Part shown: piece after piece, positions 1 to 64,000 of the stretch
How the letters are laid out: the number at the start of each line of letters is the position of its first letter
Position numbering within the stretch: position 1 is the first letter of the stretch
DNA from: Nitrospinales bacterium
GTDB lineage: Bacteria; Nitrospinota; Nitrospinia; Nitrospinales; VA-1
Assembly (NCBI GenBank): GCA_965262115.1
Contig: OZ253496.1
Location: 1,184,001-1,248,000 of the forward strand
Length of the DNA stretch: 64,000 nucleotides
Direction of reading: 5' to 3'
Position numbers and translations under genes: made by a program
The notes under the pieces: model-generated
Told to the model about the DNA's origin: nothing
Seen by the model: the letters and a program-made list of their open reading frames with translations, nothing else
Databases searched by the model: none

Positions 1-1263
1 CAAACCATAAGGATCGTTCAAAGTGCAGTTAGAGGCCTCATCCAATTCGCGGTTCACCTGATTTTCAGTGAACGTGGCCTGACCAAACACCAAGTCAGCA
101 GGTTGTCCATTTTCGGTGGGAAGCTCTTTCCAATACAAGACACGGTTATTACCGGTATCGGAGACAAACAACCCAGCTTTGCCGAACGCCACATCAGTAG
201 GAAAATACATGCCATCTGCGGATGGACGATGATGCCCATTGTTCCGGTTCGGCTCGCGGTTGAAAAAATCCTTTTGTCCAAGCACCACATCGGCAACAAC
301 CCCTGTCTCTCTGGGAATTTTATTCCAGATCAACACCCGGTTGTTCCCTTGGTCCACCACAATCACCCGCTCACCCTCGGCATCAAAATGTACGCCTGTT
401 GGAAAGCTGAGTGTGTCCTGACCCACATTATCGAAATCACCCTGGTTGGGCCAGCGTTCATCCATTCCTTTTTGTCCCAGAGAAACGTCGGCGTTCCAAC
501 CGTCACTAAAAGGAATTTTGTTCCAGATTAAAACCCGGTGATTGTCCTTATCCGCGACAAACACATGTTGGTCATCGCCAGAGTGGAGGCCCATGGAGAA
601 AAACAGCGAACCCGAACCGACAAATCCCCGGCGGTTGGCTTCGTTGTCATCCAGGTTATCCTGTCCAAGCACCAGGATCGGAACCTCGCCATCGTCTGAG
701 GGAATCCCATTCCACCTCAATACCCGATGGTTGCCGCTGTCCACCACATAAAGTTTTCCATCGATCACATCAATACCGGCGGGCTGGGAGAGGGTATCTT
801 CTTCCGACTTACTGATAGTGAACCCATCCAGACTTTCGTCGCCCAATCCAGAAGTCATTTCATCCAGAGTTGTGGTCATTCCCCGGTTTTCAAGGCAGTC
901 GGCAAAATCCTCCTGCCCGAGCACCAGTGATGACGGCTCACCATTTTCTTCGGGGAACTGTTCCCAAATCAATACCCGGTGATTTCCTCTGTCAGAGACA
1001 AACAGCATATCGCCATAGACCGCGCAAAATTGAGGTTCACAAAGCGTGTTGTCGCCAGGGTCATCCGCACCCCGATTGGATTGGGACATGGAAAAATCTC
1101 CTTGGCCGATAACCAGAAAAGCACCTGTCTCCAGCACTTCCTCTACAACTGCAACCTCTTCGTCTAACTCATCATCTTCGTCGACTTCATCCAAATCCAT
1201 TTCTTCGTCTTCGGATACACCCAACGAATTCTCGGTATCTTCCATTTCTTTATCATCTGACAT
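1..1263 (-). CDS. NHL-repeat beta-propeller protein with acidic N-terminus (3' end runs off window)
   Basis: Read manually (absent from ORF track): ATG at 1263, MSDDKEMEDTENSLGVSEDEE..., then repeated 'LFVSDRGNHRVLIW / VVDSGNHRVLRW / VADKDNHRVLIW' and 'LVLGQ.DF' motifs; frame open to position 1. Confidence 0.85.
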   Translation of the reverse strand, partial: MSDDKEMEDTENSLGVSEDEEMDLDEVDEDDELDEEVAVVEEVLETGAFLVIGQGDFSMSQSNRGADDPGDNTLCEPQFCAVYGDMLFVSDRGNHRVLIWEQFPEENGEPSSLVLGQEDFADCLENRGMTTTLDEMTSGLGDESLDGFTISKSEEDTLSQPAGIDVIDGKLYVVDSGNHRVLRWNGIPSDDGEVPILVLGQDNLDDNEANRRGFVGSGSLFFSMGLHSGDDQHVFVADKDNHRVLIWNKIPFSDGWNADVSLGQKGMDERWPNQGDFDNVGQDTLSFPTGVHFDAEGERVIVVDQGNNRVLIWNKIPRETGVVADVVLGQKDFFNREPNRNNGHHRPSADGMYFPTDVAFGKAGLFVSDTGNNRVLYWKELPTENGQPADLVFGQATFTENQVNRELDEASNCTLNDPYGL

Positions 1264-1318
1264 GAAACAATTCTCCAAATATATAGATTACCAATTCAAA
1301 CTTTTAATTTCTGTATTG

Positions 1319-1445
1319 CACCCCCTAGCGGGGGAGGCTGTGATATCCCCAACATTACCTTCATGCCCCGAATGGGTAAACTGGCAAGGGCAAATTATCC
1401 AAGATAATTCATTCTCGCCAAACGAGTCATTGCAATCTACCACTG
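1319..1445. repeat. Composite intergenic repeat (module A reversed plus degenerate module B)
   Basis: GGCTGTGATATCCCC...CTTCATGCCCCGAATGGGTAAA followed by CCAAGATAATTCATTCTCGCCAAA..CATTGC; related to copies near 3580-3712, 23640-23745 and 42893-43043. Confidence 0.65.
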
Positions 1446-1458
1446 GCAGTTACGCCAG

Positions 1459-3057
1459 TCAGGGTAATTCCAGCGCCTTAAGTCTTTGCCACATGGAAAT
1501 GACTTTTCGGCCGTTACGATCCTGGTGTTTTCCGTCCCAAATGGCGAACGCCACAAGTACGGGATTTTTTCTTTTAAACTTTATATCCCATTTATTCAAA
1601 GAATCCAAGGTCCGAAAGAACACCACGCTCCATTTTCCCTCTTTCCAAACCCCTTTGCCCAGCACATTCTGCTTGGTTTGAGGCTGGGGAGTCAGCGTCC
1701 CAAACCCTTCTGCATTCAACTCTTCAACAGGAACATCCCTGAATGGATTGAGCGCATCGACCGGGTTGACTTCACCCCCGAAGATCATGGTATCCAAATC
1801 CAGACCTTTGGTGGCGTATTCGAGCTTTTCCTTGGTTTCAATTTCCGTTTGCCAGTCCGCCCGCCACTGCCAGATATTGACCACTTTGCCCCGGTTTCCC
1901 ATGCCAAAGAACGGCTCATTGTGACCGTGTTTGTGTAACAACACCTCGCCCAGAGCAAACTCCATGGCGATGGCGTCCTTAAAATCCTGATGGCGGCTCG
2001 AAGTCCGGTCCGGCTGGGAATCTTCCCACACCAACCGGAAGGCGATTCCCTCATCATTCACGACAGACTGGAACTGAATCTGGTCAACCGGATCCCTGCG
2101 CGCATTAAGAGGCATCGTGTGTATGTTCTGAACCGGAACATTTTCCCACAATGGATTCTCCGGGTCCATGTCAATTTCCTGATCAACGCGATACGTGGTC
2201 AGGTCTATTTCATATTGGGCCGGTTTGAATTTCTCTTTCCTGATTTCAGATTCAAGATAGGAGGACAAATCCCACCGTTCTTCATCCGTCAGGTGATTGT
2301 AAGATTTCATCGGGGTGCCATCGATCCCCGTTGTTAAAATCAGGAACAAGTCTTTCTTATCGAATCCAAATTTAAATGTATTGGGATCGGTCAGGTCATA
2401 AACGAACACTCGATGATCCCAAATATCATAAAGTTCAGCGGCAATGGGCCCGTCGCCCTTTAAATCCGTCCCATGACACCGGGAGCAACGCATTTCCTGA
2501 TAAACCTTCTTACCCCTTTCAACAGATTCGGGGGTGGATGCAGGAACCGCTGGTATCGTTATTGCCTCTTTTGGTTTTTCCTTTTCAAACTTTTTTGAAA
2601 ACGTCTTAATATATTCGACAGCGCCCGAGATTTCATCTTCCGTCAGAGCCCCTCCCCATGAAGGCATGGAAGTACCCGGAACCCCACGACTGATGGTCCG
2701 GTGAATATCCTTGTCCAGGGGAAGCGAACCAAACGGTGTGGTTCGATATTTAAACACACCCTGCCTGAAATCCCTCGGCCATGGATAAAGATAGGCCATG
2801 GCTTTACCTCCGCCATTACCATCATCACCATGGCAAAACACGCACATATGCTTGTAAACCGTGGCACCCAGGCGCAGAAGATCCTTCTCCTGACCGGGTG
2901 AAGATGCCGAACCATGAGCATTTTCCATAGGCCCGTGAGCATACAAAGGCGTTATCCCAAACACCAACCCAAACAGGACCAGAAAAAAAATCAGGCTTTT
3001 TTCGTTAACGCACTCCCAAGCTCGGAGTTGAAAGCGTATAAAGTTCTTCATTGCCAT
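1459..3057 (-). CDS. Di-haem c-type cytochrome fused to an ethylbenzene-dehydrogenase-gamma-like (DOMON) haem-binding domain
   Basis: Hydrophobic N-terminal segment, CVFCH and CSRCH motifs, 'PRDF..G.FKYRTT', C-terminal 'IAFRLVWED..FKDAIAMEF..MG..VNIWQWRA..VAFAIWDG..RNGRK'. Exact start uncertain. Confidence 0.85.
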   Translation of the reverse strand: MAMKNFIRFQLRAWECVNEKSLIFFLVLFGLVFGITPLYAHGPMENAHGSASSPGQEKDLLRLGATVYKHMCVFCHGDDGNGGGKAMAYLYPWPRDFRQGVFKYRTTPFGSLPLDKDIHRTISRGVPGTSMPSWGGALTEDEISGAVEYIKTFSKKFEKEKPKEAITIPAVPASTPESVERGKKVYQEMRCSRCHGTDLKGDGPIAAELYDIWDHRVFVYDLTDPNTFKFGFDKKDLFLILTTGIDGTPMKSYNHLTDEERWDLSSYLESEIRKEKFKPAQYEIDLTTYRVDQEIDMDPENPLWENVPVQNIHTMPLNARRDPVDQIQFQSVVNDEGIAFRLVWEDSQPDRTSSRHQDFKDAIAMEFALGEVLLHKHGHNEPFFGMGNRGKVVNIWQWRADWQTEIETKEKLEYATKGLDLDTMIFGGEVNPVDALNPFRDVPVEELNAEGFGTLTPQPQTKQNVLGKGVWKEGKWSVVFFRTLDSLNKWDIKFKRKNPVLVAFAIWDGKHQDRNGRKVISMWQRLKALELP

Positions 3058-3478
3058 TTAAACCATCTTCCGCGACATCCACCCAGATATCATTGCAGTT
3101 GCGTTTCGAATCAACACCTTTGCAATAAAAGAGCGGATTGCGATTGGCAAAAAACACCACCGGATGGGAAAAGTAAACACTCAAGTTATCGAACTTGGCA
3201 ATCTCAATGGCCTGCTCTATCGTAGTCTCTTCAGCTGAGGCCTTGCGGATCACTTTTCGAATGACCATATAATCCAGCTTGCCTTCCCGATCCAAATCGT
3301 AGTAGGTAGAAATCAAACCGGGCACACTCAACGATTCCCAACCGCGATAGGAGGGGTGATTCCAACCAGGTTCTTTGGGAATTCCAAGATTTGACAAACC
3401 GGGGTCATCCTGCGCCCAGACCAAAACCGGCCCGAAAACAAATAAAATCAAGACAATGAGCAGACCTGGCTTTCTCAA
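3005..3478 (-). CDS. Exported hypothetical protein
   Basis: 157-aa ORF with signal peptide (VLVWA/QD) and AGGA-type RBS upstream. Confidence 0.7.
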   Translation of the reverse strand: MRKPGLLIVLILFVFGPVLVWAQDDPGLSNLGIPKEPGWNHPSYRGWESLSVPGLISTYYDLDREGKLDYMVIRKVIRKASAEETTIEQAIEIAKFDNLSVYFSHPVVFFANRNPLFYCKGVDSKRNCNDIWVDVAEDGLNGNEELYTLSTPSLGVR

Positions 3479-3579
3479 TATCCTACCTACTTTGATCGGA
3501 CGCCAAAAGCCGCCCTACCTTCTTTTGTAAAGGTTTAATACTCTTAACCTAACACATTTCGATAATCAATCAAAAGCCT

Positions 3580-3712
3580 AATCCCCACTCGGCGTACCCC
3601 TTCGGGGCATGAAGGCTGACGAGGGGCATAACATGCTGCCAACGAGCAACCGACGAGCCGCCGAGGGCAACTAGCAATAACTCAGTCTGGCTAGAAAAGG
3701 CTTGTCTCGGCT
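3580..3712. repeat. Composite intergenic repeat (module A TACCCCTTCGGGGCATGAA plus reversed module B)
   Basis: TACCCCTTCGGGGCATG at 3595-3611; GCAATAACTCAGTCTGGCTAGAAAAGGCTTGTCTCGGC is the reverse complement of a module-B-like sequence. Confidence 0.7.
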
Positions 3713-3733
3713 GCATGGGCCATGGCTTGCCAG

Positions 3734-4099
3734 TTATTCCATCGCCTTCGGAACATCGGAGAAGATTTGAAAAACATCGTGTAGCTTGGCCATGTCGAAA
3801 ACCTCTTTGGGGGCACCTTGAAGGCCGACCAGAACAAACCGGCCCTCATCTTTAAGCGTCTGATAGCAACGAATAAAAACACTGATGGTTGAGCTGTCGA
3901 GATAAGTGACTTTTTCCAGATTCATAATGAATTTGTTGAAACCCCTTTTCCGATACGCGTCCACAAGAAGGTTGAGTTCCTGGGAATTGTAAACATCCAA
4001 CTGGCCAGCAAGATCGATGCTGAGGGTGTCTTTTTCATCCCTGCAATCGGTATCAATTTTTCCCATTAACCCCAAAATCTCTTTATGTATTTTTTCCAT
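3734..4099 (-). CDS. STAS-domain anti-sigma-factor antagonist
   Basis: 'G.LD..', 'MNLEKVTYLDSSTISVF', 'PKEVFDMAKLHDVFQIF'. Confidence 0.9.
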   Translation of the reverse strand: MEKIHKEILGLMGKIDTDCRDEKDTLSIDLAGQLDVYNSQELNLLVDAYRKRGFNKFIMNLEKVTYLDSSTISVFIRCYQTLKDEGRFVLVGLQGAPKEVFDMAKLHDVFQIFSDVPKAME

Positions 4100-4144
4100 G
4101 AAAACAACCTTTAAATTGGAAAGTTCCAGCAGAATTCTAACGGA

Positions 4145-4582
4145 TTAAAACTGTTTTTCATAATGTTTCGGATCGGTACTGCGGGGTTCGCAGTCATGCC
4201 AATAGTTTTTCTTTTCCGGCTCAATTTTTCGTGTTGAAGGATTCTCCCTAAACAAGGATCCTCCCTAAACAATGAAGCCACCATACGAATCAGAGTGAAT
4301 AAGACAAGATAACACCAACCCCAGAATCAGTTTGAAATTAAAGTTACCCACCACTTCCCCGAATTTCATCCAGGCCCGGTGAACCGGCTCCAACCGGGCG
4401 GGAGCAAGCAGTCCCAGTATCAGGAAAAACAGCACCCAGACTGCCAGCGCCATTCCTGCAGTGTCCCAGGCCTTATAAAGAAAAAGCGCCACGAAACAGG
4501 AAAGTACTCCGGCCATCATCAAGCCGTATTGCTTCAGCTGTTTTTCGGTGGGCTCAGAATGATTCACTAGTATTCGCTCCAA
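4145..4582 (-). pseudogene. SxtJ-family membrane protein, frameshifted
   Basis: N-part 'LEPVHRAWMKFGEVVG..ILGLV'; family-like C-terminus 'LFRENPSTRKIEPEKKNYWHDCEPRSTDPKHYEKQF*' lies in another frame ending at 4145, after an indel and a 17-bp tandem duplication at 4239-4272. Confidence 0.75.
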
Positions 4583-4611
4583 AACTTTAAGAAATTTAAA
4601 TTACCAGAAAA

Positions 4612-5355
4612 TTAGTCGCCTGCGTAGAGAGAATTTAACTCTGCCTCACTCAGATCACCGGCAGACCCATCATAAACGATTCGTCCTTCGCTTAAGGCAA
4701 GAATTCTCGAGCCAAATTCCCGCGCCAGTGCGGGCAGGTGCAGATTGCACAACAGGGTCACGCCATCTTTTTCATTGAATTCTGCCAGGAGTTCCATGAT
4801 CTGCCTGGATGAGGCCGGGTCCAGGCTGGATACCGGCTCATCGGCAAGAATCAGTTCCGGCCCCTGCATCAAGGCACGGGCCAATCCCACCCGTTGCTGT
4901 TGTCCGCCGCTGAGTTCTTCTGACCGGTGAGAATATTTGTCGGCAAGACCCAGCCGGTCGAGAACCTGACGGGAACGCGCCACATCTTCGTCTGAAAAAC
5001 AGTTCACTATGGAAGCGAGGGATGAAGTCCAGGCCAACCGACCCATCAGGGCTTTGGATTGAACCGAGTATCGCGGGATGAGGTTGTACTGCTGAAAAAT
5101 CATCCCGGTTTTTTTTCTGATCTCCCGTAACCTTTTCGGCGAGGCGCCGGTGACTTCTTCCCCATCCAGAAAAATTTTTCCAGAACTGGGTTCTACGAGG
5201 CGGTTGATGCATCGCATGAGAGTAGATTTTCCCGAACCGCTTTTACCCAGTACCACGACAAATTCTCCCCACTCCACGGAAAAGGAAACATTCCTCAAAG
5301 CAACGGTGCCATTTTCATAGGTTTTACTGAGTCCATCTATTTTCAACATCGTCAT
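4612..5355 (-). CDS. phnC: Phosphonate/phosphite ABC transporter ATP-binding protein
   Basis: Walker A GKSGSGKST, 'GMIFQQYNL', LSGGQQQRV, 'ILADEPVSSLDP', 'LCNLH'; overlaps phnD. Confidence 0.9.
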   Translation of the reverse strand: MTMLKIDGLSKTYENGTVALRNVSFSVEWGEFVVVLGKSGSGKSTLMRCINRLVEPSSGKIFLDGEEVTGASPKRLREIRKKTGMIFQQYNLIPRYSVQSKALMGRLAWTSSLASIVNCFSDEDVARSRQVLDRLGLADKYSHRSEELSGGQQQRVGLARALMQGPELILADEPVSSLDPASSRQIMELLAEFNEKDGVTLLCNLHLPALAREFGSRILALSEGRIVYDGSAGDLSEAELNSLYAGD

Positions 5356-6242
5356 TTGTCGCCCAGATTCAAATTCAACAAACGCCCCGCTTCCCGAACC
5401 GGGTCGAACAAGCCATCCAGATCGGTGAACCCACTGATGCCATAGAGTTTCTTGAGAATCTTACTGCCCCTGGGCGAATGCGACATTTTTTTAAGTCCTT
5501 CGCAGATTTCCAGTTTTAACTCTTCGGGCAGTTCCTTGCGGACAGAAACCGTGTCGTTGGGAATCTCTTTGGTGTAGGCAATGACCTTGATCTTGTCAAA
5601 AACATCCGGAAAGGTTTTAGCCACAGCTGATCGAGAACCTTCATAAGCCGCCCCGCCATCGACCTCGCCTTTATATAAGGAAAGAACCACCGCGTTATGC
5701 GACCCGACAAAAACACTTTTCTTGAAAAAATGTTCGGGATCAAATCCTTGTGAGAGAAGCAGGGTTTTAGGATACAAATGGCCGGATGTGGAAGCCGGGT
5801 CGACAAAAGCAAAACGCTTTCCTTTCAGTCCGGCAAGGTCCTGAATGCCGCTATCGGCCCGAACCATGATCTGGCCGCGGTAAAAAGGACTGCCAAACCT
5901 TTGCACCACCAGCAAAAGCTCCACCCCATATTTATCATGCGCCAGTACATAGCTGAAAGCCGCCAGCCAGCCGATATCCACCTTTCCTGCACCCATCGCC
6001 TCAATGACCGCCGCATAACTGGTCGCGACCGAAGTTTTAAAATGCAGTCCGGTCGCTGTTTGCAGAAGCTGACCGATTTCCCGGCCACCCTTCAGGATCA
6101 CCTGCGCATCGCCGGAAGGCACGAACATCATTCGCAGTGGATTTTCAGCACTGCCCAAAGATTGCGCCTCGGATGCAAGGGGCAACACCAACCAGAACAG
6201 AAGAAAAGTTTGCAATGAAAGAGGAACCCGGCGGGTGATCAA
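5352..6242 (-). CDS. phnD: Phosphate/phosphite/phosphonate ABC substrate-binding protein
   Basis: Signal peptide, 'SYAAVIEAMGAGKVD', 'FAFVDPASTSGHLYP', 'GSHNAV', 'IPND'. Confidence 0.88.
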   Translation of the reverse strand: MITRRVPLSLQTFLLFWLVLPLASEAQSLGSAENPLRMMFVPSGDAQVILKGGREIGQLLQTATGLHFKTSVATSYAAVIEAMGAGKVDIGWLAAFSYVLAHDKYGVELLLVVQRFGSPFYRGQIMVRADSGIQDLAGLKGKRFAFVDPASTSGHLYPKTLLLSQGFDPEHFFKKSVFVGSHNAVVLSLYKGEVDGGAAYEGSRSAVAKTFPDVFDKIKVIAYTKEIPNDTVSVRKELPEELKLEICEGLKKMSHSPRGSKILKKLYGISGFTDLDGLFDPVREAGRLLNLNLGDK

Positions 6243-6310
6243 GGAAGACTCCGGCGAAGAATTAAGTCAGATCTATTATAGCATTTTGGCCGAGCCGGAA
6301 AAAATGGCAC

Positions 6311-6349
6311 AAAAAAAGGGGTAAACCGCATGAGCGGCTTACCCCTTTT
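6311..6349 (-). terminator. Rho-independent terminator downstream of cytochrome c gene
   Basis: AAAAAAAGGGGTAA-ACCGC-ATGA-GCGG-CTTACCCCTTTT hairpin with A/T tracts. Confidence 0.8.
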
Positions 6350-6362
6350 AAAAAAACTTACC

Positions 6363-6797
6363 TTATTTTACAAAGGTACTGCGGATGTATTTAACAACAT
6401 CCCAGATTTCTTTGTCTTTCAAGGTCTTTTTATGAGCCGCCATACCGGTTCCCTTAGAACCATTTTTGATGATATGGAACATCTGGCCGGCAGAAACTTT
6501 TTTCATCGTTGCAGCACAAACAAAGTTACGCGGAGCAGGCTTCAGGGCTTTGCCCAATTTTCCACCGCCATCGCCTTTGTCACCATGACACATTTTACAA
6601 GCCATCGGTTTGGCTTTTTTCATGTAAATCGCTTTACCGTTTGCCACATCCGCCTTCGCGGTCATATCCTTCTTACCAATAGCACCAGGAGCTGATTTGG
6701 TTTTCCGCACTTGCGGACATTTGGCAGCTGCAAACGTAGAGCTCACTGCAACCAAGCTGAAAATAACCATCACACTCAGTATCAAAGCCTTTTTCAT
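6363..6797 (-). CDS. Periplasmic mono-haem cytochrome c
   Basis: Signal peptide, CKMCH, 'PAPRNF', distal Met in 'GTGM'; GGAGG RBS. Confidence 0.92.
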   Translation of the reverse strand: MKKALILSVMVIFSLVAVSSTFAAAKCPQVRKTKSAPGAIGKKDMTAKADVANGKAIYMKKAKPMACKMCHGDKGDGGGKLGKALKPAPRNFVCAATMKKVSAGQMFHIIKNGSKGTGMAAHKKTLKDKEIWDVVKYIRSTFVK

Positions 6798-7206
6798 CTA
6801 ACAACCTCCTCTTAATTAGTGAATTGAACCTAAAATTATCACTCCAACCTTAAAATCGGGTCTGACCTTTCAAATTATTACCAGCTGGGTTCAAGGCAAG
6901 GAAACAACAAACCTCAAAAAATCAAAACCTTAAACCTTCGTCAGTGATTTACTTCCGCAAAAATTCGCATTTTAAAAAAGAGCACCGCATTATAATCCAT
7001 TCCAATACCCTGTCAACAGAAAATTCCCGGGCTGAAAACAGAGCGTCACACCTTGACATTCATCAAAAATCCAATCCTTTTTCCCCCGGTTTCAGGTCAG
7101 CCCCATGGGGTTTTTCCATTTTTTCGACAAGCCCGTTAATCCATTGAAAATAATTGAATAATTTTATTTTTAATGGCTGAACCCATCACTATCGGGCCAA
7201 TTTTTC

Positions 7207-7235
7207 TTGATAGCCCTGCCCGAATAATGTATATT
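7207..7235 (+). promoter_or_regulatory. Putative sigma70 promoter for the KamA-family gene
   Basis: TTGATA-N17-TATATT about 330 nt upstream of ATG 7568. Confidence 0.45.
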
Positions 7236-7567
7236 CAGACCATAGTCGATGTTGATTAAGAATTTTCGCGGTTTCAGGCTTCAAAGCTCTTGGAATTTGG
7301 CTGTCGCGACGGTGGCCCGGTATGGGGCCTCAAAACAATCTGTTTTGAGGGGGCATTCCTCTTGAAACAGTGCGTGAGGTCATTGCTTTCAAAGGCCATC
7401 TTAAATAATCCCCCCCCCAAAAATACAGATGTTCTTATAACTTTTCAACTTTGAGAAGCACAGGGAATTGTTGTCGATGGGCAGGGCGGATCGAAAGGTT
7501 TAAAATCATGAAATCCGCCAGATATCAGTAAGTTGCAAATATTAATTATTTTAATTGGGGGTGAGAG

Positions 7568-8731
7568 ATGAATATTTTGTTTAAACACCTCAATCCAGAT
7601 AAGAAAAAGCCCAAGTATTTAACCAAGCTTGACCAGATCCCCCAGTTGACCGAATCTGAAAAACGGGAACTGCAAAAAGTTAACGATAAGTTTGTATTCC
7701 GCACCAATGATTATTATCAGTCGCTGATTGATTGGGATGACCCTAATGATCCGATCAAACGGATCATCATGCCGGATGTTCAGGAACTCAGCGAGTGGGG
7801 CGAACTGGATGCCTCCAACGAAGAAAAATACACCAAAGTTCGCGGCTTGGAACATAAATATACCTCCACGGCTCTGCTTTTGGTCAACGAGGTTTGTGCC
7901 GCCTATTGCCGGTTCTGTTTTCGCAAACGCCTGTTCATGAATGAAAACGATGAGGTGACCAAAGACATCTCCGAGGGACTGGAATACATCAAAAATAACA
8001 AACAGATTAGTAACGTGCTACTGACCGGTGGCGATCCTCTGGTTATGTCCACCAGCAAGCTCGAACCCATCATCAAGCAACTTCGTGAGATCGACCATGT
8101 CAAGATTATCCGGATCGGTACCAAGGTTCCGGCTTTTAATCCTTTCAGAATATTGAATGATCCCTCTTTGCTGGAAATGTTCAAAACCTACAGCACGAGC
8201 GAAAAGAAAATCTACGTCATGGCGCATTTCAATCACCCGAGGGAGCTCACTCCGGAGGCCATTGAAGGCTTGAACCTGCTATTGAAGTCGGGAGTTTCGC
8301 TGGTCAACCAAACTCCTTTGGTACAAGGCGTCAACGATGACCCGGAAGTGCTTGCAGAATTGTTTTCTAAACTTTCCTATATTGGCGTTCCCCCGTATTA
8401 TGTCTTTCTGTGCCGCCCCACTCTGGGCAACGAAACTTACTCTGTACCGGTTGAACGTGGCTACGAAATATTTGAAAAGTCCAAGACCCTTTGTTCAGGT
8501 CTGGCCAAGCGTGCACGTCTGGTCATGTCGCATGAGTCCGGCAAAATTGAAGTGGTTGGAATGACCGAAGATCAGATTTTTTTCAAATATGCCCGAGCCG
8601 CAGAAGATAATAACAACGCCCGATTTCTGGCCTTTTACAGAAACCCCAAAGCCTGCTGGTTTGATGATTATCAGGAAACGCTGGATGAGTTTTCCTTATT
8701 TTCCGAGACTGCTAAAGCCGACTGCCTCTGA
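7568..8731 (+). CDS. KamA-family radical SAM protein (lysine 2,3-aminomutase-like)
   Basis: 'GLEHKY', CAAYCRFCFRK, 'VLLTGGDPL', 'HFNHPRE', 'NQTPL..GVNDD'. Confidence 0.92.
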   Translation: MNILFKHLNPDKKKPKYLTKLDQIPQLTESEKRELQKVNDKFVFRTNDYYQSLIDWDDPNDPIKRIIMPDVQELSEWGELDASNEEKYTKVRGLEHKYTSTALLLVNEVCAAYCRFCFRKRLFMNENDEVTKDISEGLEYIKNNKQISNVLLTGGDPLVMSTSKLEPIIKQLREIDHVKIIRIGTKVPAFNPFRILNDPSLLEMFKTYSTSEKKIYVMAHFNHPRELTPEAIEGLNLLLKSGVSLVNQTPLVQGVNDDPEVLAELFSKLSYIGVPPYYVFLCRPTLGNETYSVPVERGYEIFEKSKTLCSGLAKRARLVMSHESGKIEVVGMTEDQIFFKYARAAEDNNNARFLAFYRNPKACWFDDYQETLDEFSLFSETAKADCL

Positions 8732-8810
8732 ATCTCAAGGTTTACGCCTGAAGCAAGAAAACCACAACCTGCCTGTCATAGAAACCTAACCCTCTATTCA
8801 TTTTCAAAAA

Positions 8811-10730
8811 ATGGATATCGTTTTATTCCTTCTAATCATGCTTGCATTTCTGAGTGTCGGGAGAACCTTCACTCAAAAATTATGGCATTTGAATTTTACC
8901 GGCCCTGCTGAGACGTTTGTTTTTTCCTCTGCCTTAGGTTCAGTCATCGCCTCAGCGCTGGTAACCGGTCTGGCATTTACAGGCCAAGTCTCTTCTTCAA
9001 CCTGCTGGGCCGTGCTGGCAGTCCTGCTTGCATTCGGGCTGAGTTTTCTTAGAGAGTGCAGACAATGGAGATTTAAAACAGGTACAATTTTTTTTCCTTT
9101 GTCCCCGTTAAAAACTTCTATCCAGGTTATTTCAGGAGTTCTTATTCTCTTGTCATTGAGTCTCGCTCTGGCCCCGGCATTTGCCACCGATGCTCTGGTT
9201 TATCATCTGGCAGTGCCTAAGGCATTCCTTGAAGCAGGGGGCATCATCAACCTGCCGAACAATGTTTTTTCTTTTTATCCACAGCATATGGAGATGCTGT
9301 ACCTGTTTGCCCTGGCATTGGGAACGGACCATTTAGCCCAATTGACAGGATTGGGAATCGTCTTCCTGCTTCTTATCGCCCTGCACCAGTATTACCGGCA
9401 GAAAGGTTCGGCGACGTACGCCCTCCTGGTTCCGGTAGTGTTTCTTTCGACTCCCGCTTTTTTCACCGTGGCCTACTCAGCCTATGTTGATCTACAGACA
9501 GCGGCTTATGTCTTCATGGCCTTCTACGCCTGGGAAAACTGGCGAAGCCGAAAACAAATTGGCTGGTTTTACATTATGACTGTGTTCGCAGGGACAGCTT
9601 TGGCCACCAAGCTCTCCGCCGTAATCGTTTTGCCCCTGGCATTCCTCGGCGTTGTCCTGCAAGGCGAAACGTCTGCAAAAAAAGTTTTAGGGCGATGCTT
9701 TATCTTTGCATTTGTGGCTTTGCTTTTCATCTTTCCCTGGTGGGGGAGAAACTTTTTTTTCACCGGAAACCCTTTCGCCCTTTTTTTTATGCAGTTTTTT
9801 GGGGGAGATCAGGGCATGAACTGGGACCTCGCGCGTTCCCTGCAACATTTCCAATATTTCTCTTCCTACGGAATGGGACATGGCGTTCTGGACTTTTTAT
9901 TATTACCCATCAACCTGACATTTTTCGGCCAGCCTCATTCCCTTAAATTCGATGGCCAGATTGGCATTCTTTATTTCCTGCTTCTTCCCGCGTTGTTTGG
10001 CCTTCGACGGCAGTCAATTCCTATGGTCGTCACATTTTTTATACTCATGGTGTTCTGGTTTACCCAAACCCAGCAGGCCCGTTTGCTGGGTACCGCTTTC
10101 GCTTTTCTCGCCATTTTGTCGATAAAAGGGTTGGAAGAATGGTTTTCCTCACAAAAAAGCAACGTCGGGGAAAAGGAAAAAACCTTTTTACTCGCAGTCC
10201 TGGTGCTTGGGCTCACATTCAATACTTCCCTGATCGCAAAAACCTGGGCGCAGATTCAACCTTTACCCTATATCTTCCAGAAAGAAAGCCGGGAACCTTT
10301 TCTGATGCGACAAATCCCGGCTTATCCGGTCTACCTGTCCGCCAATCACATCGTCGAGCAAGATGAAAAAATATTATTGGTCTACATGAGAAACCTGGGT
10401 TTTCTAATGGACAAGCCCTTTTTCAGCGATTCTATTTTTGAAACCCACACCTTGAAAGAAATCATTGATGAAGAGGTTTATGCGGGGGATATCATCAATA
10501 GATTGAAGTCCATGGGCATCACCCATATCCTGTTCAACCATGAATTTGTTTTCGGGAAATACTCGGCGTTTTCACCGGGGGAAAGGGGAATCCTGAAAAA
10601 TTTCCTGGCCCGTCATGCTCAACGCATACTAGTAAAAAACGAGTTTTTCCTGTACCGCTTTGTGCTAGACTTGGAACCTGGAAATCCGAATAAAAACTCA
10701 GGCCTTATATCCGTTCCCCTGAATCATTGA
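8811..10730 (+). CDS. Polytopic membrane glycosyltransferase (GT-C / ArnT-PMT-like)
   Basis: Many TM helices, 'DALVYHLAVPK', 'WWGRNFFFTGNPF'. Confidence 0.75.
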   Translation: MDIVLFLLIMLAFLSVGRTFTQKLWHLNFTGPAETFVFSSALGSVIASALVTGLAFTGQVSSSTCWAVLAVLLAFGLSFLRECRQWRFKTGTIFFPLSPLKTSIQVISGVLILLSLSLALAPAFATDALVYHLAVPKAFLEAGGIINLPNNVFSFYPQHMEMLYLFALALGTDHLAQLTGLGIVFLLLIALHQYYRQKGSATYALLVPVVFLSTPAFFTVAYSAYVDLQTAAYVFMAFYAWENWRSRKQIGWFYIMTVFAGTALATKLSAVIVLPLAFLGVVLQGETSAKKVLGRCFIFAFVALLFIFPWWGRNFFFTGNPFALFFMQFFGGDQGMNWDLARSLQHFQYFSSYGMGHGVLDFLLLPINLTFFGQPHSLKFDGQIGILYFLLLPALFGLRRQSIPMVVTFFILMVFWFTQTQQARLLGTAFAFLAILSIKGLEEWFSSQKSNVGEKEKTFLLAVLVLGLTFNTSLIAKTWAQIQPLPYIFQKESREPFLMRQIPAYPVYLSANHIVEQDEKILLVYMRNLGFLMDKPFFSDSIFETHTLKEIIDEEVYAGDIINRLKSMGITHILFNHEFVFGKYSAFSPGERGILKNFLARHAQRILVKNEFFLYRFVLDLEPGNPNKNSGLISVPLNH

Positions 10731-10770
10731 AGAATGGGTGTCGGGCTTTTATATTTGAAGGATAAGCAAT

Positions 10771-11373
10771 ATGGAGCGGCTTGCTGGTAAAAACATACTG
10801 ATCGTCATCCCCAAGGACTATTATATGGAGAGCGAACTCACTCCGGTTCTTGAGTCCATGAATGCGGAGGGGGCCAACATCTTAGTGGCCTCCAATAAAT
10901 TGAAAGAATCCGTCGGGATGAAGGGCGGCAAATTCAAACCGGATGTCCTGATTGTTGACGCAATAGAAGGCATCACCGGTGACAGTTATGTTTCCGCCGG
11001 CAAAGGGGTTCGCCAGATCAAAGGGGTTTTTCACGGGGTCATTGTCATAGGGGGAAATGGGGCCAGATCTTATCTGTGGAAAGATGAACTTCTGCGGCTA
11101 CTGATCAGTGACCGCTACCGCTCCCGGATGGTAATCGCAGCCATCGGTAGCGCCGTTCCTTGCCTTGGGAAAGCCGGACTCCTGCAAAGCCTCGAAGTCA
11201 CCACCGAGGCCGGAAACAAAAAAGCTATCGCTGCTTTGGAAGATTCCAAAGCCATTCTTGTGAATGAGCCGATGACCGTCACCGACCGTATTTTCACAGT
11301 GCGGGACGCAAACGCTATTCCTGCTTTTCTTGACCCCTTCATAGAAGAAGTGGCGAAAACACCTACAAAATAA
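10771..11373 (+). CDS. DJ-1/PfpI family protein
   Basis: 'ILIVIP....ESEL', 'VIGGNGA', 'IAAIGSAVPCLGKAGLL'. Confidence 0.85.
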   Translation: MERLAGKNILIVIPKDYYMESELTPVLESMNAEGANILVASNKLKESVGMKGGKFKPDVLIVDAIEGITGDSYVSAGKGVRQIKGVFHGVIVIGGNGARSYLWKDELLRLLISDRYRSRMVIAAIGSAVPCLGKAGLLQSLEVTTEAGNKKAIAALEDSKAILVNEPMTVTDRIFTVRDANAIPAFLDPFIEEVAKTPTK

Positions 11374-11382
11374 CCATTCTTC

Positions 11383-11733
11383 TCAGCCCTGACTCCGTCT
11401 TTCTTCTTGAGTTAGGATGATTTTCAACCTGAGCTTGATCGCGTCATTCAGACTTTGGACAATGCGATCGTTAGAATCCGGGAAATGCAGCTTCTGGTTG
11501 AACTCATCCAGTGAGTGGGTTTCAAGCAACTTGGCAAACGCCTCGTCCACAAAAGGCCGGGTCATCTTCATCACACCCTCAAAATAGACGGAAATTTTTT
11601 CGTACTTGTCCCAGTTTTCAAGGATGAGATTTTGGATCGTATCCCCTGCAGGCGCCCCCTCCTCCGACGTTCTTCCCGCCGGGGTCGAGGTGCCCATGAT
11701 TTTATAAACGTCGATTTTAAATTCGTCTTCCAT
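11383..11733 (-). CDS. STAS-like (DUF4325-type) protein
   Basis: 'VYFEGVMKMTRPFVDEAFAKL' fits the 'DF.GV....SF.DEAFG.L' pattern. Confidence 0.75.
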   Translation of the reverse strand: MEDEFKIDVYKIMGTSTPAGRTSEEGAPAGDTIQNLILENWDKYEKISVYFEGVMKMTRPFVDEAFAKLLETHSLDEFNQKLHFPDSNDRIVQSLNDAIKLRLKIILTQEERRSQG

Positions 11734-11763
11734 ATTTACTCGGCCTTAACGGGAATACTTTCC

Positions 11764-12270
11764 CTAACGGTTAACAATTTTAACGGACTTCATTTCCACT
11801 CTTTCATCGGGGTTGTCCTTGGGGTCACGCGGTACATTGACGATCTTGTCGACAACTTCCATTCCCTTAATCACCCTGCCGAAAACCGTATACTGGTTGT
11901 CCAGAAAATGCGAGTCCTTGACCACAATATAAAACTGCGAACCGGCACTGTTGGGGTCCTGTGACCGCGCCATTGACAGAATTCCCCGGTCATGCGGCGT
12001 GTCATTGAACTCAGCATCAATGGAATAGCCTGGCCCACCCGTTCCATGCGTGGAGCGATCCTCGCTCTTAGAGTTGGAGTCCCCACCCTGAATCATAAAA
12101 CCGGGAATCACACGGTGGAACGTGGTGCCATCGTAATAACCCTTATTGGCCAGGTCTTTAAAGTTTTTGACATGGCCAGGTGCTTTATCTTCCAGAAACT
12201 CCAGCTCAATGTTTCCCATCGTCGTTTCTAATATTGCAATCTCATTGCTTTCCACATCGGTACCGGTCAT
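11764..12270 (-). CDS. Cyclophilin-type peptidyl-prolyl isomerase, copy without signal peptide
   Basis: 'FHRVIPGFMIQGGD', 'LSMARSQDPNSAGSQFYI', 'YTVFGRV'. Confidence 0.92.
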   Translation of the reverse strand: MTGTDVESNEIAILETTMGNIELEFLEDKAPGHVKNFKDLANKGYYDGTTFHRVIPGFMIQGGDSNSKSEDRSTHGTGGPGYSIDAEFNDTPHDRGILSMARSQDPNSAGSQFYIVVKDSHFLDNQYTVFGRVIKGMEVVDKIVNVPRDPKDNPDERVEMKSVKIVNR

Positions 12271-12471
12271 CAATACACCTATAAAGAATGGGTATAAGGC
12301 CTATCAGCATCTTCAGAAAATAGAAGAAACCTTCCTCACCCCTGTTATTGTTTTAAGCGGAAACGCTGTTCAATGTACAGAGCATCATCCGCCGATTTAA
12401 TCAACTACATTACAAAACCCACTTGAGGGCCAATGTTTTTGAAATACTCTGATAGACAAAAAAAGCTCTGC

Positions 12472-13026
12472 CTAACGGTTAACAATTTTAACGGACTTCA
12501 TTTCCACTCTTTTGTCGGGGTTGTCCCGGGAATCGCGCGATACGCTCACGATCTTGTCGACAACTTCCATTCCCTTAATCACCCTGCCAAAAACAGTATA
12601 CTGGTTGTCCAGAAAATGCGAGTCCTTGACCACAATATAAAACTGCGAACCGGCACTATCAGGGTCCTGTGACCGCGCCATTGACAAAATTCCCCGGTCA
12701 TGTGGCGTATCATTGAATTCCGCCTTGATGGTGTAACCGGGGCCTCCCATTCCGTGTGTGGAACGGTTTGTGCTCTTGGAATTGGGGTCCCCACCCTGAA
12801 TCATAAAACCGGGAATCACACGGTGGAACGTGGTGCCATCATAAAAGCCCTTCTTGGCCAGGTCTTTAAAGTTTTTGACATGGCCAGGTGCTTTATCTTC
12901 CAGAAACTCTAACTCAATGTTTCCCATCGTCGTCTCTATTATTGCAATCTCACCACCGAACGCCGAGGTTCCAGCCATCAGCACACCCATCAGGCACACG
13001 GCAATTCCTTTAACAAACAAATTCAT
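12472..13026 (-). CDS. Cyclophilin-type peptidyl-prolyl isomerase, copy with signal peptide
   Basis: Same motifs as neighbour; N-terminal MNLFVKGIAVCLMGVLMAGTSAFG; GGAGG RBS. Confidence 0.93.
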   Translation of the reverse strand: MNLFVKGIAVCLMGVLMAGTSAFGGEIAIIETTMGNIELEFLEDKAPGHVKNFKDLAKKGFYDGTTFHRVIPGFMIQGGDPNSKSTNRSTHGMGGPGYTIKAEFNDTPHDRGILSMARSQDPDSAGSQFYIVVKDSHFLDNQYTVFGRVIKGMEVVDKIVSVSRDSRDNPDKRVEMKSVKIVNR

Positions 13027-13192
13027 GAAACCTCCAGATAAAAAAGGGATAATAGTCAGACATATTAATTTGTTTCCCGATTTTTATTTAATATGTTTCC
13101 GGGAAAAATATGTTTCCGGGAAAAATGATTCGATCAGGATAATTTAAAAAGAGGTATTTTAGCAGGTTGCCGGGAAAGTCTCAATAAATGTC

Positions 13193-13320
13193 ATGAGCCT
13201 TAAATCCGCATTTCTCATTTGCAACTACCTTTTGGCCGGACTGGCCCTGGCCTGTCTGGTTTTGAGCAAGATTTATTCTCCCCTGTCCGGCCTGATATTC
13301 TCTGTCGGCATCGTCCTCTG
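13193..13320 (+). pseudogene. N-terminal fragment of a membrane protein (possibly DUF3488/transglutaminase type) cut by a MITE
   Basis: Two hydrophobic helices (MSLKSAFLICNYLLAGLALACLVL...) run straight into MITE sequence near 13315. Confidence 0.5.
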
Positions 13321-13513
13321 CATAAGTCGAAGAATCGAGATGCTTCGAGATACCCCTACGGGGCAAGAATTCAAAGGTCAAATATCACTAGCTCAGCATG
13401 ACAATACTGGGCCATTTTGTCATTCTGAACGATTGCATTGTCATTCTGAACGCAGTGAAGAATCTCGTTGTCTGTCGTGCCCCGCAGGGGTTCTCGGGTT
13501 ATGCAAAGCTCTC
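13311..13513 (+). mobile_element. MITE copy (TTTGCATAA...TTATGCAAAG ends) with nested module-A inserts
   Basis: Shares GCATAAGTCGA, AGCTCAGCATGACAATACTGGGCCATTTTGTCATTCTGA and GGGTTATGCAAAG with 33282-33409; extra TACCCCTACGGGGCA and TGCCCCGCAGGGGT segments. Confidence 0.85.
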
Positions 13514-13622
13514 ATCACAAAGGGGTTGACAGGCCACCCCGCCTGCGAAATAATAGGCTAATTCACTATTTTTTAAGCACTTATATTAGCCGGGCCGGAG
13601 CATTGCGGTTCGGCACTTTATA

Positions 13623-14762
13623 TTGAAACAAATCCTGTTTATGGACGTTTACTGGGAACAATTCAAGACCCCTTTCCTCTGTTTTGCCGGGTTTTCCGGG
13701 GTGGGCAAGACCACCTTGCTGGAACGGTTGATCAAACGGTTTACTGAAGAAGACATCCGTGTTGGCTACTATAAACACGATGCGCACCGTTTTTCAATCG
13801 ACAAGGAGGGTAAGGACACAGCCCGGGCCACCCATGCCGGTGCCGGCATCACCACGATCAATGATCCCCGGCACTTTGCCATCGTTGCCGACAACGCCTT
13901 TAAGAAACGTTCGATCACCCATGCTCTGGAACAATGCGACTGTATTCTGATCGAAGGGTACAAACAATCCCCCTTCGACAAGATCGTTTTTCTCGATCCG
14001 GAAGGACAGTTGCCAATTCCTTCGGAAATTCCCGGCATCAAGGCCGTTGTCCATCAAGGAATCATCGGTGAAGGCCTGCCTGATGTCCCGCGTTTTCACC
14101 GCGATGAAATCGAGCCCATCTACCAGTTCGTGCGCGATCATTTCAAAAGCCAGGAAAGTGAACTCTATGGAGCAGTGTTTGTAGGCGGACAAAGCAAGCG
14201 CATGGGAAAACCCAAGTTCTCGCTTTCTTATAACGGCATCTCGGAAACCGAACGCCTGATACAGGTTTTGCAAAAGTTCTGCGATAAAGTGATGCTGTCT
14301 TCAAGAGCCAACTTGGACATGGGATTTTTAGGCAACCTGACCAATGTCGAGCGGGTCAACGATGACCATACCGGACTCGGACCCGTAGGAGGACTGGCCA
14401 CCTTGATGGGCCGGTTCCCGGAAAAAGCCTGGCTGGTCACCGCCTGCGACATGCCTTTCCTCGATGAAAAAAATATCAAAACCATTGTCGAAGCCCGCGA
14501 CCCACTCCGCTACGGCACCTGTTATATCCAGAAAGGTGGGCTGGGTGTCGAACCTATGTGCGCTATCTATGAACCCAAATTCATTCTTCCGCTTTATGAA
14601 GCCATGTCGCGGCGTGAACTGTCGCCCACACGCCTCATCAGCGAACTGCCGTTCAAGCAGGTCAAGATCGCCGAAACCGACCGCTACAATTTTATGAACG
14701 TCAACACGCCCGAAGAATACGAAATTGCCCGCTCAAAAAGGGAGAAGGAAAATATGCCATAA
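13623..14762 (+). CDS. mobAB: Fused molybdopterin-guanine dinucleotide biosynthesis protein MobB-MobA
   Basis: N-terminal GFSGVGKTT...YKHDAH...DKEGKDT...LIEGYK (MobB); C-terminal 'GGQSKRMGKPK', 'GPVGGL', 'ACDMPF', 'FMNVNTPEEY' (MobA). Confidence 0.9.
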   Translation: MKQILFMDVYWEQFKTPFLCFAGFSGVGKTTLLERLIKRFTEEDIRVGYYKHDAHRFSIDKEGKDTARATHAGAGITTINDPRHFAIVADNAFKKRSITHALEQCDCILIEGYKQSPFDKIVFLDPEGQLPIPSEIPGIKAVVHQGIIGEGLPDVPRFHRDEIEPIYQFVRDHFKSQESELYGAVFVGGQSKRMGKPKFSLSYNGISETERLIQVLQKFCDKVMLSSRANLDMGFLGNLTNVERVNDDHTGLGPVGGLATLMGRFPEKAWLVTACDMPFLDEKNIKTIVEARDPLRYGTCYIQKGGLGVEPMCAIYEPKFILPLYEAMSRRELSPTRLISELPFKQVKIAETDRYNFMNVNTPEEYEIARSKREKENMP

Positions 14763-14821
14763 TAGCAACCCATTAGCTTGAGCATTGCATGAGTATACCT
14801 GGTGAGGATAAAAACATTGTC

Positions 14822-14880
14822 AAACCACCATCACCTCAATCCTCTCCCTCCAGGGGAGAGGATTGAGGTGATGGTGGTTT
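14822..14880. repeat. Perfect 27-bp-arm palindrome (CCTCTCCC...GGGAGAGG family)
   Basis: AAACCACCATCACCTCAATCCTCTCCC-TCCAG-GGGAGAGGATTGAGGTGATGGTGGTTT. Confidence 0.85.
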
Positions 14881-14959
14881 AATATGACTGAACTCAACCC
14901 CATAATCATTTGTCCATACAAAATACAGATTGAAGTGACCAACTATTAGAGGCACCATC

Positions 14960-16171
14960 ATGAGTATGATCCCGGTCCAGGAAGCGCTGGACAAAATCCT
15001 TGCAAAAATTAATTTCAAAGGGGTGGAGAAGGTTTCTCTCGATGAGGCCCTGGGCAGAGTGCTGGCAGAAGATGTCGTCTCCCGAATCAGCAACCCACCG
15101 CTCGACAACTCTGCGATGGATGGTTATGCCCTGATTGCCGCAGACATTCAGTCTGCCACCCCGGAAAATCCGGTCAAGCTGGAAGTGGTCGAAGAAATTG
15201 CCGCCGGGTACACAGCCAAAGGCACGTTGAAACCGGGTCAGGCCATGCGCATCATGACGGGCGCACCCATCCCGCCCGGCGCCACTGCCGTGCTCATGCA
15301 GGAAGACACTGAAAAAGCCGGTACCTCCATCCTCTGCATGGATAAAGCCCACGACCAGGAAAATATCCGCGAAGCCGGGGAAGATGTGAAGGTCGGTGAA
15401 TCCGTCCTCAAAAAAGGAACCACCCTGAGCCCGGCCCATATCGGTATGCTGGCGGTGGTGGGCCGGTCACAGATCGCCGTCAGCCAGCGTCCCACGGTGG
15501 CGATTTTATCCACCGGTGATGAGATTCTTGAAATGGATGAAACACCAGAAGGCCCGCAAATCTTCAACAGCAACGGTCACATGCTGGCGGCGCAGATCAA
15601 ATCCGCCGGCGGCATTCCCGTTTATCTGGGCATCGCCAGGGATACCGAAGAAGACCTGATGGAAAAATTCGCATGGGCCCTGAAAGCCGATATCGTGGTT
15701 TCATCCGGCGGCGTGAGTGTGGGCGACTATGATCTGGTCAAGTCCACCCTGCAGAAGATGGGCCAGGAAATGCTGTTCTGGAAAGTAGCGATGAAACCGG
15801 GCAAACCCCTGGCCTTCGGCCGCATCGGCGAGACCCCGGTTTTTGGGCTGCCGGGCAATCCCGTATCCTCCTTCGTTTCGTTCGAGCAATTTGTACGCCC
15901 ATCCTTGAGAAAGGTGCTGGGCTGTTCTGACCTGTCCCGCAAAACGGTGCAGGCCAAACTGACACGGACCATCCACAAGAAACCGGGCCGACTGCATTTT
16001 CTCAGTTCTATTGTGTCCTGGACCAATGGCGAATACACCGTCACCCCGGCGGGAGAACAAGGTTCAGGAATTTTGAAATCTGCCGCTAACACTAATGGCT
16101 TGCTGATCTTTCCGCTGGAGGCGGAAGAGATTCAACAAGGCCAGGAAGTGGCCGTCCAACTGCTGGAATAA
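14960..16171 (+). CDS. moeA: Molybdopterin molybdenumtransferase
   Basis: 'NSAMDGYA', 'RIMTGAPIP', 'STGDE', 'SGGVSVGDYD', 'KPGKP', 'GLPGNPVS'. Confidence 0.96.
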   Translation: MSMIPVQEALDKILAKINFKGVEKVSLDEALGRVLAEDVVSRISNPPLDNSAMDGYALIAADIQSATPENPVKLEVVEEIAAGYTAKGTLKPGQAMRIMTGAPIPPGATAVLMQEDTEKAGTSILCMDKAHDQENIREAGEDVKVGESVLKKGTTLSPAHIGMLAVVGRSQIAVSQRPTVAILSTGDEILEMDETPEGPQIFNSNGHMLAAQIKSAGGIPVYLGIARDTEEDLMEKFAWALKADIVVSSGGVSVGDYDLVKSTLQKMGQEMLFWKVAMKPGKPLAFGRIGETPVFGLPGNPVSSFVSFEQFVRPSLRKVLGCSDLSRKTVQAKLTRTIHKKPGRLHFLSSIVSWTNGEYTVTPAGEQGSGILKSAANTNGLLIFPLEAEEIQQGQEVAVQLLE

Positions 16172-16180
16172 ATCGGTGCT

Positions 16181-18235
16181 ATGAAATTTTTACATAACTT
16201 ATTTCCACAGAGATTACCCGTGCCGGGCACGATGGTTAAGGAAGAGCAACCCCCCTGGCCCCTCTTGACAGGGGGGAACCTGATCGTCCCCCTGACAAGG
16301 GGGATTGAGGGGGTTAAACATTCCCCATTAACAGGCAAAAAAACTCCTGCCCGAAGACCTGGAGTAGTGAAAAGACGAACAAAAAACCTGAATCGCCGCA
16401 CCGCTTCACGGCCCGCAACGACGGCTTGCGCAAAACTCTCCTTTCTCATGGCCCTGATCCTGATCTTGCCGGTCAACGCGTGGGCTCAGTCGAGCGCGTC
16501 TCTCGACCGGATGATCAGTCAGATCGAGTCGCTGTTCCCGCCTCTTGAAGGCTATGTGATCGAGGTGGAAGGTTCCGGCCTGACTCTCGACCTCAGGCAA
16601 GGGATGCCGGTGGAACCCGGTGACCGGTTAATACTCATCCGCTATGGCCGGGAACTGTTCCACCCCGTCACCAAGAAAAAAATAGGCCGCAAGGAAACCG
16701 ATCTCGGTGAGGTGGAAGTGCTGGAAGTGAGAAAGAATTTTTCCAGAGCCCGTGCTCTGGACCCGACGGTGCTCCCGAAAGAAGGCGACGGGGTGAGAAG
16801 CCCGTTCCAAAAACTTTCATTTCTGGTCGCTCCACCCCAAATAAAAACCAAAAAGAAAGTCAATGCCAACCGCCTGCGTTACAACCTTGAATCTCGCTTA
16901 AACCGGCACCCCAGGTTTGAAGTTCCTTCATTCGACCTCGGATTGTGGATGGCCGAAGAAAAACTCAACATCAAGACGGCCCTGCAACCCAGGAACCTGG
17001 AAAAACTGCATCGCAAGGTCGAGGCCGACTTCATTCTGGTTCCCAGCGTCCGTTCTGTGAAAGGAAAAATGGCGCTGAACTACAAGCTGATCTCAGCCAT
17101 TGACGGTTCCCTTAAAAAACAAGCCGACATCATGTCCGAAGGTCTGCCGACCCCGGATGCGCCGAGGGAACGGAGTCGCGGAGCACAATCCAGCTTTAAG
17201 CACAAAGGTGATTTGTTCAAGTTTATCTCCAAACAGGAGTTTCATTATGAGATGGTCGACTTCGATGTCGGCGATTTGAACGGTGATGGCAAGAACGAGT
17301 TCGTGCTCATCGACCGCTATCGGGTGATGATATTTGAAAACAAAAAGGGCCGTTTGAAAAGAATCAGCACGGTCAGGACCAGCAAAACCGCCAACCATTT
17401 TCTCGGCGTCGATGTGGCAGACATCAACGGCAATGGCCGGGCTGAAATTTTTGTCACCAACCAGGTCGGCGACAGACTGGAATCTTTCTCTCTGGAAAGT
17501 AACCCGAAACAAAAAAGGTTCAACTATACATGGAAAGACGCCAACCTCTATTTTCGTATCATCCGGCCTATGGGGAAGCGGCCCATATTGATGTCGCAAA
17601 GTCCCGGATTTCAAAATCCGTTTCACGGCCCGATCAAAAAAGTGTTGTTCAAAAACGGAAAATACCGGCAAGGCCCCAAGCTGAACACCCCCGACGTATA
17701 TGGGACACACTTCATATTATATGGACTGACGCAAGAAGACCTGAACCGTAACGGGACGGCGGAAACCATAGTGCTTGATAATAATTATCATTTAAGAGTA
17801 TATGCCGCCAACGGGCGGCTGGTAGTAAAATCAGATGATTACTACGGTCATGATCCGCGCCTGATCGAGGTCGGAGTCAAAGAGGAAATCGCCGGCCTGG
17901 TCCGTCAGGGTGAACCGGTACGTTTTAAAGGTCGGCTGGAATTTGTCAAAATGGGCGGCAGCCGCTACCTTTTGCTGCCCATGAACCAGACCCTGGGCGG
18001 AGGGTTTTTAGACCGGCTGGTGATCGTGGAAAATTCAGGCCTGGCCCTACTGCGGCTGACCGGAGAAGGCTTTGAAAAAGCCTTTGAGTCCAGCAAACAA
18101 AAGGGTTTTCTGGCAACTTACCGGGTGATTCCCCATAAGAATGGAGCCGGGGTTTATATGCTCCGGGTCGATAAGGACATTTTGACCGGCAGCGTGTTCA
18201 GCGCACTGTCGACTTATGAGTGGTCGGTTGAGTAA
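16181..18235 (+). CDS. Exported FG-GAP/VCBS-repeat protein (start may be downstream, e.g. GTG 16367)
   Basis: Signal-like 'LSFLMALILILPVNAWA', repeats 'DVGDLNGDGKNE', 'DVADINGNGRAEI', 'DLNRNGTAETI'. Confidence 0.8.
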   Translation: MKFLHNLFPQRLPVPGTMVKEEQPPWPLLTGGNLIVPLTRGIEGVKHSPLTGKKTPARRPGVVKRRTKNLNRRTASRPATTACAKLSFLMALILILPVNAWAQSSASLDRMISQIESLFPPLEGYVIEVEGSGLTLDLRQGMPVEPGDRLILIRYGRELFHPVTKKKIGRKETDLGEVEVLEVRKNFSRARALDPTVLPKEGDGVRSPFQKLSFLVAPPQIKTKKKVNANRLRYNLESRLNRHPRFEVPSFDLGLWMAEEKLNIKTALQPRNLEKLHRKVEADFILVPSVRSVKGKMALNYKLISAIDGSLKKQADIMSEGLPTPDAPRERSRGAQSSFKHKGDLFKFISKQEFHYEMVDFDVGDLNGDGKNEFVLIDRYRVMIFENKKGRLKRISTVRTSKTANHFLGVDVADINGNGRAEIFVTNQVGDRLESFSLESNPKQKRFNYTWKDANLYFRIIRPMGKRPILMSQSPGFQNPFHGPIKKVLFKNGKYRQGPKLNTPDVYGTHFILYGLTQEDLNRNGTAETIVLDNNYHLRVYAANGRLVVKSDDYYGHDPRLIEVGVKEEIAGLVRQGEPVRFKGRLEFVKMGGSRYLLLPMNQTLGGGFLDRLVIVENSGLALLRLTGEGFEKAFESSKQKGFLATYRVIPHKNGAGVYMLRVDKDILTGSVFSALSTYEWSVE

Positions 18236-18308
18236 GGGACTTTCTACATCCCTCCCTTCATAAGGGAGGGGAAACATTACTGAATATGGTTCCTCCCCCT
18301 CTCATGAG

Positions 18309-18426
18309 GGGAGCTTTGCATAACCCAAGATTCTTCGTTGCAATAGCTCCTCAGAATGACAAAATGGCCCAGTATTATCATGCTGAGCTAGTGTATTTGA
18401 CCTTTGAATTCTTGCCGCGGAGGGGT
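18309..18426 (-). mobile_element. Partial MITE copy, inverted
   Basis: GAGCTTTGCATAACCC...CAGAATGACAAAATGGCCCAGTATTATCATGCTGAGCTAGTG...GACCTTTGAATTCTTGCC is the reverse complement of most of the 13311 copy. Confidence 0.8.
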
Positions 18427-18703
18427 GTGGATTGTTTTTATGGAATCCATAATCCAACCCTCCCCTGGCCCCTCCCTATGAAGGGAGGGGAACGCCTGGA
18501 AGCTAGAAACTGGAAAAAATCAGCAAAAATGCCAAATAACCCTTGATTTTTATTTTATTTAGCGGTATTTTTACTGGGATTTGTATGCGGTTTTTAATGG
18601 GCTTTGATTTACGCGCAAAGTTTTATCTAAAAGTTTGCTGGAAATTTTGTTAGAAATATAAAACAGTCGTATTAGCCATCAACAAAACTTGGAGGAGACA
18701 AGC

Positions 18704-19978
18704 ATGAAAAAGAATTTTTTAACTACAATCGCTCTCATGGTCACGGCGTTTTTTGTCGCGACCGAGATCGCACGGGCCGCTGACGTAACCTTTAGCGGTC
18801 AGCTTCGCACCCGCTATGAATTCGCGGAGCACAAGGGGACAGGGGCTTTCAATGACTCGCTTATTGGAGATGATTTGATCGCTACACGGATGCGCCTGAA
18901 CGCCAACGTCAGCATCAACGACAGCACCAGTGCTTTCATCCAGTTGCAAAGCGCGAGGACCTGGGGTGAAGGTAATGGTTCTTTTACCGCTAATGACACG
19001 GACAATAGCGTGGGGATTCATCAGGCGTATTTCACCCTGAAAAACTTCGCCACCCTGCCTGCGGATTTGAAGCTGGGCCGGCAACAAGTTGTTCTGGACG
19101 GTCACCGCCTGTTCGGCCACACCGGCTGGACCACCGGCGCGCAGACTCATGACGCCATTCGTTTGACCCATAAGGGCGGCAACCATACCTTGAGCTATGT
19201 TTATATGCTCGCCAAAGAAGGTAGTCTCTCATCTGACGATCATGACGTGCATTTGTTGCACGCCAATTTCCAGGGCATTCTGGGCGGGGGCCTCTCCCTT
19301 TACCTGGTAGGCACCCAGGATGAACGCACGGCGGACAATGACATTTACACCGTTGGTTTTCGCCAGGCGGGCCAGATCTTCGGCATCGACTACCGCGGCG
19401 AGTACTACCACCAATGGGGTGACGCGAATGCTGACGCGAATTTTACGCCTACAGGGGATGTCGACCGTGACGCGTACATGTTCGGCGTGCGCATTGGCAA
19501 AAAGTTCAGCAATGTCGCGATGAAACCGAGCCTGACCATCTGGTACGACCAGCTTTCCGGTACCGATGCGAGTGACGCAACCAACAACGAATGGGGAACC
19601 TTCAACACCCTGTTCGACACAGGCCACAAATTCTACGGTCACATGGACCTGTTCCTGAGTCCCGTCAATCACGGAACCAAAGGTCTGGGTCTGACCGACT
19701 TCGCAATCAAGGGTTCTCTTCAGCCCATGCCGGGCTGGACGTTTAAAGCCGCTTACCACTGGTTCGGTACGGAAGTTGACCCAGCAAGCAACGTGAGCAT
19801 GGACAATGATCTGGGTACGGAGCTGGATCTCGCCCTCGCCCACAAATACAACGCCAATACCGTGATTACCGCCGGTTACTCTTTCTTCGACGCGGATGAT
19901 TTGTTCCATACGGTGAATACCGCAGGTCCGGATGATAGTGCCGATTGGGTGTATGTTCAGCTTGACGTGAAGTTCTAG
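18704..19978 (+). CDS. Alginate-export-family outer-membrane porin
   Basis: GGAGGAG RBS, signal peptide, 'GQLRTRYE', 'HQAYF', 'LGRQ....DGHRLFG', 'DLGTELD', terminal Phe (VKF). Confidence 0.9.
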   Translation: MKKNFLTTIALMVTAFFVATEIARAADVTFSGQLRTRYEFAEHKGTGAFNDSLIGDDLIATRMRLNANVSINDSTSAFIQLQSARTWGEGNGSFTANDTDNSVGIHQAYFTLKNFATLPADLKLGRQQVVLDGHRLFGHTGWTTGAQTHDAIRLTHKGGNHTLSYVYMLAKEGSLSSDDHDVHLLHANFQGILGGGLSLYLVGTQDERTADNDIYTVGFRQAGQIFGIDYRGEYYHQWGDANADANFTPTGDVDRDAYMFGVRIGKKFSNVAMKPSLTIWYDQLSGTDASDATNNEWGTFNTLFDTGHKFYGHMDLFLSPVNHGTKGLGLTDFAIKGSLQPMPGWTFKAAYHWFGTEVDPASNVSMDNDLGTELDLALAHKYNANTVITAGYSFFDADDLFHTVNTAGPDDSADWVYVQLDVKF

Positions 19979-19999
19979 GTTTGTTGTTTGTCTCTTCAC

Positions 20000-20028
20000 C
20001 CCCCGGCCTTCGGGCCGGGGGTTTTTTT
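20000..20028 (+). terminator. Rho-independent terminator
   Basis: CCCCCGGCC-TTCG-GGCCGGGGG-TTTTTTT just after porin stop. Confidence 0.92.
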
Positions 20029-20403
20029 GCCTCAATATTGTGCAATCCCCTTTTATACCAACCTCAATTAAACCATGCATAGCTCGTCATCGCGAGCTGC
20101 GGCGCGGTCCAGGGGTTGATTTAGTAATACTTCCTCTCCCTTCATAGGGTTTGATTTCCGCCTACAGCCTTCTCCAGATCTTTTCCCCTAAACCCGGAGA
20201 ACCGGTGAAGAAAGCCAACCCTCCCTCAGTCCCTCCCTATGAAGGGAGGGATATTAATATTTTTTTCCTCTTTGGCCATTATCCCCATGAGGTAAATGCT
20301 GGCGGACTACAGTCCCCTACCAACCGCTGCAGGGGCGAAACCCTGTTTTCTCCCTTTGTGTCGTGAAAAACTATGCTAAACTCATTTTATTGGAGGACGG
20401 TAT

Positions 20404-20634
20404 ATGACCACAATGATTGCTGAAGTCTACGATGCATTTCGTTCTGCTGGAGCGGATGAGGATAAAGCAAGGGCGGCGGCACAGGCGATAGCGGATTACC
20501 AGCGCAATATTTCCGAATTAAAGACGGAATTAAAGCAGGATATCTCCGAATTAAAAACCGCGATGTCCGAATTAAGAGTGGAAAATATTTTCCTGATCTC
20601 CCCGCCTCAGACCCATCCGGTTGAAGCCTCATGA
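20404..20634 (+). pseudogene. Short coiled-coil protein (DUF1640/CCDC90-like), apparently truncated
   Basis: GGAGG RBS, 'EVYDAFRSAGADEDKARAAA', heptad repeats ISELK/ISELK/MSELR encoded by repeated TCCGAATTAA; lacks the usual C-terminal TM helix. Confidence 0.55.
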
Positions 20635-21668
20635 AGCTCAAATATCTTTTATTATTTTTGTCGTTCCTCCTCCCGGCATCCGTGCTGACTGCGGAAGAAA
20701 GTCAGGAGCCTTTTACCCTGAATGGCAAACCCGTTCCCGATGTAGTCGCCAAAGTCAATGGCGTGCCTTTACTTTCTCAGGTCCTCGAACGCGACCTGTT
20801 TGCCTTTCGCTCTCGCGCCAAATCAATGGGACAGGAAGTGAGACCGACTGACGAAATCACCATCGCCCACGAACTGGTCAAAGCGGCGGCAGGGCAGGAA
20901 CTGGTTGTGCAAAAGGCAAAGTCTCTCGGCATCAGCATCGACGAGGAACAGATCAACCGCCAACTCAAAAATGTTGAGGACCAGTTTCCCAGCCATGCAG
21001 GATTCCTCACCGCCCTGGCGTTTCAGCATATGAGCATTGAAGCTTTAAAAGAAAAGATATACCGGACCTTGCTGGAGGACGAAGTGATGCGCCGGGAAAT
21101 TGCCCCGAAGGTCGAGGTCAGCGATGAAAATGTCGAGAAATATTATAACGATAACAAAGCCCGGTTCACCAAACCACTCTTGTATCGGACCAGTCATATT
21201 CATATAGCGACCATCAAACCTTCAGGAGGTGCCGATGATGAAACCAGCCGGAAAAAAGCAGAACACCTCACTAAAATGATCAATGAAGAAGCTGAGGAAA
21301 AGATCAATTCCATCCTCAAGAGAGTGAAAGCCGGAGAGGATTTTTCGGACCTGGCAAAACATTTTTCAGAAGATGACGCTTCGAAAGAAAAGGGCGGACA
21401 ACTGGGGGGCCTTCACCCGGACAGTACGCTTCCCGAAATCGGCGAGGCAATGGTCAAGCTTAAAGAAGGAGGCACAAGCGGCATCATCAAAAGCCAGTTT
21501 GGCTTTCATATTCTCAAGCTGGACGAAATTATTCCCAGCCAGTTGATCCCGTTTTCAGAAACTAAAACGGATATCATGAACCTTCTGCTGAAAATGAAAA
21601 CCCGGCAACTCTTCAAAACATATTTGGCCGATCTGGAGAAAAAAGCTGAAATTCAGATTTTGTTTTAG
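20631..21668 (+). CDS. SurA/PpiC-type parvulin peptidyl-prolyl isomerase
   Basis: Signal peptide, 'VAKVNG', 'SHI', 'FSDLAKHFSED..SKEKGG.LG', 'SQFGFHILK'. Confidence 0.92.
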   Translation: MKLKYLLLFLSFLLPASVLTAEESQEPFTLNGKPVPDVVAKVNGVPLLSQVLERDLFAFRSRAKSMGQEVRPTDEITIAHELVKAAAGQELVVQKAKSLGISIDEEQINRQLKNVEDQFPSHAGFLTALAFQHMSIEALKEKIYRTLLEDEVMRREIAPKVEVSDENVEKYYNDNKARFTKPLLYRTSHIHIATIKPSGGADDETSRKKAEHLTKMINEEAEEKINSILKRVKAGEDFSDLAKHFSEDDASKEKGGQLGGLHPDSTLPEIGEAMVKLKEGGTSGIIKSQFGFHILKLDEIIPSQLIPFSETKTDIMNLLLKMKTRQLFKTYLADLEKKAEIQILF

Positions 21669-21680
21669 AGGCAACAAAGG

Positions 21681-21795
21681 CAACCCCCTGCACCCCCCTG
21701 CACCCCCCTTATCAGGGGGAATTTTAATAGACCCCTCTTTATTACAAAGTACCCGTACCGGGCATGAAGTTTATGGAAGGTAATATCACAAGGGC
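21681..21795. repeat. CCCCCTT..AGGGGG palindromic element with nested module A
   Basis: Inverted homolog of 46530-46690 (ACAAAGTACCCGTACCGGGCATGAA...ATATCACAAGGGCTGGGG). Confidence 0.75.
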
Positions 21796-21820
21796 TGGGG
21801 CGATTCACATTTAATTCTCC

Positions 21821-22813
21821 ATGAATGATATGACCACTCTGGTTACAGGAGCCACCGGGTTTCTGGGTTCTGCACTCGCCCGCGAATTGTTGAAGGACGG
21901 GCGAACCCTTAAACTCCTGGTTCGCAAAAACACCGACACGCGCAATATCGACACCCTCGATTGCGAGGTGGCGCATGGAGACCTCAGGGATCGGGATTCT
22001 TTAAAGTCTGCTCTGGCCGGATGCAAAACCCTCTACCATGCGGCAGCCTACTACAGCCTTTGGAGCCAGGACAAAAAACTGATCTATGACATCAATGTCC
22101 GGGGAACCCGGAACATTCTCGAATCGGCTCTTGAAATGGGAGTCGAAAAAGTCGTCTACACCAGCACTGTCGGCTGCATTGGTCTTTCCGGGGATGGAAG
22201 GCCCGCCAACGAAGACCAGCCCATGAACACCGCAACCCTATGCAATGACTATAAATTGTCAAAGTATCAAGCGGAGCAGGTGGCTCATGAATTGTTTGGC
22301 CAGGGGCTTCCAATAGTCATTGTTAACCCAAGCACGCCAGTTGGACCCCGGGATATCAAACCCACGCCTACAGGAAAAATAATTCTTGATTTTATGAACC
22401 GCAAGATGCCGGCCTATATCGATACCGGACTCAACCTGATCGACGTTGCCGATTGCGCCCGTGGGCACATTCTGGCGGAAGAGAAAGGCCGACCCGGTGA
22501 ACGCTATATCCTCGGCAACAAAAACATGTCCCTGAAAGAAATTCTTATAGCCCTGGAAACTTTGACCGGACTCAAAGCGCCGAGCATAAAAATGCCCTAC
22601 TGGGCCGCCTACTCCGCTGGACTGGCTTGTGAATGGATGTCCGACTTTATCACCCGCCAACCGCCTGCGGTTCCTCTTGCCGGGGTGAAAATGGCAAAAT
22701 ATTTCATGTATTTCGATGCCTCAAAAGCGGTCCGCGAACTGGGCCTGCCGCAAAATCCGGTCGAAAACGCCCTGGAGCAGGCGGTGCGCTGGTTTAAGGA
22801 GAACCCTGGCTGA
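21821..22813 (+). CDS. hpnA: Hopanoid-associated NAD-dependent sugar epimerase/dihydroflavonol-reductase-like protein
   Basis: GATGFLG, YKLSK, 'VNPSTPVGPRDIKPTPTG', 'MPAYIDTGLN'. Confidence 0.88.
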   Translation: MNDMTTLVTGATGFLGSALARELLKDGRTLKLLVRKNTDTRNIDTLDCEVAHGDLRDRDSLKSALAGCKTLYHAAAYYSLWSQDKKLIYDINVRGTRNILESALEMGVEKVVYTSTVGCIGLSGDGRPANEDQPMNTATLCNDYKLSKYQAEQVAHELFGQGLPIVIVNPSTPVGPRDIKPTPTGKIILDFMNRKMPAYIDTGLNLIDVADCARGHILAEEKGRPGERYILGNKNMSLKEILIALETLTGLKAPSIKMPYWAAYSAGLACEWMSDFITRQPPAVPLAGVKMAKYFMYFDASKAVRELGLPQNPVENALEQAVRWFKENPG

Positions 22814-22817
22814 GCCT

Positions 22818-23627
22818 ATGGAAACACTTTCTCTTTTATGGGGCACGGTTATCCTGAGGCCCTACGTCTTCGTTTTCCTCACGTTTTACCTCACCATTGC
22901 CATCCTCAATATGGGTGTGCTCCGGTCTCTTTGTTTTACGGTATTGGCCTATCTGGTGGCTTTTCTCTCAGAATACTCCTCGACCCGAAACGGGTTTCCA
23001 TTTGGACATTACACCTATATTGAAACCACTCGCGATCAGGAATTGTGGATCAGCAACGTGCCGTTCATGGATTCGCTTTCGTTCTCGTTTCTGATTTATG
23101 TCAGTTACAGCGTGAGCCTTCTGCTCTGGGCCCCTCTTGTAAAAAAGGGGTGGAATATCCATCTGGGAGATATAGAGCCTCTCAAACATTCCGTCCGGGT
23201 CATTGCCTCGGCCGCCATCCTGTGCATGCTGATGGATGTTATTATTGATCCGGCCGCCTTTTTAGGAGATCGCTGGTTTCTTGGGAAAATATATTTTTAT
23301 CGGGAAGAAGGCGAATATTTCCACATTCCTCTGACTAATTTCGTGGGCTGGTTTTTTGTGGCAGGTGTAGCGCTGTCGTGTTTTGCCATCCTGAACCGCT
23401 GGCTGGATGCAAAAATTCCTTTCCATCCACAACACCAGCTCCCGGCTCAGGCTTTACTGGGTCCCGGGTTATATTTTGGTGTGCTGATTTTTAATTTGGG
23501 TGTGACGTTTTATATTGGGGAAGTATTATTAGGTTGTCTGGGAACCTTGATCAGCCTGGGAATCTTTTCTTTAGTCCTGTTCAGGGTCAAACGGGCACCA
23601 GCCCGGGCAACGCCCGGTGGTAACTAA
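22818..23627 (+). CDS. Carotenoid-biosynthesis-family (DUF422/CruF-like) membrane protein
   Basis: 'SEYSSTRNGFPFGHYTY', 'MDVIIDP', 'YFHIPLTNFVGW'; ATG at 22818 just after hpnA stop. Confidence 0.8.
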   Translation: METLSLLWGTVILRPYVFVFLTFYLTIAILNMGVLRSLCFTVLAYLVAFLSEYSSTRNGFPFGHYTYIETTRDQELWISNVPFMDSLSFSFLIYVSYSVSLLLWAPLVKKGWNIHLGDIEPLKHSVRVIASAAILCMLMDVIIDPAAFLGDRWFLGKIYFYREEGEYFHIPLTNFVGWFFVAGVALSCFAILNRWLDAKIPFHPQHQLPAQALLGPGLYFGVLIFNLGVTFYIGEVLLGCLGTLISLGIFSLVLFRVKRAPARATPGGN

Positions 23628-23639
23628 TAAGATCCCGTC

Positions 23640-23745
23640 AAGCCGAGACAACCCTTTATCATCCAATAAAAGCTCATTGTCCCTCCGTGGCATGAAAGCT
23701 AATGAGGGGATATCACAGCCCCACGCCGAGTGGTCACGCTGGTGC
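23640..23745. repeat. Composite intergenic repeat (module B plus module A)
   Basis: GCCGAGACAACCCTTT...CATTG then GGCATGAAAGCTAATGAGGGGATATCACAGCC (reverse-complement match to about 1336-1367). Confidence 0.7.
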
Positions 23746-23750
23746 CTGGT

Positions 23751-23948
23751 CTACATGGTTTTTGATCCTATATAAATTCCATAAGCAATGGCGGCGCCCA
23801 CCAGGCCCATCAGAAGGTTGTCGAGGGCCACCGCTTCCCAGTCTGGCTGGCGTCCCCAGTTCATCCAGGGAACGATAAGAATGAACATGGAAAAAAAGCC
23901 AACGAGCAGGATACCGGCAAGGATGAGTGCCAGTTTTTTCTCGTCCAT
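23751..23948 (-). CDS. Small two-TM membrane protein (65 aa)
   Basis: Two hydrophobic helices; paralogous to neighbour. Confidence 0.65.
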   Translation of the reverse strand: MDEKKLALILAGILLVGFFSMFILIVPWMNWGRQPDWEAVALDNLLMGLVGAAIAYGIYIGSKTM

Positions 23949-23966
23949 AAAAGGAATCCTGTTTAT

Positions 23967-24164
23967 TCAGTGCATTCTGGTATTCATGTAAAACCCATAG
24001 ACGAAAAGACCAATAGCGATCATCACTATCCCGCTATCCAGGAGTGAGTCCTTCCAGTTCGGCAGGGCGTAGTTGAGTAACCATGGCACGGCGATGAAAA
24101 GCACCGAAGCGAAACCGATCCCCAGCAGGCTGAAAATAAAAATAATAAGCACTTTATCGTTCAT
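23967..24164 (-). CDS. Small two-TM membrane protein (65 aa)
   Basis: Same length and VPW...P.W....LD...YG.Y pattern as neighbour. Confidence 0.65.
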   Translation of the reverse strand: MNDKVLIIFIFSLLGIGFASVLFIAVPWLLNYALPNWKDSLLDSGIVMIAIGLFVYGFYMNTRMH

Positions 24165-24177
24165 ATAGAAAACCCCT

Positions 24178-24236
24178 TCGTGCCCCGCAGGGGTAATCTC
24201 GCTTTTTTGTTTTTTTTAGACTTACGCAAAGCTCTC
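24178..24236 (-). mobile_element. MITE end fragment
   Basis: TCGTGCCCCGCAGGGGT plus GACTTACGCAAAGCTCTC (reverse complement resembles GAGACCTTTGCATAAGTC). Confidence 0.55.
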
Positions 24237-24341
24237 CTTCTCCGAGGGAAGTTCATTTTACTAAACAACGTGCAATGACTTTTTAAGTCGGGCGAACTGT
24301 TACCTGCGGGTTTGCCCAAAAGTTAGTTGAAATTAGAACAT

Positions 24342-24676
24342 GACCTCATGTAAGTTTGAGTGGTTTTTAGCGATAAAAGCCCAAACCAACCCAGGGAGGC
24401 CATGTTATGAAGAAGGTACTCAAAAAAGGCAAAAGAGGCAATAAGAAAGAGAGATCGGCGGCTTATGAGGAGATGTTGAACCAGGGTAACACCTCAAGTC
24501 GCATAGAGTGGGTCCAGATGTTGATTCCCCTGGGTCTTCAAGCCATGCAGTCGGATCAGAAGGTGTCGATAGCGGTTCCCCGTGTCCGGGATGTTTTGCA
24601 CGGCAAAGAGGTTCCTCTTTCTTCCTGTCAAGGTTTTCGAATTCCAATTATCGAGGATGCATTGCCTGATCGATGA
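24342..24676 (+). mobile_element. IS256-family transposase remnant
   Basis: 'LIPLGLQAM...QKVSIAVPRVRD....EVPL' resembles the IS256 N-terminal region; internally deleted. Confidence 0.6.
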
Positions 24677-24978
24677 CCAACAATACCTACAAAAATAAAA
24701 ACATTTTGATAACGGGTGGTTTGGGTTTCATTGGAAGCAGCCTGGCCATTCGGTTGGCTGAAATTGGGGCTCAAGTGACCTTGGCTGATACCATGATCCC
24801 TGGTTATGGCGGCAACCTGTTTAATATTGAGTCGATCAGCGACCGCATTACGGTAAACTACTCAAATATTACGGACGTTACTTCTATGAACTGCCTAGTT
24901 CTTGACAAGGACTATATTTTCCATTGCGCAGGCCAGGTATGCCACGTCATGAGCCTGAGTAATCCCTTCATGGAATGA
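24673..24978 (+). pseudogene. NAD-dependent epimerase/dehydratase, 5' fragment
   Basis: 'ILITGGLGFIGS', 'IFHCAGQ'; ends abruptly at junction with DegT fragment. Confidence 0.85.
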
Positions 24979-25336
24979 ACGGCGTCGAAATCTTGCGGCG
25001 ATTTATGACTCACGATTATCGGATGTTTGCAATGTTCCATTTGAGAAGGCTGGTAATCGTCACGCATATCACCTTTATGTCATTAGAACCAGAAATCGGG
25101 AAAACCTGCAGGAGTTTTTGAAACAAAATGAAATAGAGACGCTAATACATTACCCCTTACCGATATACTCGCAGGAAGCATATAAGGATATAAATCACCG
25201 GCCTGAAGATTTTCCGCAAACAGAAAAGTTTGCAAAAGAGATTGTCAGTCTTCCTTTGCACCCGCAAATGACAAAAAGTGATGTCGAATATGTTTGCGAT
25301 AAAATCATAGAGCACTCAAATACGAGATCATTCTAG
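24971..25336 (+). pseudogene. DegT/DnrJ/EryC1/StrS aminotransferase, 3' fragment
   Basis: Frame from 24971 reads WNERRRNLAAIY...HAYHLYVIR...IHYPLP...SLPLHP; no 5' half. Confidence 0.85.
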
Positions 25337-25337
25337 A

Positions 25338-26300
25338 TTGCCAATATTAATATTAAAGACATCGGGTACGAATTATTTTGAAAAAAGTAAGCTTTCAGTT
25401 GTCATTCCGGTTTATTACAACAGCGAAACTTTGGAGATGTTGCATTCCCAACTGGCCAGGGTGAATGAGGCCCACCCTGATATGGACATGGAGATTGTGT
25501 TTGTGGACGATGGCTCAGGAGACAACTCCTATGAAGTCATTCTAAAAATTGCAGCACAAAACCAAAACGTCATCGCTGTAAGGCTTTCCATAAATTTTGG
25601 TTCCTTTGTTGCTTGTCTGGCTGGTTTGACAAAAGCAACCGGCGATTCTGCGGTTATTATTTCGGCAGACCTCCAGGACCCTCCCGCCCTCATTTCCGAA
25701 ATGTTTCTAAAATGGAAGGAAGGTAGCGAGGTTGTGATGGCGGTTCGCTCCCGACGTGAAGACAATTTTATAAAAGTTTTCTTTGCAAACATGTATTATC
25801 GAATATTTCGCCTGCTAATCACCAAGGACATGCCTGAAATGGGTTTTGATTTCGTATTGATAGATCGAAAGATCGTAGAAGTGCTGATCAATATGCAGAA
25901 GAAAAATACTACCCTGATGGGCCTTATCCTTTGGACAGGGTTTCGCAGAACAGAAATTCCTTATACTCGTGCGGACCGCAAATTTGGAAAGTCCAGGTGG
26001 ACCATGGCTAAAAAGATCGACTATTTTTTAGACTCAATCATGGCCTTTTCAAAATTTCCAATCAGAGTTTTTTCCCTAATGGGTTTATTCCTGTTTTTTA
26101 TGAGCTTGTTGGGTACAATTTATGTAGTAGTTGCCAAAATATTAGGGGGGGGTGACTATGGCAGGGTAGTCCTCTCTCATGGCAATGATGCTCATGTTAT
26201 TTGGAATTGTTTTTTTTTGCTCTTGGCATGATCGGAGAATATATATGGAGAAATCTGGAAGAATCTCGGCAACGGCCACTATTCATCATCGAATCCGAAT
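25338..26300 (+). pseudogene. GT2 polyprenol-phosphate glycosyltransferase (GtrB-like) with 3' lesions
   Basis: 'VDDGSGD', 'NFGS', 'ADLQDPP'; conserved tail 'LGMIGEYIWRNLEESRQRPLFII' is out of frame after a G8 run (26145-26152), a TAG in 'AG*SSL' and a T9 run. Confidence 0.8.
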
Positions 26301-26492
26301 ACCAGCATCCAGCACCTTCTGAGCAGGGAAAATAATAAAAAGGGCAAGATAACTTGACGAATCGCCCAACCCCTTTGGGTCAGCTCGGTCAAAATGAAGG
26401 AATTGCTGGAAGCTCACGCTATAGTTAAACCCTAGAATGACGAGTATTATCAGGAATGTTTTGGCAGTTTTGGTATTCATTCCCTGCTTCTC

Positions 26493-27497
26493 TTATCCTT
26501 GAAAAGCTTCCTGGGCCTCATTATAGAACTGTTCCCGGCAGCCATTATGCCGGGATGAAAAATGAAAAACTTGAAGTTGTTTAACGCCCGCCTCCCGGGC
26601 CAGGGTTCCCGCTTGACGGGATGTGAGATGACAACGCGCCTGCCCCCGTTCTTCTTCATCGGCCAGAAAGGGGGATTCACAGAAAAAGATATCAGCGGAT
26701 TTTACTAATTCTACAATCTTCTTGCTATTGCAATCGTTAAAAACCGTGTCCACCACATAACCAATTTTTTGTCCCGGAAAAACCTCTACCAGATCTCTCT
26801 TGAGCTGACCCCAGGGGATGTCTTCTGTACGGGAGCCATCAGGCTCCTTAAAAGGTACCGTTATGAGTGCGGATTCCGGATCATCCCTCAATACGCTTTG
26901 CTTCAATTCATTCAACCAGGGCCCGGGCTCGGCCTTCATGGACTCCAACTTGTCTTTGTCAATATTGACGTGCGGTTTTTCTTCCAGCGCAAACCCCAAA
27001 CAGGGTACTCGATGCTCCAGTATCGCCGCACGCGCAGAGAAAGCAGAATCATCCACGATCAACCCATCTACAAAAGGCTCTTTCCTTTCATCACAGAGTT
27101 GAAACCGTTCGATCGCCCGGAAGGTGGCTTTCAGCAAACCGCTCTCTTGCACTTCAACCACTTCGATGGTGAGCGATTCGGAATACTGTTCAACCAGGTT
27201 CCAGGTGAACCCGGCCAGCTTGCCTTTCACGTTTTGAATAATATTTTTCGGGCCGAAAATGGTCAGCGTTTTTTCGTGGCCAAAAAGCGTTCTCAACAAT
27301 TGGTCAAAACCGATGAAATGGTCAATATGGGTATGGCTGACAAAAACATGGGAAACCTTGAGAAGAGTTCTATTCGACACAGCCGACAAATCTCCTAGGT
27401 CAAACAACAGCGCACGCTTTTGCAGAAGAAAATGTACCAGCAGTCCGGGGTCGCCGAACGGATCATTGATCAAGGCCGGTTGGATTGCCGATTTCAT
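26493..27497 (-). CDS. Ribonuclease Z-like metallo-beta-lactamase-fold hydrolase
   Basis: 'LLFDLGD', 'SHTHIDHFIG', 'H..PCLGF', 'YVVDT', 'HLT..QAG', 'FHFSSR'. Confidence 0.85.
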   Translation of the reverse strand: MKSAIQPALINDPFGDPGLLVHFLLQKRALLFDLGDLSAVSNRTLLKVSHVFVSHTHIDHFIGFDQLLRTLFGHEKTLTIFGPKNIIQNVKGKLAGFTWNLVEQYSESLTIEVVEVQESGLLKATFRAIERFQLCDERKEPFVDGLIVDDSAFSARAAILEHRVPCLGFALEEKPHVNIDKDKLESMKAEPGPWLNELKQSVLRDDPESALITVPFKEPDGSRTEDIPWGQLKRDLVEVFPGQKIGYVVDTVFNDCNSKKIVELVKSADIFFCESPFLADEEERGQARCHLTSRQAGTLAREAGVKQLQVFHFSSRHNGCREQFYNEAQEAFQG

Positions 27498-28613
27498 TCC
27501 TTTCCTGCCTCCTCACCGGTTTTATCGAAACGCAAAAAAGCATTTATAAACGGTTGCAGATCGCCATCCAGCACCGCATCCACATTGCCTGCTTCCACAC
27601 TCGTCCTCAGGTCTTTGACCAGTTGGTAAGGGTGCAGGACGTAAGAGCGAATCTGACTGCCCCACTCAATCTTCTTTTTTTGTTTCTCCATTTCCTTTTT
27701 TTCTTCACCCAGTTTTTCCTGTTCCACCTCATAAAGGCGGGCTTTCAGAACCTTGAGGGCCGATGCCTTGTTTTTATGTTGCGACCGTTCATTTTGGCAT
27801 TGCACCACAATACCTGTCGGCACATGCGTCAGTCTCACCGCCGAATCCGTGGTGTTCACCCCCTGTCCGCCTGGTCCTGAGGCGCGATAGACATCTATCT
27901 TCAAATCTTCTTCCTTGATTTCAACTTCAATCGAATCATCAATTTCAGGGTAAACAAAAACCGACGCGAACGAGGTGTGGCGTCTTTTATTGGAATCGTA
28001 GGGAGAAATGCGCACCAGACGGTGAACTCCAATTTCCGCTCTTAAATATCCGAAAGCATAATCGCCGGAAAATAAAACCGTCGCGCTTTTTATACCCGCC
28101 TCTTCCCCATACTGGGTATCGAGGACTTCCGTCTTATAACCATTGCGGTCTCCCCAGCGCAGGTACATTCGCAACAACATTTCCGCCCAGTCCTGGGACT
28201 CCGTGCCGCCGGCCCCGGAATTGATAGCCACGAAAGCGTTGTTAAAATCAGTTTTACCCGAAAGCATCGCCTTCAATTCTGCCTGTGCCGCCTGTTCGCC
28301 CAGCCGGGTTAAAGCAGACCGGATATCCTCATCCATGGAAGAGTCTTCCTCTTCGGCAGAAAGCTCCAGCATAGCGCCCAGGTCTTCTCTCTCTTTTTCC
28401 AGGTTTTTCCAGATTTCTATCGAACGTTGCAGGTTGAATCTTTTTTGCAGAACTTTTTGAGCAGATTCGTTATCATCCCAGAATCCGGAGCGGACAGTTT
28501 CCGCATCCAGAGACTCAACAGACTTCATATTCTGGTCGACGTCAAAGTAACCTCCGGAGAAGTCCAACCCTGTCCTCTATACCCTTGAAAGCTTTTGCGA
28601 AATCTTCTTGCAT
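27494..28613 (-). CDS. prfB: Peptide chain release factor 2 (programmed +1 frameshift)
   Basis: ATG at 28613 (MQEDFAKAFKGIEDRVGLLRRLL), slippery CTT-TGA-C at 28547-28541 with upstream GGAGG; GGQ and SPY motifs, 'WGSQIRSYV'. Confidence 0.96.
28541..28556 (-). promoter_or_regulatory. RF2 autoregulatory frameshift site
   Basis: CGGAGG-TTA-CTTTGAC on minus strand. Confidence 0.93.
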
Positions 28614-28827
28614 CTGAATCTCCCTATTCATTGACGTTGCAGGTATTTTCCTCAATCTCACGCCGAAAAGCAAGCTGGCCTGACAATCGGAATTGAAAGG
28701 TTGATCCCCAAGGACCGGTTCTTTATACTCAGGAAGCCCCGGTTCTATCAGGGCTATGGCTCCAACCCGGCTAAAGAAGCCTTGAAAATCAGCCGATCAA
28801 TAATAGACCCCCTTGTATGTTGTTCAT

Positions 28828-29044
28828 AAGGGGAATTTGTAGTAGTTGTACCTGTGAGCCCTGTGGGAAGCCGGTTTTGTGTTTTCCACAAGGCTCACAG
28901 GGTTTGATTCAGGGCACAATAGATCGTTTACCCCTTGGGCTTTTAAGCCCGTCCCGAAGCGCAGATTGTTGTGTCCTATTTTGATTAACCCGAACAGTTG
29001 CCTGGGCCACTGAGCCCGCATCGGCAAGGCTGGGAGACCAAATT
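28828..29044 (+). ncRNA. Putative IS110 bridge RNA
   Basis: 5' hairpin 28851-28901; target loop 28911-28977 with TTTACCCCT and CCCGAAG; donor loop with ACAGTTGC (28994-29001) and CAAG (29025-29028) matching the element's circle junction. Ends approximate. Confidence 0.8.
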
Positions 29045-29995
29045 ATGAATCAGAAACCCCATTTTATTGGCATCGATATTTCTAAACTCCATCTGGATGT
29101 TGCTGACAGCATGACTCAAGAAACCTGGCAAACCGCTAACAATGAAGAAGGGATTGCTGGTTTGGTCGAGAGTTTATCCGCCTTAAATCCTCCATTGATC
29201 GTTTTGGAAGCCACAGGCGGCTTAGAGATCCCGTTGGCTTCGGCCCTGGTTGCGGGTCGACTGCCAGTAGCCGTGGTCAACCCACGGCAAGTTCGTGATT
29301 TTGCCAAAGCCACCGGGAAACTGGCAAAAACCGATGTCATTGATTCTCTTGTGCTGGCCCATTTTGCCAAGGCCATACGTCCTGAGGTCAGGAAAATCAA
29401 AGACGAAGAATCTCTGGAACTCTCAGCTCTAGTGACACGCCGTCGCCAGTTGATCGAGATGCTGACCAAAGAAAAAACCCGTCTAAAACAAGCTCCAAAA
29501 TGGATATGTAAAGACATTAAGGAGCATATCGAATCTCTTAAAAAACGCTTGCGAAAAATCGATGGCGACCTTTCCAGAACCATCAAAAACAGTTCTGCCT
29601 GGCGTGAGCACGACCAGATCATACAAAGTGTTCCCGGTGCCGGTCCCGTTCTGGCTGTCAACCTCTTGGCCGGGGTTCCGGAACTTGGAGTTCTTAATCA
29701 GAAGCAAATCGCCGCCCTCATCGGTCTCGCTCCCCTCAATCGGGACAGCGGAAAGTTCCGGGGCCGCCGGTGTATCTGGGGCGGTCGCGCCAATGTGCGT
29801 GCCGCTTTATACATGGCCGCCGTCACTGCCATGCAGCATAATCCCGTGATTCGTACCTTTTACACACGCCTCATCGAAAAGGGCAAACCCTTTAAAGTTG
29901 CCATTACCGCATGCATGAGAAAGTTATTAACGATCATCAATACCATGATCAAAACAAAAACACTCTGGAATGAAAATCTCATTGCCAGCACTTGA
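29045..29995 (+). CDS. IS110-family DEDD recombinase/transposase
   Basis: 'IGIDISK', 'VLEATG', 'KTDVIDS', 'SVPGAG', 'RDSGK', 'ACMRKLL'; 316 aa, intact. Confidence 0.96.
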   Translation: MNQKPHFIGIDISKLHLDVADSMTQETWQTANNEEGIAGLVESLSALNPPLIVLEATGGLEIPLASALVAGRLPVAVVNPRQVRDFAKATGKLAKTDVIDSLVLAHFAKAIRPEVRKIKDEESLELSALVTRRRQLIEMLTKEKTRLKQAPKWICKDIKEHIESLKKRLRKIDGDLSRTIKNSSAWREHDQIIQSVPGAGPVLAVNLLAGVPELGVLNQKQIAALIGLAPLNRDSGKFRGRRCIWGGRANVRAALYMAAVTAMQHNPVIRTFYTRLIEKGKPFKVAITACMRKLLTIINTMIKTKTLWNENLIAST

Positions 29996-30096
29996 CATTT
30001 AACACAGTTGCTTCGGGGCATGGGTGAAATCCCCAACATCTGGTTCCTTCCCGGAACAAGTAGGCAGAGTATGACCCTTTTAGTAGGACAATCAGG

Positions 30097-31602
30097 ATGA
30101 TTGAAAAAATTAACGAGAGGGTTTTGATTTTCATAGTCGCCTTCAATGCTGAAAAAACTATCCTCAATGTTTTAAGACGCACCCTCTCATCCGTATCCAA
30201 GTTGGACCATCAAGTCCTGATCATAGATGACTGTTCTAGAGACAAGACTTTTAGTAAGACTGTTGAAAACCTGACCCAGTTCAAACCTCTCAATATAAAG
30301 GTTCTTTTCAACCCGGAAAAACAGGGTTACGGAGGAAATCAAAAATTGGGATATCACTACGCCATTGAGAACGGATTCGACTTGGTAGTTCTATTACACG
30401 GTGACGGACAGTATGCCCCGGAACGGCTCGATGAAATGATATCAACCATTATCCGGGAAAAGGCGGATGCGGTGATCGGTTCAAGAATGCTTGACGGATT
30501 TTCTGCCCTTAGGGAGGATATGCCTTTATATAAATTTATCGGAAACAAAATTCTTACTTTTATTCAGAACAGACTTCTAAAGACTCGGCTTTCTGAGTTT
30601 CATTCCGGTTACAGGATTTATAATGTGCAGACTCTAACAAAGATTCCTTTCGAACTGAATACCAACGATTTTCATTTCGACACAGAAATCCTGATCCAAC
30701 TAATTCTCGGAAAATTTTTCATTCGAGAAATTCCTATACCTACCTATTACGGAGATGAAATTCGCCATTTCAAAGGGATCAAATATGCATGCGATGTTAT
30801 TTTTCAAACCCTAAAAAGCCGACTTCATCAAGTGTCGCTGTTTTATGAAAGAAAATTTGATATTCGCAGGGGAGTGGAAAAATATACCCTTAAAAGAGGT
30901 TACCCTTCTTCCCATGAGTATGCCATTGCAGAGGTCAAAAACGATTCTACAGTTCTAGATATTGGATGCGGCGAGTCCCTGATGGGAATAGAGCTTGTCA
31001 AAAAAGGATGCCGGGTTGAAGCCATTGATAGCGAAGACTCTCAAGGGAGGGACAAACTTATTAAATTCACCCAAATAAACCTGAACGATGCCGAAGGCCC
31101 TATCCCTGTCGATCAATTCGACTATATCCTTCTTTTAGACGTTCTGGAGCATCTGGAGAATCCAGAAGACTTTGTCTATAACATCAGAAGGCTGTCGAGG
31201 GGGAAACTCCCAAAGATAATTGTTTCGGTCCCCAACATAGGGTGGTTTACAATGCGCCTGCAACTGCTACTGGGTAGATTCAATTATGGAGTCCGCGGGA
31301 TCCTGGATATGGGCCATCGGCGGTTATTTACTTTCAGTACAATTCTTGCAATATTCAAACAGGCGGGTTATAAAATTACCAAATCCATTGGAGTACCGGC
31401 TCCTTATCCATTAGCCATTGGAGATAATTTTATCAGCCGAATATTAATAACTATCAACCAGGGTTTGATTAAAGTTTTCCCGAGCTTGTTCTCGTACCAG
31501 ATATTTTTAGTCACCGTACCCCTGCCCACAGTGAACGAATTACTGCAAACCAGCCAGGATAGTTCTGACAAACTCATTGATGAAATCTCACGACCCCTTT
31601 GA
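30097..31602 (+). CDS. Bifunctional GT2 glycosyltransferase / class I SAM methyltransferase
   Basis: 'IIDDCSRD', 'GYGGNQK', 'LHGDGQY', 'EFHSGYR'; C-terminal 'VLDIGCG', 'DVLEHL'. Confidence 0.9.
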   Translation: MIEKINERVLIFIVAFNAEKTILNVLRRTLSSVSKLDHQVLIIDDCSRDKTFSKTVENLTQFKPLNIKVLFNPEKQGYGGNQKLGYHYAIENGFDLVVLLHGDGQYAPERLDEMISTIIREKADAVIGSRMLDGFSALREDMPLYKFIGNKILTFIQNRLLKTRLSEFHSGYRIYNVQTLTKIPFELNTNDFHFDTEILIQLILGKFFIREIPIPTYYGDEIRHFKGIKYACDVIFQTLKSRLHQVSLFYERKFDIRRGVEKYTLKRGYPSSHEYAIAEVKNDSTVLDIGCGESLMGIELVKKGCRVEAIDSEDSQGRDKLIKFTQINLNDAEGPIPVDQFDYILLLDVLEHLENPEDFVYNIRRLSRGKLPKIIVSVPNIGWFTMRLQLLLGRFNYGVRGILDMGHRRLFTFSTILAIFKQAGYKITKSIGVPAPYPLAIGDNFISRILITINQGLIKVFPSLFSYQIFLVTVPLPTVNELLQTSQDSSDKLIDEISRPL

Positions 31603-31682
31603 CAAGCGAACCTGCAAAAGCATTAGGTTTATTTTATCTGATAAAGTTACCCAACAATATCTTCGCCGACCACACCGAGAAT

Positions 31683-32411
31683 ATGACATTCCAGAATAAA
31701 ACCCTCAAAGTTGCATTTTTGGGAACAGTATTGATAATTCTTGCGGGCAATGTTTATTCTCTATTTTTTTACGCCAATCTCATTCCTTTGCATGTGGATG
31801 AAGGGAGATATTTTTTTCATTTTACGAACACATTATTTCAAAATAGATTTGAACTTTATTTTCAATACCCAGTTCATTCACTTACTATTTATTTGGCAAA
31901 AGTGTCTCTCTGGATTTTTGGAAAAACTGGAATTGGTTGGAGACTCCCGGTAATTCTTTTTTCCGTGCTGAGCGGGGGCATTCTTTTTTATTTTGTATGC
32001 AAAACAGTTCATTCATTCCGAGTGGCAACTCTGGCCCTGAGCTTTCTGTTCCTCAACCCATTCTTCATTCACTATTCGCACGAATTAAGGGGATATCCGT
32101 CCCTGTTTTTCTTCGCAGTTTGCAGTTATGCATGTTTGTGGCTTCTGTTTGAAAGAAAAAGTCAGTTCGGCCCATGGTGTGGACTTTTTTTATCCCTTTT
32201 GGCTTGCTATGTGGCAAGCATTTCATCCTTAATGTTTTTCTTTGTATTTCTTTTCGTGATATGGATTCTAAGGTTGCTTGAGCATTTTTCATATTTTCAA
32301 GATCATTTAAAGCTTTTCAACAATATAAATACTAAGCATTTATTTATATTTTCCTTGGTTTTTTCGATTGTTGTCCTTTTTATTGTTTTCAAGGTCGACT
32401 ATAAAACTTGA
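31683..32411 (+). pseudogene. GT-C (PMT/ArnT-like) membrane glycosyltransferase truncated by IS30
   Basis: 'LHVDEG', 'RLP', 'YSHELRGY'; stop coincides with IS30 left end. Start uncertain (31599 or 31683). Confidence 0.7.
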
Positions 32412-32506
32412 GTTCAAGTTGTAAGTACAACTTTTATGGTTGATTAAGAGGCAAGCTGGGATAAACTCCACAGCGTTTCTCAAATCGCCAAATCAAAGGA
32501 GCGCGG

Positions 32507-33618
32507 ATGAGAGTTTATGCCCAACTTACCCAAGGACAACGATACCAGATTGAAGCACTCTTAAAAACGGGTCATAACCAAACAATGATAGCCAAAGTAC
32601 TTACCGTCCATAAATCAACGATCAGCCGTGAGATCAGACGTAATCGAGGTCGCCGTGGTTACCGGCCAAAACAAGCCCAGGAGAGGGCTGTGATGCGCCG
32701 TTTAATCAAATCCGTACCGCGCATCGGTTTTTCTACCTGGACCATGGTGGACTCCCTGATCAAACAAGACTGGAGCCCGGAACAGATCTCAGGCCGTTTG
32801 TTCAAAGAACAAGGCATTTCGATCAGTCACGAACGCATTTACCTCTATATTTACCAGAACAAACAACAAGGCGGTGATCTTCATAATCACCTGCGTTGCC
32901 AGAAAAAACGCCGCAAACGTTATGGTAAACAAGATCGCCGGGGACGCATTCCCAACCGCATCAGCATTGATAAACGCCCGGCTATCGTTAACAACAAGTC
33001 CAGGATCGGTGACTGGGAAGGCGATCTCATCATTGGCAACGGACACCGGGGGGTCATCGCCACCCTTGTAGAACGCAAAACCAAATATACGGTTCTGGCC
33101 AAATCGAACACCCAACAAGCCCGGTCGGTACGCCAAACCCTCGAACAAGGACTTAGGCCTCATAGAAACAGGGTTCACACAATCACCTGTGACAACGGGC
33201 TGGAGTTTGCCGAACACCAGAAAATGGCGCAATCCCTGTCGGCTAATATCTACTTTGCCCATCCTTATGCTTCTTGGGAACGAGACCTTTGCATAAGTCG
33301 AAAAATCGAAGAATCTAGATGCTTCGACAAGCTCAGCATGACAATACTGGGCCATTTTGTCATTCTGAGAAACAAGGTGACGAAGAATCTCGGGTTATGC
33401 AAAGGTCTCCTTGGGAACGGGGCCTGAACGAAAACACCCATGGACTCATTCGACAATATTTACCAAAATCACCGCCCCTGAATAACATCACCCACAAGAA
33501 ACTGGGCACCATCATGGATCAACTCAATCATCGACCCAGAAAAACACTCGACTTTAAAACACCCTGTGAACTATTCTTCAAAAAACAAACTTTACTAACT
33601 GTTGCACTTACTAGTTGA
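32507..33618 (+). pseudogene. IS30 transposase split by MITE
   Basis: HTH 'HKSTISREIRRN', 'WSPEQI', 'GDWEGD', 'CDNGLEF', 'PYASWER' then 'GLNENTHGLIRQYLPK...RPRKTL' resumes after the insertion. Confidence 0.92.
33282..33409 (+). mobile_element. 128-bp MITE with 15-bp perfect TIRs and 9-bp TSD
   Basis: GAGACCTTTGCATAA...TTATGCAAAGGTCTC flanked by CTTGGGAAC (33273-33281, 33410-33418). Confidence 0.93.
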
Positions 33619-33651
33619 ATCCACCGGTGATTATTCAGCACCAGCAGGAAT

Positions 33652-34167
33652 TTATACTGTTGCGGATTTGATAAACATTTTATAAGCGATGAGGCCAAAT
33701 AGCGTGACTCCTGCCGCAAAAAAAGCGGTTCCTGATGCTTGGGCGATCAGGGCAACCGACTCTTTTGCCGCACCGGTTGACCCCATTCCAGGAGCCAGAA
33801 ACCCGGCCAGCAGCCAGAAAATTCCATAGCCCAAACTTCCCAGCCCACTGAGCAGGGAAACTCCTAATTGCGCGCGGGCCGGAAAACTTAACCAGGCCAC
33901 CAGCAGTGAAAAAGCGATACTGATGACACCCATAGTCTGCGAGTGCAAATGGGCACGTTTCATATAAATCCATGATTTTTTAACCACCTTGTCGGCTTTG
34001 GCCTGATCGCCCTTATAAATCCCGGGCAATGCCTTTTCGGAGCCGGACTTCAAAATATCTTTAATGTTGTCTTCGCAACAACCGAAAGACAAACCCAACG
34101 ACCCTCCGAACAGGATCGCGATCATAGCGACTAAAACTCCATATTTGATGTGCGAAAAATCGATCAT
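33652..34167 (-). CDS. Hypothetical multi-TM membrane protein
   Basis: ATG at 34167 with GAGG RBS; about four TM helices, 'KRAHLH' motif. Confidence 0.7.
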   Translation of the reverse strand: MIDFSHIKYGVLVAMIAILFGGSLGLSFGCCEDNIKDILKSGSEKALPGIYKGDQAKADKVVKKSWIYMKRAHLHSQTMGVISIAFSLLVAWLSFPARAQLGVSLLSGLGSLGYGIFWLLAGFLAPGMGSTGAAKESVALIAQASGTAFFAAGVTLFGLIAYKMFIKSATV

Positions 34168-34274
34168 GGCCTCACCCAAAAGTTTTGTTATCAATGTCTG
34201 CTTAAAGCAGGTCCACTAATGCACCGGTATTTGTCAATTGTAAAATTATTTTTAACAGAGTAGAATTCCCACTG

Positions 34275-35810
34275 ATGAAAAGCGTTAACCATAAAGCCAA
34301 AACAATTATTGCCCTATATGCGCTCTGTTTCTTTCTGGCAGTTCCCCTCCCCGCAAGCGTCGAAGCTAACGAAAAGGGCATCCCCCTGTTCCAGAAGAAA
34401 ATCAAAAAAATCCTTTCCAGTTCCTGTCTGAGAAAAAAAAATTTTGGTATAAAAATTTACTCGCTGGATCGTGGCGAATCCCTTTTCGAATTACGCGGGG
34501 AAAAGCTATTCATTCCCGCCTCGAATTTAAAAGTTCTCACTACTGCCGTTGCGCTTGAAGTCCTTGGCCCAAATTACCGTTTTCCAACACGGCTCTATAC
34601 AGATGGTACCTTGAAAGATGACGTGTTAAACGGCAATCTTTATATCAAGGGTTATGGCGATCCCAAGTTTGTCACAGAGCAAATGTGGCTACTGGTCAAC
34701 GAATTAAAAAATCTTCCGGTGCGTGAAATCACTGGAAACATTATTGGCGACGATTCTTTCTTCGATGACAGGAAACGAGTGAAGACCTGGATCAAGAATC
34801 CAGGCGCAGAGGCTTATGAGGCCCCCTTAGGCGCACTGTCTTTCAACTTCAACACGGTCCAGGCTTTTGTGAGCCCCGGCCCGAAAGCGGGGAGCAAACC
34901 GAAGATCGTTATCGAACCCGATACCGAATACATCACTCTCGACAATCAAGCCAGAACCCTTAAACCCGGCAAACGCAACCGGCTGATTGTCAACCGGTTG
35001 GACCGCAATGGATTTGATGAGATCACGGTTTCAGGAGGAATCCGTCTCGACCAGCCTCGGGCTCAGTATTTCTTAAACATTACCGACCCCACCCTATACA
35101 CCCTGAGCACACTGAAAAAATACCTGGGATATGCAGGCATCCAGTTCCTAGGCAAAATCGAGCAGGGAATAGTTCCTGCAGCAGCGATGGAATTATTAAC
35201 TCACGAGTCAGAACCCCTTACATTGGCGCTTCAGGGTCTCAACAAGTTCAGCAATAACTTTGTGGCGGAACAGATTTTAAAAACCATCGGGGCTGAGAAA
35301 TATGGTCCGCCCGGCACCACCCTGAAAGGTCTTAAAGCTTTTGAAGAGTATCTGACAGAACTGGGATACCGACCGGATCAATACAAGGTTCTCGATGGTT
35401 CCGGTTTGTCCCGGAAAAACCGCTTGTCGCCGCAAATGATTGTTGATGTCCTCCGCTATGTCAAGAACGACCTGGGAGTGTACCCTGAGTTTGTTTCTGC
35501 TTTGGGTGTGATGGGGGTGGATGGAAATGTAAAAAACAGAATGCGTGGGGTAAAAAGTTCGGAGCGAGCACGGGTTAAAACCGGCACCCTGAATTTTGTC
35601 AGCGCGCTTTCCGGTTATTTTCAATCCCGGGACGGAGAAACTTTTGCTTTCTCTATTTTAATGAATGGCTTGAAATGCTCTAACGGCAGGATCAAAAAAC
35701 TACATGACCAGATCATCCGGGAAGGGTTGCACTTTCGACGCATTCCTACCGGCAGTGTCATTTCCGAAAAACAGGGAAACCCTCCACCTACTTCAGATCC
35801 AGCTCTTTAA
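34275..35810 (+). CDS. dacB: D-Ala-D-Ala carboxypeptidase/endopeptidase PBP4
   Basis: PASNLK (SxxK), 'SNN', 'DGSGLSR', KTGTL. Confidence 0.95.
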   Translation: MKSVNHKAKTIIALYALCFFLAVPLPASVEANEKGIPLFQKKIKKILSSSCLRKKNFGIKIYSLDRGESLFELRGEKLFIPASNLKVLTTAVALEVLGPNYRFPTRLYTDGTLKDDVLNGNLYIKGYGDPKFVTEQMWLLVNELKNLPVREITGNIIGDDSFFDDRKRVKTWIKNPGAEAYEAPLGALSFNFNTVQAFVSPGPKAGSKPKIVIEPDTEYITLDNQARTLKPGKRNRLIVNRLDRNGFDEITVSGGIRLDQPRAQYFLNITDPTLYTLSTLKKYLGYAGIQFLGKIEQGIVPAAAMELLTHESEPLTLALQGLNKFSNNFVAEQILKTIGAEKYGPPGTTLKGLKAFEEYLTELGYRPDQYKVLDGSGLSRKNRLSPQMIVDVLRYVKNDLGVYPEFVSALGVMGVDGNVKNRMRGVKSSERARVKTGTLNFVSALSGYFQSRDGETFAFSILMNGLKCSNGRIKKLHDQIIREGLHFRRIPTGSVISEKQGNPPPTSDPAL

Positions 35811-35822
35811 AGACCCTCTGAC

Positions 35823-36578
35823 TTAACCGCCAAAAACCTTGCGGTTTTCCTTGCGGTCTTCTTCCAGAATTTTTTTCCAATCCCTTTTCACATGGGGAGC
35901 TGCTAGAAAATCCTCATAAATGGATTTCGCCAGTTCCATGCGGTCAATGCCTTCCGGCGCGACTTGGATATCCAACTGCGCCAGGGCCATGTCAAAGTCC
36001 CGATCCAATAAGGAAGCGGAATCCATATCACATTCTTTCAGCGCCTGACGAACGGTCGCGGGGTCCTGACCAAAACGTCTTGCCACTTCATTGAGGTTGG
36101 AAGGCTTATATTCTTTTTTAGGTCCAATGCCCAAATGATAGGCACAGAACAAGCTGAAAGCATCCAGATTCCCGGTCAATGGCTTTTCCGAGACAGACGG
36201 ATTTTTCGCCGCGGAGGTCTCAACAGGCCGCCTTGAAGTCGGCGCCGTTCTTCCATTGCCCCTGCCAGATCTTTCCTGATAGGGTGGTTTTTGCCCATTC
36301 GGGTTACCGTCATTGTTGCGTTTTTGGCGATACGGATTCTTGCCGGTTTGCGGTTTGCGGGTATTGCTGGAACCCGACTTGTTTTTGCTAGCTATGCTGA
36401 TGTGAGAAGTCAATGCCTGGGAAGAAGAAGGACTAGAGGAAACCCATGGATGGATTCCGCCTTTCCTCTGCCCAGAGTTTTGGTTTTGATTTCTTCCGGA
36501 GGCGTTGCCCTGGCAGTTTTGATTTTGAGGTTTCCGCAGGTTGCTCCCGTTTCTTCTAAATGAGCCTGTTTTTTTCAA
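35823..36578 (-). CDS. Hypothetical protein with low-complexity N/R/Q-rich N-terminus and folded C-domain
   Basis: 251-aa ORF; C-terminal 'FSLFCAYHLGI...NLNEVARRF'. Confidence 0.7.
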   Translation of the reverse strand: MKKTGSFRRNGSNLRKPQNQNCQGNASGRNQNQNSGQRKGGIHPWVSSSPSSSQALTSHISIASKNKSGSSNTRKPQTGKNPYRQKRNNDGNPNGQKPPYQERSGRGNGRTAPTSRRPVETSAAKNPSVSEKPLTGNLDAFSLFCAYHLGIGPKKEYKPSNLNEVARRFGQDPATVRQALKECDMDSASLLDRDFDMALAQLDIQVAPEGIDRMELAKSIYEDFLAAPHVKRDWKKILEEDRKENRKVFGG

Positions 36579-36660
36579 AACGCTATTCCTTTAAATATGG
36601 GGTGGAGTTTCATGGTTCTAATCATCCTCTTTGTTTTGGGGTAAGGGTTAAACATTTTTG

Positions 36661-38469
36661 CTAATGGGTTAGGTGCTCGAGCTCATCCACCAAGCTGGAA
36701 AATTTTGCCAAAGCGGTTCTAACCGGTACGGGTGAAAGCATATCCACCCCTGCAGACTTCAGCAGGTCGATCGGGTATTTTGATCCCCCTGATTTCAAAA
36801 AGCCCAAATAGTCGCTCAACTCTGCTTCTCCACCGGAAAGAACCCGGTTGGCCAAAGCATAAGCGGCGGAAATGCCTGTGGCATATTTATAAACATAGAA
36901 ACTGAAATAAAAATGTGGGATGCGAAAACATTCCAAGGACAGGCAATCATCCAGAACCACTGCTGGACCGAAATAAAGTTCCAGAAGATTCCTATAAATC
37001 TTTTTGAAGGGTTCCAGTGTCAAAGGCTCATTATTCTCCATTGCCTTATACACCTGATATTCGAATTCGGCAAACATGGTCTGCCGGTATAACGTACCGC
37101 GGAAATTACCAATCTCCCGGCAAATGAGATAAATTCGCATGTCCGGGGCAATATCCTGGCCCAAAAAATGCCGGGTCAAAAGAGCTTCGTTAAAAGTGGA
37201 AGCCACTTCCGCCACAAAGATCGTGTAGTCGGAATACAGATAAGGCTGATTTTTTCTTGAATACAACGAGTGCATCGAATGCCCCGCTTCGTGCGCAAGA
37301 GTGTAGGCGCTGTTGATATTGTCTTCCCGGTAATTCATGAGAATGAAGGGATTCGAATCGTAGCACCCGGAGGAATAAGCCCCGCTCCGCTTGCCTTTGT
37401 TTTCATAACGGTCTGTCCAGCGGTCTTCCGACAACCCGCGTGTCAGTTGTTCGACATACTCCTCACCTAAAGGATTCAGGGCAGACCGAATCTCTTCTAC
37501 CGCCTGCTCGAAGGGCATGTGCCATTTCATATCCTTCACCAGCGGAACACCGCAATCATACATATGCAATTCGTCAAGTTTTAACAGGCGTTTTCTTAAA
37601 TCAAAATATTTATACAGCGGGTCGAGATTCTGATGCACCGATTCGATCAGATTGTCATAAACCTCCACCGGGATATTTTCAGAAAACAACGCCTTGGCCC
37701 GGTAACTGAAAAAGTTTTTGGCCCTCGAGTAAAACAAATCCTTTTTTATGCTTCCGGCAAGCAAAGTGGAATAGGTATATTGATGGGATTCGTAAGCCTT
37801 GTAATAGGTATTAAAAGCATCCTGCCTGACCCTGCGGTCATAATTCTGCATAAGGCTCTGGAAATTGCCGTGAGTGAGAGAAACCGTTTCACCGTTTTCA
37901 TCCTCAATCTCCCCCAGTTGAAGGTCGGCGTTATCGAGCATATCGAATGCGTCCCGCATGCCCCGCCCCATTTCGCCGGACGCGGCTAAAAGCGCCTCCT
38001 CTTTTTCGGAGAGCGTGTGATCCCGGTAACGCAAAACCTGTTCCAGATGGAATCGGTAAAACTCCAGTTCCTTATCGGCCAAAAACGCAGATATCTTATT
38101 ATCAGGGATAGACATAATTTCTGACCGGATGAAACTGGAAGCTCGGCTTGCTTCATTGACCAGCCTCATGACCTTTTCAAAATTCCCCTGATAAAGACTA
38201 TTGGTTTTATCCTCATCATTTTTAAGATGGGCAAACGTGTAAAGCTTTCCCAACTGGCGGGAGAGGTTCATATCAAACTCCAGGCAAGCCTTGAGTTTGA
38301 GGGCAGACTCCGCCAACGTGCCGACAAAGGAAGCGTATTCATTAATACCCGCTTCCAATTCGGTCAACTCGGTGTTCCAGACATCATCGGATGAATACAA
38401 CCCTGTCAAATCCCATTGGGACTCTACAGTCACTTCATCGCGTGCCAGGGTTCCTGCTTTGGCATCCAT
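36661..38469 (-). CDS. pepF: Oligoendopeptidase F
   Basis: 'WDL', 'GKRSGAYS', HEAGH, 'AEVAST', 'RQTMFAEFE', 'YVYKYATG'. Confidence 0.95.
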   Translation of the reverse strand: MDAKAGTLARDEVTVESQWDLTGLYSSDDVWNTELTELEAGINEYASFVGTLAESALKLKACLEFDMNLSRQLGKLYTFAHLKNDEDKTNSLYQGNFEKVMRLVNEASRASSFIRSEIMSIPDNKISAFLADKELEFYRFHLEQVLRYRDHTLSEKEEALLAASGEMGRGMRDAFDMLDNADLQLGEIEDENGETVSLTHGNFQSLMQNYDRRVRQDAFNTYYKAYESHQYTYSTLLAGSIKKDLFYSRAKNFFSYRAKALFSENIPVEVYDNLIESVHQNLDPLYKYFDLRKRLLKLDELHMYDCGVPLVKDMKWHMPFEQAVEEIRSALNPLGEEYVEQLTRGLSEDRWTDRYENKGKRSGAYSSGCYDSNPFILMNYREDNINSAYTLAHEAGHSMHSLYSRKNQPYLYSDYTIFVAEVASTFNEALLTRHFLGQDIAPDMRIYLICREIGNFRGTLYRQTMFAEFEYQVYKAMENNEPLTLEPFKKIYRNLLELYFGPAVVLDDCLSLECFRIPHFYFSFYVYKYATGISAAYALANRVLSGGEAELSDYLGFLKSGGSKYPIDLLKSAGVDMLSPVPVRTALAKFSSLVDELEHLTH

Positions 38470-38520
38470 AACTCAGGATAGGACGGGAAACACGGGTTTC
38501 CAAAAGGTGATTAACATTCT

Positions 38521-41172
38521 CTACCGGATTGCCTGCTGTATCGTTTTTAAATGAATTTCAAGTTTAGCCTGTTTTTCAGAAAGGGTAGTTTTCCTTTTCT
38601 CGTCTTTTTCGATGACTTCGGCAGGCGCTTTCTTCACAAAATTCGGGTTGGAGAGTTTCTTATCTAAAAATATGAGGTCTTTTGCAATTTTTTTCAACTC
38701 TTTTTCTATGCGGTTCCGTTCTTCGTCAAAATCCATCAGGCCCTCAAGAGGGATAATCAGGTCCATTTCTCCCAATACCGAAGATGCCGAGACCTTCGGT
38801 TTCTCAATATCAGGACCTATGGTTATTTGATCCACTCGGGCTAATGCACGGATAAAACCGGCATGTTTTTTCAAAACAGATTCCAAATCGGCATGTCGGG
38901 TTTTGACTAATGCGTTTAATTTCAACCCCGGATTCAGATTCATCTCGCCACGGATATTGCGTATGCCTGTAATGACTTCCATCACCTTCCCCATTGCTTT
39001 TTCCACATCGGGTTCGCTTATGGCGGCATCAAATTCGGGAAAAGCGCTGACCATGATACTGTCTCCGCTTTTGGGTAATTTCTGCCATATCTCTTCTGTG
39101 ATAAATGGCATAAATGGATGCAAAAGCTTCAGGGCCGCTTCCAGCACATGCACGAGAACATTTTGCGCGGCTATTTTTTCAGAGCCCTCCACCTGCAAAC
39201 GGGGTTTGGCAAGTTCGATGTACCAGTCGCAGTATTCATTCCAAATGAACTTGTAAACCGCGAGAGCGGCATCGTTGAACCTGAAAGTTTCCAGAGCCTC
39301 ATTAACTTCCCGCGTGGTGTTGTTCAGTCGACTCAAAATCCACCGGTCAGCGATGGACCTGTCTGCCTTTTCATCCGGTTGACAGTTTCCCTGATAACCC
39401 TCCAGATTCATAAACACAAACCGGGAAGCGTTCCAGAGCTTGTTGCAGAAGTTCCGGTAACCTTCGATGCGATCTTCGTCCAGTTTAATGTCCCGGCCCT
39501 GAGCGGCAAAAGCCGCCAGCGTAAACCGCAACGCATCCGTTCCATATTGTTCCATGACAGCCAAAGGATCGATCACGTTCCCCTTGGTCTTGCTCATTTT
39601 CTGTCCTTCCGCATCACGAATCAGGGCATGGATATAAACATGGTGGAAGGGCACATCGCCCATAAATTTGATCCCCATCATGATCATGCGCGCCACCCAG
39701 AAAAACAGGATGTCAAATCCGGTACAAAGAACAGAGGTGGGATAAAACCGTTTAAGCGTTTCCGTTTTTTCAGGCCAGCCCAATGTGGAAAATGGCCAGA
39801 GCGCGGAACTGAACCAGGTATCCAGCACATCGGTCTCCTGCTCCAGATATGTCGAAGAACAGGCCGAACATTTTTTTGGGGTTTCCCGGACCACAGTAAT
39901 TTCGCCGCAACCCTTACAGGTCCATGCGGGAATCTGGTGCCCCCACCAGATTTGCCGGGAAATGCACCAGTCACGGATATTTTCCATCCACTCAAAATAG
40001 GTGTTCTCCCAGAATTTCGGGACAATTTTTATAGTGCCATCTCTCACCGCCCGTATCGCCGGTTCCGCCAAAGGTTTAGCTTTGACAAACCATTGTTTGG
40101 ATAAATAAGGCTCAACCACTGTTTTGCAACGGTAGCAATGTCCGACTGAATGATTCAGGTCTTCTATTTTCAGCAGGACTCCCGCATCTTTTAAATCTTT
40201 CACCAGTTTCTTGCGGCATTCAAAACGGTCCAGCCCTTCATAAGCCGGACCGGCCTCGGCATTCATAGCGCCATTGGGATCCATCACATTGATCGATGCA
40301 AGGTCATGCCGCCGTCCAATTTCAAAGTCATTCGGATCATGGGCAGGAGTCACCTTTAGAGCGCCGGTGCCAAAAGAGGTGTCAACATAACTGTCTTCGA
40401 TGAGTGGGATCTCTCTGTTCACGACAGGCAGCATCAACGTCTGACCTTTGTATTTCGTGTAGCGCTCATCCTCCGGGTTGACCGCCACAGCTGTATCTCC
40501 CAACATGGTTTCCGGTCGGGTGGTGGCAATGATGAGCAAACCCTCGCCCTCTTTAAAAGGATATTTCAAATGATAAAGATGGCCCTGAGCATCCTGATGT
40601 TCCACTTCCAGATCAGAAAGCGCCGTATGGCAACGGGGGCACCAGTTAATGATATAGTCGCCTTTGTAAATCAACCCTTCTTCATAAAGCGTGACAAAAA
40701 CCTCGCGCACCGCCTTGGATAACCCCTCGTCCATGGTGAAGCGGTCCCGCTCCCAATCCAGTGAGCTGCCCAGTTTTTTCAACTGCTCATTGATGGTTCC
40801 TCCTGATTCGTTACGCCACTTCCACACCCGCTCTACAAACGCCTCTCGACCCAGCGCCTGCCGGTCGGTCCCTTCCGCATGCAATTGCCGCTCAACCACG
40901 TTCTGAGTGGCAATTCCAGCATGGTCTGTGCCCGGTTGCCACAGGGCGTTGAACCCTTGCATGCGTTTCCAGCGAGTCAGAATGTCCTGCAGGGTATTGT
41001 TGAAGGCATGGCCGATGTGCAAACGCCCGGTAATATTGGGAGGCGGTATGACTATGGAAAAAGGCGGACTGTCAAGCGTCTCATCAGCGTGATAAAAGTT
41101 CTTTTCCTGCCAGAACCGTCCCCAGCGTTTTTCGACTTTTTCTGGCTCGTAATGCTTATCCAATTGAATCAT
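38521..41172 (-). CDS. valS: Valine--tRNA ligase
   Basis: PPPNITGRLHIGH, 'DWCISRQIWWGH', KMSKT, C-terminal coiled coil. Confidence 0.98.
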   Translation of the reverse strand: MIQLDKHYEPEKVEKRWGRFWQEKNFYHADETLDSPPFSIVIPPPNITGRLHIGHAFNNTLQDILTRWKRMQGFNALWQPGTDHAGIATQNVVERQLHAEGTDRQALGREAFVERVWKWRNESGGTINEQLKKLGSSLDWERDRFTMDEGLSKAVREVFVTLYEEGLIYKGDYIINWCPRCHTALSDLEVEHQDAQGHLYHLKYPFKEGEGLLIIATTRPETMLGDTAVAVNPEDERYTKYKGQTLMLPVVNREIPLIEDSYVDTSFGTGALKVTPAHDPNDFEIGRRHDLASINVMDPNGAMNAEAGPAYEGLDRFECRKKLVKDLKDAGVLLKIEDLNHSVGHCYRCKTVVEPYLSKQWFVKAKPLAEPAIRAVRDGTIKIVPKFWENTYFEWMENIRDWCISRQIWWGHQIPAWTCKGCGEITVVRETPKKCSACSSTYLEQETDVLDTWFSSALWPFSTLGWPEKTETLKRFYPTSVLCTGFDILFFWVARMIMMGIKFMGDVPFHHVYIHALIRDAEGQKMSKTKGNVIDPLAVMEQYGTDALRFTLAAFAAQGRDIKLDEDRIEGYRNFCNKLWNASRFVFMNLEGYQGNCQPDEKADRSIADRWILSRLNNTTREVNEALETFRFNDAALAVYKFIWNEYCDWYIELAKPRLQVEGSEKIAAQNVLVHVLEAALKLLHPFMPFITEEIWQKLPKSGDSIMVSAFPEFDAAISEPDVEKAMGKVMEVITGIRNIRGEMNLNPGLKLNALVKTRHADLESVLKKHAGFIRALARVDQITIGPDIEKPKVSASSVLGEMDLIIPLEGLMDFDEERNRIEKELKKIAKDLIFLDKKLSNPNFVKKAPAEVIEKDEKRKTTLSEKQAKLEIHLKTIQQAIR

Positions 41173-41327
41173 TCGATCAAAAATTTTCCTTTACACCCAA
41201 ATATAAAAAATACTCCCCCTCTGCCTGTAACGCACAAGGAAAGCTTAAAATGGTAACGGTCTTTATATATCACTAATAATGAGGAATGAATTTCTTTAAA
41301 AAAGAGCGGTTCGTAAAGCGGGGCCTG

Positions 41328-42782
41328 CTAAACCATGTCCTTCTTTTTGATTTTTTCTATCTCTTCCCGGATCACCTTGCGGGCAATTTCCGGAGTGACC
41401 TCTCTCACCACCTCACGGATGGTTTTTAAAATCACATCAGACAATCCGGAAACCTCTTTTTCCAGCGAAGTGCCCAACGATCTTTTCAATACCTGCTTAA
41501 CCTCTTCGGCAATGGCTTGAGTGAAGCGGTCATCCTCGGAATCATACTGCCAATTTCTCGAAGGAAAATTGCGCGGATCCAAATCCCGGTCCTGATCGGA
41601 AAATCCGGGAATAGCATCCAGATTTTCTTTTATGTCTTCTGGAGTTGCAGGGCGTTTGCCCACCTCAGAAAACGCACCCGGCGCTATATGCTTTAAAAGG
41701 TCTTCCGGCTCCGGAACAATGCCTCCCAGCGATGATAATGCAGGGGGCTTCTCCTCACGAGTGGCCGAATCTGGCCTGCTCCCCATGGCAAGTTCCTTGA
41801 ACGCAGAATCCAATTCATCCATATTGTCCATTCTGCGTTTGCCCACTTCGGCAAAGATCTCCGGCCCATCTGTATAGCCCAGATCTTCCGGTTCATCCGC
41901 ACCGGACTCCGCAAAAGGAAAAGCCTCGGCCTCTTCTGCGGCTGGATCGGGAGACTGAACAGACTCTTCAAGCTCTTCAACACCACGGATCATTTGATCC
42001 ATAATGTCATCATCATTCTCGGATTGCAGGGTGGGCACTTGCAGTTCTTTGTCTGGTGCAAGAGGATCATCCAGAAAATCAGAGAGCTCCATCGGTTCCA
42101 TCAAACCTTCTCCGGACAAATCCAAAGCCCGATCATCCGCCGGCGACTCCACAGACTCAGGAAGTGCCAGTTTTTCATCCACCAACGCGGGAACTTTATC
42201 TTCGAGCGATTCCCCTTCATCCACCAAATCTGAAATTTCCGTTCCATCTATCGAAAGTTTTTCAACCGAATCCAATAACTCCTCAAGACTGGGTTCCTCT
42301 TGCGATTCCGGCACTTTCAGGTTGCTTAAAATTTCTGCAGCCTCCTCTGTTTCTTCCACCGGCTGTCCGACGATTTCCGAGTCGGAAAGCAACGCGGCGT
42401 CTTCATCGCCGGATGAACCTTCCAGCAGACTTTTGACCATGGACACAATATCGTCCGACTTGAATGGTTTCGAGATATGGTTATCCGCACCGCAAGCCTG
42501 GTAGCGCTGTTCATCAAAATCTTCAAAGTCGCTGGCCAGCAGCAGAACTTTGATGCCCCTCGTTTCCGGAGCTTCTTTAATTTTCGCGCTCAACTCAAAA
42601 CCATCCAACCCCGGCATACCAACATCGGCCAAAACAATATCGGGATTAAATTCCGCAATTCGATCGAAAGCCTCCTGGCCATTGCTAATGCCCTCAACCT
42701 CCATGTCCTCATTTTCAAAAGCCATGGAAACAATTTTTTGGATGGTGATGCTATCGTCAGCAACTAGAAGTCTGGATGCCAT
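41328..42782 (-). CDS. Response regulator with long acidic linker and helical tail (RomR-like)
   Basis: REC domain 'LLVADDSITIQKIV...LAD...ISKPF'; D/E/P-rich linker; tail 'IREVVREVTPEIARKVIREEIEKIK'. Confidence 0.8.
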   Translation of the reverse strand: MASRLLVADDSITIQKIVSMAFENEDMEVEGISNGQEAFDRIAEFNPDIVLADVGMPGLDGFELSAKIKEAPETRGIKVLLLASDFEDFDEQRYQACGADNHISKPFKSDDIVSMVKSLLEGSSGDEDAALLSDSEIVGQPVEETEEAAEILSNLKVPESQEEPSLEELLDSVEKLSIDGTEISDLVDEGESLEDKVPALVDEKLALPESVESPADDRALDLSGEGLMEPMELSDFLDDPLAPDKELQVPTLQSENDDDIMDQMIRGVEELEESVQSPDPAAEEAEAFPFAESGADEPEDLGYTDGPEIFAEVGKRRMDNMDELDSAFKELAMGSRPDSATREEKPPALSSLGGIVPEPEDLLKHIAPGAFSEVGKRPATPEDIKENLDAIPGFSDQDRDLDPRNFPSRNWQYDSEDDRFTQAIAEEVKQVLKRSLGTSLEKEVSGLSDVILKTIREVVREVTPEIARKVIREEIEKIKKKDMV

Positions 42783-42892
42783 GAAACTCAACCCTTCGGG
42801 ATTTGGAAAAGAACTTCGGATGGGACCGGCGGCTCACTCCCGCCCACTAGCGAGCCCACTCCCGTGGGAGGGAATATAGCAAGAACATTTAG

Positions 42893-43043
42893 GCCGAGAT
42901 AACTCTTTCTTGCCAAATAAGGCTATTGCTCACTGGATCCAGCGTCACGCTGGCACCGAGTGGCTACTCGCCGCAGGGGCAACTGGCAAAGCTCGTTAAG
43001 CCGAGACAACTCTTTCTTGCCAAATAAGGCTATTGCACACTGG
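42893..43043 (+). repeat. Two 44-bp direct repeats (module B)
   Basis: GCCGAGAYAACTCTTTCTTGCCAAATAAGGCTATTGCWCACTGG at 42893-42936 and 43000-43043. Confidence 0.9.
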
Positions 43044-43239
43044 CCCCACGCCTAGCGGGGAAAACCATTCAAACTCAACCAGTTGAGTATACCATAAAAT
43101 TTCTGACCCTGAAAAAATTTAGGATCTGCCCTCATTTAGACCCTGAAATTATCGATAAGTTTTAGATAGAGTGTGTCCGAACTCTATGTTTTAATAGAGA
43201 TAATATTTTAAGGATCAGATAGTTGGAGGTTTTCAGGCT

Positions 43240-45003
43240 TTGATTCGTTTGCTGCGGGTTTCCCATTCCATAAAAAAACTTGTACCGCGATGCGGGGGCA
43301 CCCTGGTTTTGCTCGGCGCCTTGTTGACCGTATTCCCTTCCAGTGCATTAGCTCTTTATATTCAAGTTGATGGAGTCGCTGATATCAAGTCCAACTTCAG
43401 CGAAGGATGTTCGTCCATCACCGATATTGCCAATCAGGCGGAACGCCAGAAAATAGATGTGGTCTTGTTTGGGGACTTTGCCCGCAATTCCATTGAATTC
43501 GGAATCAAACCGTTTGAAAGGATTTTTAAAAATATCACCCATGGGTCTTCGGTGCTCGACCGGGGAGTGGGGGGGTATTTATCAGAAATCAAGGATAACG
43601 ACCGCCAGTTTGAACGCACTTTGTTGATTCCCGGAGTGGAAACTATCCCCTTTTATTTCTGGACCGGAAGCAACTACGATAAAAACCTTACGGCCCATAA
43701 CTGGGACAAACATCTGCTGGTTTTCGGAATGGATTCCGCTGAAGATTACGAGCAGTTGCCCTTGCCCAACAGTAATTTCTCCAAAAAATATACCCATGAG
43801 CTTCTCAATAACTTCATAGTTATCGGGTTCATCTTTATGGTGATGGTCGGGGCCGTCTACAAAGGTCTTTTTCGCAAAATCACAGTGCCACTCATGTTGC
43901 TCTTCGCCCTGCTGACCTTGAACAACCATCCCTTTCAAAGTTCTCCTTTTGATCCTTATAATGGAGATCAGGGCATGGAGCCTTATCAAAATTTAATAGA
44001 TTTTGCCACCTCCAAAGGCGCGTTGGTTTTCTGGAATCATATGGAAACCGCTTCCGGTATCAGCCAGAAAGGCACTACCGTTCTGGAAACCCTGCCCTAC
44101 CCGGATGATCTGTTAAAAACACAAAACTATACCGGGTTCCAGGCCGTGGGTGACGAACCGATCGGTCAAACCGATCCGGGCCAGCAATGGGATCAGGTGC
44201 TCATGGAATACCTGAATGGAAATCGGGAACAACCGGTTTGGGGTTTTGGCAGTAATGATTTTCTTTGCGAAAATCAAGAGGGAGATGGCCTGGGATCCGT
44301 GCGCACCATTTTTCTAGTGCGGGAAAGAAACAGCGACACCGTACTTGATGCGATGAAAAAGGGAAGAATGTACGCCGTCCGCCAGGCCGATGCCAACCGG
44401 CTCTCGCTCGACGAGTTTGTCGTCGAAGACCAGAACGACAACCAGGTCACGATGGGAGAGGAACTGGTTGCAACCGACTTCCCCGCCATCAATTTGAAAC
44501 TTCGCTCTGTAAAGGGAGGAAACAAGACCGCCCAAATTCAGATCATCCGCAATGGGGTTATCGTTAAAGAAGAAACCGTTTCCCTGCCCTCTGAATTGAC
44601 TTGGAGGGATGTCGGCATAGACCGAAAAGAACCCGTTTATTATCGAGTCATGGCAACGGTCTCCCCGCAAGACCATCTGGTTTCCAATCCTATTTTTGTA
44701 AAGTTTGCAGATAATATAGGGGTGGAGATCGCTTCGGCCCCAACATCCGCGCCTGCTCCCGCACCTCCGGCAAAACTCCTGACGGTCATGCTTGATGGAG
44801 TGGAAATGAAAAAAGGGCCGGGAGAGATTTTCCCCAACATCACCAAACTCCGCAAAGGTCAGGAAGTCAGTTTCGTGAGAAGAACCAATATCGAGCTCAA
44901 CCACAGGAACTGGCTGGTGGTCAAGTATATGAACCGCTCCGGCTACATCTGGGAAGGCGTTCTCAAATGGTCCGGCGACCAGCATGACGCTGGACTCAAT
45001 TAG
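43240..45003 (+). CDS. PHP-like metallohydrolase-fold membrane protein with C-terminal SH3b-like domain
   Basis: 'IPGVET', 'HLL', 'FWNH', 'WD..L', 'GFGSNDF', 'DAMKKGRMYA', 'SNPIFV'; two internal TM helices; 'KGPG...ITKLRKG...W..V...GYIW'. Confidence 0.65.
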   Translation: MIRLLRVSHSIKKLVPRCGGTLVLLGALLTVFPSSALALYIQVDGVADIKSNFSEGCSSITDIANQAERQKIDVVLFGDFARNSIEFGIKPFERIFKNITHGSSVLDRGVGGYLSEIKDNDRQFERTLLIPGVETIPFYFWTGSNYDKNLTAHNWDKHLLVFGMDSAEDYEQLPLPNSNFSKKYTHELLNNFIVIGFIFMVMVGAVYKGLFRKITVPLMLLFALLTLNNHPFQSSPFDPYNGDQGMEPYQNLIDFATSKGALVFWNHMETASGISQKGTTVLETLPYPDDLLKTQNYTGFQAVGDEPIGQTDPGQQWDQVLMEYLNGNREQPVWGFGSNDFLCENQEGDGLGSVRTIFLVRERNSDTVLDAMKKGRMYAVRQADANRLSLDEFVVEDQNDNQVTMGEELVATDFPAINLKLRSVKGGNKTAQIQIIRNGVIVKEETVSLPSELTWRDVGIDRKEPVYYRVMATVSPQDHLVSNPIFVKFADNIGVEIASAPTSAPAPAPPAKLLTVMLDGVEMKKGPGEIFPNITKLRKGQEVSFVRRTNIELNHRNWLVVKYMNRSGYIWEGVLKWSGDQHDAGLN

Positions 45004-45237
45004 AAAAAATTTTCTCGGCTTAAGAAGATTTACCTCTTTCTAAAACAGGGCCGGAATGATTTACATTCAGTGGTTTGTGTTCTCTTCATGTATCAAGCTT
45101 AATCCAAAAATGCGAGAACATGCTCATATCCCTTCCCTTCATAGGGAGGGGCAAGGGGAGGGTTTGCTGGTCTCTGATTTTTTTAACTATGCCCTTCTGG
45201 AAAAATAATCTCAAAACTGTCAAGGTTTGTTAGCATA

Positions 45238-46405
45238 ATGAACTTCCAACTAATCGACTCTGAGTGGGACGACTTATTTAGAAGATCTCTGACTAAAAAC
45301 CATTCTAAGCTTAGAATTATTTGTCCTTTTATCAAAAAGAGTGTCGCTGAATGGCTTTTAACATTTGGGAAACCCCAGGTTCTTCAGATAATCACTCGCT
45401 TCAATCTTAGGGATTTTTGTGGTGGCGTCAGTGATGTATCGGCCCTCAGGTTGTTATTGGAAAATGGCGCGGAGATTCGGGGAGTCCGTAATCTTCACGC
45501 GAAGGTTTATCTCTTCGATAAGGACAGGGTAATTGTTACATCTGCGAACTTAACTAATGCCGCTTTAAGGAAAAATCATGAGTTTGGTTTTGTTTCTGAT
45601 GACTCAAAAATCCATCATACCTGTATGAAATATTTCCAAAATCTATGGAAACGAGCTGGTTCTGACTTATCCATAGATCGTTTGGCGGAATGGGAAAGCA
45701 AGTTGAATAGTGTTGTCATCGCTGGTTCGCGGCCTTCCTTATCGGGCAGTTTGCCTGATGAAGGTGCCGATGCAGGTGTGCCTGCGCCCCCTTTTGTTGC
45801 CCCCTCATTAGTAGAAGAAGCTTCGCAGGCATTCGTAAAATTCTTTGGTACTAGTGCTACACGATCTCTACGAACGACACTCATTTTTGATGAAGTTAAG
45901 AGATCAGGCTCTCATTGGGCATGCACTTACCCCCTGGGAAAGCGTCCCAGGCAAATCGCGGATGGTGACGTCCTCTTTATGGGAAGGTTGGTGAAAGAGC
46001 CAGATGACATTATTATATATGGTCGGGCAATAGGCATACGCCACCAAGAGGGGCGTGATGATGCAACATCTGATGACATATTATATAGACCCTTTAAGAA
46101 GAAATACTCCCATTATAAGAGTTCATCACGCTGAATTTATGGCAGGCGAACTAGAAAATGGTGTGTCGCTCAACAGATTAATGCAGGAACTCCAAGATTA
46201 TTCATTTGCATCGACGAAAAGGAACTCTGAAGCGGGAAAAGGCAATACCAATCCCCGTAGTGCGTATTTACAGCAGGCAGGGGTAAAGTTATCTGACGAG
46301 GGGCACAACTGGCTGAAAAAAGAGTTGGAAATTGTATTCGAGAATTACGGAATGCTGGGGCGAAAAGAACTTGAGAAGTTAGACTGGCCCGAGGTGCCTA
46401 AATGA
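45238..46405 (+). pseudogene. Phospholipase-D (HKD) family nuclease with C-terminal extension, frameshifted
   Basis: LHAKVYLFD...TSANLT...NHEFG; near 46115 CATTATAAGA breaks 'HY-IRVHHAEF', and the tail continues in the 46055-46405 frame. Confidence 0.8.
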
Positions 46406-46465
46406 CTATTTGCAATTGAGCAATCAACCCCACTTAACCACACGACTAATGAAAACCTCAAACCA

Positions 46466-46690
46466 TCCAACCCTCCCCTGGCCCCTCCCTATGAAGGGGG
46501 GGGATATTCGAGCCAAAACCCCTGGCGGTCAATCACCCCAGCCCTTGTGATATTTCTTCCTCAACTTTCATGCCCGGTACGGGTACTTTGTAAAAGAGGG
46601 GTTCATTGAAGCTCCCCCTTCTATGAAGTATCCGTTCTGGGCACGAGGGCCAGGGTTAAATATCACGGGGGTTTGGGGGGATTTGATTTT
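46466..46690. repeat. Cluster of CCCTCCCC/AGGGGG palindromes with two module-A inserts
   Basis: CCAACCCTCCCCTGGCCCCTCCCTATGAAGGG is shared with the copy near 18456-18490; inverted homology to 21681-21795. Confidence 0.75.
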
Positions 46691-46708
46691 CCTGCTTTTC
46701 TCAAAGTA

Positions 46709-48706
46709 TCACTCCGCGCTCTCAATTCCTTCTATCGCAACTGTCAATTCGTCCCATTCCTGCATCAGGATTTTCTCCTCCGCCTTTAGCGTTTTCTGTT
46801 CCTGCAAAGTTTCCAATAAAAAGGTTTTCTGGTCTTCCTCATAAATACCGACATCGGTAAACCGCGCTTGCAGGGCTTCATTCGTGGACATTAAAACCTC
46901 TAATCGGGACTCCACTTTAGCTAATCTCGTTTGCAGGGGTTTCAGGTTTTTATAGCGCTGGTTGCGTTCTTCGGCTTCCTTTTTTTTTCGCTCCCTGTTC
47001 AACTGCGACGAAGAAAGTTCCTTCCCCGGGCCTGAAGAAACTTCAACATCCTGAACCTCTTTTGATTTCGCCCATTCATAGTCACTGTAATGGCCGGGAT
47101 ACTCCTTAACCGCTCCCCCTTCCACTTCCCACACCCGGTTGATAAATCCATCGAGAAAAAACCTGTCATGAGAAATGACGACCAGACTGCCTTCATAATC
47201 CGAGAGCACCGCCGCCAAATGTTCACGCGACCGCATATCCAGATGGTTGGTCGGTTCATCAAACAAAATCAGTGAAGGCGGAGAACCGCCGCCGGTAACT
47301 GGCAAAGACTTTTTACCGCTAGTAACCATTCTTCTCGGCTTAACAGGCTCTTGCAAGTTGCCACCGCACAACATTCGCGCCAGGGCCAGCCGGGAGCGCT
47401 CCCCTCCTGACAGGACAGAAACTTTTTTCTCCACATCCTCCCCGGTAAACAAAAACGCCCCAAGAATATTTCGTTTTGCAGTGAGCAGGAGCCCCGGCGC
47501 AGACTCTTCCAGTGATTGAAAAACCGTATGGTTGAAGTTCAACGTCTCGCCCTGGTGCTGGGCAAAATAGGAACGGGAAACATTAGCACCAAGTTTTATT
47601 TCCCCTTCATCCGGATGAAGAGCACCTGCCATCAGTTTCAGGAGGGTGGATTTCCCCGCGCCGTTCTCACCCACCAGCGCCACTTTCCAACCCCTTTCCA
47701 AATTGATGAAAAAATTCTGGTATACATTGAGGGACCCATAACTTTTGCAGACCTCCTTCACCTCCAGAACATGACGCCCTGTTCTCACCGGCTGAGGAAA
47801 ACGAAAGTGAATCGTTTTTGTACCCTGGGTCGTTTGTACCCGCTCCATTTTTTCCAGCATTTTTATCCGGCTTTGCACCTGGGTGGCCTTGGTGTTTTTG
47901 GCGCGAAACCTTTCTATAAACCGTTCCACCTCGGCAATTTTGCGGCCCTGGTTAGCAGCCTGGGACTCCAGCAACTCCGCCCTCTCCTGCTTCTGCTTTT
48001 CGTAGTCATCATAATTTCCGCTATAAACCGAAAGCGATCCACGGTCCAACTCAATGATCCGGCTTGCCAGGGAATTTAAAAATCTGCGGTCATGAGAAAT
48101 GAGCAAGACACTGCCCTCATAAGATTTCAGAAACGATTCCAGCCAGACCACCGATCGCAAATCCAGATGGTTGGACGGCTCGTCCAGCAGCAGGACATCG
48201 GGACTCTGCAACAACAAACGCGAAAGCTCGCACCGCATTCTCCAGCCACCGGATAACTGGTCAAGCGGTTGATCCCACTTTTCAGGTTTGATTCCCAGTC
48301 CCAGAAGGATGATTTTTGCCCGAGCCTCTCGATCATAGCCTCCCAGACGTTCAAACTCGTGTTGCAGGTCTCCATATCGTTCATGATAAGTCTGGTCCGA
48401 TTCCAACCGCTCCATTGCAGTTTTTACTTTAAGAAAATGTGGATCGCCCAGCACCACCCTTTCGAGAACCGTTTCGCTTCCCCCTTCCAGTTCCTGTTCC
48501 AGCAAACCAAAACGCAGGCCCTTTCTAAGAGTCACCTTGCCTGCGTCCGGCAGGGTTTTTCCTGTTATCACTTTAAAGAGCGTGGTCTTGCCGGTACCAT
48601 TTTCACCCACCAGCCCCACCTTCTCCTTGGGACGCAGGTGGAAACTGACCTCCTCAAAGAGCACCTTGGAACCAAATTGTAAAACTACTTTCTCAACAAA
48701 TATCAT
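46709..48706 (-). CDS. ABC-F family ATP-binding protein (YheS/Uup-like)
   Basis: Two ABC cassettes (GENGTGKT, LSGGW, LDEPSNHLD; GENGAGKS, LSGGE, DEPTNHLD), no TM, coiled-coil tail. Confidence 0.95.
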   Translation of the reverse strand: MIFVEKVVLQFGSKVLFEEVSFHLRPKEKVGLVGENGTGKTTLFKVITGKTLPDAGKVTLRKGLRFGLLEQELEGGSETVLERVVLGDPHFLKVKTAMERLESDQTYHERYGDLQHEFERLGGYDREARAKIILLGLGIKPEKWDQPLDQLSGGWRMRCELSRLLLQSPDVLLLDEPSNHLDLRSVVWLESFLKSYEGSVLLISHDRRFLNSLASRIIELDRGSLSVYSGNYDDYEKQKQERAELLESQAANQGRKIAEVERFIERFRAKNTKATQVQSRIKMLEKMERVQTTQGTKTIHFRFPQPVRTGRHVLEVKEVCKSYGSLNVYQNFFINLERGWKVALVGENGAGKSTLLKLMAGALHPDEGEIKLGANVSRSYFAQHQGETLNFNHTVFQSLEESAPGLLLTAKRNILGAFLFTGEDVEKKVSVLSGGERSRLALARMLCGGNLQEPVKPRRMVTSGKKSLPVTGGGSPPSLILFDEPTNHLDMRSREHLAAVLSDYEGSLVVISHDRFFLDGFINRVWEVEGGAVKEYPGHYSDYEWAKSKEVQDVEVSSGPGKELSSSQLNRERKKKEAEERNQRYKNLKPLQTRLAKVESRLEVLMSTNEALQARFTDVGIYEEDQKTFLLETLQEQKTLKAEEKILMQEWDELTVAIEGIESAE

Positions 48707-48715
48707 GAGGTGTCC

Positions 48716-49687
48716 TTAGCGGGTTGATCTCAGTTTCGGGTTGAACACTTCGCGCAGCCCTTCCCCGCAAAGATTGAAGGCCAGCACCACAAACAGGATG
48801 GTGAATCCAGGAATGAACGTCAGCCAGGGAGCATCGAACAGAAATGTTTTGCCATCGGCGAGAATATTGCCCCAGGTCGCATCCGGAGGTTGCACGCCGA
48901 AACCCAGAAAACTCAAGCTCGATTCGGTCAGGATGGCCGTGGCCACACCGATGGTGGCCGAAACCAGGACCGGGGCAATGGCGTTAGGCACCATATGGAT
49001 AAAGATGATCCGCCATTCAGGAATCGCCTGGCTTTTGGCGGCGACGACAAAATCCTGATCGCGCAAAGACAAAAATTCTGCCCGGACGAAACGGGCTATT
49101 CCCATCCAACTGGTCAGGCCAATCACGATCATGATGTTGTAAATGCTCGGCGGCAATAACGCGACCACCGTCAAAATCAAAAAGAAACTGGGGAAACAAA
49201 GCATGATATCGACAAAACGCATGATCAACGTATCCACAGTGATGAACCCCAGTTTCACCCTGCCATAAAATCCCGCCAGGCCACCCAGGAAAATCCCCAC
49301 GGTCAGCGATATACCCACCGCCACGAAGCCCACCGTCAGCGAAACAAAACTGCCTTCTATCATACGGGCAAACACATCCCGGCCCAGTTCGTCTGTACCC
49401 AATAAGTAGATACCCAAAACCGGCGCATCTTCTTTGGGAGTGATCTTACTCGTGTAGGGAGTGAGTGGAGGCAAAAACTTTTCTGACAACCTAACAATTT
49501 TTGGATCAAAAACAACGATGTTCTGCGTAAAAATTTTACCCATTATGGCCAGAGCAAATAATGCCATTAAAAACCAAAAACTGGCATAGGCCATGCGGTT
49601 GCGCTTGAGAAGTTCCCAACGCTCCTGGAACAAGCCTGTGGAGGGCGGCAAGGCGTAGGCTTCCAGGCTGGCGATCTGTTCGTTCAT
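48716..49687 (-). CDS. Peptide/nickel ABC transporter permease (DppC/OppC-like)
   Basis: 'LGTDELGRD', 'MRFVD', 'ESSLSFLGFG..PP..TWG'. Confidence 0.93.
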   Translation of the reverse strand: MNEQIASLEAYALPPSTGLFQERWELLKRNRMAYASFWFLMALFALAIMGKIFTQNIVVFDPKIVRLSEKFLPPLTPYTSKITPKEDAPVLGIYLLGTDELGRDVFARMIEGSFVSLTVGFVAVGISLTVGIFLGGLAGFYGRVKLGFITVDTLIMRFVDIMLCFPSFFLILTVVALLPPSIYNIMIVIGLTSWMGIARFVRAEFLSLRDQDFVVAAKSQAIPEWRIIFIHMVPNAIAPVLVSATIGVATAILTESSLSFLGFGVQPPDATWGNILADGKTFLFDAPWLTFIPGFTILFVVLAFNLCGEGLREVFNPKLRSTR

Positions 49688-49795
49688 AAAATTTTCCTAA
49701 GAGGGCCTCTGATCATTCGATCTTTCCCATTGGGCAAATCGCTACCCTTATTTTTAAGGGCCGCTCGTGGCCAAAAACAGTTTTTAAAAATGCCT

Positions 49796-50776
49796 TTAAA
49801 ATTTTATGCGCGGGTCTGCCACGCCGTATAAAATGTCAGAAATCAGCGTACCCACCAAAACCAGAACGGCTGAAAAAAAAGTCAGTGTCAGAATGACCGG
49901 AAAATCCCGCGCCAGTATGGCTTCGAATCCCAATCGTCCCATCCCCGGCCAGGCAAAAATGGTTTCAAAGATCACCGAACCGCCAATCAACCCGGGAATG
50001 GCCAAGCCAAACATGGTGATGAAAGGCAGGAGAGCATTACGCAATCCATGACGGTAGATGACCTGATCCTCGGGAAGTCCTTTAGCCCGAGCAGTGCGCA
50101 TATAATCCTGATGAATCACTTCCAGCATTTGCGAACGGACGTAGCGCGACAAGACAGCCATTCCACCTATTGCCGAAATCATCGCGGGGAGTGTCAAATG
50201 CCACACTCTGTCCATGGATCGGAATAATAGCGGAGCGTCTTCCAGACCAAAGGTTCTCATTCCAATAACAGAAACATCAAAAGTTTTGACGATGAAAATG
50301 ATTAACAAGTAAGCAAGAAAAAAACCAGGAATGGAAATCAGCGCGTAAGAAATAAAAGTGCTGGCTTTATCAAATGCCGAATTACGGCTTAAGGCCGCTT
50401 TAATTCCAATAGGAAAGGCTAGAAACCAGATCATCATCATGCTGACAATGAATAAGGGAACAGAATTGAGGAACCGGTCCCAGATTTTTTTCAAAACCGG
50501 CTGGTTATCTTTGAAGGATTTGAGTTCCCCGGTAAACAGGTCTCTCACCCAAAAAACATATTGTACGTGGAGCGGCTCATCCAAGTGGTAGGCTGCCCGA
50601 ATACGCTGAATGTCTTCCGCTTTCATCCTCGGGTTGGAAGGATCCACCAACTCCGGTTCTCCCGGAGCCAGATGAATCACCGAGTGTGAAATAATGGAAA
50701 TAAAAACCAGCAGGATAACCCTCTGCCAAATGTTTCGAATAATAAAGTTGATCACTATTGCCTCTACCGTCAACAA
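49796..50776 (-). CDS. Peptide/nickel ABC transporter permease (DppB/OppB-like)
   Basis: 'APG.P', 'DYMRTARAKGL', 'ETIFAWPGMG', 'DPRI'. Confidence 0.93.
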   Translation of the reverse strand: MLTVEAIVINFIIRNIWQRVILLVFISIISHSVIHLAPGEPELVDPSNPRMKAEDIQRIRAAYHLDEPLHVQYVFWVRDLFTGELKSFKDNQPVLKKIWDRFLNSVPLFIVSMMMIWFLAFPIGIKAALSRNSAFDKASTFISYALISIPGFFLAYLLIIFIVKTFDVSVIGMRTFGLEDAPLLFRSMDRVWHLTLPAMISAIGGMAVLSRYVRSQMLEVIHQDYMRTARAKGLPEDQVIYRHGLRNALLPFITMFGLAIPGLIGGSVIFETIFAWPGMGRLGFEAILARDFPVILTLTFFSAVLVLVGTLISDILYGVADPRIKF

Positions 50777-50794
50777 GAAGTTATAATTTCGGTC

Positions 50795-51544
50795 ATGGAC
50801 ATTCTACAACTCAGCAACTATCTGGACAACCTTTTGGACATCCCGTCCATTAGTGATGCACCCAACGCCGTTAACGGACTGCAGGTGCAAAACACCGGCG
50901 AAATAAAAAAAATAGGACTGGCAGTAGATTTGTGCCAGGCCACCATTGACCTGGCCATCAAAAAAAACTGCCAGATGATGTTCGTGCATCATGGAATTTT
51001 CTGGGGCGGACTGCAACCGCTTCGCGGTTCATTTTATGAAAAAATCTCTTCCATGATGCGTGCCAACCTGGGGCTGTATTCGGCCCACATTCCCCTCGAC
51101 CTGCATCCGGTACTGGGTAACAACCGGGCTTTGGCTGATTTGATCGGGGTGGAAAACCTGGAGCCATTTGGCGAATATGGCGGCATCAAAATTGGTTTCA
51201 AGGGCACGATCAACAAAAAATCCGCTGAAACCCTGGCGCAGGAATTGACAGAGAAACTGGGTTCATCCGTAAAAGTGATCGGTGCGGGAGAGGTTGAATC
51301 CATAGGACTGGTGACCGGTGGGGCGGCGGATATCATCCAGCAGGCCAGCCAAGAAGGGCTCGATGCCTACATCACAGGGGAAGGGGCCAACCACCATTAC
51401 CACGAAGCCATTGAAGGCCAATGCGTATTGATTTTCGCCGGCCATTACGCCACCGAAACTGGAGGCGTGAAAGCGGTGGGCCTTCATTTAGAACAAAAGT
51501 TTCAACTCACCACGGAGTTTCTCGACTACCCAACCGGCCTCTAA
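50795..51544 (+). CDS. Nif3-like dinuclear metal centre protein
   Basis: 'NGLQV', 'VHHG', 'HIPLD.HP..GNN', 'ITGE', 'GHYATE'. Confidence 0.95.
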   Translation: MDILQLSNYLDNLLDIPSISDAPNAVNGLQVQNTGEIKKIGLAVDLCQATIDLAIKKNCQMMFVHHGIFWGGLQPLRGSFYEKISSMMRANLGLYSAHIPLDLHPVLGNNRALADLIGVENLEPFGEYGGIKIGFKGTINKKSAETLAQELTEKLGSSVKVIGAGEVESIGLVTGGAADIIQQASQEGLDAYITGEGANHHYHEAIEGQCVLIFAGHYATETGGVKAVGLHLEQKFQLTTEFLDYPTGL

Positions 51545-51559
51545 AAACTGCGGTCGCAC

Positions 51560-52456
51560 TTATAACTCTTTAAGCAAAGCACTCAAGCCTAAGCGGTAAT
51601 CGGGATACCGCAATTTCACTCCCAGTTCCTGCTTAATTTTTTTGTTCGAGATCCGCTTGTTGGTGGTGTAAAAACCCCGGGCGGTGGGAGAAAGATCGGC
51701 TTTCTCATAAGGCACCAATGGCGGCGGTTCCACATCTAATAAACTGCAAGCATATTCCACCGCTTCAGCAGGAGGGGAAGGACAGTCATCACTGACGTTA
51801 TAGATCTCACCAGGCCGGGGCTTTTTCATCGAGGCTTCCAGCGTTTGCGCAAGATCCTCAGAATGAATGCGGGAAAAAACCAAACCGGGTTTATCAATGC
51901 GCCGGGCGCGGCCCTGCCTTACAGAAACCAGAAGGTTCCTGCCCGGCCCATAAATACCTACGCAACGAAAAATCATCACCGGCAGGCCATGGCCTATCTT
52001 GAGCCAGGCCGATTCCACTTCGATGCGGCGGAGATTACGCTCTGTAGAGGCCAGTAAGGGCGAAGACTCATCCACCCACTCTCCCTTCGCATCACCATAA
52101 ACCCCGGTTGAAGAGATGTAACCGATCCATTGCAAATGCCGGGCTTTAGAAATTTCTTCGCCAAAGTTTTCCAGCACCACATCGCCAGAAGGTTGGGGAG
52201 GTATCGTGATTAAAAGGTGGGTGGCGCGGGAAATAGCCTCAGAAATTTCTGCGGTAGGGTGGGAACCATTAAAAGGGCAGACTGAAATATTTTCCGCCTT
52301 GATTTCATCTTGCTCGCCCCGCATGGTTCCAGAAACATCCCACCCTTGGGGTAAGAGCCTTTTAGCCAAGGCCTGTGCAGAGAAACCCAGACCAAAACAA
52401 AACAATCTGTCGGTATGGAGGAAATCCGGAATGTCTTTTATTTCGGAAGAATTCAA
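51560..52456 (-). CDS. Atypical SDR / NAD-dependent epimerase (YeeZ-like)
   Basis: 'FGLGFSA', 'YISSTGVYGD..GEWVDE', 'GIYGPGR', 'FSRIH', 'YPDYR.GL'. Confidence 0.88.
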   Translation of the reverse strand: MNSSEIKDIPDFLHTDRLFCFGLGFSAQALAKRLLPQGWDVSGTMRGEQDEIKAENISVCPFNGSHPTAEISEAISRATHLLITIPPQPSGDVVLENFGEEISKARHLQWIGYISSTGVYGDAKGEWVDESSPLLASTERNLRRIEVESAWLKIGHGLPVMIFRCVGIYGPGRNLLVSVRQGRARRIDKPGLVFSRIHSEDLAQTLEASMKKPRPGEIYNVSDDCPSPPAEAVEYACSLLDVEPPPLVPYEKADLSPTARGFYTTNKRISNKKIKQELGVKLRYPDYRLGLSALLKEL

Positions 52457-52707
52457 ACCATCCCTGGAATTATTTTTTCAAAGGAGTGTGGCAACAACGC
52501 ATGCACTGGCTGCTGAAAAACTCACCGTGATGAGATTCGATGTCATGCTGAGGTTCTCGAAGCATACACCCTATGGGTTTATCACCCTTCAAGGGCCTCA
52601 GGGTGACATTTTTTTCTGTGCAAAATAGTTTTTCAGCAGCCAACCAGTTGGGAAATGCTTTACTAATAAATCCGGAGCTTCCAAATAATTTAAAACCTGT
52701 ACACTTA

Positions 52708-52830
52708 TTACTTGCGCGCTTCCCTTCGATATTTTTGCCGGACAGGAACCCGATTGTCCGAAAACAAAAGAAGCAACGCAGCCAGAATTCCCATTCCGAC
52801 CGGATAAACCCAATTCATTTCAGCAGCCAT
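52708..52830 (-). CDS. Small single-TM protein (40 aa), below ORF-track cutoff
   Basis: GAGG RBS; MAAEMNWVYPVGMGILAALLLLFSDNRVPVRQKYRREARK; starts 13 nt after upstream stop. Confidence 0.6.
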   Translation of the reverse strand: MAAEMNWVYPVGMGILAALLLLFSDNRVPVRQKYRREARK

Positions 52831-52843
52831 AATAACCTCGCGA

Positions 52844-53674
52844 TTAAAAAGTAAATCGATATTTTTCAAATAATTCGAGCGTTACAACTTCTTGCCCTTC
52901 TTTAGAGATCTCTTGTTCAATACGCTTCACCGCCATATTACGTATAAAAGGGATAGGAATGCGGGAAACCTTTTTCAATGCATCGTCCTCCCATTTCAGG
53001 GAAAATTCCATCGGCGCTTCCTTATCCTGACCGATCTGCTCATCGCGCTTGAGGTCCTCTTCGGTCACTTCCATTCCCATTGCCTCTTTAGCCGATGCAG
53101 GCATGATACTGGTGAACACCTCATCAATGATAGAAGGGGTGATCATCTTATCTCCCCGCTGGCGGGCGCGGCCCTCAATGGTCTGTTTAGCCATGCCCAG
53201 AACAAAGGGAGGCACCTTCTCCATTTTCTCCAACGCTTCTTTGCTCCAAGGCATGCCCTGAGGCTCGGCGACTTCCATATAGTTTTTGAATTTTTCAACA
53301 ATTTCGTCTTTTTTCTCGGTACGCATAGAAAGAAAATCTTCGATTTCCTCGATCACCTCCACCTTGCGCGGACTTTGCCGCATTTTTTCCTTCGCCACTT
53401 CGAAGGCATCCATCGTCAGCTCCTCGAAACCAAATCCCTTGACCCTTTTGGACACCAACATCATGGACTCATTACGAATTTCGGTCAGGTAATCAGAGGT
53501 CACTATTTTAAAACCCCTTTTAACGCACCGCTGAACCATCAGCTTGCGGATGCCCGGACGTACAAATTCCGGAGCGTGTTTCACCCTCTCCCACGCATCT
53601 TCAGACCACTCAACGCCATTTTCCCTGGCATAAGGGTGATCGACGTCAGCGATTTTTATTTCTTGCGTTCCCAT
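52844..53674 (-). CDS. Protein with three PCP_red-like (BchB C-terminal) domains
   Basis: Repeats 'WSEDAWERVKHAPEFVR', 'WSKEALEKMEKVPPFV', 'WEDDALKKVSRIPIPFIR'. Confidence 0.8.
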   Translation of the reverse strand: MGTQEIKIADVDHPYARENGVEWSEDAWERVKHAPEFVRPGIRKLMVQRCVKRGFKIVTSDYLTEIRNESMMLVSKRVKGFGFEELTMDAFEVAKEKMRQSPRKVEVIEEIEDFLSMRTEKKDEIVEKFKNYMEVAEPQGMPWSKEALEKMEKVPPFVLGMAKQTIEGRARQRGDKMITPSIIDEVFTSIMPASAKEAMGMEVTEEDLKRDEQIGQDKEAPMEFSLKWEDDALKKVSRIPIPFIRNMAVKRIEQEISKEGQEVVTLELFEKYRFTF

Positions 53675-53982
53675 AAGCCCCACCAAAAATTGAATCTATT
53701 ATATTTATTGGGTCATGACCCTATTTATTTTTTAGATGTAGGACAAGGCTTCAGCTTCGCTGGCTCGTAAACCTGAAGGTTTACCCTCGCATAAAACTTA
53801 TCCTGAATCCACAAGGAGGCACCCCCATTCTACAATTTCTCAAATTCTTTATCAATCTTATAGTACCTCTGACAGCTACAAGATCCGGTAAACATGGAAC
53901 CGTTTTCAAACTACCAAAACAGTTTAATTTTGTTATAATCCTTCCACACTTACAATCCTGTATTTTTTAAGCCTTATCCTTT

Positions 53983-55896
53983 ATGCCCCAGCCGAACTGG
54001 AAATTCCGGATGATGACCAGAGGAGAAATGAACGCCGACCCTATCGAAAGCGAGTTTTTCTCCACCGAGCACTTGGACAGCGTAGCAGATGCCTTGGTTC
54101 GCGAATCCATCCAAAATTCTCTCGATGCCGGGTTACCGGAACAGACGGTTCGGGTAGTCTTTCGTCTGTTTACGGAAAATTCAGATATAAACGGGAACAT
54201 GGTCCATTACCTTGAGGGCCTCCATTCGCATTTAAATGCCGAGCAAAATGGATTGATCAAAGCCCCCTCCATTCAGGCTCCCAAAACCTTTTTAACTATT
54301 GAGGATTACGGCACACGGGGCCTCGAAGGGGACCCCGCCCAAGACGATGATTTTCAGTCCGCCAACAGACTCGATAAAAACGATTTTTTCTATTTTTGGC
54401 GCAATACAGGGCGATCCAAAAAAAGTGGTACGGAGCGGGGTCGCTGGGGTTTAGGGAAAACAGTATTTCAGGCCACTTCCCGAATCAATTCATTTTTTGG
54501 GATGACAGTCAGACAAAGTGATGGATGCCCTTTGTTAATGGGCCATTCCGTTTTAAAGACCCATTTGGTGGAAGGAAAGAAATATTCACCCTATGGATGG
54601 TACGGAATTTTTAGTGAAGACTTTGCTTTGCCGATTGAAGACAAACTCTATCTCAAAAAGTTTTCATCCCAGTTTCAGATCAAGAGATTAGGCAAGGCAG
54701 GCCTTTCGATCATTATCCCTTATCCAGATCCGTCTGTGAAAATTGAAACCATCCTTTCCTCTGTGCTGCTTCATTATTTTTTTCCGATTCTATCCAAAGG
54801 CTTGGTGGTTGAGCTTTATGAGGGCGAAAAACATCTCATAATCGATGGTCAAAAAGTAGATGAACTTTTACAATATGTAGACTTCTCAAAATCCCGACTA
54901 ACCAAAGAGAATTTTCAACACTTGTTCAATTTTACCCGTTGGATACACTCTCTCTTGCCTACTGCCTTCGTAAAGCTCAATCTGCCACCCACACAAGGGG
55001 CTCCCAAATGGAACGAGACTCTTTTTGACCCCGGGGTTTTATCAAAATTACAGGAACAATTTGATCGCAGGGAACGGCTGGCTATTAGAGTTCCTTTGAA
55101 AGTCAAACCCAAAGATAAGACCACGGAAGAAACGTATTTTGATATTTTTATGGAGCGTGATGACCGGCTGGATAAAGTGGAAGATCATTTTATACGGGAG
55201 GGTATCACCATTTCAGGGGTTAGCACTCTCAAACAAAAAGGAATTCGGGTAATTGTTTCAGTCAACGACAAGATCTTGTCCGCGTTTTTGGGGGATTCAG
55301 AAAATCCCGCGCATACCGAATGGCAGGAACGTTCTCCAAAACTCAAGAATCAATACAAACATGGAGTTTCTTGCCTGCGATTCGTCAAAAATAGCCCCAG
55401 AGAAATTGTTCGTTTTTTGAATAAACCCGCTTTGGGCATTGATAAAAAACTTTTGTAAAATTTTTTTTCTGTCGAACCGCCTTCAAATAAGGGCCATGAA
55501 GGAACTTCCGGCGGCAACCAAAAAGATCCGCAAGGTGAACCCCCTGTTCCTCTGGAACTGATAGGTCAAAGCAAGGAGTTTCGGCTTCTTCGTAAGCAAG
55601 GAGGGTTTAGAATCTTATCAAACCCAGAGACCGTTCCTTTACCCAGGGGAATACTCGTTACCGTAGCTTATGAGACAAGGAGGCAAAATCCATTTTCTAA
55701 ATATAGCCTCTTTGATTTCGAGATGGATAAAACCCCAATCAAAATACAAAACATGGGAGCAAACATATGTGCCAAAAGTAAAAATAAGCTCCTTATCCAA
55801 ATAGAAAAGCCGGGGTTTTTTGTAGAAGTCACCGGCTTTGATTTGCATAGAGATTTAAGAGTAAAAGTTGAGCCCGTCGGATCAAGAAATGATTAG
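53983..55896 (+). pseudogene. GHKL/HATPase-like protein (~637 aa) with one in-frame TAA at 55456
   Basis: 'LVRESIQNSLDA', 'IEDYGTRGL', 'GRWGLGK'; frame stays open after the TAA to TAG at 55894-55896, overlapping the next ATG. Confidence 0.8.
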
Positions 55897-56668
55897 AAAA
55901 CTAAATTTTACAGGCAGAAAGAAAATCCCGCGAAGCAGGGTACCCGTGACCTTATTAAACGTGGATAAGCATCCCCAATCTTTCGATGTTCAGTTTGATT
56001 TGTCCGACCTGAATCTACCGCCGAAAGCTACGGTTTTTGTGGAAACATATAAACGGACTTCCTACATGCGTTTCCGATTCGGAACGATTGGCAAATGCAC
56101 GATTCCACCAGATCGTAACCTTGTAGATATCGAACCGAAAGTTACCCCTCTGTTCCGCGTAAAGGTGGTAGACGAAACTTCTCAACAAGGCCGGATTATT
56201 GCTCTTGCGGACAAAATTTTACCGAGAGGGATTGACCAAGGTACGCGAGAAAAAATCAGTCTGTTGCATGTCGAGTTTTCGGAGGATTTGGAAGGGCAAG
56301 TCTGGAGGTTGGATTTGAGCGGAGAATGGCCTGTTATTCAAGTGAATAGTCAAATTGATTTGATTAAAGAAATTGCCAAGTCGGATAGGGCTTTTATTGC
56401 TTTAGTTTATCCAGAAGTTGTCCGGCAAATTTTAAATCATATTATTGAGTCGGATGAAACTGACCCTGAATTAGACGAAGAGGATTGGCCTGGCATGTGG
56501 TTAAATTTTGTTGGTCGTATGCCAGGGGTAGGGTCTCCACCCTTCGGCAGAATAGCGTCCATTAAAAATGACCAAAAGGAATGGATAGAATCGGCTGTGA
56601 TGGCTTTTAGCTACAAATGGCAACTTTTAGATCAATATCAAGAACTACACAAGCGAGAGCAAGAGTGA
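55889..56668 (+). CDS. Hypothetical protein (gene 2 of GHKL operon)
   Basis: ATG 55889 overlaps gene 1 end; MIRKLNFTGRKKI..., 259 aa. Confidence 0.8.
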   Translation: MIRKLNFTGRKKIPRSRVPVTLLNVDKHPQSFDVQFDLSDLNLPPKATVFVETYKRTSYMRFRFGTIGKCTIPPDRNLVDIEPKVTPLFRVKVVDETSQQGRIIALADKILPRGIDQGTREKISLLHVEFSEDLEGQVWRLDLSGEWPVIQVNSQIDLIKEIAKSDRAFIALVYPEVVRQILNHIIESDETDPELDEEDWPGMWLNFVGRMPGVGSPPFGRIASIKNDQKEWIESAVMAFSYKWQLLDQYQELHKREQE

Positions 56669-57387
56669 TGGCTCAGGTACGCAGGCTGAATCCCCAAGGA
56701 ATCGAGCGGTTCAGAGAATATTTGCAAGCCCTCAAGGAGAACCCTGGCGTGGCACCGCCGGTTGGGATTTTGGACGATCCTGATTATTCTGATGTGTTGC
56801 AAGATCAAGTAGAAATTGTAAAAGTGGAATTCAAAAATCGGACTCACATGGTCAAGTATTTGTCTACGGCTTTAGAAAACTTGAACACCCAATTAGGAGC
56901 AGAAAATCAAGGATTATGGAGTTGGTTATCCCTTTTTTATTTTGATCAGGTTTGCCCGGAGGATTTGAGCGGATGCCGAAAAGCTGGCATGGATTATCGA
57001 CATATTCTGGAGAAGGGATACCGACACCGACACCGACACCGACATCTCTTAGCGGGTCCATACATAACCTATCAAATGTATAGAGAAAAGGCTCGATTGC
57101 TCTTGCATGGTCTACTTCATCAGGAAAATAAAATTCATCATGAACTTGCGGCAAGGCAGGAGTTTATTACAAATCGAAGCATTATAGAAGCAACCGACAC
57201 CCTTTATTTTGATAAGGATAAAAATAAACCCAAAGCGGGGATTCTATCGAAAACCAGAGCGGACTCATTATTACGGTTTGTTGACGTAATACAGCAATTA
57301 GAATTAAATTATGATCTTTACAGCATGGAGGCTCAGGAAATCATTTCCCTTTTGCCGAATGAATTTAACGGGTCGGGGACTGTTTGA
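56668..57387 (+). CDS. Hypothetical protein (gene 3 of GHKL operon)
   Basis: TGATG coupling; MAQVRRLNPQGIERF..., 'GLWSWLSLFYFDQVC', 'RHLLAGP', 'QQLELNYDL'. Confidence 0.8.
   Translation: MAQVRRLNPQGIERFREYLQALKENPGVAPPVGILDDPDYSDVLQDQVEIVKVEFKNRTHMVKYLSTALENLNTQLGAENQGLWSWLSLFYFDQVCPEDLSGCRKAGMDYRHILEKGYRHRHRHRHLLAGPYITYQMYREKARLLLHGLLHQENKIHHELAARQEFITNRSIIEATDTLYFDKDKNKPKAGILSKTRADSLLRFVDVIQQLELNYDLYSMEAQEIISLLPNEFNGSGTV
57021..57044 (+). repeat. In-frame hexanucleotide microsatellite (CCGACA)x4
   Basis: Encodes RHRHRHRH within gene 3. Confidence 0.9.
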
Positions 57388-57704
57388 TTATCAACCCGGC
57401 AATTAAAACCACAATTTTTCCAAAACCCGTTTGAATGCGAATCCAGGCTTTAGCCGGTTGCCAGACAGTACCAATGGTTTTGAATGCAAAAGAATTCCCC
57501 TTAGCTTGTTGCTACGGAGTTTCCTCTAATTTTCCCCTTGTTAATGAGGCCTTTGCATACAGTTAGATCCCATTGACCAAGGCGGATATCCTTCTGCCGA
57601 AAGCTCACCAAGATGACAATACAAATGTCCCTAGGGTGTCATTCCGCTATGAAACAGACGATCTACTACTACCCACCAACATGGTAAAACGTGTTTAATT
57701 GCCT

Positions 57705-60700
57705 ATGCAACGTTCTCCTGTCATTTATTTTTTATTTTTCATTTCCGGCATCACCGCGCTGACTTATGAAATCGTCTGGACCCGGATGCTGACTCTGGTG
57801 TTCGGGCATACCGTGTTTTCTGTATCGGTAGTGCTGGCAGCATTCATGGCAGGTTTAGGTCTGGGCAGTTACCTGTTCGGCTATGCCGTCGACCGGTTAC
57901 CGGAAACAAACGGTTCAGGAAAAGCCGCTCTCCTTCTCTATGGCTGGATAGAAATCCTGATTTTTGCCAGTGGGGCCCTGCTCTCTCTCTTATTCGCCAA
58001 TTTTTCGGGAATCTATGCCTCCCTGCACAGTTTCATCCCCGAATCGATTCCCTTGCAGAATTTGATAAAAATGTTGTTCGCCTTTGGGATGATGCTGATC
58101 CCCACCACCTTCATGGGAGCAACCCTGCCGATCATCAGTAAATACTGCGTTACCGATGACAGCCGGATGGGAACTCAAGTGAGCCTGCTCTATGCGCTCA
58201 ACACCCTGGGCGCCGCAGTCGGTTGTCTGATGACCGGATTCTTCCTGATGGGCACGTTCGGAGTTCTGCAAACCGTTCTTCTGGCAGCAGGGGCAAACCT
58301 GCTGATCGGGATCAGCGCACTGAGAATTTATCTGGAAACCGTTCCCGGCGCCGACTGGAAGTTTCGACTCCCGCCCTTACGGGTACCGCGCATCGACTTG
58401 AATGCGGACCAGAAATTCTGGATGGGCATCAGCTTTATCTGCGGATTCACGGCTTTGGCCTATGAAGTGTTATGGACCCGGCTACTGGTGTTCAGTATCG
58501 CCAGCACCGTCTATTCCTTCAGCATGATGCTCACGGTCTTTCTTCTGGGAATCTTTTTGGGAAGCCTGTTGTTGATCCCTCTGGCATCGCGGATCCATAA
58601 CATCCGCACCGCCTTGTTAATCCTGCAAGCCAGCGCCGGTCTTTACGCGATCGGCTCCCTGTACGGACTCGAGTCCATCCTTTCCGCTCCCTGGAACGGC
58701 TACAACTTGACCGATCCGGCCACAGCGTTTTTGCGCTACTTCAAAGATTCCGCCGGACTCATGCTGATACCCACCCTGCTGTTGGGCATGTGTTTTCCCC
58801 TGTTGATAAAAATAGTTTCCGGCGGACATCAAAACGTCGGCAAGGCCACCGGCCAGATCTATTCGGCAAATACACTGGGGGCGATTTTCGGATCGTTATG
58901 CGCGGGCTTCCTGTTGCTGCCAAATCTGGGAAGCCAGGTCAGCCTGACCCTGATCGCCACCCTGAACATGCTGACCACGGTTTTACTGTTCCGCACCGGA
59001 AACTATATGACCCCGGCAGTGCGCAAGGGGTTGACCGTCGTGTTCACGGCACTGATCCTCTTTGTCAACATGGCTATTCCCCACGATTTATTAAATCCGT
59101 TTTTCATGCGAGACAGCGCCGGCAAACGCAACATTAAAAAGCTGATGTATTTCGAGGAGGGCCTCTCTGATACTGTGGCCGTGTTCAGAGACGATTATGG
59201 CGTTCTCGACCCGACTGCAAAGCGGTTGATCACCAACGGCATTTCCATGTCTGCCTCCAACCTGATCGCAACACGCTACATGAAACTGTTCGCCCATGTT
59301 CCCATCCTGTTGGTGGATCAACCCGATGACGTGCTGGTGGTCTGCTTTGGAACCGGGCAAACCACAGGCGCGGCGGCCATTCACCCGCGCGTCAAATCCG
59401 TCGACAGCCTGGAACTGTCTACCAGTGTCATCAACGCGGGAAAAATGTTTGCCGACCAGAACCATCAGGCGCTTGACAACCCCAAAATAAATTTTGTCAT
59501 TCAGGATGGCAGGAATCACCTTCTGACCACCCACAAACATTACGACGTCATCACTTCCGAGCCACCGCCTCCCCGCACCGCGTTCACCGTAAACCTGTAT
59601 ACCCGGGAGTATTATGAGCTCCAGAAAAGTCGCCTGAAACCAGGAGGAATCGCCGCGCAATGGATTCCCCTCCACAGTCAGGGAGAAGAAGAAGTGGATA
59701 TGCACTTCAGAACCTTCCAATCCGTTTTCCCCTACACCATGGGCTGGCTTTCGGTGGCGAACGAAATTCTTATTATCGGGTCTGATCAACCGATCCGAAT
59801 TGATTTTGAAAAACTTAAAGTCCGCCTGGAAGAACCCGAAATTAAAAAAGCGCTGGCTGATATTGAAATCCCCAATATCTTTTCCTTTCTCAGCAATATC
59901 TGGCTGCTGGATGAACAAATTCAGGCTTTAGGCAAGGGTCACCCCCTTATCACCGACAACCATCCCGCTATTGAGTTTTATCTCGACCTGGGGAATGTGA
60001 TCGACGTGTCCGGAAGAGAGAAATATGTATTCAACCGGGCTTCTTTCGATCAAATTGCCAACCATGTGGAGAATCTTTCCGCGACAGACCGTATGACTCT
60101 GAGGACCTATTACCAGGCCATGGATCTTTATCAACGCGGTGTCATGTACAGCAACCGGGGACAACTGCTTAAAGCATTGAGCTTGATAGAAGACAACAAT
60201 CTCGTTCGCTACCATCTGCAGGCGGGCAAAGATCAGATGGCCCGGCTGATCAAACAGGTGGAGCAGAACCCTGAAGTGATCGAGAACCTGCTCAACCTGG
60301 GCCACAGCTATTATCAAGTCGGCGAATATGAGAAAAGTGCTGAAATCCTAAAAATGGTTTTGGCAAAACATCCGAAATTGAGTTTCGCCCACCTGTACAT
60401 GGGGTACAACCTTTTGGAACTGGGGAAAAAAGAAGAAGCCCTGAACTATTTCAAGAGCACGGCAAAAAATGACCCGCGCCAAATGGGAACCGTGATGCGG
60501 GAAATTGGACTGGTCAACCTGCTTCAGCAAGCGGAAAAAAAATCAGACGACAAGAGTCTCCAGCGATCGGTGGCCGAATTTTACAATATCAAAAATGAAT
60601 ATCTGAAATCTCTGGAATACTCCCTCAAATCTCTTGAGGAAGACCCTATGAATCTCAAAGTTTTGCAAAGCATCGTTTTCAGTTACCGAGGTCTGGGCGA

Positions 60701-60917
60701 AGCCAAAGAAGTGCTTATGTATGGCAACCGCTACAGCCTGATAGACCCCGATGAAATTCACCTGCAGTTCATCATGGGAGAAATTTATACCAAGCTCCTT
60801 AAATGCCAGAAAGCCATCCCACTACTGAAAAATGTTTTGAAAAAAGACGACACCTACCGCAACGCCCAAAACCTTTTGGACTCCTGTGAAAATTCCACAG
60901 AAACACCAGATATTTAG
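57705..60917 (+). CDS. Fused membrane domain / spermidine-synthase-like methyltransferase with TPR tail
   Basis: 'SG..AL.YEIVW.R', 'LYALNTLGA', 'VLVVCFGTGQT', 'DGRNHL...YDVITSEPP', 'QWIP', TPR helices. Confidence 0.9.
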   Translation: MQRSPVIYFLFFISGITALTYEIVWTRMLTLVFGHTVFSVSVVLAAFMAGLGLGSYLFGYAVDRLPETNGSGKAALLLYGWIEILIFASGALLSLLFANFSGIYASLHSFIPESIPLQNLIKMLFAFGMMLIPTTFMGATLPIISKYCVTDDSRMGTQVSLLYALNTLGAAVGCLMTGFFLMGTFGVLQTVLLAAGANLLIGISALRIYLETVPGADWKFRLPPLRVPRIDLNADQKFWMGISFICGFTALAYEVLWTRLLVFSIASTVYSFSMMLTVFLLGIFLGSLLLIPLASRIHNIRTALLILQASAGLYAIGSLYGLESILSAPWNGYNLTDPATAFLRYFKDSAGLMLIPTLLLGMCFPLLIKIVSGGHQNVGKATGQIYSANTLGAIFGSLCAGFLLLPNLGSQVSLTLIATLNMLTTVLLFRTGNYMTPAVRKGLTVVFTALILFVNMAIPHDLLNPFFMRDSAGKRNIKKLMYFEEGLSDTVAVFRDDYGVLDPTAKRLITNGISMSASNLIATRYMKLFAHVPILLVDQPDDVLVVCFGTGQTTGAAAIHPRVKSVDSLELSTSVINAGKMFADQNHQALDNPKINFVIQDGRNHLLTTHKHYDVITSEPPPPRTAFTVNLYTREYYELQKSRLKPGGIAAQWIPLHSQGEEEVDMHFRTFQSVFPYTMGWLSVANEILIIGSDQPIRIDFEKLKVRLEEPEIKKALADIEIPNIFSFLSNIWLLDEQIQALGKGHPLITDNHPAIEFYLDLGNVIDVSGREKYVFNRASFDQIANHVENLSATDRMTLRTYYQAMDLYQRGVMYSNRGQLLKALSLIEDNNLVRYHLQAGKDQMARLIKQVEQNPEVIENLLNLGHSYYQVGEYEKSAEILKMVLAKHPKLSFAHLYMGYNLLELGKKEEALNYFKSTAKNDPRQMGTVMREIGLVNLLQQAEKKSDDKSLQRSVAEFYNIKNEYLKSLEYSLKSLEEDPMNLKVLQSIVFSYRGLGEAKEVLMYGNRYSLIDPDEIHLQFIMGEIYTKLLKCQKAIPLLKNVLKKDDTYRNAQNLLDSCENSTETPDI

Positions 60918-61227
60918 GCCTCAATCCTTTGAAATCCTGGGGTAGTTCTCCTCACAGGCTGCATTCAAATTTAGGGAACCAAACGTTCGTCAATGCCCCT
61001 ACGCTTGACCAAAATAATTTGGAAATCCAAATATCGAGGTGTTTTCGTCCTAACTTAATTTAGTTCCATAGAATGAGTCACTTAAAACCATCCAAACCCC
61101 TATATCCCTGGCATCCCCCCTCAACTAAAATAGAAACCAAAAATTAAAGGGTTATGCAGATTAATGAGGAAGAAGTTAAACCGCATATAAAACGATTTAC
61201 CCCTTACCCTGGGTAAAATAAATACTT

Positions 61228-61449
61228 TTGGGCATAAATATAATATTTACATTAGACAAAACCATGCAGATCATTGAAGATGGCAGTGGAAAAGATTTTG
61301 AGCCTAAACTCGTCGAGGCTTTCAAAAAAGCACTCCCAAAAATGATCCACATCGTCAAAGAACTTCCAGACGACGAACCCGCGGACATTCTCAAAGTCTA
61401 TCGCATGACCGACAACAGCCGTCTTGCAGAACAATCCATGGTCAGGTAA
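61228..61449 (+). pseudogene. C-terminal remnant of an HD-GYP-type protein
   Basis: 'MQIIEDGSGKDFEPKLVEAF' matches the HD-GYP tail 'I...SG.HFDP.LV.AF'; no upstream domain. Confidence 0.55.
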
Positions 61450-62650
61450 GACCGGGAATAAATTTACGCAAAAATCTGGCCATCGAAACCGCCAACTGGA
61501 AAAACTGATTTTTAGCCCAGGCTTTGCGGTCGAATAATTCTTTGTGTGTCTCTTTCAACAGGTTTGGAATTTCCAGCTTTTCCGGGCAACGCGGCAAACA
61601 ATCCCCACATTCCGTACATTTAGAAGCAAAGTTTCCCGGAAACCAATGCCCTTCGCCCTCGAACATGTTGTAGCGGAACCTGCCGTAGTCCACCATTTCA
61701 TAGGCTTTCAGCAAGTTGCGGAAACGTAACACTTCGGGAATATTTATTTCTTCAGGGCAAGGTAAACATTCTGTGCACAATGTGCAAAGACCAGATATCT
61801 CGGAAAGCGGCGCATCCATCTTCGCCAGAGTCTCACTCATCGCCGAAGAACCCTCATCATTCAGGATGGAAAGGTTTTGCCTAAAATGCTCCGGTTCATG
61901 AATCCCCATACTCAAAGTCGTGATTTCTGGATGGCTCAAACAAAACCGTCCGTTAAACTCAATCGCGGTAAAAGGGTGACAGGTCTCCTCGACCTTTCGT
62001 GAGGGTTTCCACAGCAGGCCTCCCTTTTCATTGGGAGAAATGATGAACACGCCGATATCTTTCTCCCCCGCCAATCGCACTGCGGTAAGGTTGCGCTGGA
62101 AAAAATAATAATAATGCAGGTTCACAAAACTGAACAGATCGGTATTCAGGGCCTGAAGAATGATATCCAGAGGAGCATGCGTGGAAAAACCAATATGCCT
62201 GATGAGTCCCTCTTCGCGCAGTCGATGCAAGACCTCCACCGGCCCTCCCGGCTTAACCGCCGCTTTCAGCCTCTCTTCATTATTGATCCCATGCCACCCA
62301 TAAAAATCAAGGTAGTCCAACTTTAAACTGTGCAATTGCTCTTCAACCAGTGCGCGGGTTTCCTCCCCGGTCATCGGAGCCCCCTTGGTCATCATCTTAA
62401 AACTCTCGCGAGGCACGCCCAACTCTTTAAGCGCCACGCCATAAAGGTTTTCACTTTTCATATAGCCATGAGCCGTTTCAATATGGTTGATCCCAAGCTT
62501 AAGGGCCTGACGCGTGATTTCAATACAGTTTTTAACCGACTCCAAAGGAAGATGCGCGTGTGGAGGATTCCACCCATTTTTAAAACGCATTCCCCCAAGG
62601 GTGATCACCGAGATATTTTCTTCTGTTTTTCCGAACCGACGATATTCCAT
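61442..62650 (-). CDS. Aldo/keto reductase with C-terminal 4Fe-4S dicluster
   Basis: 'MEYRRFGKT', 'NHIETAHGY', 'HIGFSTH', CTLCTECLPCP and CTECGDCLPRCP. Confidence 0.93.
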   Translation of the reverse strand: MEYRRFGKTEENISVITLGGMRFKNGWNPPHAHLPLESVKNCIEITRQALKLGINHIETAHGYMKSENLYGVALKELGVPRESFKMMTKGAPMTGEETRALVEEQLHSLKLDYLDFYGWHGINNEERLKAAVKPGGPVEVLHRLREEGLIRHIGFSTHAPLDIILQALNTDLFSFVNLHYYYFFQRNLTAVRLAGEKDIGVFIISPNEKGGLLWKPSRKVEETCHPFTAIEFNGRFCLSHPEITTLSMGIHEPEHFRQNLSILNDEGSSAMSETLAKMDAPLSEISGLCTLCTECLPCPEEINIPEVLRFRNLLKAYEMVDYGRFRYNMFEGEGHWFPGNFASKCTECGDCLPRCPEKLEIPNLLKETHKELFDRKAWAKNQFFQLAVSMARFLRKFIPGLT

Positions 62651-62834
62651 AGTTAATAGGATGGTTTTTGGCTCAATTCGTTGCCAACCTCTTCCTTAAA
62701 AGGTTTTACGGGGCCAGACTCACCAGAAAATCATTGAGGCGGCAAAACAGACGGTCTATACTATTGAAGTATCTAGCTTACAACCCAAAGAGCAGAAGGG
62801 CCGAGGCTGAAACACAGCCTGGCAATAATATATT

Positions 62835-64000
62835 ATGACTGCTTTTCGTTTTATTCACTGTTCCGACCTCCATATTGACAGCCCTTTCAAGGGCCTGGCA
62901 TCTCAGGTGCCGTCTCTCACGGAACGACTGCGGGAATCCACCTTCCGATCTTTCCACAATATCGTGAAACTGGCCGTGGAAGAAAAGGTGGATGCTGTTC
63001 TGATCGCCGGGGATATTTTTGATGGCGCCGATCGAAGCTTGCAAGCACAATTAAAATTTCGTCGCGGCCTGCTGGAACTGTCCGAGAAAGGCATTCCTTC
63101 TTTTATTGTACATGGCAATCACGACCCTTCTAACAGTTGGTCCCACATGTTGGATTGGCCGGAGAGCACCACTATTTTCCCCGGGAATAAAGTGGAGCGC
63201 ATCCCGGTAATCCGGGAAGGTGAGACGCTGGCCTGGATTTACGGAATCAGCTATCCTCAGAGAGAAGTGAACGAAAACCTGGCGTTAAAGTTCAAGAAAG
63301 ATCAGGAGCAGGGTTTTGCAGTGGGGCTCCTGCACGCGAATGTCGGGCAACATCCCGGACATGATAATTACGCCCCCTGTAGTTTGCAGGATTTAATATC
63401 CAGCGATTTTGATTACTGGGCTCTGGGCCATATCCATGAATTCAAAATTCTGCGCGAGAATAAACCGTGTATCGTTTATTCCGGCAACACCCAGGCCCGG
63501 CATCTCAAGGAAACCGGCCCTAAAGGCTGTTGTCTCGTCACCCTGAATTCCAGCGCGTCCGCCAATATACGGTTCGTCGCCACCGATGTGGTGAGCTACC
63601 GTTCCGCCAAAGTGGATGTCAGCAACGCCTCCAGTATTAATGAGGTATTGCAAGCCATTCAGTCGCAGGTGGAAGATCTCGCCAAAGAATCGTTGACCCG
63701 CGAAGGCCTGGTAGTACGACTGGTTTTAACAGGACGAACTGCGGTCCACAATGAATTGCAAAATCCCGGGGCCACCAAAGCTCTGGCCGAAGAGATCCAT
63801 GCATTTTTTGAAGGACATTCGCCCTGGATTCTGGTGGACCTTTCCACTCAAACCGCAGGCACTTATGACATTGACTCTCTGAAGGACGGCAAGGATTTTA
63901 TCGCCGACCTTTTAAATCTTTGCGAAGACGACCAGGACAAACAACTGCAAAGCAAAATTCAGGAAGCCATGAAACCTGTATTCGAATCCTGGGCAGGAAG
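62835..64000 (+). CDS. SbcD/Mre11-like DNA repair exonuclease (YhaO-type metallophosphoesterase), 3' partial
   Basis: Read manually: MTAFRFIHCSDLHIDSPF..., 'IAGDIFD', 'HGNHD', 'LLH', 'YWALGHIH', 'YSGNTQ'. Confidence 0.93.
   Translation, partial: MTAFRFIHCSDLHIDSPFKGLASQVPSLTERLRESTFRSFHNIVKLAVEEKVDAVLIAGDIFDGADRSLQAQLKFRRGLLELSEKGIPSFIVHGNHDPSNSWSHMLDWPESTTIFPGNKVERIPVIREGETLAWIYGISYPQREVNENLALKFKKDQEQGFAVGLLHANVGQHPGHDNYAPCSLQDLISSDFDYWALGHIHEFKILRENKPCIVYSGNTQARHLKETGPKGCCLVTLNSSASANIRFVATDVVSYRSAKVDVSNASSINEVLQAIQSQVEDLAKESLTREGLVVRLVLTGRTAVHNELQNPGATKALAEEIHAFFEGHSPWILVDLSTQTAGTYDIDSLKDGKDFIADLLNLCEDDQDKQLQSKIQEAMKPVFESWAG

Follow-up and report, generated by a model that had tools for sequence, protein, structure and literature searches.

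An IS621-type IS110 element in a Nitrospinales genome occupies one loop variant of a short hairpin repeat that is likely mobile

How does an insertion sequence come to lie within a short intergenic hairpin, and does its own RNA direct it there? The question arises from an IS110 element in a 64,000-nucleotide stretch (the window; G000:C1:1184001-1248000) of the Nitrospinales genome G000, which is 2.68 Mb and 94% complete. Because insertion of IS110 elements into short palindromic repeats is an established strategy, for which IS621 and ISPpu10 are precedents (PMC11208160 and PMC3184786 report IS110 insertion into REPs), the headline is in itself no surprise. Our analysis indicates that, very probably, an IS621-type IS110 element lies within the hairpin of a 39-41-nt repeat, in one of its loop variants, that its guides match this hairpin and likely direct insertion through a bridge RNA, and that the repeat is likely mobile and renews the supply of targets. 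The features of the window are listed in Table 1.

Table 1. Predicted and observed features of the IS110 element and the repeat in the window
Feature	Position	Strand	Remarks
IS110 element	28814..30010	+	1197 bp, flanked by CT cores 28812-28813 and 30011-30012
Predicted bridge RNA	28845..29040	+	5' hairpin, target-binding loop, donor-binding loop; fold z=-4.52, clade covariation
Left target guide TTTACCCCT	28927..28935	+	From guide-flank comparison
Right target guide CCCGAAG	28953..28959	+	Pairs with CTTCGGG
Left donor guide ACAGTTGCC	28994..29002	+	Matches IS110 right end
Right donor guide	29020..29028	+	9 nt; predicted discontinuous pairing with CTTGTAT at left end
IS110 recombinase	29045..29995	+	316 aa; D11/E55/D97/D100 and S235 motifs
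TTGACA	29992..29997	+	Predicted junction promoter -35; 17 bp from TATGTT (28816-28821) in excised circle
Right half of split repeat head	30011..30060	+	Followed by an apparent degenerate inverted unit, read by eye
Repeat unit, core C->A at 1373	1339..1378	-	40 nt; predicted non-target
Repeat unit, TTC loop	3595..3633	+	39 nt; CT core 3600-3601; intact empty target of main bridge RNA
Repeat unit, TAC loop	13351..13389	+	39 nt; lies within a different palindromic repeat; no guide of this genome matches it
Degenerate head, TGC loop	13478..13492	-	No recognisable tail
G-type head, no CT core	16215..16229	+	Tail degenerate
G-type unit, no CT core	21750..21790	+	41 nt
Head, TGC loop	24181..24195	-	Tail not found; matches only divergent guide
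G-type unit, no CT core	46546..46585	-	40 nt
Degenerate G-type unit	46629..46667	+	Absent from preliminary description

In a profile search, the recombinase matched PF01548 (E=1.6e-24) and PF02371 (E=1.9e-20), and the structures of ISCro4 and IS621 matched it with E=9e-33 and 6e-30, respectively. The element shares the features of the IS621-like group of IS110: a DEDD domain (PF01548) at the N terminus and PF02371 with a conserved serine at the C terminus of the recombinase; a CT on both sides of the element and a single CT in the empty site, as seen in empty alleles of an IS3 and at G013 300511/300512; a left end of 231 bp with a structured RNA and a right end of 15 bp; and target guides that covary with the insertion flanks. 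G000 carries 15 intact recombinase genes, seven with a frameshift, and two that are divergent and broken. Short-read depth over IS110 is about 13 to 22 times that of its flanks in runs X1, X3 and X4, which possibly contain the source sample. Of the 22 other genomes of the genus, 4 were found to have the recombinase, and a named Nitrospinaceae homologue (L126) has 65% identity. Upon circularisation of the element, a predicted -35/-10 pair with 17-bp spacing would form. Among the short-read contigs at the window's IS110, none spans the element, and no circle or empty-site joint was listed, contigs being unable to show absence.

The left end of the element folds into a hairpin and two looped stems (z=-4.52), and an Rfam scan of the window gave no match. 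We parsed 68 of 160 homologous loci, with 42 distinct guides on each side, and compared guides with insertion flanks. Per distinct guide, agreement with the flank was 4.62 of 7 non-core positions on the left (shuffle mean 2.76, maximum 3.43) and 4.57 of 5 on the right (shuffle mean 1.45, maximum 2.05). At the level of sequence, the guides are real. The two most distal left-guide positions match poorly across the clade (0.10 and 0.33). The discontinuous pairing predicted for the right donor guide follows a pattern described in PMC11208160. Under the handshake scheme for insertion direction (PMC13626964), we count a single pair before exchange but two pairs and a wobble afterwards, which would favour insertion.

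Genome-wide, 26 left and 26 right IS110 junctions were identified in G000. The right flanks comprise 23 CTTCGGG, 2 CTGCGGG, and 1 CTCGGGG in 17 distinct contexts, and all 26 continue into the repeat; 22 of the 26 left flanks end in TACCCCT, the four atypical ones being those of the window's copy, two one-base variants, and one internal tandem join. Copies overstate independent insertions, because 10 left and 8 right junctions represent the same IS3 site. The enrichment of insertions in the motif that a preliminary description of the window had proposed to look for by mapping all copies is present, and the genome-wide count that it had also proposed gave 153 occurrences of TACCCNTNCGGG against 5, 4, and 5 in three order-5 Markov simulations. 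In the independently assembled relative G015, 18 of 19 IS right ends run into the repeat (its 17 left ends were counted only with a pattern that contains the target). Two loci of G013 lack the element: positions 300511/300512 are the exact empty target of IS110 copy 2114485, that is, a pre-insertion allele, and at 339796/339797 the whole repeat unit that holds copy 2144619 is missing, which indicates that there the repeat inserted first and IS110 second.

Occupancy is selective for the loop. All 15 distinct contexts of main-guide insertions use the TTC loop, whereas the 134 empty CT-core heads include only 28 TTC next to 35 TGC, 41 TAC, and 30 TCC (15/15 versus 28/134; Fisher p=1e-9). As to whether loop variants escape the element, the share of TTC among empty heads is low in the two IS-rich genomes (28/198 and 4/38) and high in G013 (220/374) and G007 (77/86); it is also low in G010 (3/36), where no IS was detected. 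Adding the occupied sites lifts the TTC share of G000 to the level of G019. The two IS110 copies with a CTGCGGG right flank carry the right guide CCCGCAG, and the G013 orthologue of their site has a TTC loop; because both copies share 235 bp of right flank, this guide-target covariation counts as one event. Guides and flanks disagree in some relatives, with guide CCCGTAG on a TTC site in L073 and CCTGGAG on a TTC site in G013. Right guides that fit each of the TTC, TGC, TCC, and TAC loops are present in the close clade.

Within the window, the preliminary description had placed empty targets at two sites and listed six further variants. The sequence at 3595-3611, TACCCCTTCGGGGCATG, matches the left guide at 7 of 9 positions and the right guide at all 7, as had been stated, and because the two distal left-guide positions match poorly clade-wide, a 7-nt left match is what used sites usually show. 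In G007 the host site is present and lacks the unit, and short-read contigs from X2 and X3 span the site empty; no IS-type loose end was among those listed there, with the same reservation that contigs cannot show absence. The reverse complement of 1361-1380 does match the 14-nt predicted target everywhere except at the core C. Because the orthologues of 1339-1378 in G013 and G019 keep the full 14/14 target, the core mutation is derived; a contig of run X7 skips 43 bases at this unit, with three letters between. The window offers one intact empty target for the main guide rather than several. The six variants are all real family members or heads, yet they are not equivalent targets: the TGC loops at 13478 and 24181 are matched only by the two divergent, broken IS copies, and the units at 16215, 21750, and 46546-46585 are of a CCCG-TNC-CGGG type (G type) with GT in place of the CT core.

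The site occupied in the window is itself atypical, in that 28809-28813 matches the left guide in only 5 nt, as had been noted. No orthologous empty site was found for this copy, the relatives diverging at or before 28809. Half-match insertion (reported in 10.64898/2026.08.31.748434) could explain the poor left match.

A guide match may not be all that insertion takes, since a hairpin could be needed besides, as reported for ISPpu10. Every right junction in G000 lies in the repeat, and eight non-repeat CT sites with an equally good match (full right and at least 5/7 left) are empty. However, 31 repeat sites reach the same match, so the skew between repeat and non-repeat sites is weak, and in the repeat-poor genome G016 only two of the five IS right ends that have a flank lie in the repeat, the other three lying in guide-like sequence outside it. 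We consider such a structural need quite unlikely.

The intergenic placement of the target bears on a further proposal, that the repeat serves as a safe harbour. Of 282 units, 252 lie mostly outside and 30 mostly inside ORFs of at least 100 aa, against a coding density of 78%. Among 25 rebuilt empty sites, an ATG frame of at least 100 aa crosses the junction only in six IS3 sites and in one 116-aa frame. This placement fits harmless targeting, without demonstrating selection for it.

The repeat was collected as 297 units, 282 of them with no more than one head mismatch. Most units are 39-41 nt long. They open with TACCC-S-TNC-S-GGGCA, followed by a single base N and GAA; a purine-rich stretch of variable sequence then leads to ATCAC and the final base N'. 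Covariation is seen at the loop-closing pair (C-G 168, G-C 77, T-A 12), and on the minus strand the head can be read as a GNA triloop. Complementarity of N with N' holds in 38/39, 61/67, and 164/183 units, and in 125 of 139 distinct strict sequences. Because single units fold, as DNA, no better than shuffles (z -1.3 to +0.3), the hairpin claim rests on the covariation of the closing pair and not on energy. The repeat is present in 20 of the 22 other genomes of the genus and in none of 18 outside it, and strict-motif counts within the genus range from 0 to 374.

Several observations suggest that this unit moves. For 66 of the 282 units the rejoined flanks were found elsewhere at offset 0,0, a count that no other offset reached, so that insertion is best described by a rejoin without target duplication. 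At syntenic sites of G013, 15 units are precisely absent, 19 are present, and 10 differ (238 of the 282 could not be scored). Units are also inserted into other units and other palindromes. Of an element that we take, from its motifs, to be an IS3, all 17 copies examined have a unit where orfA meets orfB, with IS110 present in 10 of them and absent from 7. The repeat is likely a mobile mini-element of about 40 nt, judging from these sequence comparisons.

The target had been called a host REP-like repeat. The targeting itself has strong support, but this repeat is no host REP of the classical kind. It has the size and context of one, being a 20-40-bp palindrome, extragenic and in high copy, and it might be an ordinary static REP, a terminator or stability hairpin that only looks mobile; it occurs in hundreds of copies, and some REP families are likewise described as lying inside other palindromes (PMC3733652). 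We regard this as very unlikely in view of the precise presence and absence at the 15 syntenic sites and at 3595, the insertion into an IS3 and into itself, the spread of counts within one genus, and the lack of both a tag and a RAYT gene. No GTAG or CGTC tag was found at the repeat ends, which are TACCC and ATCAC-N with flanks lacking a fixed tag, and a profile search of G000 (94% complete) gave no RAYT (PF01797) gene. Classification as a MITE was also considered and rejected: the ends are asymmetric rather than terminal inverted repeats, and rejoining shows no target-site duplication.

What moves the unit was sought through PF01797 in G000 and its relatives, where no mobiliser was found. PF01797 genes exist in 7 of 23 genomes, none of the seven loci being flanked by this repeat; the genes of the relatives are flanked by other repeats and have no tblastn match in G000, and the two repeat-richest genomes yielded no RAYT. 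A PF04986 profile gave no match, which is uninformative because its control was likewise silent everywhere. A GIY-YIG profile gave seven matches; two small genes are located in other palindromes containing a unit, but a link to it did not emerge.

The repeat could alternatively be a by-product of IS110, made of scars or captured flanks, given that repeat sequence follows every IS right end and that four IS110 copies have a common right flank of about 55 bp at different places. This is extremely improbable: the repeat occurs in 20 of the 22 other genus genomes and the recombinase in only four; G007 has 86 repeat heads yet only a distant 34% recombinase fragment; and the four loop types exist alongside G-type units that lack the CT.

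It had further been proposed that this element could drive repeat-anchored rearrangements. We compared G000 with G013 (94.7% identity) over 2.46 of 2.86 Mb (86%) and found 48 synteny breaks, of which 4 wider than 13 kb were dropped and 44 kept, 3 of these reflecting stretch or contig ends. IS110 ends lie in 8 of the 44 breaks, against 1.1 expected under uniform and 1.7 under intergenic placement (maximum 7 in 1000 draws each). Repeat heads lie in 14 of the 44 (expected 5.1 or 6.8; P=0.002), some of these heads belonging to the IS flanks. In G013, the sequence left of copy 2013362 lies next to that right of copy 1745599, and the blocks at 1777-1810 kb and 2015-2034 kb, each between IS110 copies of the same direction, are adjacent in G013 and G007. 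By eye, GC skew changes sign near 1775, 1811, 1835, 1931, 2013, and 2035 kb, which are six IS positions.

These observations agree with a recombinase that itself drives large rearrangements, via repeat targets and element ends or via IS-cargo-IS blocks such as those described for ISPpu10 (10.64898/2026.03.19.712850). We nevertheless consider this unlikely. The other 36 breaks hold no IS110 end, no break was followed back to an exchange between two bare repeats at the CT core, and IS3 ends lie in five of the eight breaks that hold IS110. Shuffling does not need IS110, because, of 14 complete IS3 copies, only 2 have target duplications that agree in cis, and none of the 7 IS110-free copies does.

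That the swapped flanks are assembly errors at repeats of 1.2-2.5 kb, with no IS110-linked rearrangement at all, is possible, if on the whole doubtful. Mis-pairing through repeats would give a picture identical to that of homologous recombination, and no short-read contig spans the IS. The contig stretch at 12-98 kb (37-43% GC, few ORFs, no anchor in the G013 stretches compared, and apparently foreign) points to at least one chimeric join. On the other hand, the single IS110 of G013 also lies at a synteny break in a separate assembly, and a mosaic at 1419 kb has its template switch within an IS3 whose target duplication matches in cis, at a place where about 11 bp are shared. The link to rearrangements is an association, and RecA, the IS110 recombinase, or the assembler may have produced the swapped flanks.

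The element resembles IS621 of Escherichia coli (PMC11208160) in its DEDD-plus-serine recombinase, CT core, bridge RNA in a long left end, four guides, nearly identical donor right half, and an abundant intergenic palindrome as target. There are two differences. (i) IS621 is reported to insert 3' in the REP and not within its inverted repeat (PMC3184786), whereas the core used here lies inside the hairpin, so that the arms are separated. (ii) The native right guide pairs over 7 bp here, against 4 in IS621.

ISPpu10 of Pseudomonas putida (10.64898/2026.03.19.712850) is similar in that its copies lie in REP targets, about 97% of them extragenic, and mark the borders of large moved or amplified blocks, reported to exceed 100 kb. 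For ISPpu10, a stem-loop on the target's 5' side is described as required for fidelity, whereas in the element studied here such a need is hypothetical. The ISPpu10 rearrangements were resolved with long reads, whereas those of G000 are seen in the assembly.

The REP/REPIN-RAYT system (PMC3733652, PMC3116915) shares with our repeat the short hairpins, hundreds of extragenic copies, nesting in palindromes, and use as IS targets, and its repeats are thought to be nonautonomous mobile DNA. In contrast to these, our repeat lacks the GTAG/CGTC tag and, in the two repeat-richest genomes, a detectable RAYT; its hairpin is flush at one end, its minus-strand loop is a GNA loop, and the base after the hairpin covaries with the last base of the unit. 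Literature searches gave no description of this element or repeat; the supplementary target tables of PMC11208160 could hold this guide pair.

Two further systems belong in the comparison. ISPpu9 is reportedly grouped with ISPpu10 as an IS110 in REP targets. The small dispersed repeats of Nostoc are said, by Elhai et al. in 2008, to be very small and mobile.

The preferred reading, bridge RNA-directed insertion into a mobile repeat, implies a succession of steps. The first to insert would be the repeat, entering intergenic palindromes, copies of itself, and an IS3 without duplicating the target; IS110 would follow, some copies then spreading inside the IS3. By analogy with IS621, the bridge RNA would steer IS110 to the guide-matched hairpin, where recombination at the CT core would split the two arms, and the element would excise to a circle with a junction promoter. 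The many near-identical IS110 copies would then likely provide homology for flank swaps.

A bolder reading can be put forward tentatively, being as a whole rather improbable. The 40-nt unit would be a new class of ultrasmall mobile DNA, moved as a single strand by an enzyme that reads the GNA-loop hairpin, with one internal base pair marking the far end of the unit. IS110 would be a parasite that cuts the hairpin of the unit in two, from which loop variants escape and to which guides are retuned in pursuit, and the nested stack of palindrome, IS3, mini-element, and IS110 would reshuffle the chromosome.

What distinguishes this case from its precedents is the target, a likely mobile 40-nt hairpin element that is cut through its hairpin and carried inside an IS3. 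The IS110 element, for its part, offers a bridge recombinase of compact size whose native right guide spans 7 bp and which is intact in 15 copies. Together they constitute a natural specificity experiment: one repeat family offers four CT-core loop variants and a coreless type, only the guide-matched variant is occupied, and sister elements with one-base guide changes add to it. The supply of targets is renewed by a 40-nt element that inserts without duplication and for which no mobiliser was found, and this renewal bears on how REP-like repeats spread without RAYTs.

In the source genome, G000, L214 (G000:C1:1417087-1419712) is an IS3 copy carrying IS110 in which the right part has been exchanged for 382 bp from the flank of copy 2115680. 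The sequence returns to IS3 at about 11 bp common to both, and the IS3 duplication still matches. This mosaic reads like the product of gene conversion. Three IS110-free IS3 copies (G000:C1:603940, 411509, and 1658389) differ at a single base of the right target (TCGTGG), a change found in none of the IS110-occupied IS3 copies.

Four IS110 right ends (G000:C1:120376, 737642, 1745598, and 1895287) have a flank of about 55 bp in common. This flank includes a nested variant of the 39- to 41-nt hairpin repeat targeted by IS110 (here, the unit), which, among the units listed, was found only at those four places. In the IS3 copy among the four, the longer insert gives rise to a 387-aa frame spanning the rebuilt site.

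The IS110 copy at G000:C1:2034326 (L212) has lost about 120 bp from its start, so that the host left target abuts the left-guide DNA; the two are identical 9-mers. At G000:C1:2144619-2144782, the IS left end is duplicated (163 bp); the join is a CT within the bridge RNA gene and matches either guide poorly. An IS110 remnant (G000:C1:2518289-2519436) contains an inverted IS3-IS110 piece, and its join falls inside the palindromic left-end hairpin.

Palindromic repeats also frame genes. Two small GIY-YIG genes (L002 and L004), one of them truncated, have palindromic repeats containing the unit on both sides. In relatives, PF01797 genes of ~325 aa (L009 to L014) lie between short GGGGTCAAGTC-type inverted repeats, which are unrelated to the unit.

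A second multi-copy element, presumably IS30-like, lies in the window and has a further copy at G000 2173693-2174911.

Second multi-copy element in the window
Feature	Window position	Coding content
Second multi-copy element	32407-33625	HTH_38 ORF at 32507-33427

Elsewhere in the contig, the segment G000:C1:12000-98000 has a GC content of 37 to 43% and few ORFs, and comparison with stretches of the relative genome G013 yielded no anchor. One disrupted reading frame in it contains FRPIAL, a motif typical of non-LTR reverse transcriptases; the segment resembles eukaryotic DNA that has become part of the contig through a join.

In related IS110 elements (L126:1170-2600 and L062) the scaffold is unchanged but the guides are directed to another C-rich/G-rich palindrome, and several further members of the clade are inserted in GTCATTCTGAGCG-type repeats. 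The sole IS110 of G013 (L018, G013:C1:1856926-1858093) is broken and lacks the left tip; the synteny break at which it lies interrupts a gene that G000 has in one piece.

Follow-up and report, generated by a model that had tools for sequence, protein, structure and literature searches.

Targeting of REPs is textbook behavior of the IS110 family of insertion sequences. In its available text, PMC11208160 describes REPs as targets, predicts bridge RNAs in 85.7% of catalogued IS110s, reports longer right guides in some orthologues with right-side pairing of 4 to 7 bases, and separates the IS110 group from IS1111 by a long left end, a short right end, and an RNA within the left end. The mechanism is described for IS621 (accessible portions of PMC11208160, PMC11208158, and PMC13626964). 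Whether excision is a cut-out or a copy-out process is disputed in print, including in the accessible parts of PMC13626964 and 10.64898/2026.08.31.748434. Among the titles found in literature searches, none concerned a Nitrospina IS110 element; the supplements of PMC11208160 may list the clade.

Here, we describe such an element in a 64,000-nt stretch of a Nitrospinales genome (the window). The element is very probably an intact, recently multiplied IS110-group insertion sequence with a predicted IS621-type bridge RNA in its left end, by which the recombinase is likely guided into the hairpin of a ~40-nt repeat.

RESULTS

The element spans positions 28812 to 30012 of the window (1201 nt) and has CT at both ends; CT is shared at both junctions, and empty repeats contain one CT. 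The initial annotation covered 28812 to 30017, of which positions 30013 to 30017 are host target. With 233 nt before the open reading frame (ORF) and 17 nt after it, the element has the long left and short right ends of the IS110 group and not of IS1111. All of its features lie on the + strand. The left CT core (28812 to 28813) reads CT in 24 of the 25 paired left ends in the genome and TT in one. It is followed by the right donor arm TGTAT (28814 to 28818), which 54 of the 55 relative loci parsed at both ends also carry. The left donor arm ACAGTTG and the right CT core (30011 to 30012) together occupy 30004 to 30012, and there are 26 right ends in the genome. As annotated initially, joining of the ends creates TTGACA-N17-TATGTT (17-nt spacer computed), in which the predicted −35 hexamer (29992 to 29997) overlaps the stop codon and the predicted −10 hexamer lies at 28816 to 28821. 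No circle junction was present in the genome assembly, and no circle joint was listed in eight sequencing runs, all of them contigs, which drop rare variants. A promoter scan yielded no site for the RNA within the linear element and one weak + strand site at 28701 to 28729 (3 sites found versus 1.6 expected).

The ORF (29045 to 29995) encodes an IS110 recombinase of 316 amino acids, which passes the profiles PF01548 (86.9 bits) and PF02371 (73.5 bits), both above cut-off, and NF033542 (226 bits; cut-off, 140). Residues D11, E55, D97, D100, and S235 align with D11, E60, D102, D105, and S241 of IS621, and thus DEDD and the catalytic serine are retained. Close named homologues belong to Nitrospinota; the IS621 protein is distant (E 5.8e-30), and the top solved-structure match is ISCro4 / IS622 (PDB 9t56; E 9e-33). 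All 32 PF02371 matches in the genome constitute one family, that of the element.

The segment from 28825 to 29044 folds with −82.6 kcal/mol (z, −3.25; 1 of 200 shuffles as good), and both a 5' hairpin (28851 to 28901) and a stem (28911 to 28977) claimed previously are part of the MFE fold. The short motifs reported initially were all recovered in place: TATGTT from 28816, CTTCGGG from 30011, TTGACA from 29992, and the guide and stem motifs given below. The target-binding loop with its outer stem (28911 to 28977), placed by motif positions, covariation, and consensus fold, contains the left target guide (LTG) TTTACCCCT (28927 to 28935), an inner stem-loop (28937 to 28950, with GGGCTTTTAAGCCC at 28937), the right target guide (RTG) CCCGAAG (28953 to 28959), and a predicted handshake CG (28960 to 28961). 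CCCGAAG is, as described before, the reverse complement of core plus right flank, CTTCGGG (30011 to 30017). The donor-binding loop (28989 to 29034) was assigned by motif positions and covariation, with a pairing pattern as in the available text of PMC11208160. It contains the left donor guide (LDG) ACAGTTGC (28994 to 29001), whose letters recur at 30004, a stem (29004 to 29017), the right donor guide (RDG) CAAG (29025 to 29028), and a predicted handshake GC (29029 to 29030). The RDG is likely part of a discontiguous 9-nt guide (29020 to 29028), the AT of which is invariant in the alignment and the nine bases of which fit the discontiguous donor pairing of IS621. Together, the donor 8-mer and the right-guide 7-mer occurred in 9 of 20000 shuffles of the left end.

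In the single-sequence MFE fold, parts of all guides are paired; the consensus fold from 40 aligned sequences, out of 49 distinct ones, leaves both target guides unpaired. Pairing of guide segments inside stems, which the initial annotation had named as a refuting observation, thus occurs in the single-sequence fold but not in the comparative fold. The two-loop scaffold has 23 pairs; 98.9% of their cells in the alignment are paired, and 12 of the pairs show two-sided changes (0 of 500 shuffles as high). This stem covariation was strong in the target loop and weaker in the donor loop (2 of 7 pairs with a two-sided change); the five pairs that RNAalifold places across the donor guides all lack two-sided changes. 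A scan of the window with Rfam gave 0 hits. The 5' hairpin is lineage specific and lies outside the conserved core. It was rejected as a conserved part of the RNA because it is optional across relatives: 30 of 41 distinct 5' segments measure only 18 to 55 nt and fold weakly, and ~51 nt present in the 5' segment of locus L089 are absent from L088. The hairpin contains TTTTCCACA (28882 to 28890), which fits the DnaA-box consensus; one or two DnaA-box-like motifs are also present in L001, L084, and L085.

In the 2.68-Mb genome, 26 left-end and 26 right-end matches gave 25 rows after pairing. Two of these were left out: c12, in which a duplicated 163-nt left end is added to c13, and c16, a chimeric row made of fragments that surround an IS3. 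The 23 full-length copies (21 of the main type and 2 diverged) have the same ends. Fifteen main-type copies have intact ORFs, and 6 carry one 10-bp deletion; main copies differ by 0 to 13 substitutions, a low divergence that points to recent spread. At G000:C1:2144617-2145980, a full copy follows directly on 163 nt of left end. The second left junction falls within the element, at a CT inside the stem of its own target loop, and looks like an off-target self-insertion. The two diverged copies (G000:C1:1834459-1835638 and 1931070-1932249) are frameshifted and ~87% identical. They look mosaic, with stretches identical to the main type alternating with diverged stretches, and both have in common a right flank of 227 nt, at the end of which lies another repeat. 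This shared flank is possibly carried cargo; growth of IS110s by cargo, reported in the available part of 10.64898/2026.08.14.744561, may bear on the pair.

Insertions fall in the hairpin end of a dispersed repeat of ~40 nt, a loose pattern for which has 244 matches in the genome. Its target hairpin, CCCC-TTC-GGGG, is centered on the core and has a GAA loop on the bottom strand; next to the window's copy, the right target TCGGG (30013 to 30017) and a remnant of the repeat make up host DNA at 30013 to 30021. The recombinase was also considered as the mover of this repeat, a role that is not supported, because the repeat ends without CT core or guide match and all PF02371 matches in the genome are of one family. 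The right flanks of the 26 right ends were TCGGG (23), GCGGG (2), and CGGGG (1). In empty repeats, the base after the core is A in 42, G in 39, C in 30, and T in 28 cases, and the T variant was taken by 21 of 21 main copies (P, 3e-13); with the 10 IS3-associated copies counted once (n = 12), the chance of all T is 2.5e-8. Copies thus reside almost only in the single-base T variant that matches the predicted guide, in agreement with the claim that the element has its own target specificity. The 14-nt target decoded initially claimed too much specificity on its left side, positions 1 and 2 varying among insertion sites. In 17 of the 21 main copies, TACCC was present at positions 3 to 7, and 4 of 21 matched the left guide at 9/9.

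Could flanks be this uniform through duplication, gene conversion, or carriage by IS3 instead of many guided insertions, with the element perhaps mostly passive now? A left flank of ~910 nt is common to 9 copies, 10 copies touch a 1290-nt IS3-like element, haplotypes look mosaic, and the variant pair has its 227-nt flank in common. However, the 11 main copies outside IS3 include no pair sharing a left flank of at least 20 nt, and all have TCGGG; moreover, ends are exact, and the related genome G015 has 19 right ends in varied flanks, most of them TCGGG. We therefore consider this explanation improbable. The IS3-like element, presumably of the IS3 family judging from its protein motifs, is found at G000:C1:695240-696529, in six more full copies, and in ten copies interrupted by IS110. 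The ~40-nt repeat sits at its orfA/orfB boundary. In the 7 copies free of IS110, the target is perfect in 4 and altered at one base in 3; those occupied by IS110 have a perfect target in every case.

The left flank of the window's own copy is an outlier among the copies. The initial annotation held that the left guide decodes against this flank, but AGACCCC (28805 to 28811) matches TTTACCCCT at only 5/9 including the core, or 7/9 with a one-base bulge; the guide decodes against other copies. In one of six relatives compared (L116), homologous host sequence continues with an 11-mer matching 30022 to 30032 at 10 positions, which weakly suggests that the copy inserted into a 14-nt truncated hairpin. 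The window's copy would then likely occupy a truncated repeat as a tolerated partial match whose right arm is full and whose left arm is weak; for IS621, insertion at partial matches is reported in the accessible part of 10.64898/2026.08.31.748434. An assembly slip was considered as the source of the odd flank and rejected: contigs of X2, X3, and X4 run to 28836 without difference or gap, although they cover no more than 25 letters of the element and may derive from the source sample.

Several features of the surrounding DNA were also noted. On the minus strand, prfB contains at 28540 to 28560 its programmed frameshift site, CTTTGAC, with GGAGGT upstream. To the right of the element, 30097 to 31602 holds a fused family-2 glycosyltransferase and methyltransferase, a region that has a match in just 3 of 22 further genomes from the genus. 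Two IS30 copies (window 32407 to 33625 and G000:C1:2173693-2174911) are inverted and identical over 1219 bp, and DNA that adjoins the prfB upstream region in G013, G019, and G006 lies next to the distant IS30 copy here, suggesting a ~960-kb inversion between the two. This inverted identical pair explains the synteny change beside prfB better than the IS110 element, which was rejected as a breakpoint.

Guides and flanks were then compared among relative loci. Of an initial 110, 97 were left once 10 without a recombinase hit and 3 missing the 5' part of the recombinase were set aside, and conserved flanking motifs, with AG required at the guide end, allowed the target loop to be parsed in 80 of them. 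Four own-genome loci were excluded from the counts, each guide was counted once, and the shuffles are uncorrected for kinship. The left guide matched its flank in 177 of 259 cases (37 guides) versus 84.7 after shuffling, with 0 of 20000 kinship-uncorrected shuffles as high. Matches at positions 1 to 7 numbered 8, 18, 26, 30, 32, 30, and 33, versus 8.0, 12.7, 13.4, 11.9, 10.6, 10.2, and 18.0 in shuffles; position 1 gave no covariation signal with the left flank in these 37 guides. For the right guide, the five bases past the core matched in 86 of 110 cases (22 guides) versus 32.6, again with 0 of 20000 kinship-uncorrected shuffles as high, and each of the five positions matched in 15 to 20 of 22 guides (5.6 to 7.5 shuffled). 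Since all five positions covary, a right guide of 7 nt characterizes the clade as a whole. The LDG equals the donor (right end) in 52 of 56 loci, which comprise three donor types. The first handshake base of the donor loop pairs with target position 7 in 30 of 38 cases versus 21.8 expected from shuffles (4 of 20000 as high); the target-loop side is invariant among relatives and hence uninformative. With the predicted handshake bases, the number of Watson-Crick pairs would rise from one before exchange to two, plus a wobble, afterward; IS621 has one and three. After rows with more than 3 mismatches were dropped, 16 mismatches had the wobble direction predicted for the strand versus 2 with the opposite one (left, positions 3 to 7, 8 of 17 versus 0; right, 8 of 21 versus 2).

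That the matches between the left end and the junctions are due to chance, or to DNA-level repeats read by the protein alone, is hardly credible. The pairing of guide parts in the single-sequence fold would fit this idea, but position-specific covariation, stem covariation, and the strand-specific wobble bias contradict it.

Close relatives follow looser single-base rules than a strict code. In G016, the assembled guide predicts CCGGG, and the five flanks are TCGGG (two), TTGGG, CCGGG, and GCGGG; a clean third guide swap looked for in this genome was not found. The G013 guide fits its TCGGG flank only via two wobbles, and the 19 right ends of G015, which lacks an assembled guide, comprise 13 TCGGG, 3 TTGGG, 2 CCGGG, and 1 TAGGG. 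Of three metagenome loci, L149, with a G guide, fits and is located in CCGGG, whereas the fit of L150 includes one wobble and one mismatch; in L151, the base after the core does not match, the guide predicting ACGGG and the actual flank being TCGGG. Many relatives target nonpalindromic sites. In our genome, the right guide of both diverged copies carries an A-to-C change (CCCGCAG), and both lie in GCGGG; this association has a Fisher p of 0.011 as two events and 0.077 as one. Since these copies differ at 4 bases and share their right flank, they may represent one event.

These data bear on the question of whether pairing with the bridge RNA is needed but not sufficient, the target hairpin or the repeat beyond the 14-mer also deciding the site and the T preference being partly structural. 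Empty TACCCCTTCGGG sites were followed by GCA in 28 of 28 cases and all lie in the repeat, and guide and repeat context are therefore inseparable here. Furthermore, T flanks prevail even with guides predicting C or A, and in the available text of 10.64898/2026.03.19.712850 the target stem-loop is a specificity determinant for ISPpu10. On the other hand, the two copies with the changed guide are located in the G variant, L149 follows its G guide into CCGGG, a G guide reading T is ordinary wobble, and the targets of many relatives are, as noted, nonpalindromic. Such a structural contribution is possible, although we would not presume it; it supplements guiding by the bridge RNA and does not replace it.

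DISCUSSION

Both the 23 same-ended copies and the guide-flank covariation in relatives support the initial reading of the locus as an IS621-type IS110 element that has a bridge RNA and a target of its own. This reading builds on observed ends, CT cores, catalytic residues, copy number, target bias, and covariation. By analogy with IS621, low read-through would supply the RNA, and a rare donor circle would join ACAGTTG-CT-TGTAT, rebuilding the TTGACA-N17-TATGTT promoter. The donor loop would pair with the circle junction and the target loop with nnTACCC-CT (bottom strand) and CT-TCGGG (top strand), and the recombinase-RNA complex would exchange strands at the CT core. The handshake bases would favor insertion, with more pairing after exchange than before, and of the four repeat variants, the T form would be the one selected by the 7-nt right guide. 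More tentatively, and as a combination we think rather unlikely, this one genome might record a natural guide swap, in which a one-base RTG change shifted an IS110 lineage between two variants, T and G, of a mobile hairpin repeat of 40 nt, from the former to the latter; the core-centered hairpin of the repeat would be a second layer of specificity with a geometry unlike that of ISPpu10, and the element would also travel inside IS3 via the repeat, forming a three-level nest.

What the element adds is a divergent, apparently active bridge-recombinase orthologue with a natural full 7-nt right guide and well-mapped natural insertion sites. The four natural one-base target variants make single-base discrimination, wobble tolerance, and effects of the target hairpin directly testable. 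The novelty implied initially is not supported, as the accessible text of PMC11208160 already contains longer natural RTGs and right pairing of 4 to 7 nt, and a 14-nt target is known for IS622.

The element resembles IS621 of E. coli in its long left and short right ends, CT core, predicted two-loop bridge RNA, and DEDD plus serine residues, as well as in the predicted junction promoter and handshake asymmetry and in insertion into a palindromic repeat (PMC11208160, PMC11208158, and PMC13626964, as far as available). It differs in its distant protein and other guides, in an RTG of 7 nt in nature compared with 4 nt in IS621, and in a target repeat that is a ~40-nt hairpin module of Nitrospinota. 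With ISCro4 / IS622 it shares the model of a 14-nt target and donor with handshake guides (accessible part of 10.1101/2025.05.14.653916), but it belongs to another clade and has another target, and activity was demonstrated for ISCro4 / IS622, whereas our element is known from its sequence. Like ISPpu10 and ISPpu9 of Pseudomonas putida, it is a multicopy IS110 confined to a repeated intergenic palindrome (available portions of 10.64898/2026.03.19.712850 and PMC12288879). The stem-loop of ISPpu10, as far as described there, is formed by a 5' extension and the left target; in contrast, the hairpin targeted by our element is centered on the core, and its left arm pairs with its right arm. The picture of how IS110 elements work is unchanged by this locus, which offers a clean case, found in nature, of a mechanism already published and is not a new system.

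Follow-up and report, generated by a model that had tools for sequence, protein, structure and literature searches.

What does a compact set of three coupled genes, led by a GHKL-like ATPase and lodged between conserved chromosomal genes, do for a Nitrospinales bacterium? The original prediction, made from the letters of the window (the whole stretch of 64,000 nucleotides analyzed here), read the genes as a mobile defence module that could not be matched to a named system. Among ATPases that combine GHKL and S5 domains, a paraMORC2 family has been described (Iyer, Abhiman, Aravind 2008, PMC2292703, cited throughout from part of its text). A role of paraMORCs in restriction systems was proposed in that article, and a 2026 preprint still calls it proposed (bioRxiv 10.64898/2026.09.30.754977). 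With three genes and many intact natural copies, the cassette is a compact test of this role, and its methylase-linked and methylase-free branches provide a natural comparison.

Organization and insertion of the cassette

All three genes lie on the forward strand. Gene A (53983..55896; 637 codons with one internal stop) encodes a paraMORC2-like GHKL ATPase with an N-terminal GHKL domain, a putative S5-like region carrying ENPxHxxW and a C-terminal domain. Gene B (55889..56668) encodes a 259-aa protein with an N-terminal Ig/FN3-like beta-sandwich and an alpha/beta C-terminal domain, and gene C (56668..57387) a helical 239-aa protein, a remote homolog of DUF6339/PDC-M33C. The genes are coupled as predicted: A and B overlap at 55889-55896 (B start ATG, 55889-55891; A stop TAG, 55894-55896), and the B/C junction is TGATG at 56666-56670.

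Together with its own intergenic DNA, the cassette forms an inserted segment of ~4 kb (53710..57703, no strand assigned). Outside it are a conserved gene on the left (52844..53686, reverse strand), with a weak PDB match to Asr4154, and on the right a gene for a membrane/spermidine-synthase-like/TPR fusion (57699..60917, forward strand), whose PDB matches are spermidine synthases and TPR proteins. Of 22 other same-genus genomes, 20 carry the left gene, which is 87-96% identical there. Three of these 20 stop at a contig edge, and in all 17 that are usable the right gene adjoins the left one and the cassette is absent, which bears out the predicted insertion between conserved genes. Same-genus sequence matches the window until ~53709 and resumes at ~57704. 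At the same site, G013 has a gene with an HNH motif.

The predicted AT-richness is real but modest: the GC content of the cassette is 0.431, compared with 0.468 genome-wide and 0.474/0.503 in the flanking genes, which ranks it at the 10th percentile among 5,362 same-size windows, and its GC3 is 0.41 against 0.56/0.62 in the flanking genes. The REP-like remnants, also part of that prediction, were not recovered. Short-word matches in the flanks numbered 12 and 39, within the range of 20 shuffles each (6-27 and 6-40); no genomic repeat family is represented in either flank, and the insertion site revealed no integrase, no target duplication and no repeat family. A 7-bp hairpin near 53767-53787 is the only such element in the flanks. 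As noted from the outset, no methylase or nuclease gene was found adjoining the trio in the window, and the cognate methylase and endonuclease of a type II restriction-modification system were not found at this locus. One of the 22 other same-genus genomes has the trio, and it occurs in 7 of 61 relatives, at different sites. It is a laterally acquired, patchy cassette.

A divergent sister clade of PDC-M33

The N-, G1- and G2-box-like motifs ascribed to gene A were located at 54100 (RESIQNSLD), 54301 (EDYGTRGL) and 54439 (GRWGLGKT). Its relatives retain RExxQNxxD in 64/66, a DxGTxGL-type motif in 55/66, GxxGxGK in 66/66 and ExPxHxxW (residue 440 in the window) in 64/66. An invariant Arg of the family (R398 of homolog P0248) agrees with the basic residue described for S5 domains, and the S5 motif of classical prokaryotic MORCs, GhXhhpXXRhl, was found by regular expression in none of the 66 relatives. 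At E<=10, all 11 matches of the A N-terminal profile in PDB were to GyrB/ParE; they are weak (best E 0.046) and align the N-box and G2-box. Motifs and weak HMM matches thus indicate that A is likely a MORC/MutL-type GHKL ATPase. Homologs of A number 1,609, the best 120 of which are mostly 620-650 aa long. Three homologs of 865-876 aa were considered as A-B or A-C fusions and rejected, since they carry an acidic N-terminal extension.

Other searches yielded little. None of the three proteins had a significant match in Pfam or NCBIfam, no nuclease family matched any of them in Pfam, PADLOC or NCBIfam, and PDB sequence searches with close alignments found no match. A local profile built from five HATPase_c_3 neighbours gave no significant alignment with A, no relative of A was found in viral contigs, and ESM Atlas returned unnamed clusters only for A and nothing usable for C.

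PADLOC catalogs PDC-M33 as a phage defence candidate with components A, B and C, the last being DUF6339 (PF19866). The PDC set comes from Payne et al. (bioRxiv 10.1101/2024.01.29.577857, cited from part of its text), and the PDC-M33 row in the supplement of PMC12418389, a source likewise cited in part, gives its activity as 'ND'. The proposed PADLOC check gave a match for A and none for B and C: among the three PDC-M33 models, that of A alone matches the window (E 3.1e-21, residues 24-316), and the B and C models matched 0/91 and 0/96 family members. Because these two models miss the window branch, a three-gene PDC-M33 call fails, and because the A model alone matches, we filed the trio as a divergent sister clade of PDC-M33. 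Canonical PDC-M33A members score far above the window protein on this model.

Profile-profile comparison aligned A with M33A proteins over 425 columns (P 99.9, E 6e-34), and hhalign aligned C with DUF6339/PDC-M33C over 222 columns (P 93, E 3e-7). The match of B to PDC-M33B is weak (P 6, E 0.006, 51 columns; cross controls E 0.1-0.7). Window-type C gave no match to PF19866 above the cut-off, and since such direct HMM matches are missing, its homology to DUF6339 is remote. For one C homolog a precomputed tag assigns PF19866, which a rescan failed to repeat, and PF19866 was not found in five genomes with outer-branch copies, in a search whose control gave no signal. By these profile alignments the trio is a distant relative, through A and C, of the catalogued PDC-M33, and the original remark that it could not be matched to a named system is corrected accordingly.

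Partner proteins and a predicted complex

AlphaFold models of B and C are confident (pLDDT 90.7 and 94.3), but in the proposed structural comparison Foldseek found no match for either at E<=0.001. The best structural match of B (Z 8.2, rmsd 3.1 over 98 residues) covers residues 8-116 only, its C-terminal domain being barely covered by the comparison, and B matched nothing in Pfam, PADLOC or NCBIfam. In a wide search of 48,161 chains, C reached a best Z of 4.1 and none at Z>=5; the rows mostly concern residues 162-239, and the lack of a match there does not make the fold a different or a new one. The C family comprises 1,843 clusters at 50% identity. B and C are not homologs (E 0.05), their joint clustering being a chaining artefact.

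A model of the A-B-C complex, in which A is not full-length, scored 0.66 against 0.26 for the best control. Of 157 solved complexes 116 attain that mark, as do 2 of 215 mismatched pairs. At least 81% of the contacts recur between model runs, with partner pLDDT of at least 78. B is predicted to dock onto the linker helix and C-terminal domain of A and to bind the C-terminal TxDL segment of C, and would in this way bridge A and C. Predicted contacts include R3, N6, T8 and R10 at the N-terminus of B and T212 and D214 of C.

A premature stop in the window copy

The internal stop of gene A is a TAA at 55456-55458 (forward strand, codon 492). It is invariant in contigs of runs X1, X2 and X5, drawn from three studies, with X1 or X2 perhaps the source. 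Assembly error was rejected as its cause, and the stop is a real strain allele. Run X6, with 97 differences over 4,001 bases, has G at 55456 and so reads GAA; this near strain carries a +1 frameshift in C (one contig, one run). The TAA maps to residue 485 of P0248, within the predicted A-B interface, and owing to this stop the window copy is likely inactive. Among 108 complete loci, 97 are intact and 11 broken. One intact methylase-free copy lies in G007:C1 near 1,041,000-1,044,700. In L033, a 406-aa ORF splits B.

Different lesions in two near-identical strains would fit a costly system, as would be expected if A, on sensing a phage protein or a DNA structure, acted by way of B to activate C as an enzyme, a new nuclease or toxin that leads to cleavage or abortive infection. 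C does have near-invariant polar residues beyond the predicted interface (R123, H124, Y178, R201, Q208, E230 in P0130 numbering) and no fold match, and may be a new nuclease although no recognized nuclease motif was found in it. The conserved polar set is, however, mostly basic and has no acidic cluster typical of metal nucleases, its RH and Tyr positions are not clearly retained in DUF6339 proteins by profile alignment, and just 11 of the complete loci are broken. We consider such an effector unlikely.

Co-inheritance and selection

The expectation that the three genes travel together was confirmed. Where there was enough flank to count, both partner genes stood beside the anchor in 59/62 C-anchored and 54/54 A-anchored loci. 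In a FastTree phylogeny of the family, the clade of the window spans 71 rows over several phyla. Nine loci of one subclade share a fixed housekeeping-like context, which gives them a vertical look. Values of dN/dS in methylase-free pairs range from 0.04 to 0.23, and by this measure the methylase-free clade is under purifying selection.

Could the trio instead be what is left of a methylase-linked restriction system, orphaned, decaying and without function in this clade? The copies in the window and in the near strain are both broken, but low dN/dS largely refutes decay, and the predominance of intact loci and the breadth of the clade speak against it as well, which leaves this explanation scarcely credible.

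Loss of the linked methylase

Outside the window clade, Dcm lies within 3 kb in 24 of 26 labelled tree rows; inside it, in none of 24 wide-flank rows. One further row of the clade has Dcm 6.6 kb off. Vsr occurs in 20 and Dcm in 29 of the clustered loci, neither of them adjoining in the window clade. The outer branches share with PDC-M33 a Dcm/Vsr/restriction context and an upstream gene of ~75 aa. The tie between GHKL ATPases and restriction invoked at the start does appear, as a restriction-modification link, in the wider family. The window clade has lost the adjacent Dcm, Vsr and small gene.

A C5 methylase elsewhere in the genome could replace the lost one. Such dependence was not supported: C5 methylase matches are found in 3/7 trio-bearing genomes of the order versus 25/54 others. 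The four trio-bearing genomes with no match have intact trios, and among further trio hosts 2/5 have a C5 methylase.

The window genome combines two full-length C5 methylase matches with a broken trio, and over 12 genomes the trio is interrupted in 2/5 with a C5 methylase and in 0/7 without. This pattern would be expected of type IV-like, modification-dependent restriction, in which the methylase-less clade attacks modified DNA and a host cytosine methylase selects for breakage of the trio. The numbers are tiny, however, and three of the 12 genomes combine an intact trio with a C5 methylase. The outer branches, beside Dcm, imply the opposite polarity, and the structural searches with B and C turned up no methyl-reader fold. 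We regard this reading as very unlikely.

Genomic neighborhood: defence or maintenance

Each of the ten plasmid loci of PDC-M33 type that were examined lies beside a defence-type gene, in six cases a C5 methylase. Some methylase-free copies adjoin type I/III restriction, HKD-SNF2 helicase, Abi, SoFic or Cas genes. The enrichment near defence genes that had been anticipated is partly present in the window clade: PADLOC matches were obtained for 18/120 adjacent ORFs, against 8/128 in the background and 10/101 distant ORFs of the same loci (p 0.037 and 0.31, with kin that are not independent), but 18 of 30 wide loci have no match among adjacent genes. Defence linkage in this clade is modest. Of the mobile defence module originally envisaged, the patchy, laterally acquired character stands; the absence of an integrase or repeat at the site, the modest defence link and the broken copy weaken the rest. 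No report of anti-phage activity of the trio or of PDC-M33 was found in the literature searched.

The modest enrichment, the Vsr and Dcm neighbours in the family and the housekeeping-like context of one subclade would also suit DNA maintenance, with the trio assisting very-short-patch repair at methylated cytosines in the outer branches, much as MutL does, and domesticated in the window clade for another chromosomal job; the 2008 article allows recruitment of some paraMORCs to repair. Against it, the window clade lacks adjoining Vsr and Dcm, C5 methylase matches are missing from several host genomes, rarity within the genus is unlike a core repair function, and PDC systems were defined by their position inside BREX, DISARM or type I RM systems. 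Maintenance thus seems improbable.

A possible ATP-driven clamp

The explanation that we prefer, and hold about equally likely to be right or wrong, is that the products of the co-inherited cassette form one complex, as predicted, and that this complex is an ATP-driven DNA clamp which counters phage or other invading DNA with no methylase as its partner. MutL, GyrB and MORC dimerize and close on DNA upon ATP binding. By analogy, A would dimerize and close on DNA when it binds ATP, the conserved Arg/His/Tyr residues of C may bind DNA, and the complex would trap or loop invader DNA instead of cutting it. Clamp behavior has been proposed for paraMORCs (PMC2292703). This reading draws on the co-occurrence of the genes, the complex score, the conserved GHKL motifs and ExxxH, the patchy distribution, the HNH-motif gene at the same site in G013, the defence neighbours of PDC-M33-type plasmid loci, and the restriction, Abi, SoFic and Cas genes beside some methylase-free copies. 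Defence without a methylase is suggested by the loss of Dcm, the low dN/dS and the intact trios in genomes with no C5 methylase match. In the outer branches, marking of self would fall to the linked methylase; the window clade would need another cue.

A more specific version, which we put forward tentatively and with some doubt, is a nuclease-free, three-subunit ATP clamp that silences or sequesters invading DNA independently of methylation, with the Ig-fold B coupling the ATPase to a DNA-binding C of undescribed fold. If true, it would be a bacterial counterpart of plant and animal MORC silencing, present in Nitrospinota, Nitrospirota and Desulfobacterota and beyond the reach of a PADLOC call by all three PDC-M33 models. 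Defence without methylase or nuclease would raise the question of how self and non-self are told apart and would bear on the origin of eukaryotic MORC silencing, and C would mean a new fold for a family of ~1,800 clusters.

Comparison with known systems

Among described systems, paraMORC2 resembles the trio in its GHKL motifs, an ExxxH further along the protein, the lack of a MORC-specific motif, a sporadic distribution and association with Dcm and Vsr, as far as the cited part of PMC2292703 goes. There, paraMORC2 is placed mainly in cyanobacteria and Gram-positives, and paraMORC2-5 in operons resembling MORC/SFII-helicase neighbourhoods; unlike those operons, the trio has no fixed helicase, and its fixed partners are B and C. 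A GHL clamp ATPase, often near methylases and helicases, is also what serves defence in Tiamat and other anti-phage GHL ATPases (bioRxiv 10.64898/2026.09.30.754977), but Tiamat is a single large ATPase-nuclease of a separate clade, and the trio gave no match to PADLOC's TmtA. MutL-Vsr very-short-patch repair parallels the outer branches in having a GHKL ATPase near Dcm and Vsr (PMC2292703), and differs from the window clade, in which these genes are absent alongside and the ATPase sits in a patchy inserted cassette with two dedicated partners. The closest system is PDC-M33, likewise three coupled genes in the order A-B-C, also kept in its plasmid loci, and of similar sizes, with A homologous and C homologous across its length; the window clade differs in having no adjoining Dcm, Vsr or small gene. 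The wider family is thus already known, as PADLOC's catalogued PDC-M33, and new here are the loss of the methylase in one clade, purifying selection on it, intact copies in genomes with no C5 methylase match and the model of B as a bridge.

Gene layout and probable inactivation of the cassette

The candidate defence cassette comprises three plus-strand genes, A (53983-55896), B (55889-56668) and C (56668-57387), joined at A-B and B-C by the stop/start overlaps that the original prediction had described. Gene A carries a single internal TAA, at codon 492. Contigs of three sequencing runs from three studies (X1, X2 and X5; the assembly itself may derive from X1 or X2) have only the assembly's letters at this position, so the stop is a real allele. 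Run X6 represents a near strain, which over 4,001 bases shows 97 substitutions relative to the window, together with 8 gap letters; here, a G at 55456 leaves A open, and one extra base behind 56703 shifts the frame of C (+1). The cassette is therefore inactivated in different genes in two close strains, and the window's copy is likely dead. X6 also shows an in-frame loss of 6 bases at 57020, i.e., one unit fewer of a short GACACC repeat in C (57020-57045) that encodes an RHRHRH run.

Host range and insertion site

The closest named homologs occur in Nitrospinales. Within the order, C was found in 7 of 61 genomes, including that of the window; within the genus, 1 of 22 other genomes has it. Of the other genomes of the genus, 20 have the left flanking gene: in 17 of them the right flanking gene adjoins it, and the remaining three stop at a contig edge. 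The segment 53710-57703 is thus an insertion between conserved genes, as had been proposed. The cassette had also been described as AT-rich and flanked by REP-like remnants. The former is true in direction but mild (GC 0.431 versus 0.468 for the genome, 10th percentile), and the flanks belong to no repeat family of the window's genome. No integrase, target duplication or repeat was seen at the insertion site, so it is from distribution only that we infer mobility. Another genome of the genus, G007, carries the trio at a different site.

About 70-300 bases separate the flanking genes in 16 of the 17 genomes. In the other (G013), the distance is 1.25 kb and the same intergenic site encodes a 239-aa HNH-motif protein (L174:2453-3169, minus strand; motif read by eye), which lacks a PADLOC match at E<=1e-30. 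This position may be a hotspot for insertions. At a distance of about 7.5 kb from the trio, a phospholipase-D-type gene (45238-46405, plus strand; GC3 0.39) is split by a frameshift, and both pieces match one PADLOC DrmC model (positions 4-291, E 2e-84; positions 291-384, E 7e-28), making this a second broken defence-like gene in the window.

Occurrence of the trio as one unit

With C as the anchor we sampled 74 genome loci, and with A as the anchor the best 80 of 431 metagenome loci. Where the flank was long enough, 59 of 62 C-anchored loci have A and B upstream (L008 and L060 lack A, and L074 is fragmentary and short), and 54 of 54 A-anchored loci have B and C downstream. The genes co-occur as a trio, as the original prediction required, and form one unit. 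Hosts belong to Nitrospinota, Nitrospirota, Desulfobacterota, Myxococcota, Planctomycetota, Chloroflexota and Pseudomonadota; no relative was found in the viral contigs searched. Interrupted copies account for 11 of 108 complete loci; in L033, a ~1.3-kb insert with a 406-aa ORF (8330-9666) splits B, and this genome has a C5 methylase. In three A homologs (P0250, P0251 and P0254), an acidic N-terminal stretch of ~240 aa replaces the usual start, and two C homologs (P0375 and P0444) are fused to a C-terminal zinc ribbon.

A methylase-free clade

Clustering of the loci revealed a C5 methylase (Dcm) in 29, the very-short-patch repair gene Vsr in 20 and an EcoRII-like enzyme in 7. In a FastTree analysis of 109 A proteins, rooted on PDC-M33A (gene A of the PADLOC phage defence candidate PDC-M33), the window's A belongs to a clade of 71 rows with SH-like support of 96; the tree omits near-duplicates and fragmented copies, cuts the window's A at its stop, is biased to close relatives and has long branches joining at two points. 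Within this clade, Dcm occurs within 3 kb in 0 of 24 rows having at least 3 kb on both sides, was not seen in 46 short-flanked rows and lies 6.6 kb away in L015 alone; outside it, Dcm is present in 24 of 26 labelled rows. A ~75-aa upstream gene occurs in 8 loci, none inside the clade among those placed, and is absent from the window's genome.

A C5 methylase elsewhere in the genome is not needed by this clade: it is present in 3 of 7 trio genomes of the order versus 25 of 54 trio-less ones, and in 2 of 5 further trio hosts, and the four trio genomes of the order without it (86-98% complete) have intact trios. Modification-dependent restriction appears improbable as the function of the trio. 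The window's genome itself contains three C5 methylase matches, two of full length and one truncated with a Vsr next to it (contig C1, 517401-518919, 1613314-1614393 and 2000179-2001135), all distant from the trio.

The dN/dS ratio was 0.04-0.23 in nine computable methylase-free pairs (one pair was saturated) and 0.18-0.21 between the window and L076. The methylase-free clade is under purifying selection, and simple decay of the trio, which its interrupted copies might bring to mind, is very hard to credit.

Genomic neighborhoods of 30 wide loci without adjacent Dcm were compared with PADLOC models (E<=1e-30). Matches were found for 18 of 120 nearest ORFs, spread over 12 loci, for 10 of 101 distant ORFs in the same loci and for 8 of 128 ORFs in seven arbitrary 20-kb background regions, where 5 of the 8 belong to one CRISPR operon. 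For the predicted enrichment of defence genes, Fisher p is 0.037 relative to background and 0.31 relative to distant ORFs, with kin not independent and ORF calls crude. Among the clear neighbours are genes for type I and III restriction, HKD-SNF2 helicases, AbiE, SoFic and Cas3. Overall, defence linkage in this clade is modest. One background region (L201:6445-12875, G007) holds a type I-F variant CRISPR-Cas operon with Cas1, Cas3fv, Cas7fv, Cas5fv and Cas6f.

No defence neighbour is found among the nearest ORFs of 18 of the 30 loci. In a subclade of nine loci (L007, L010, L011, L111, L112, L118, L119, L120 and L129), the trio lies downstream of one housekeeping-like gene set, and this fixed context suggests vertical inheritance or domestication. 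A role in repair or housekeeping is, in our view, doubtful.

Predicted proteins and their complex

Pfam and NCBIfam yielded nothing for any of the three window proteins. The GHKL motifs noticed in A are kept in its non-redundant relatives (N-box in 64 of 66, G1 in 55, G2 in 66), as is ExPxHxxW (64 of 66); a MORC-specific motif was found in none of the 66. The PDB matches of a broad N-terminal profile at E<=10 numbered 11 and were without exception GyrB or ParE (best E 0.046), which lends weak but one-sided support to A as a GHKL-type ATPase; a local profile comparison with five HATPase_c_3 neighbours gave no significant alignment.

B is predicted to fold (pLDDT 90.7) into an Ig/FN3-like sandwich plus a second domain; the best structural match of the sandwich (Z 8.2, rmsd 3.1, 98 residues) reflects an arrangement common among proteins. 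The predicted C fold (pLDDT 94.3) is mostly helical, with a best Z of 4.1 against 48,161 chains. A complex model built from a cognate set that is intact (A residues 250-622, with C and B) scores 0.66 versus 0.26 for the best control, and swapping out A lowers the score to 0.26. Solved complexes reached the 0.66 mark in 116 of 157 cases and mismatched pairs in 2 of 215; for a three-chain job, the mark is only rough. At least 81% of contacts agree between runs, and partner pLDDT is at least 78. In the model, the contacts of B lie at 470-492, 519-528 and 605-616 in A and mainly at 211-222 in C; interface residues are somewhat better conserved (0.59-0.62) than the others (0.47-0.50). The window's stop maps to residue 485 of modelled A, so the truncated protein would lose most of the predicted B-docking surface.

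The most likely reading, which we consider an even prospect, is that A, B and C together form an ATP-driven clamp that would act on invading DNA, with neither a cognate methylase nor a recognised nuclease; we infer all four of its elements, i.e., clamp action, DNA binding, target and defence. Away from the interface, the conserved polar residues of C are chiefly basic or aromatic, a set more in keeping with DNA binding than with a known metal nuclease; C may also be a new enzyme. That the trio is instead an effector or abortive system is possible, if rather unlikely.

Relation of the clamp candidate to known systems

A fits the published description of paraMORC2, which Iyer et al. (2008, PMC2292703) define by an ExxxH motif placed towards the end of its S5 domain. 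The trio had at first been matched to no named system, yet A matches the PADLOC model PDC-M33A (E 3e-21). Distant A relatives on plasmids also form three-gene runs, whose last gene encodes DUF6339, the family of the PADLOC C model, and five such loci match all three models, PDC-M33A, B and C. Plasmid loci of this type have a defence-type neighbour in 10 of 10 cases and a C5 methylase in 6 of 10. None of 91 window-type B proteins matches the PADLOC B model, and none of 96 C proteins the C model. Profile comparisons with the plasmid proteins gave E 6e-34 for A, 3e-7 over 222 columns for C and 0.006 over 51 columns for B (cross controls, 0.1-0.7). Judged from these profiles, the relationship is firm through A and C, and the window-type trio is a divergent sister clade of PDC-M33. 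Its deepest-branching member lies on an unannotated Rhizobium plasmid (L157:7875-11437); some 2.6 kb downstream follows an ORF that resembles a C5 methylase by a motif read by eye.

Full-text literature searches for PDC-M33 and DUF6339 returned no paper. An entry in the supplement of PMC12418389 gives PDC-M33 as 'Hypothetical/PDC' with activity 'ND', and a passage of the 2026 Tiamat preprint (bioRxiv 10.64898/2026.09.30.754977) still terms the paraMORC defence role proposed. The trio is a novel form of a catalogued candidate kind, for which a role in defence is putative.
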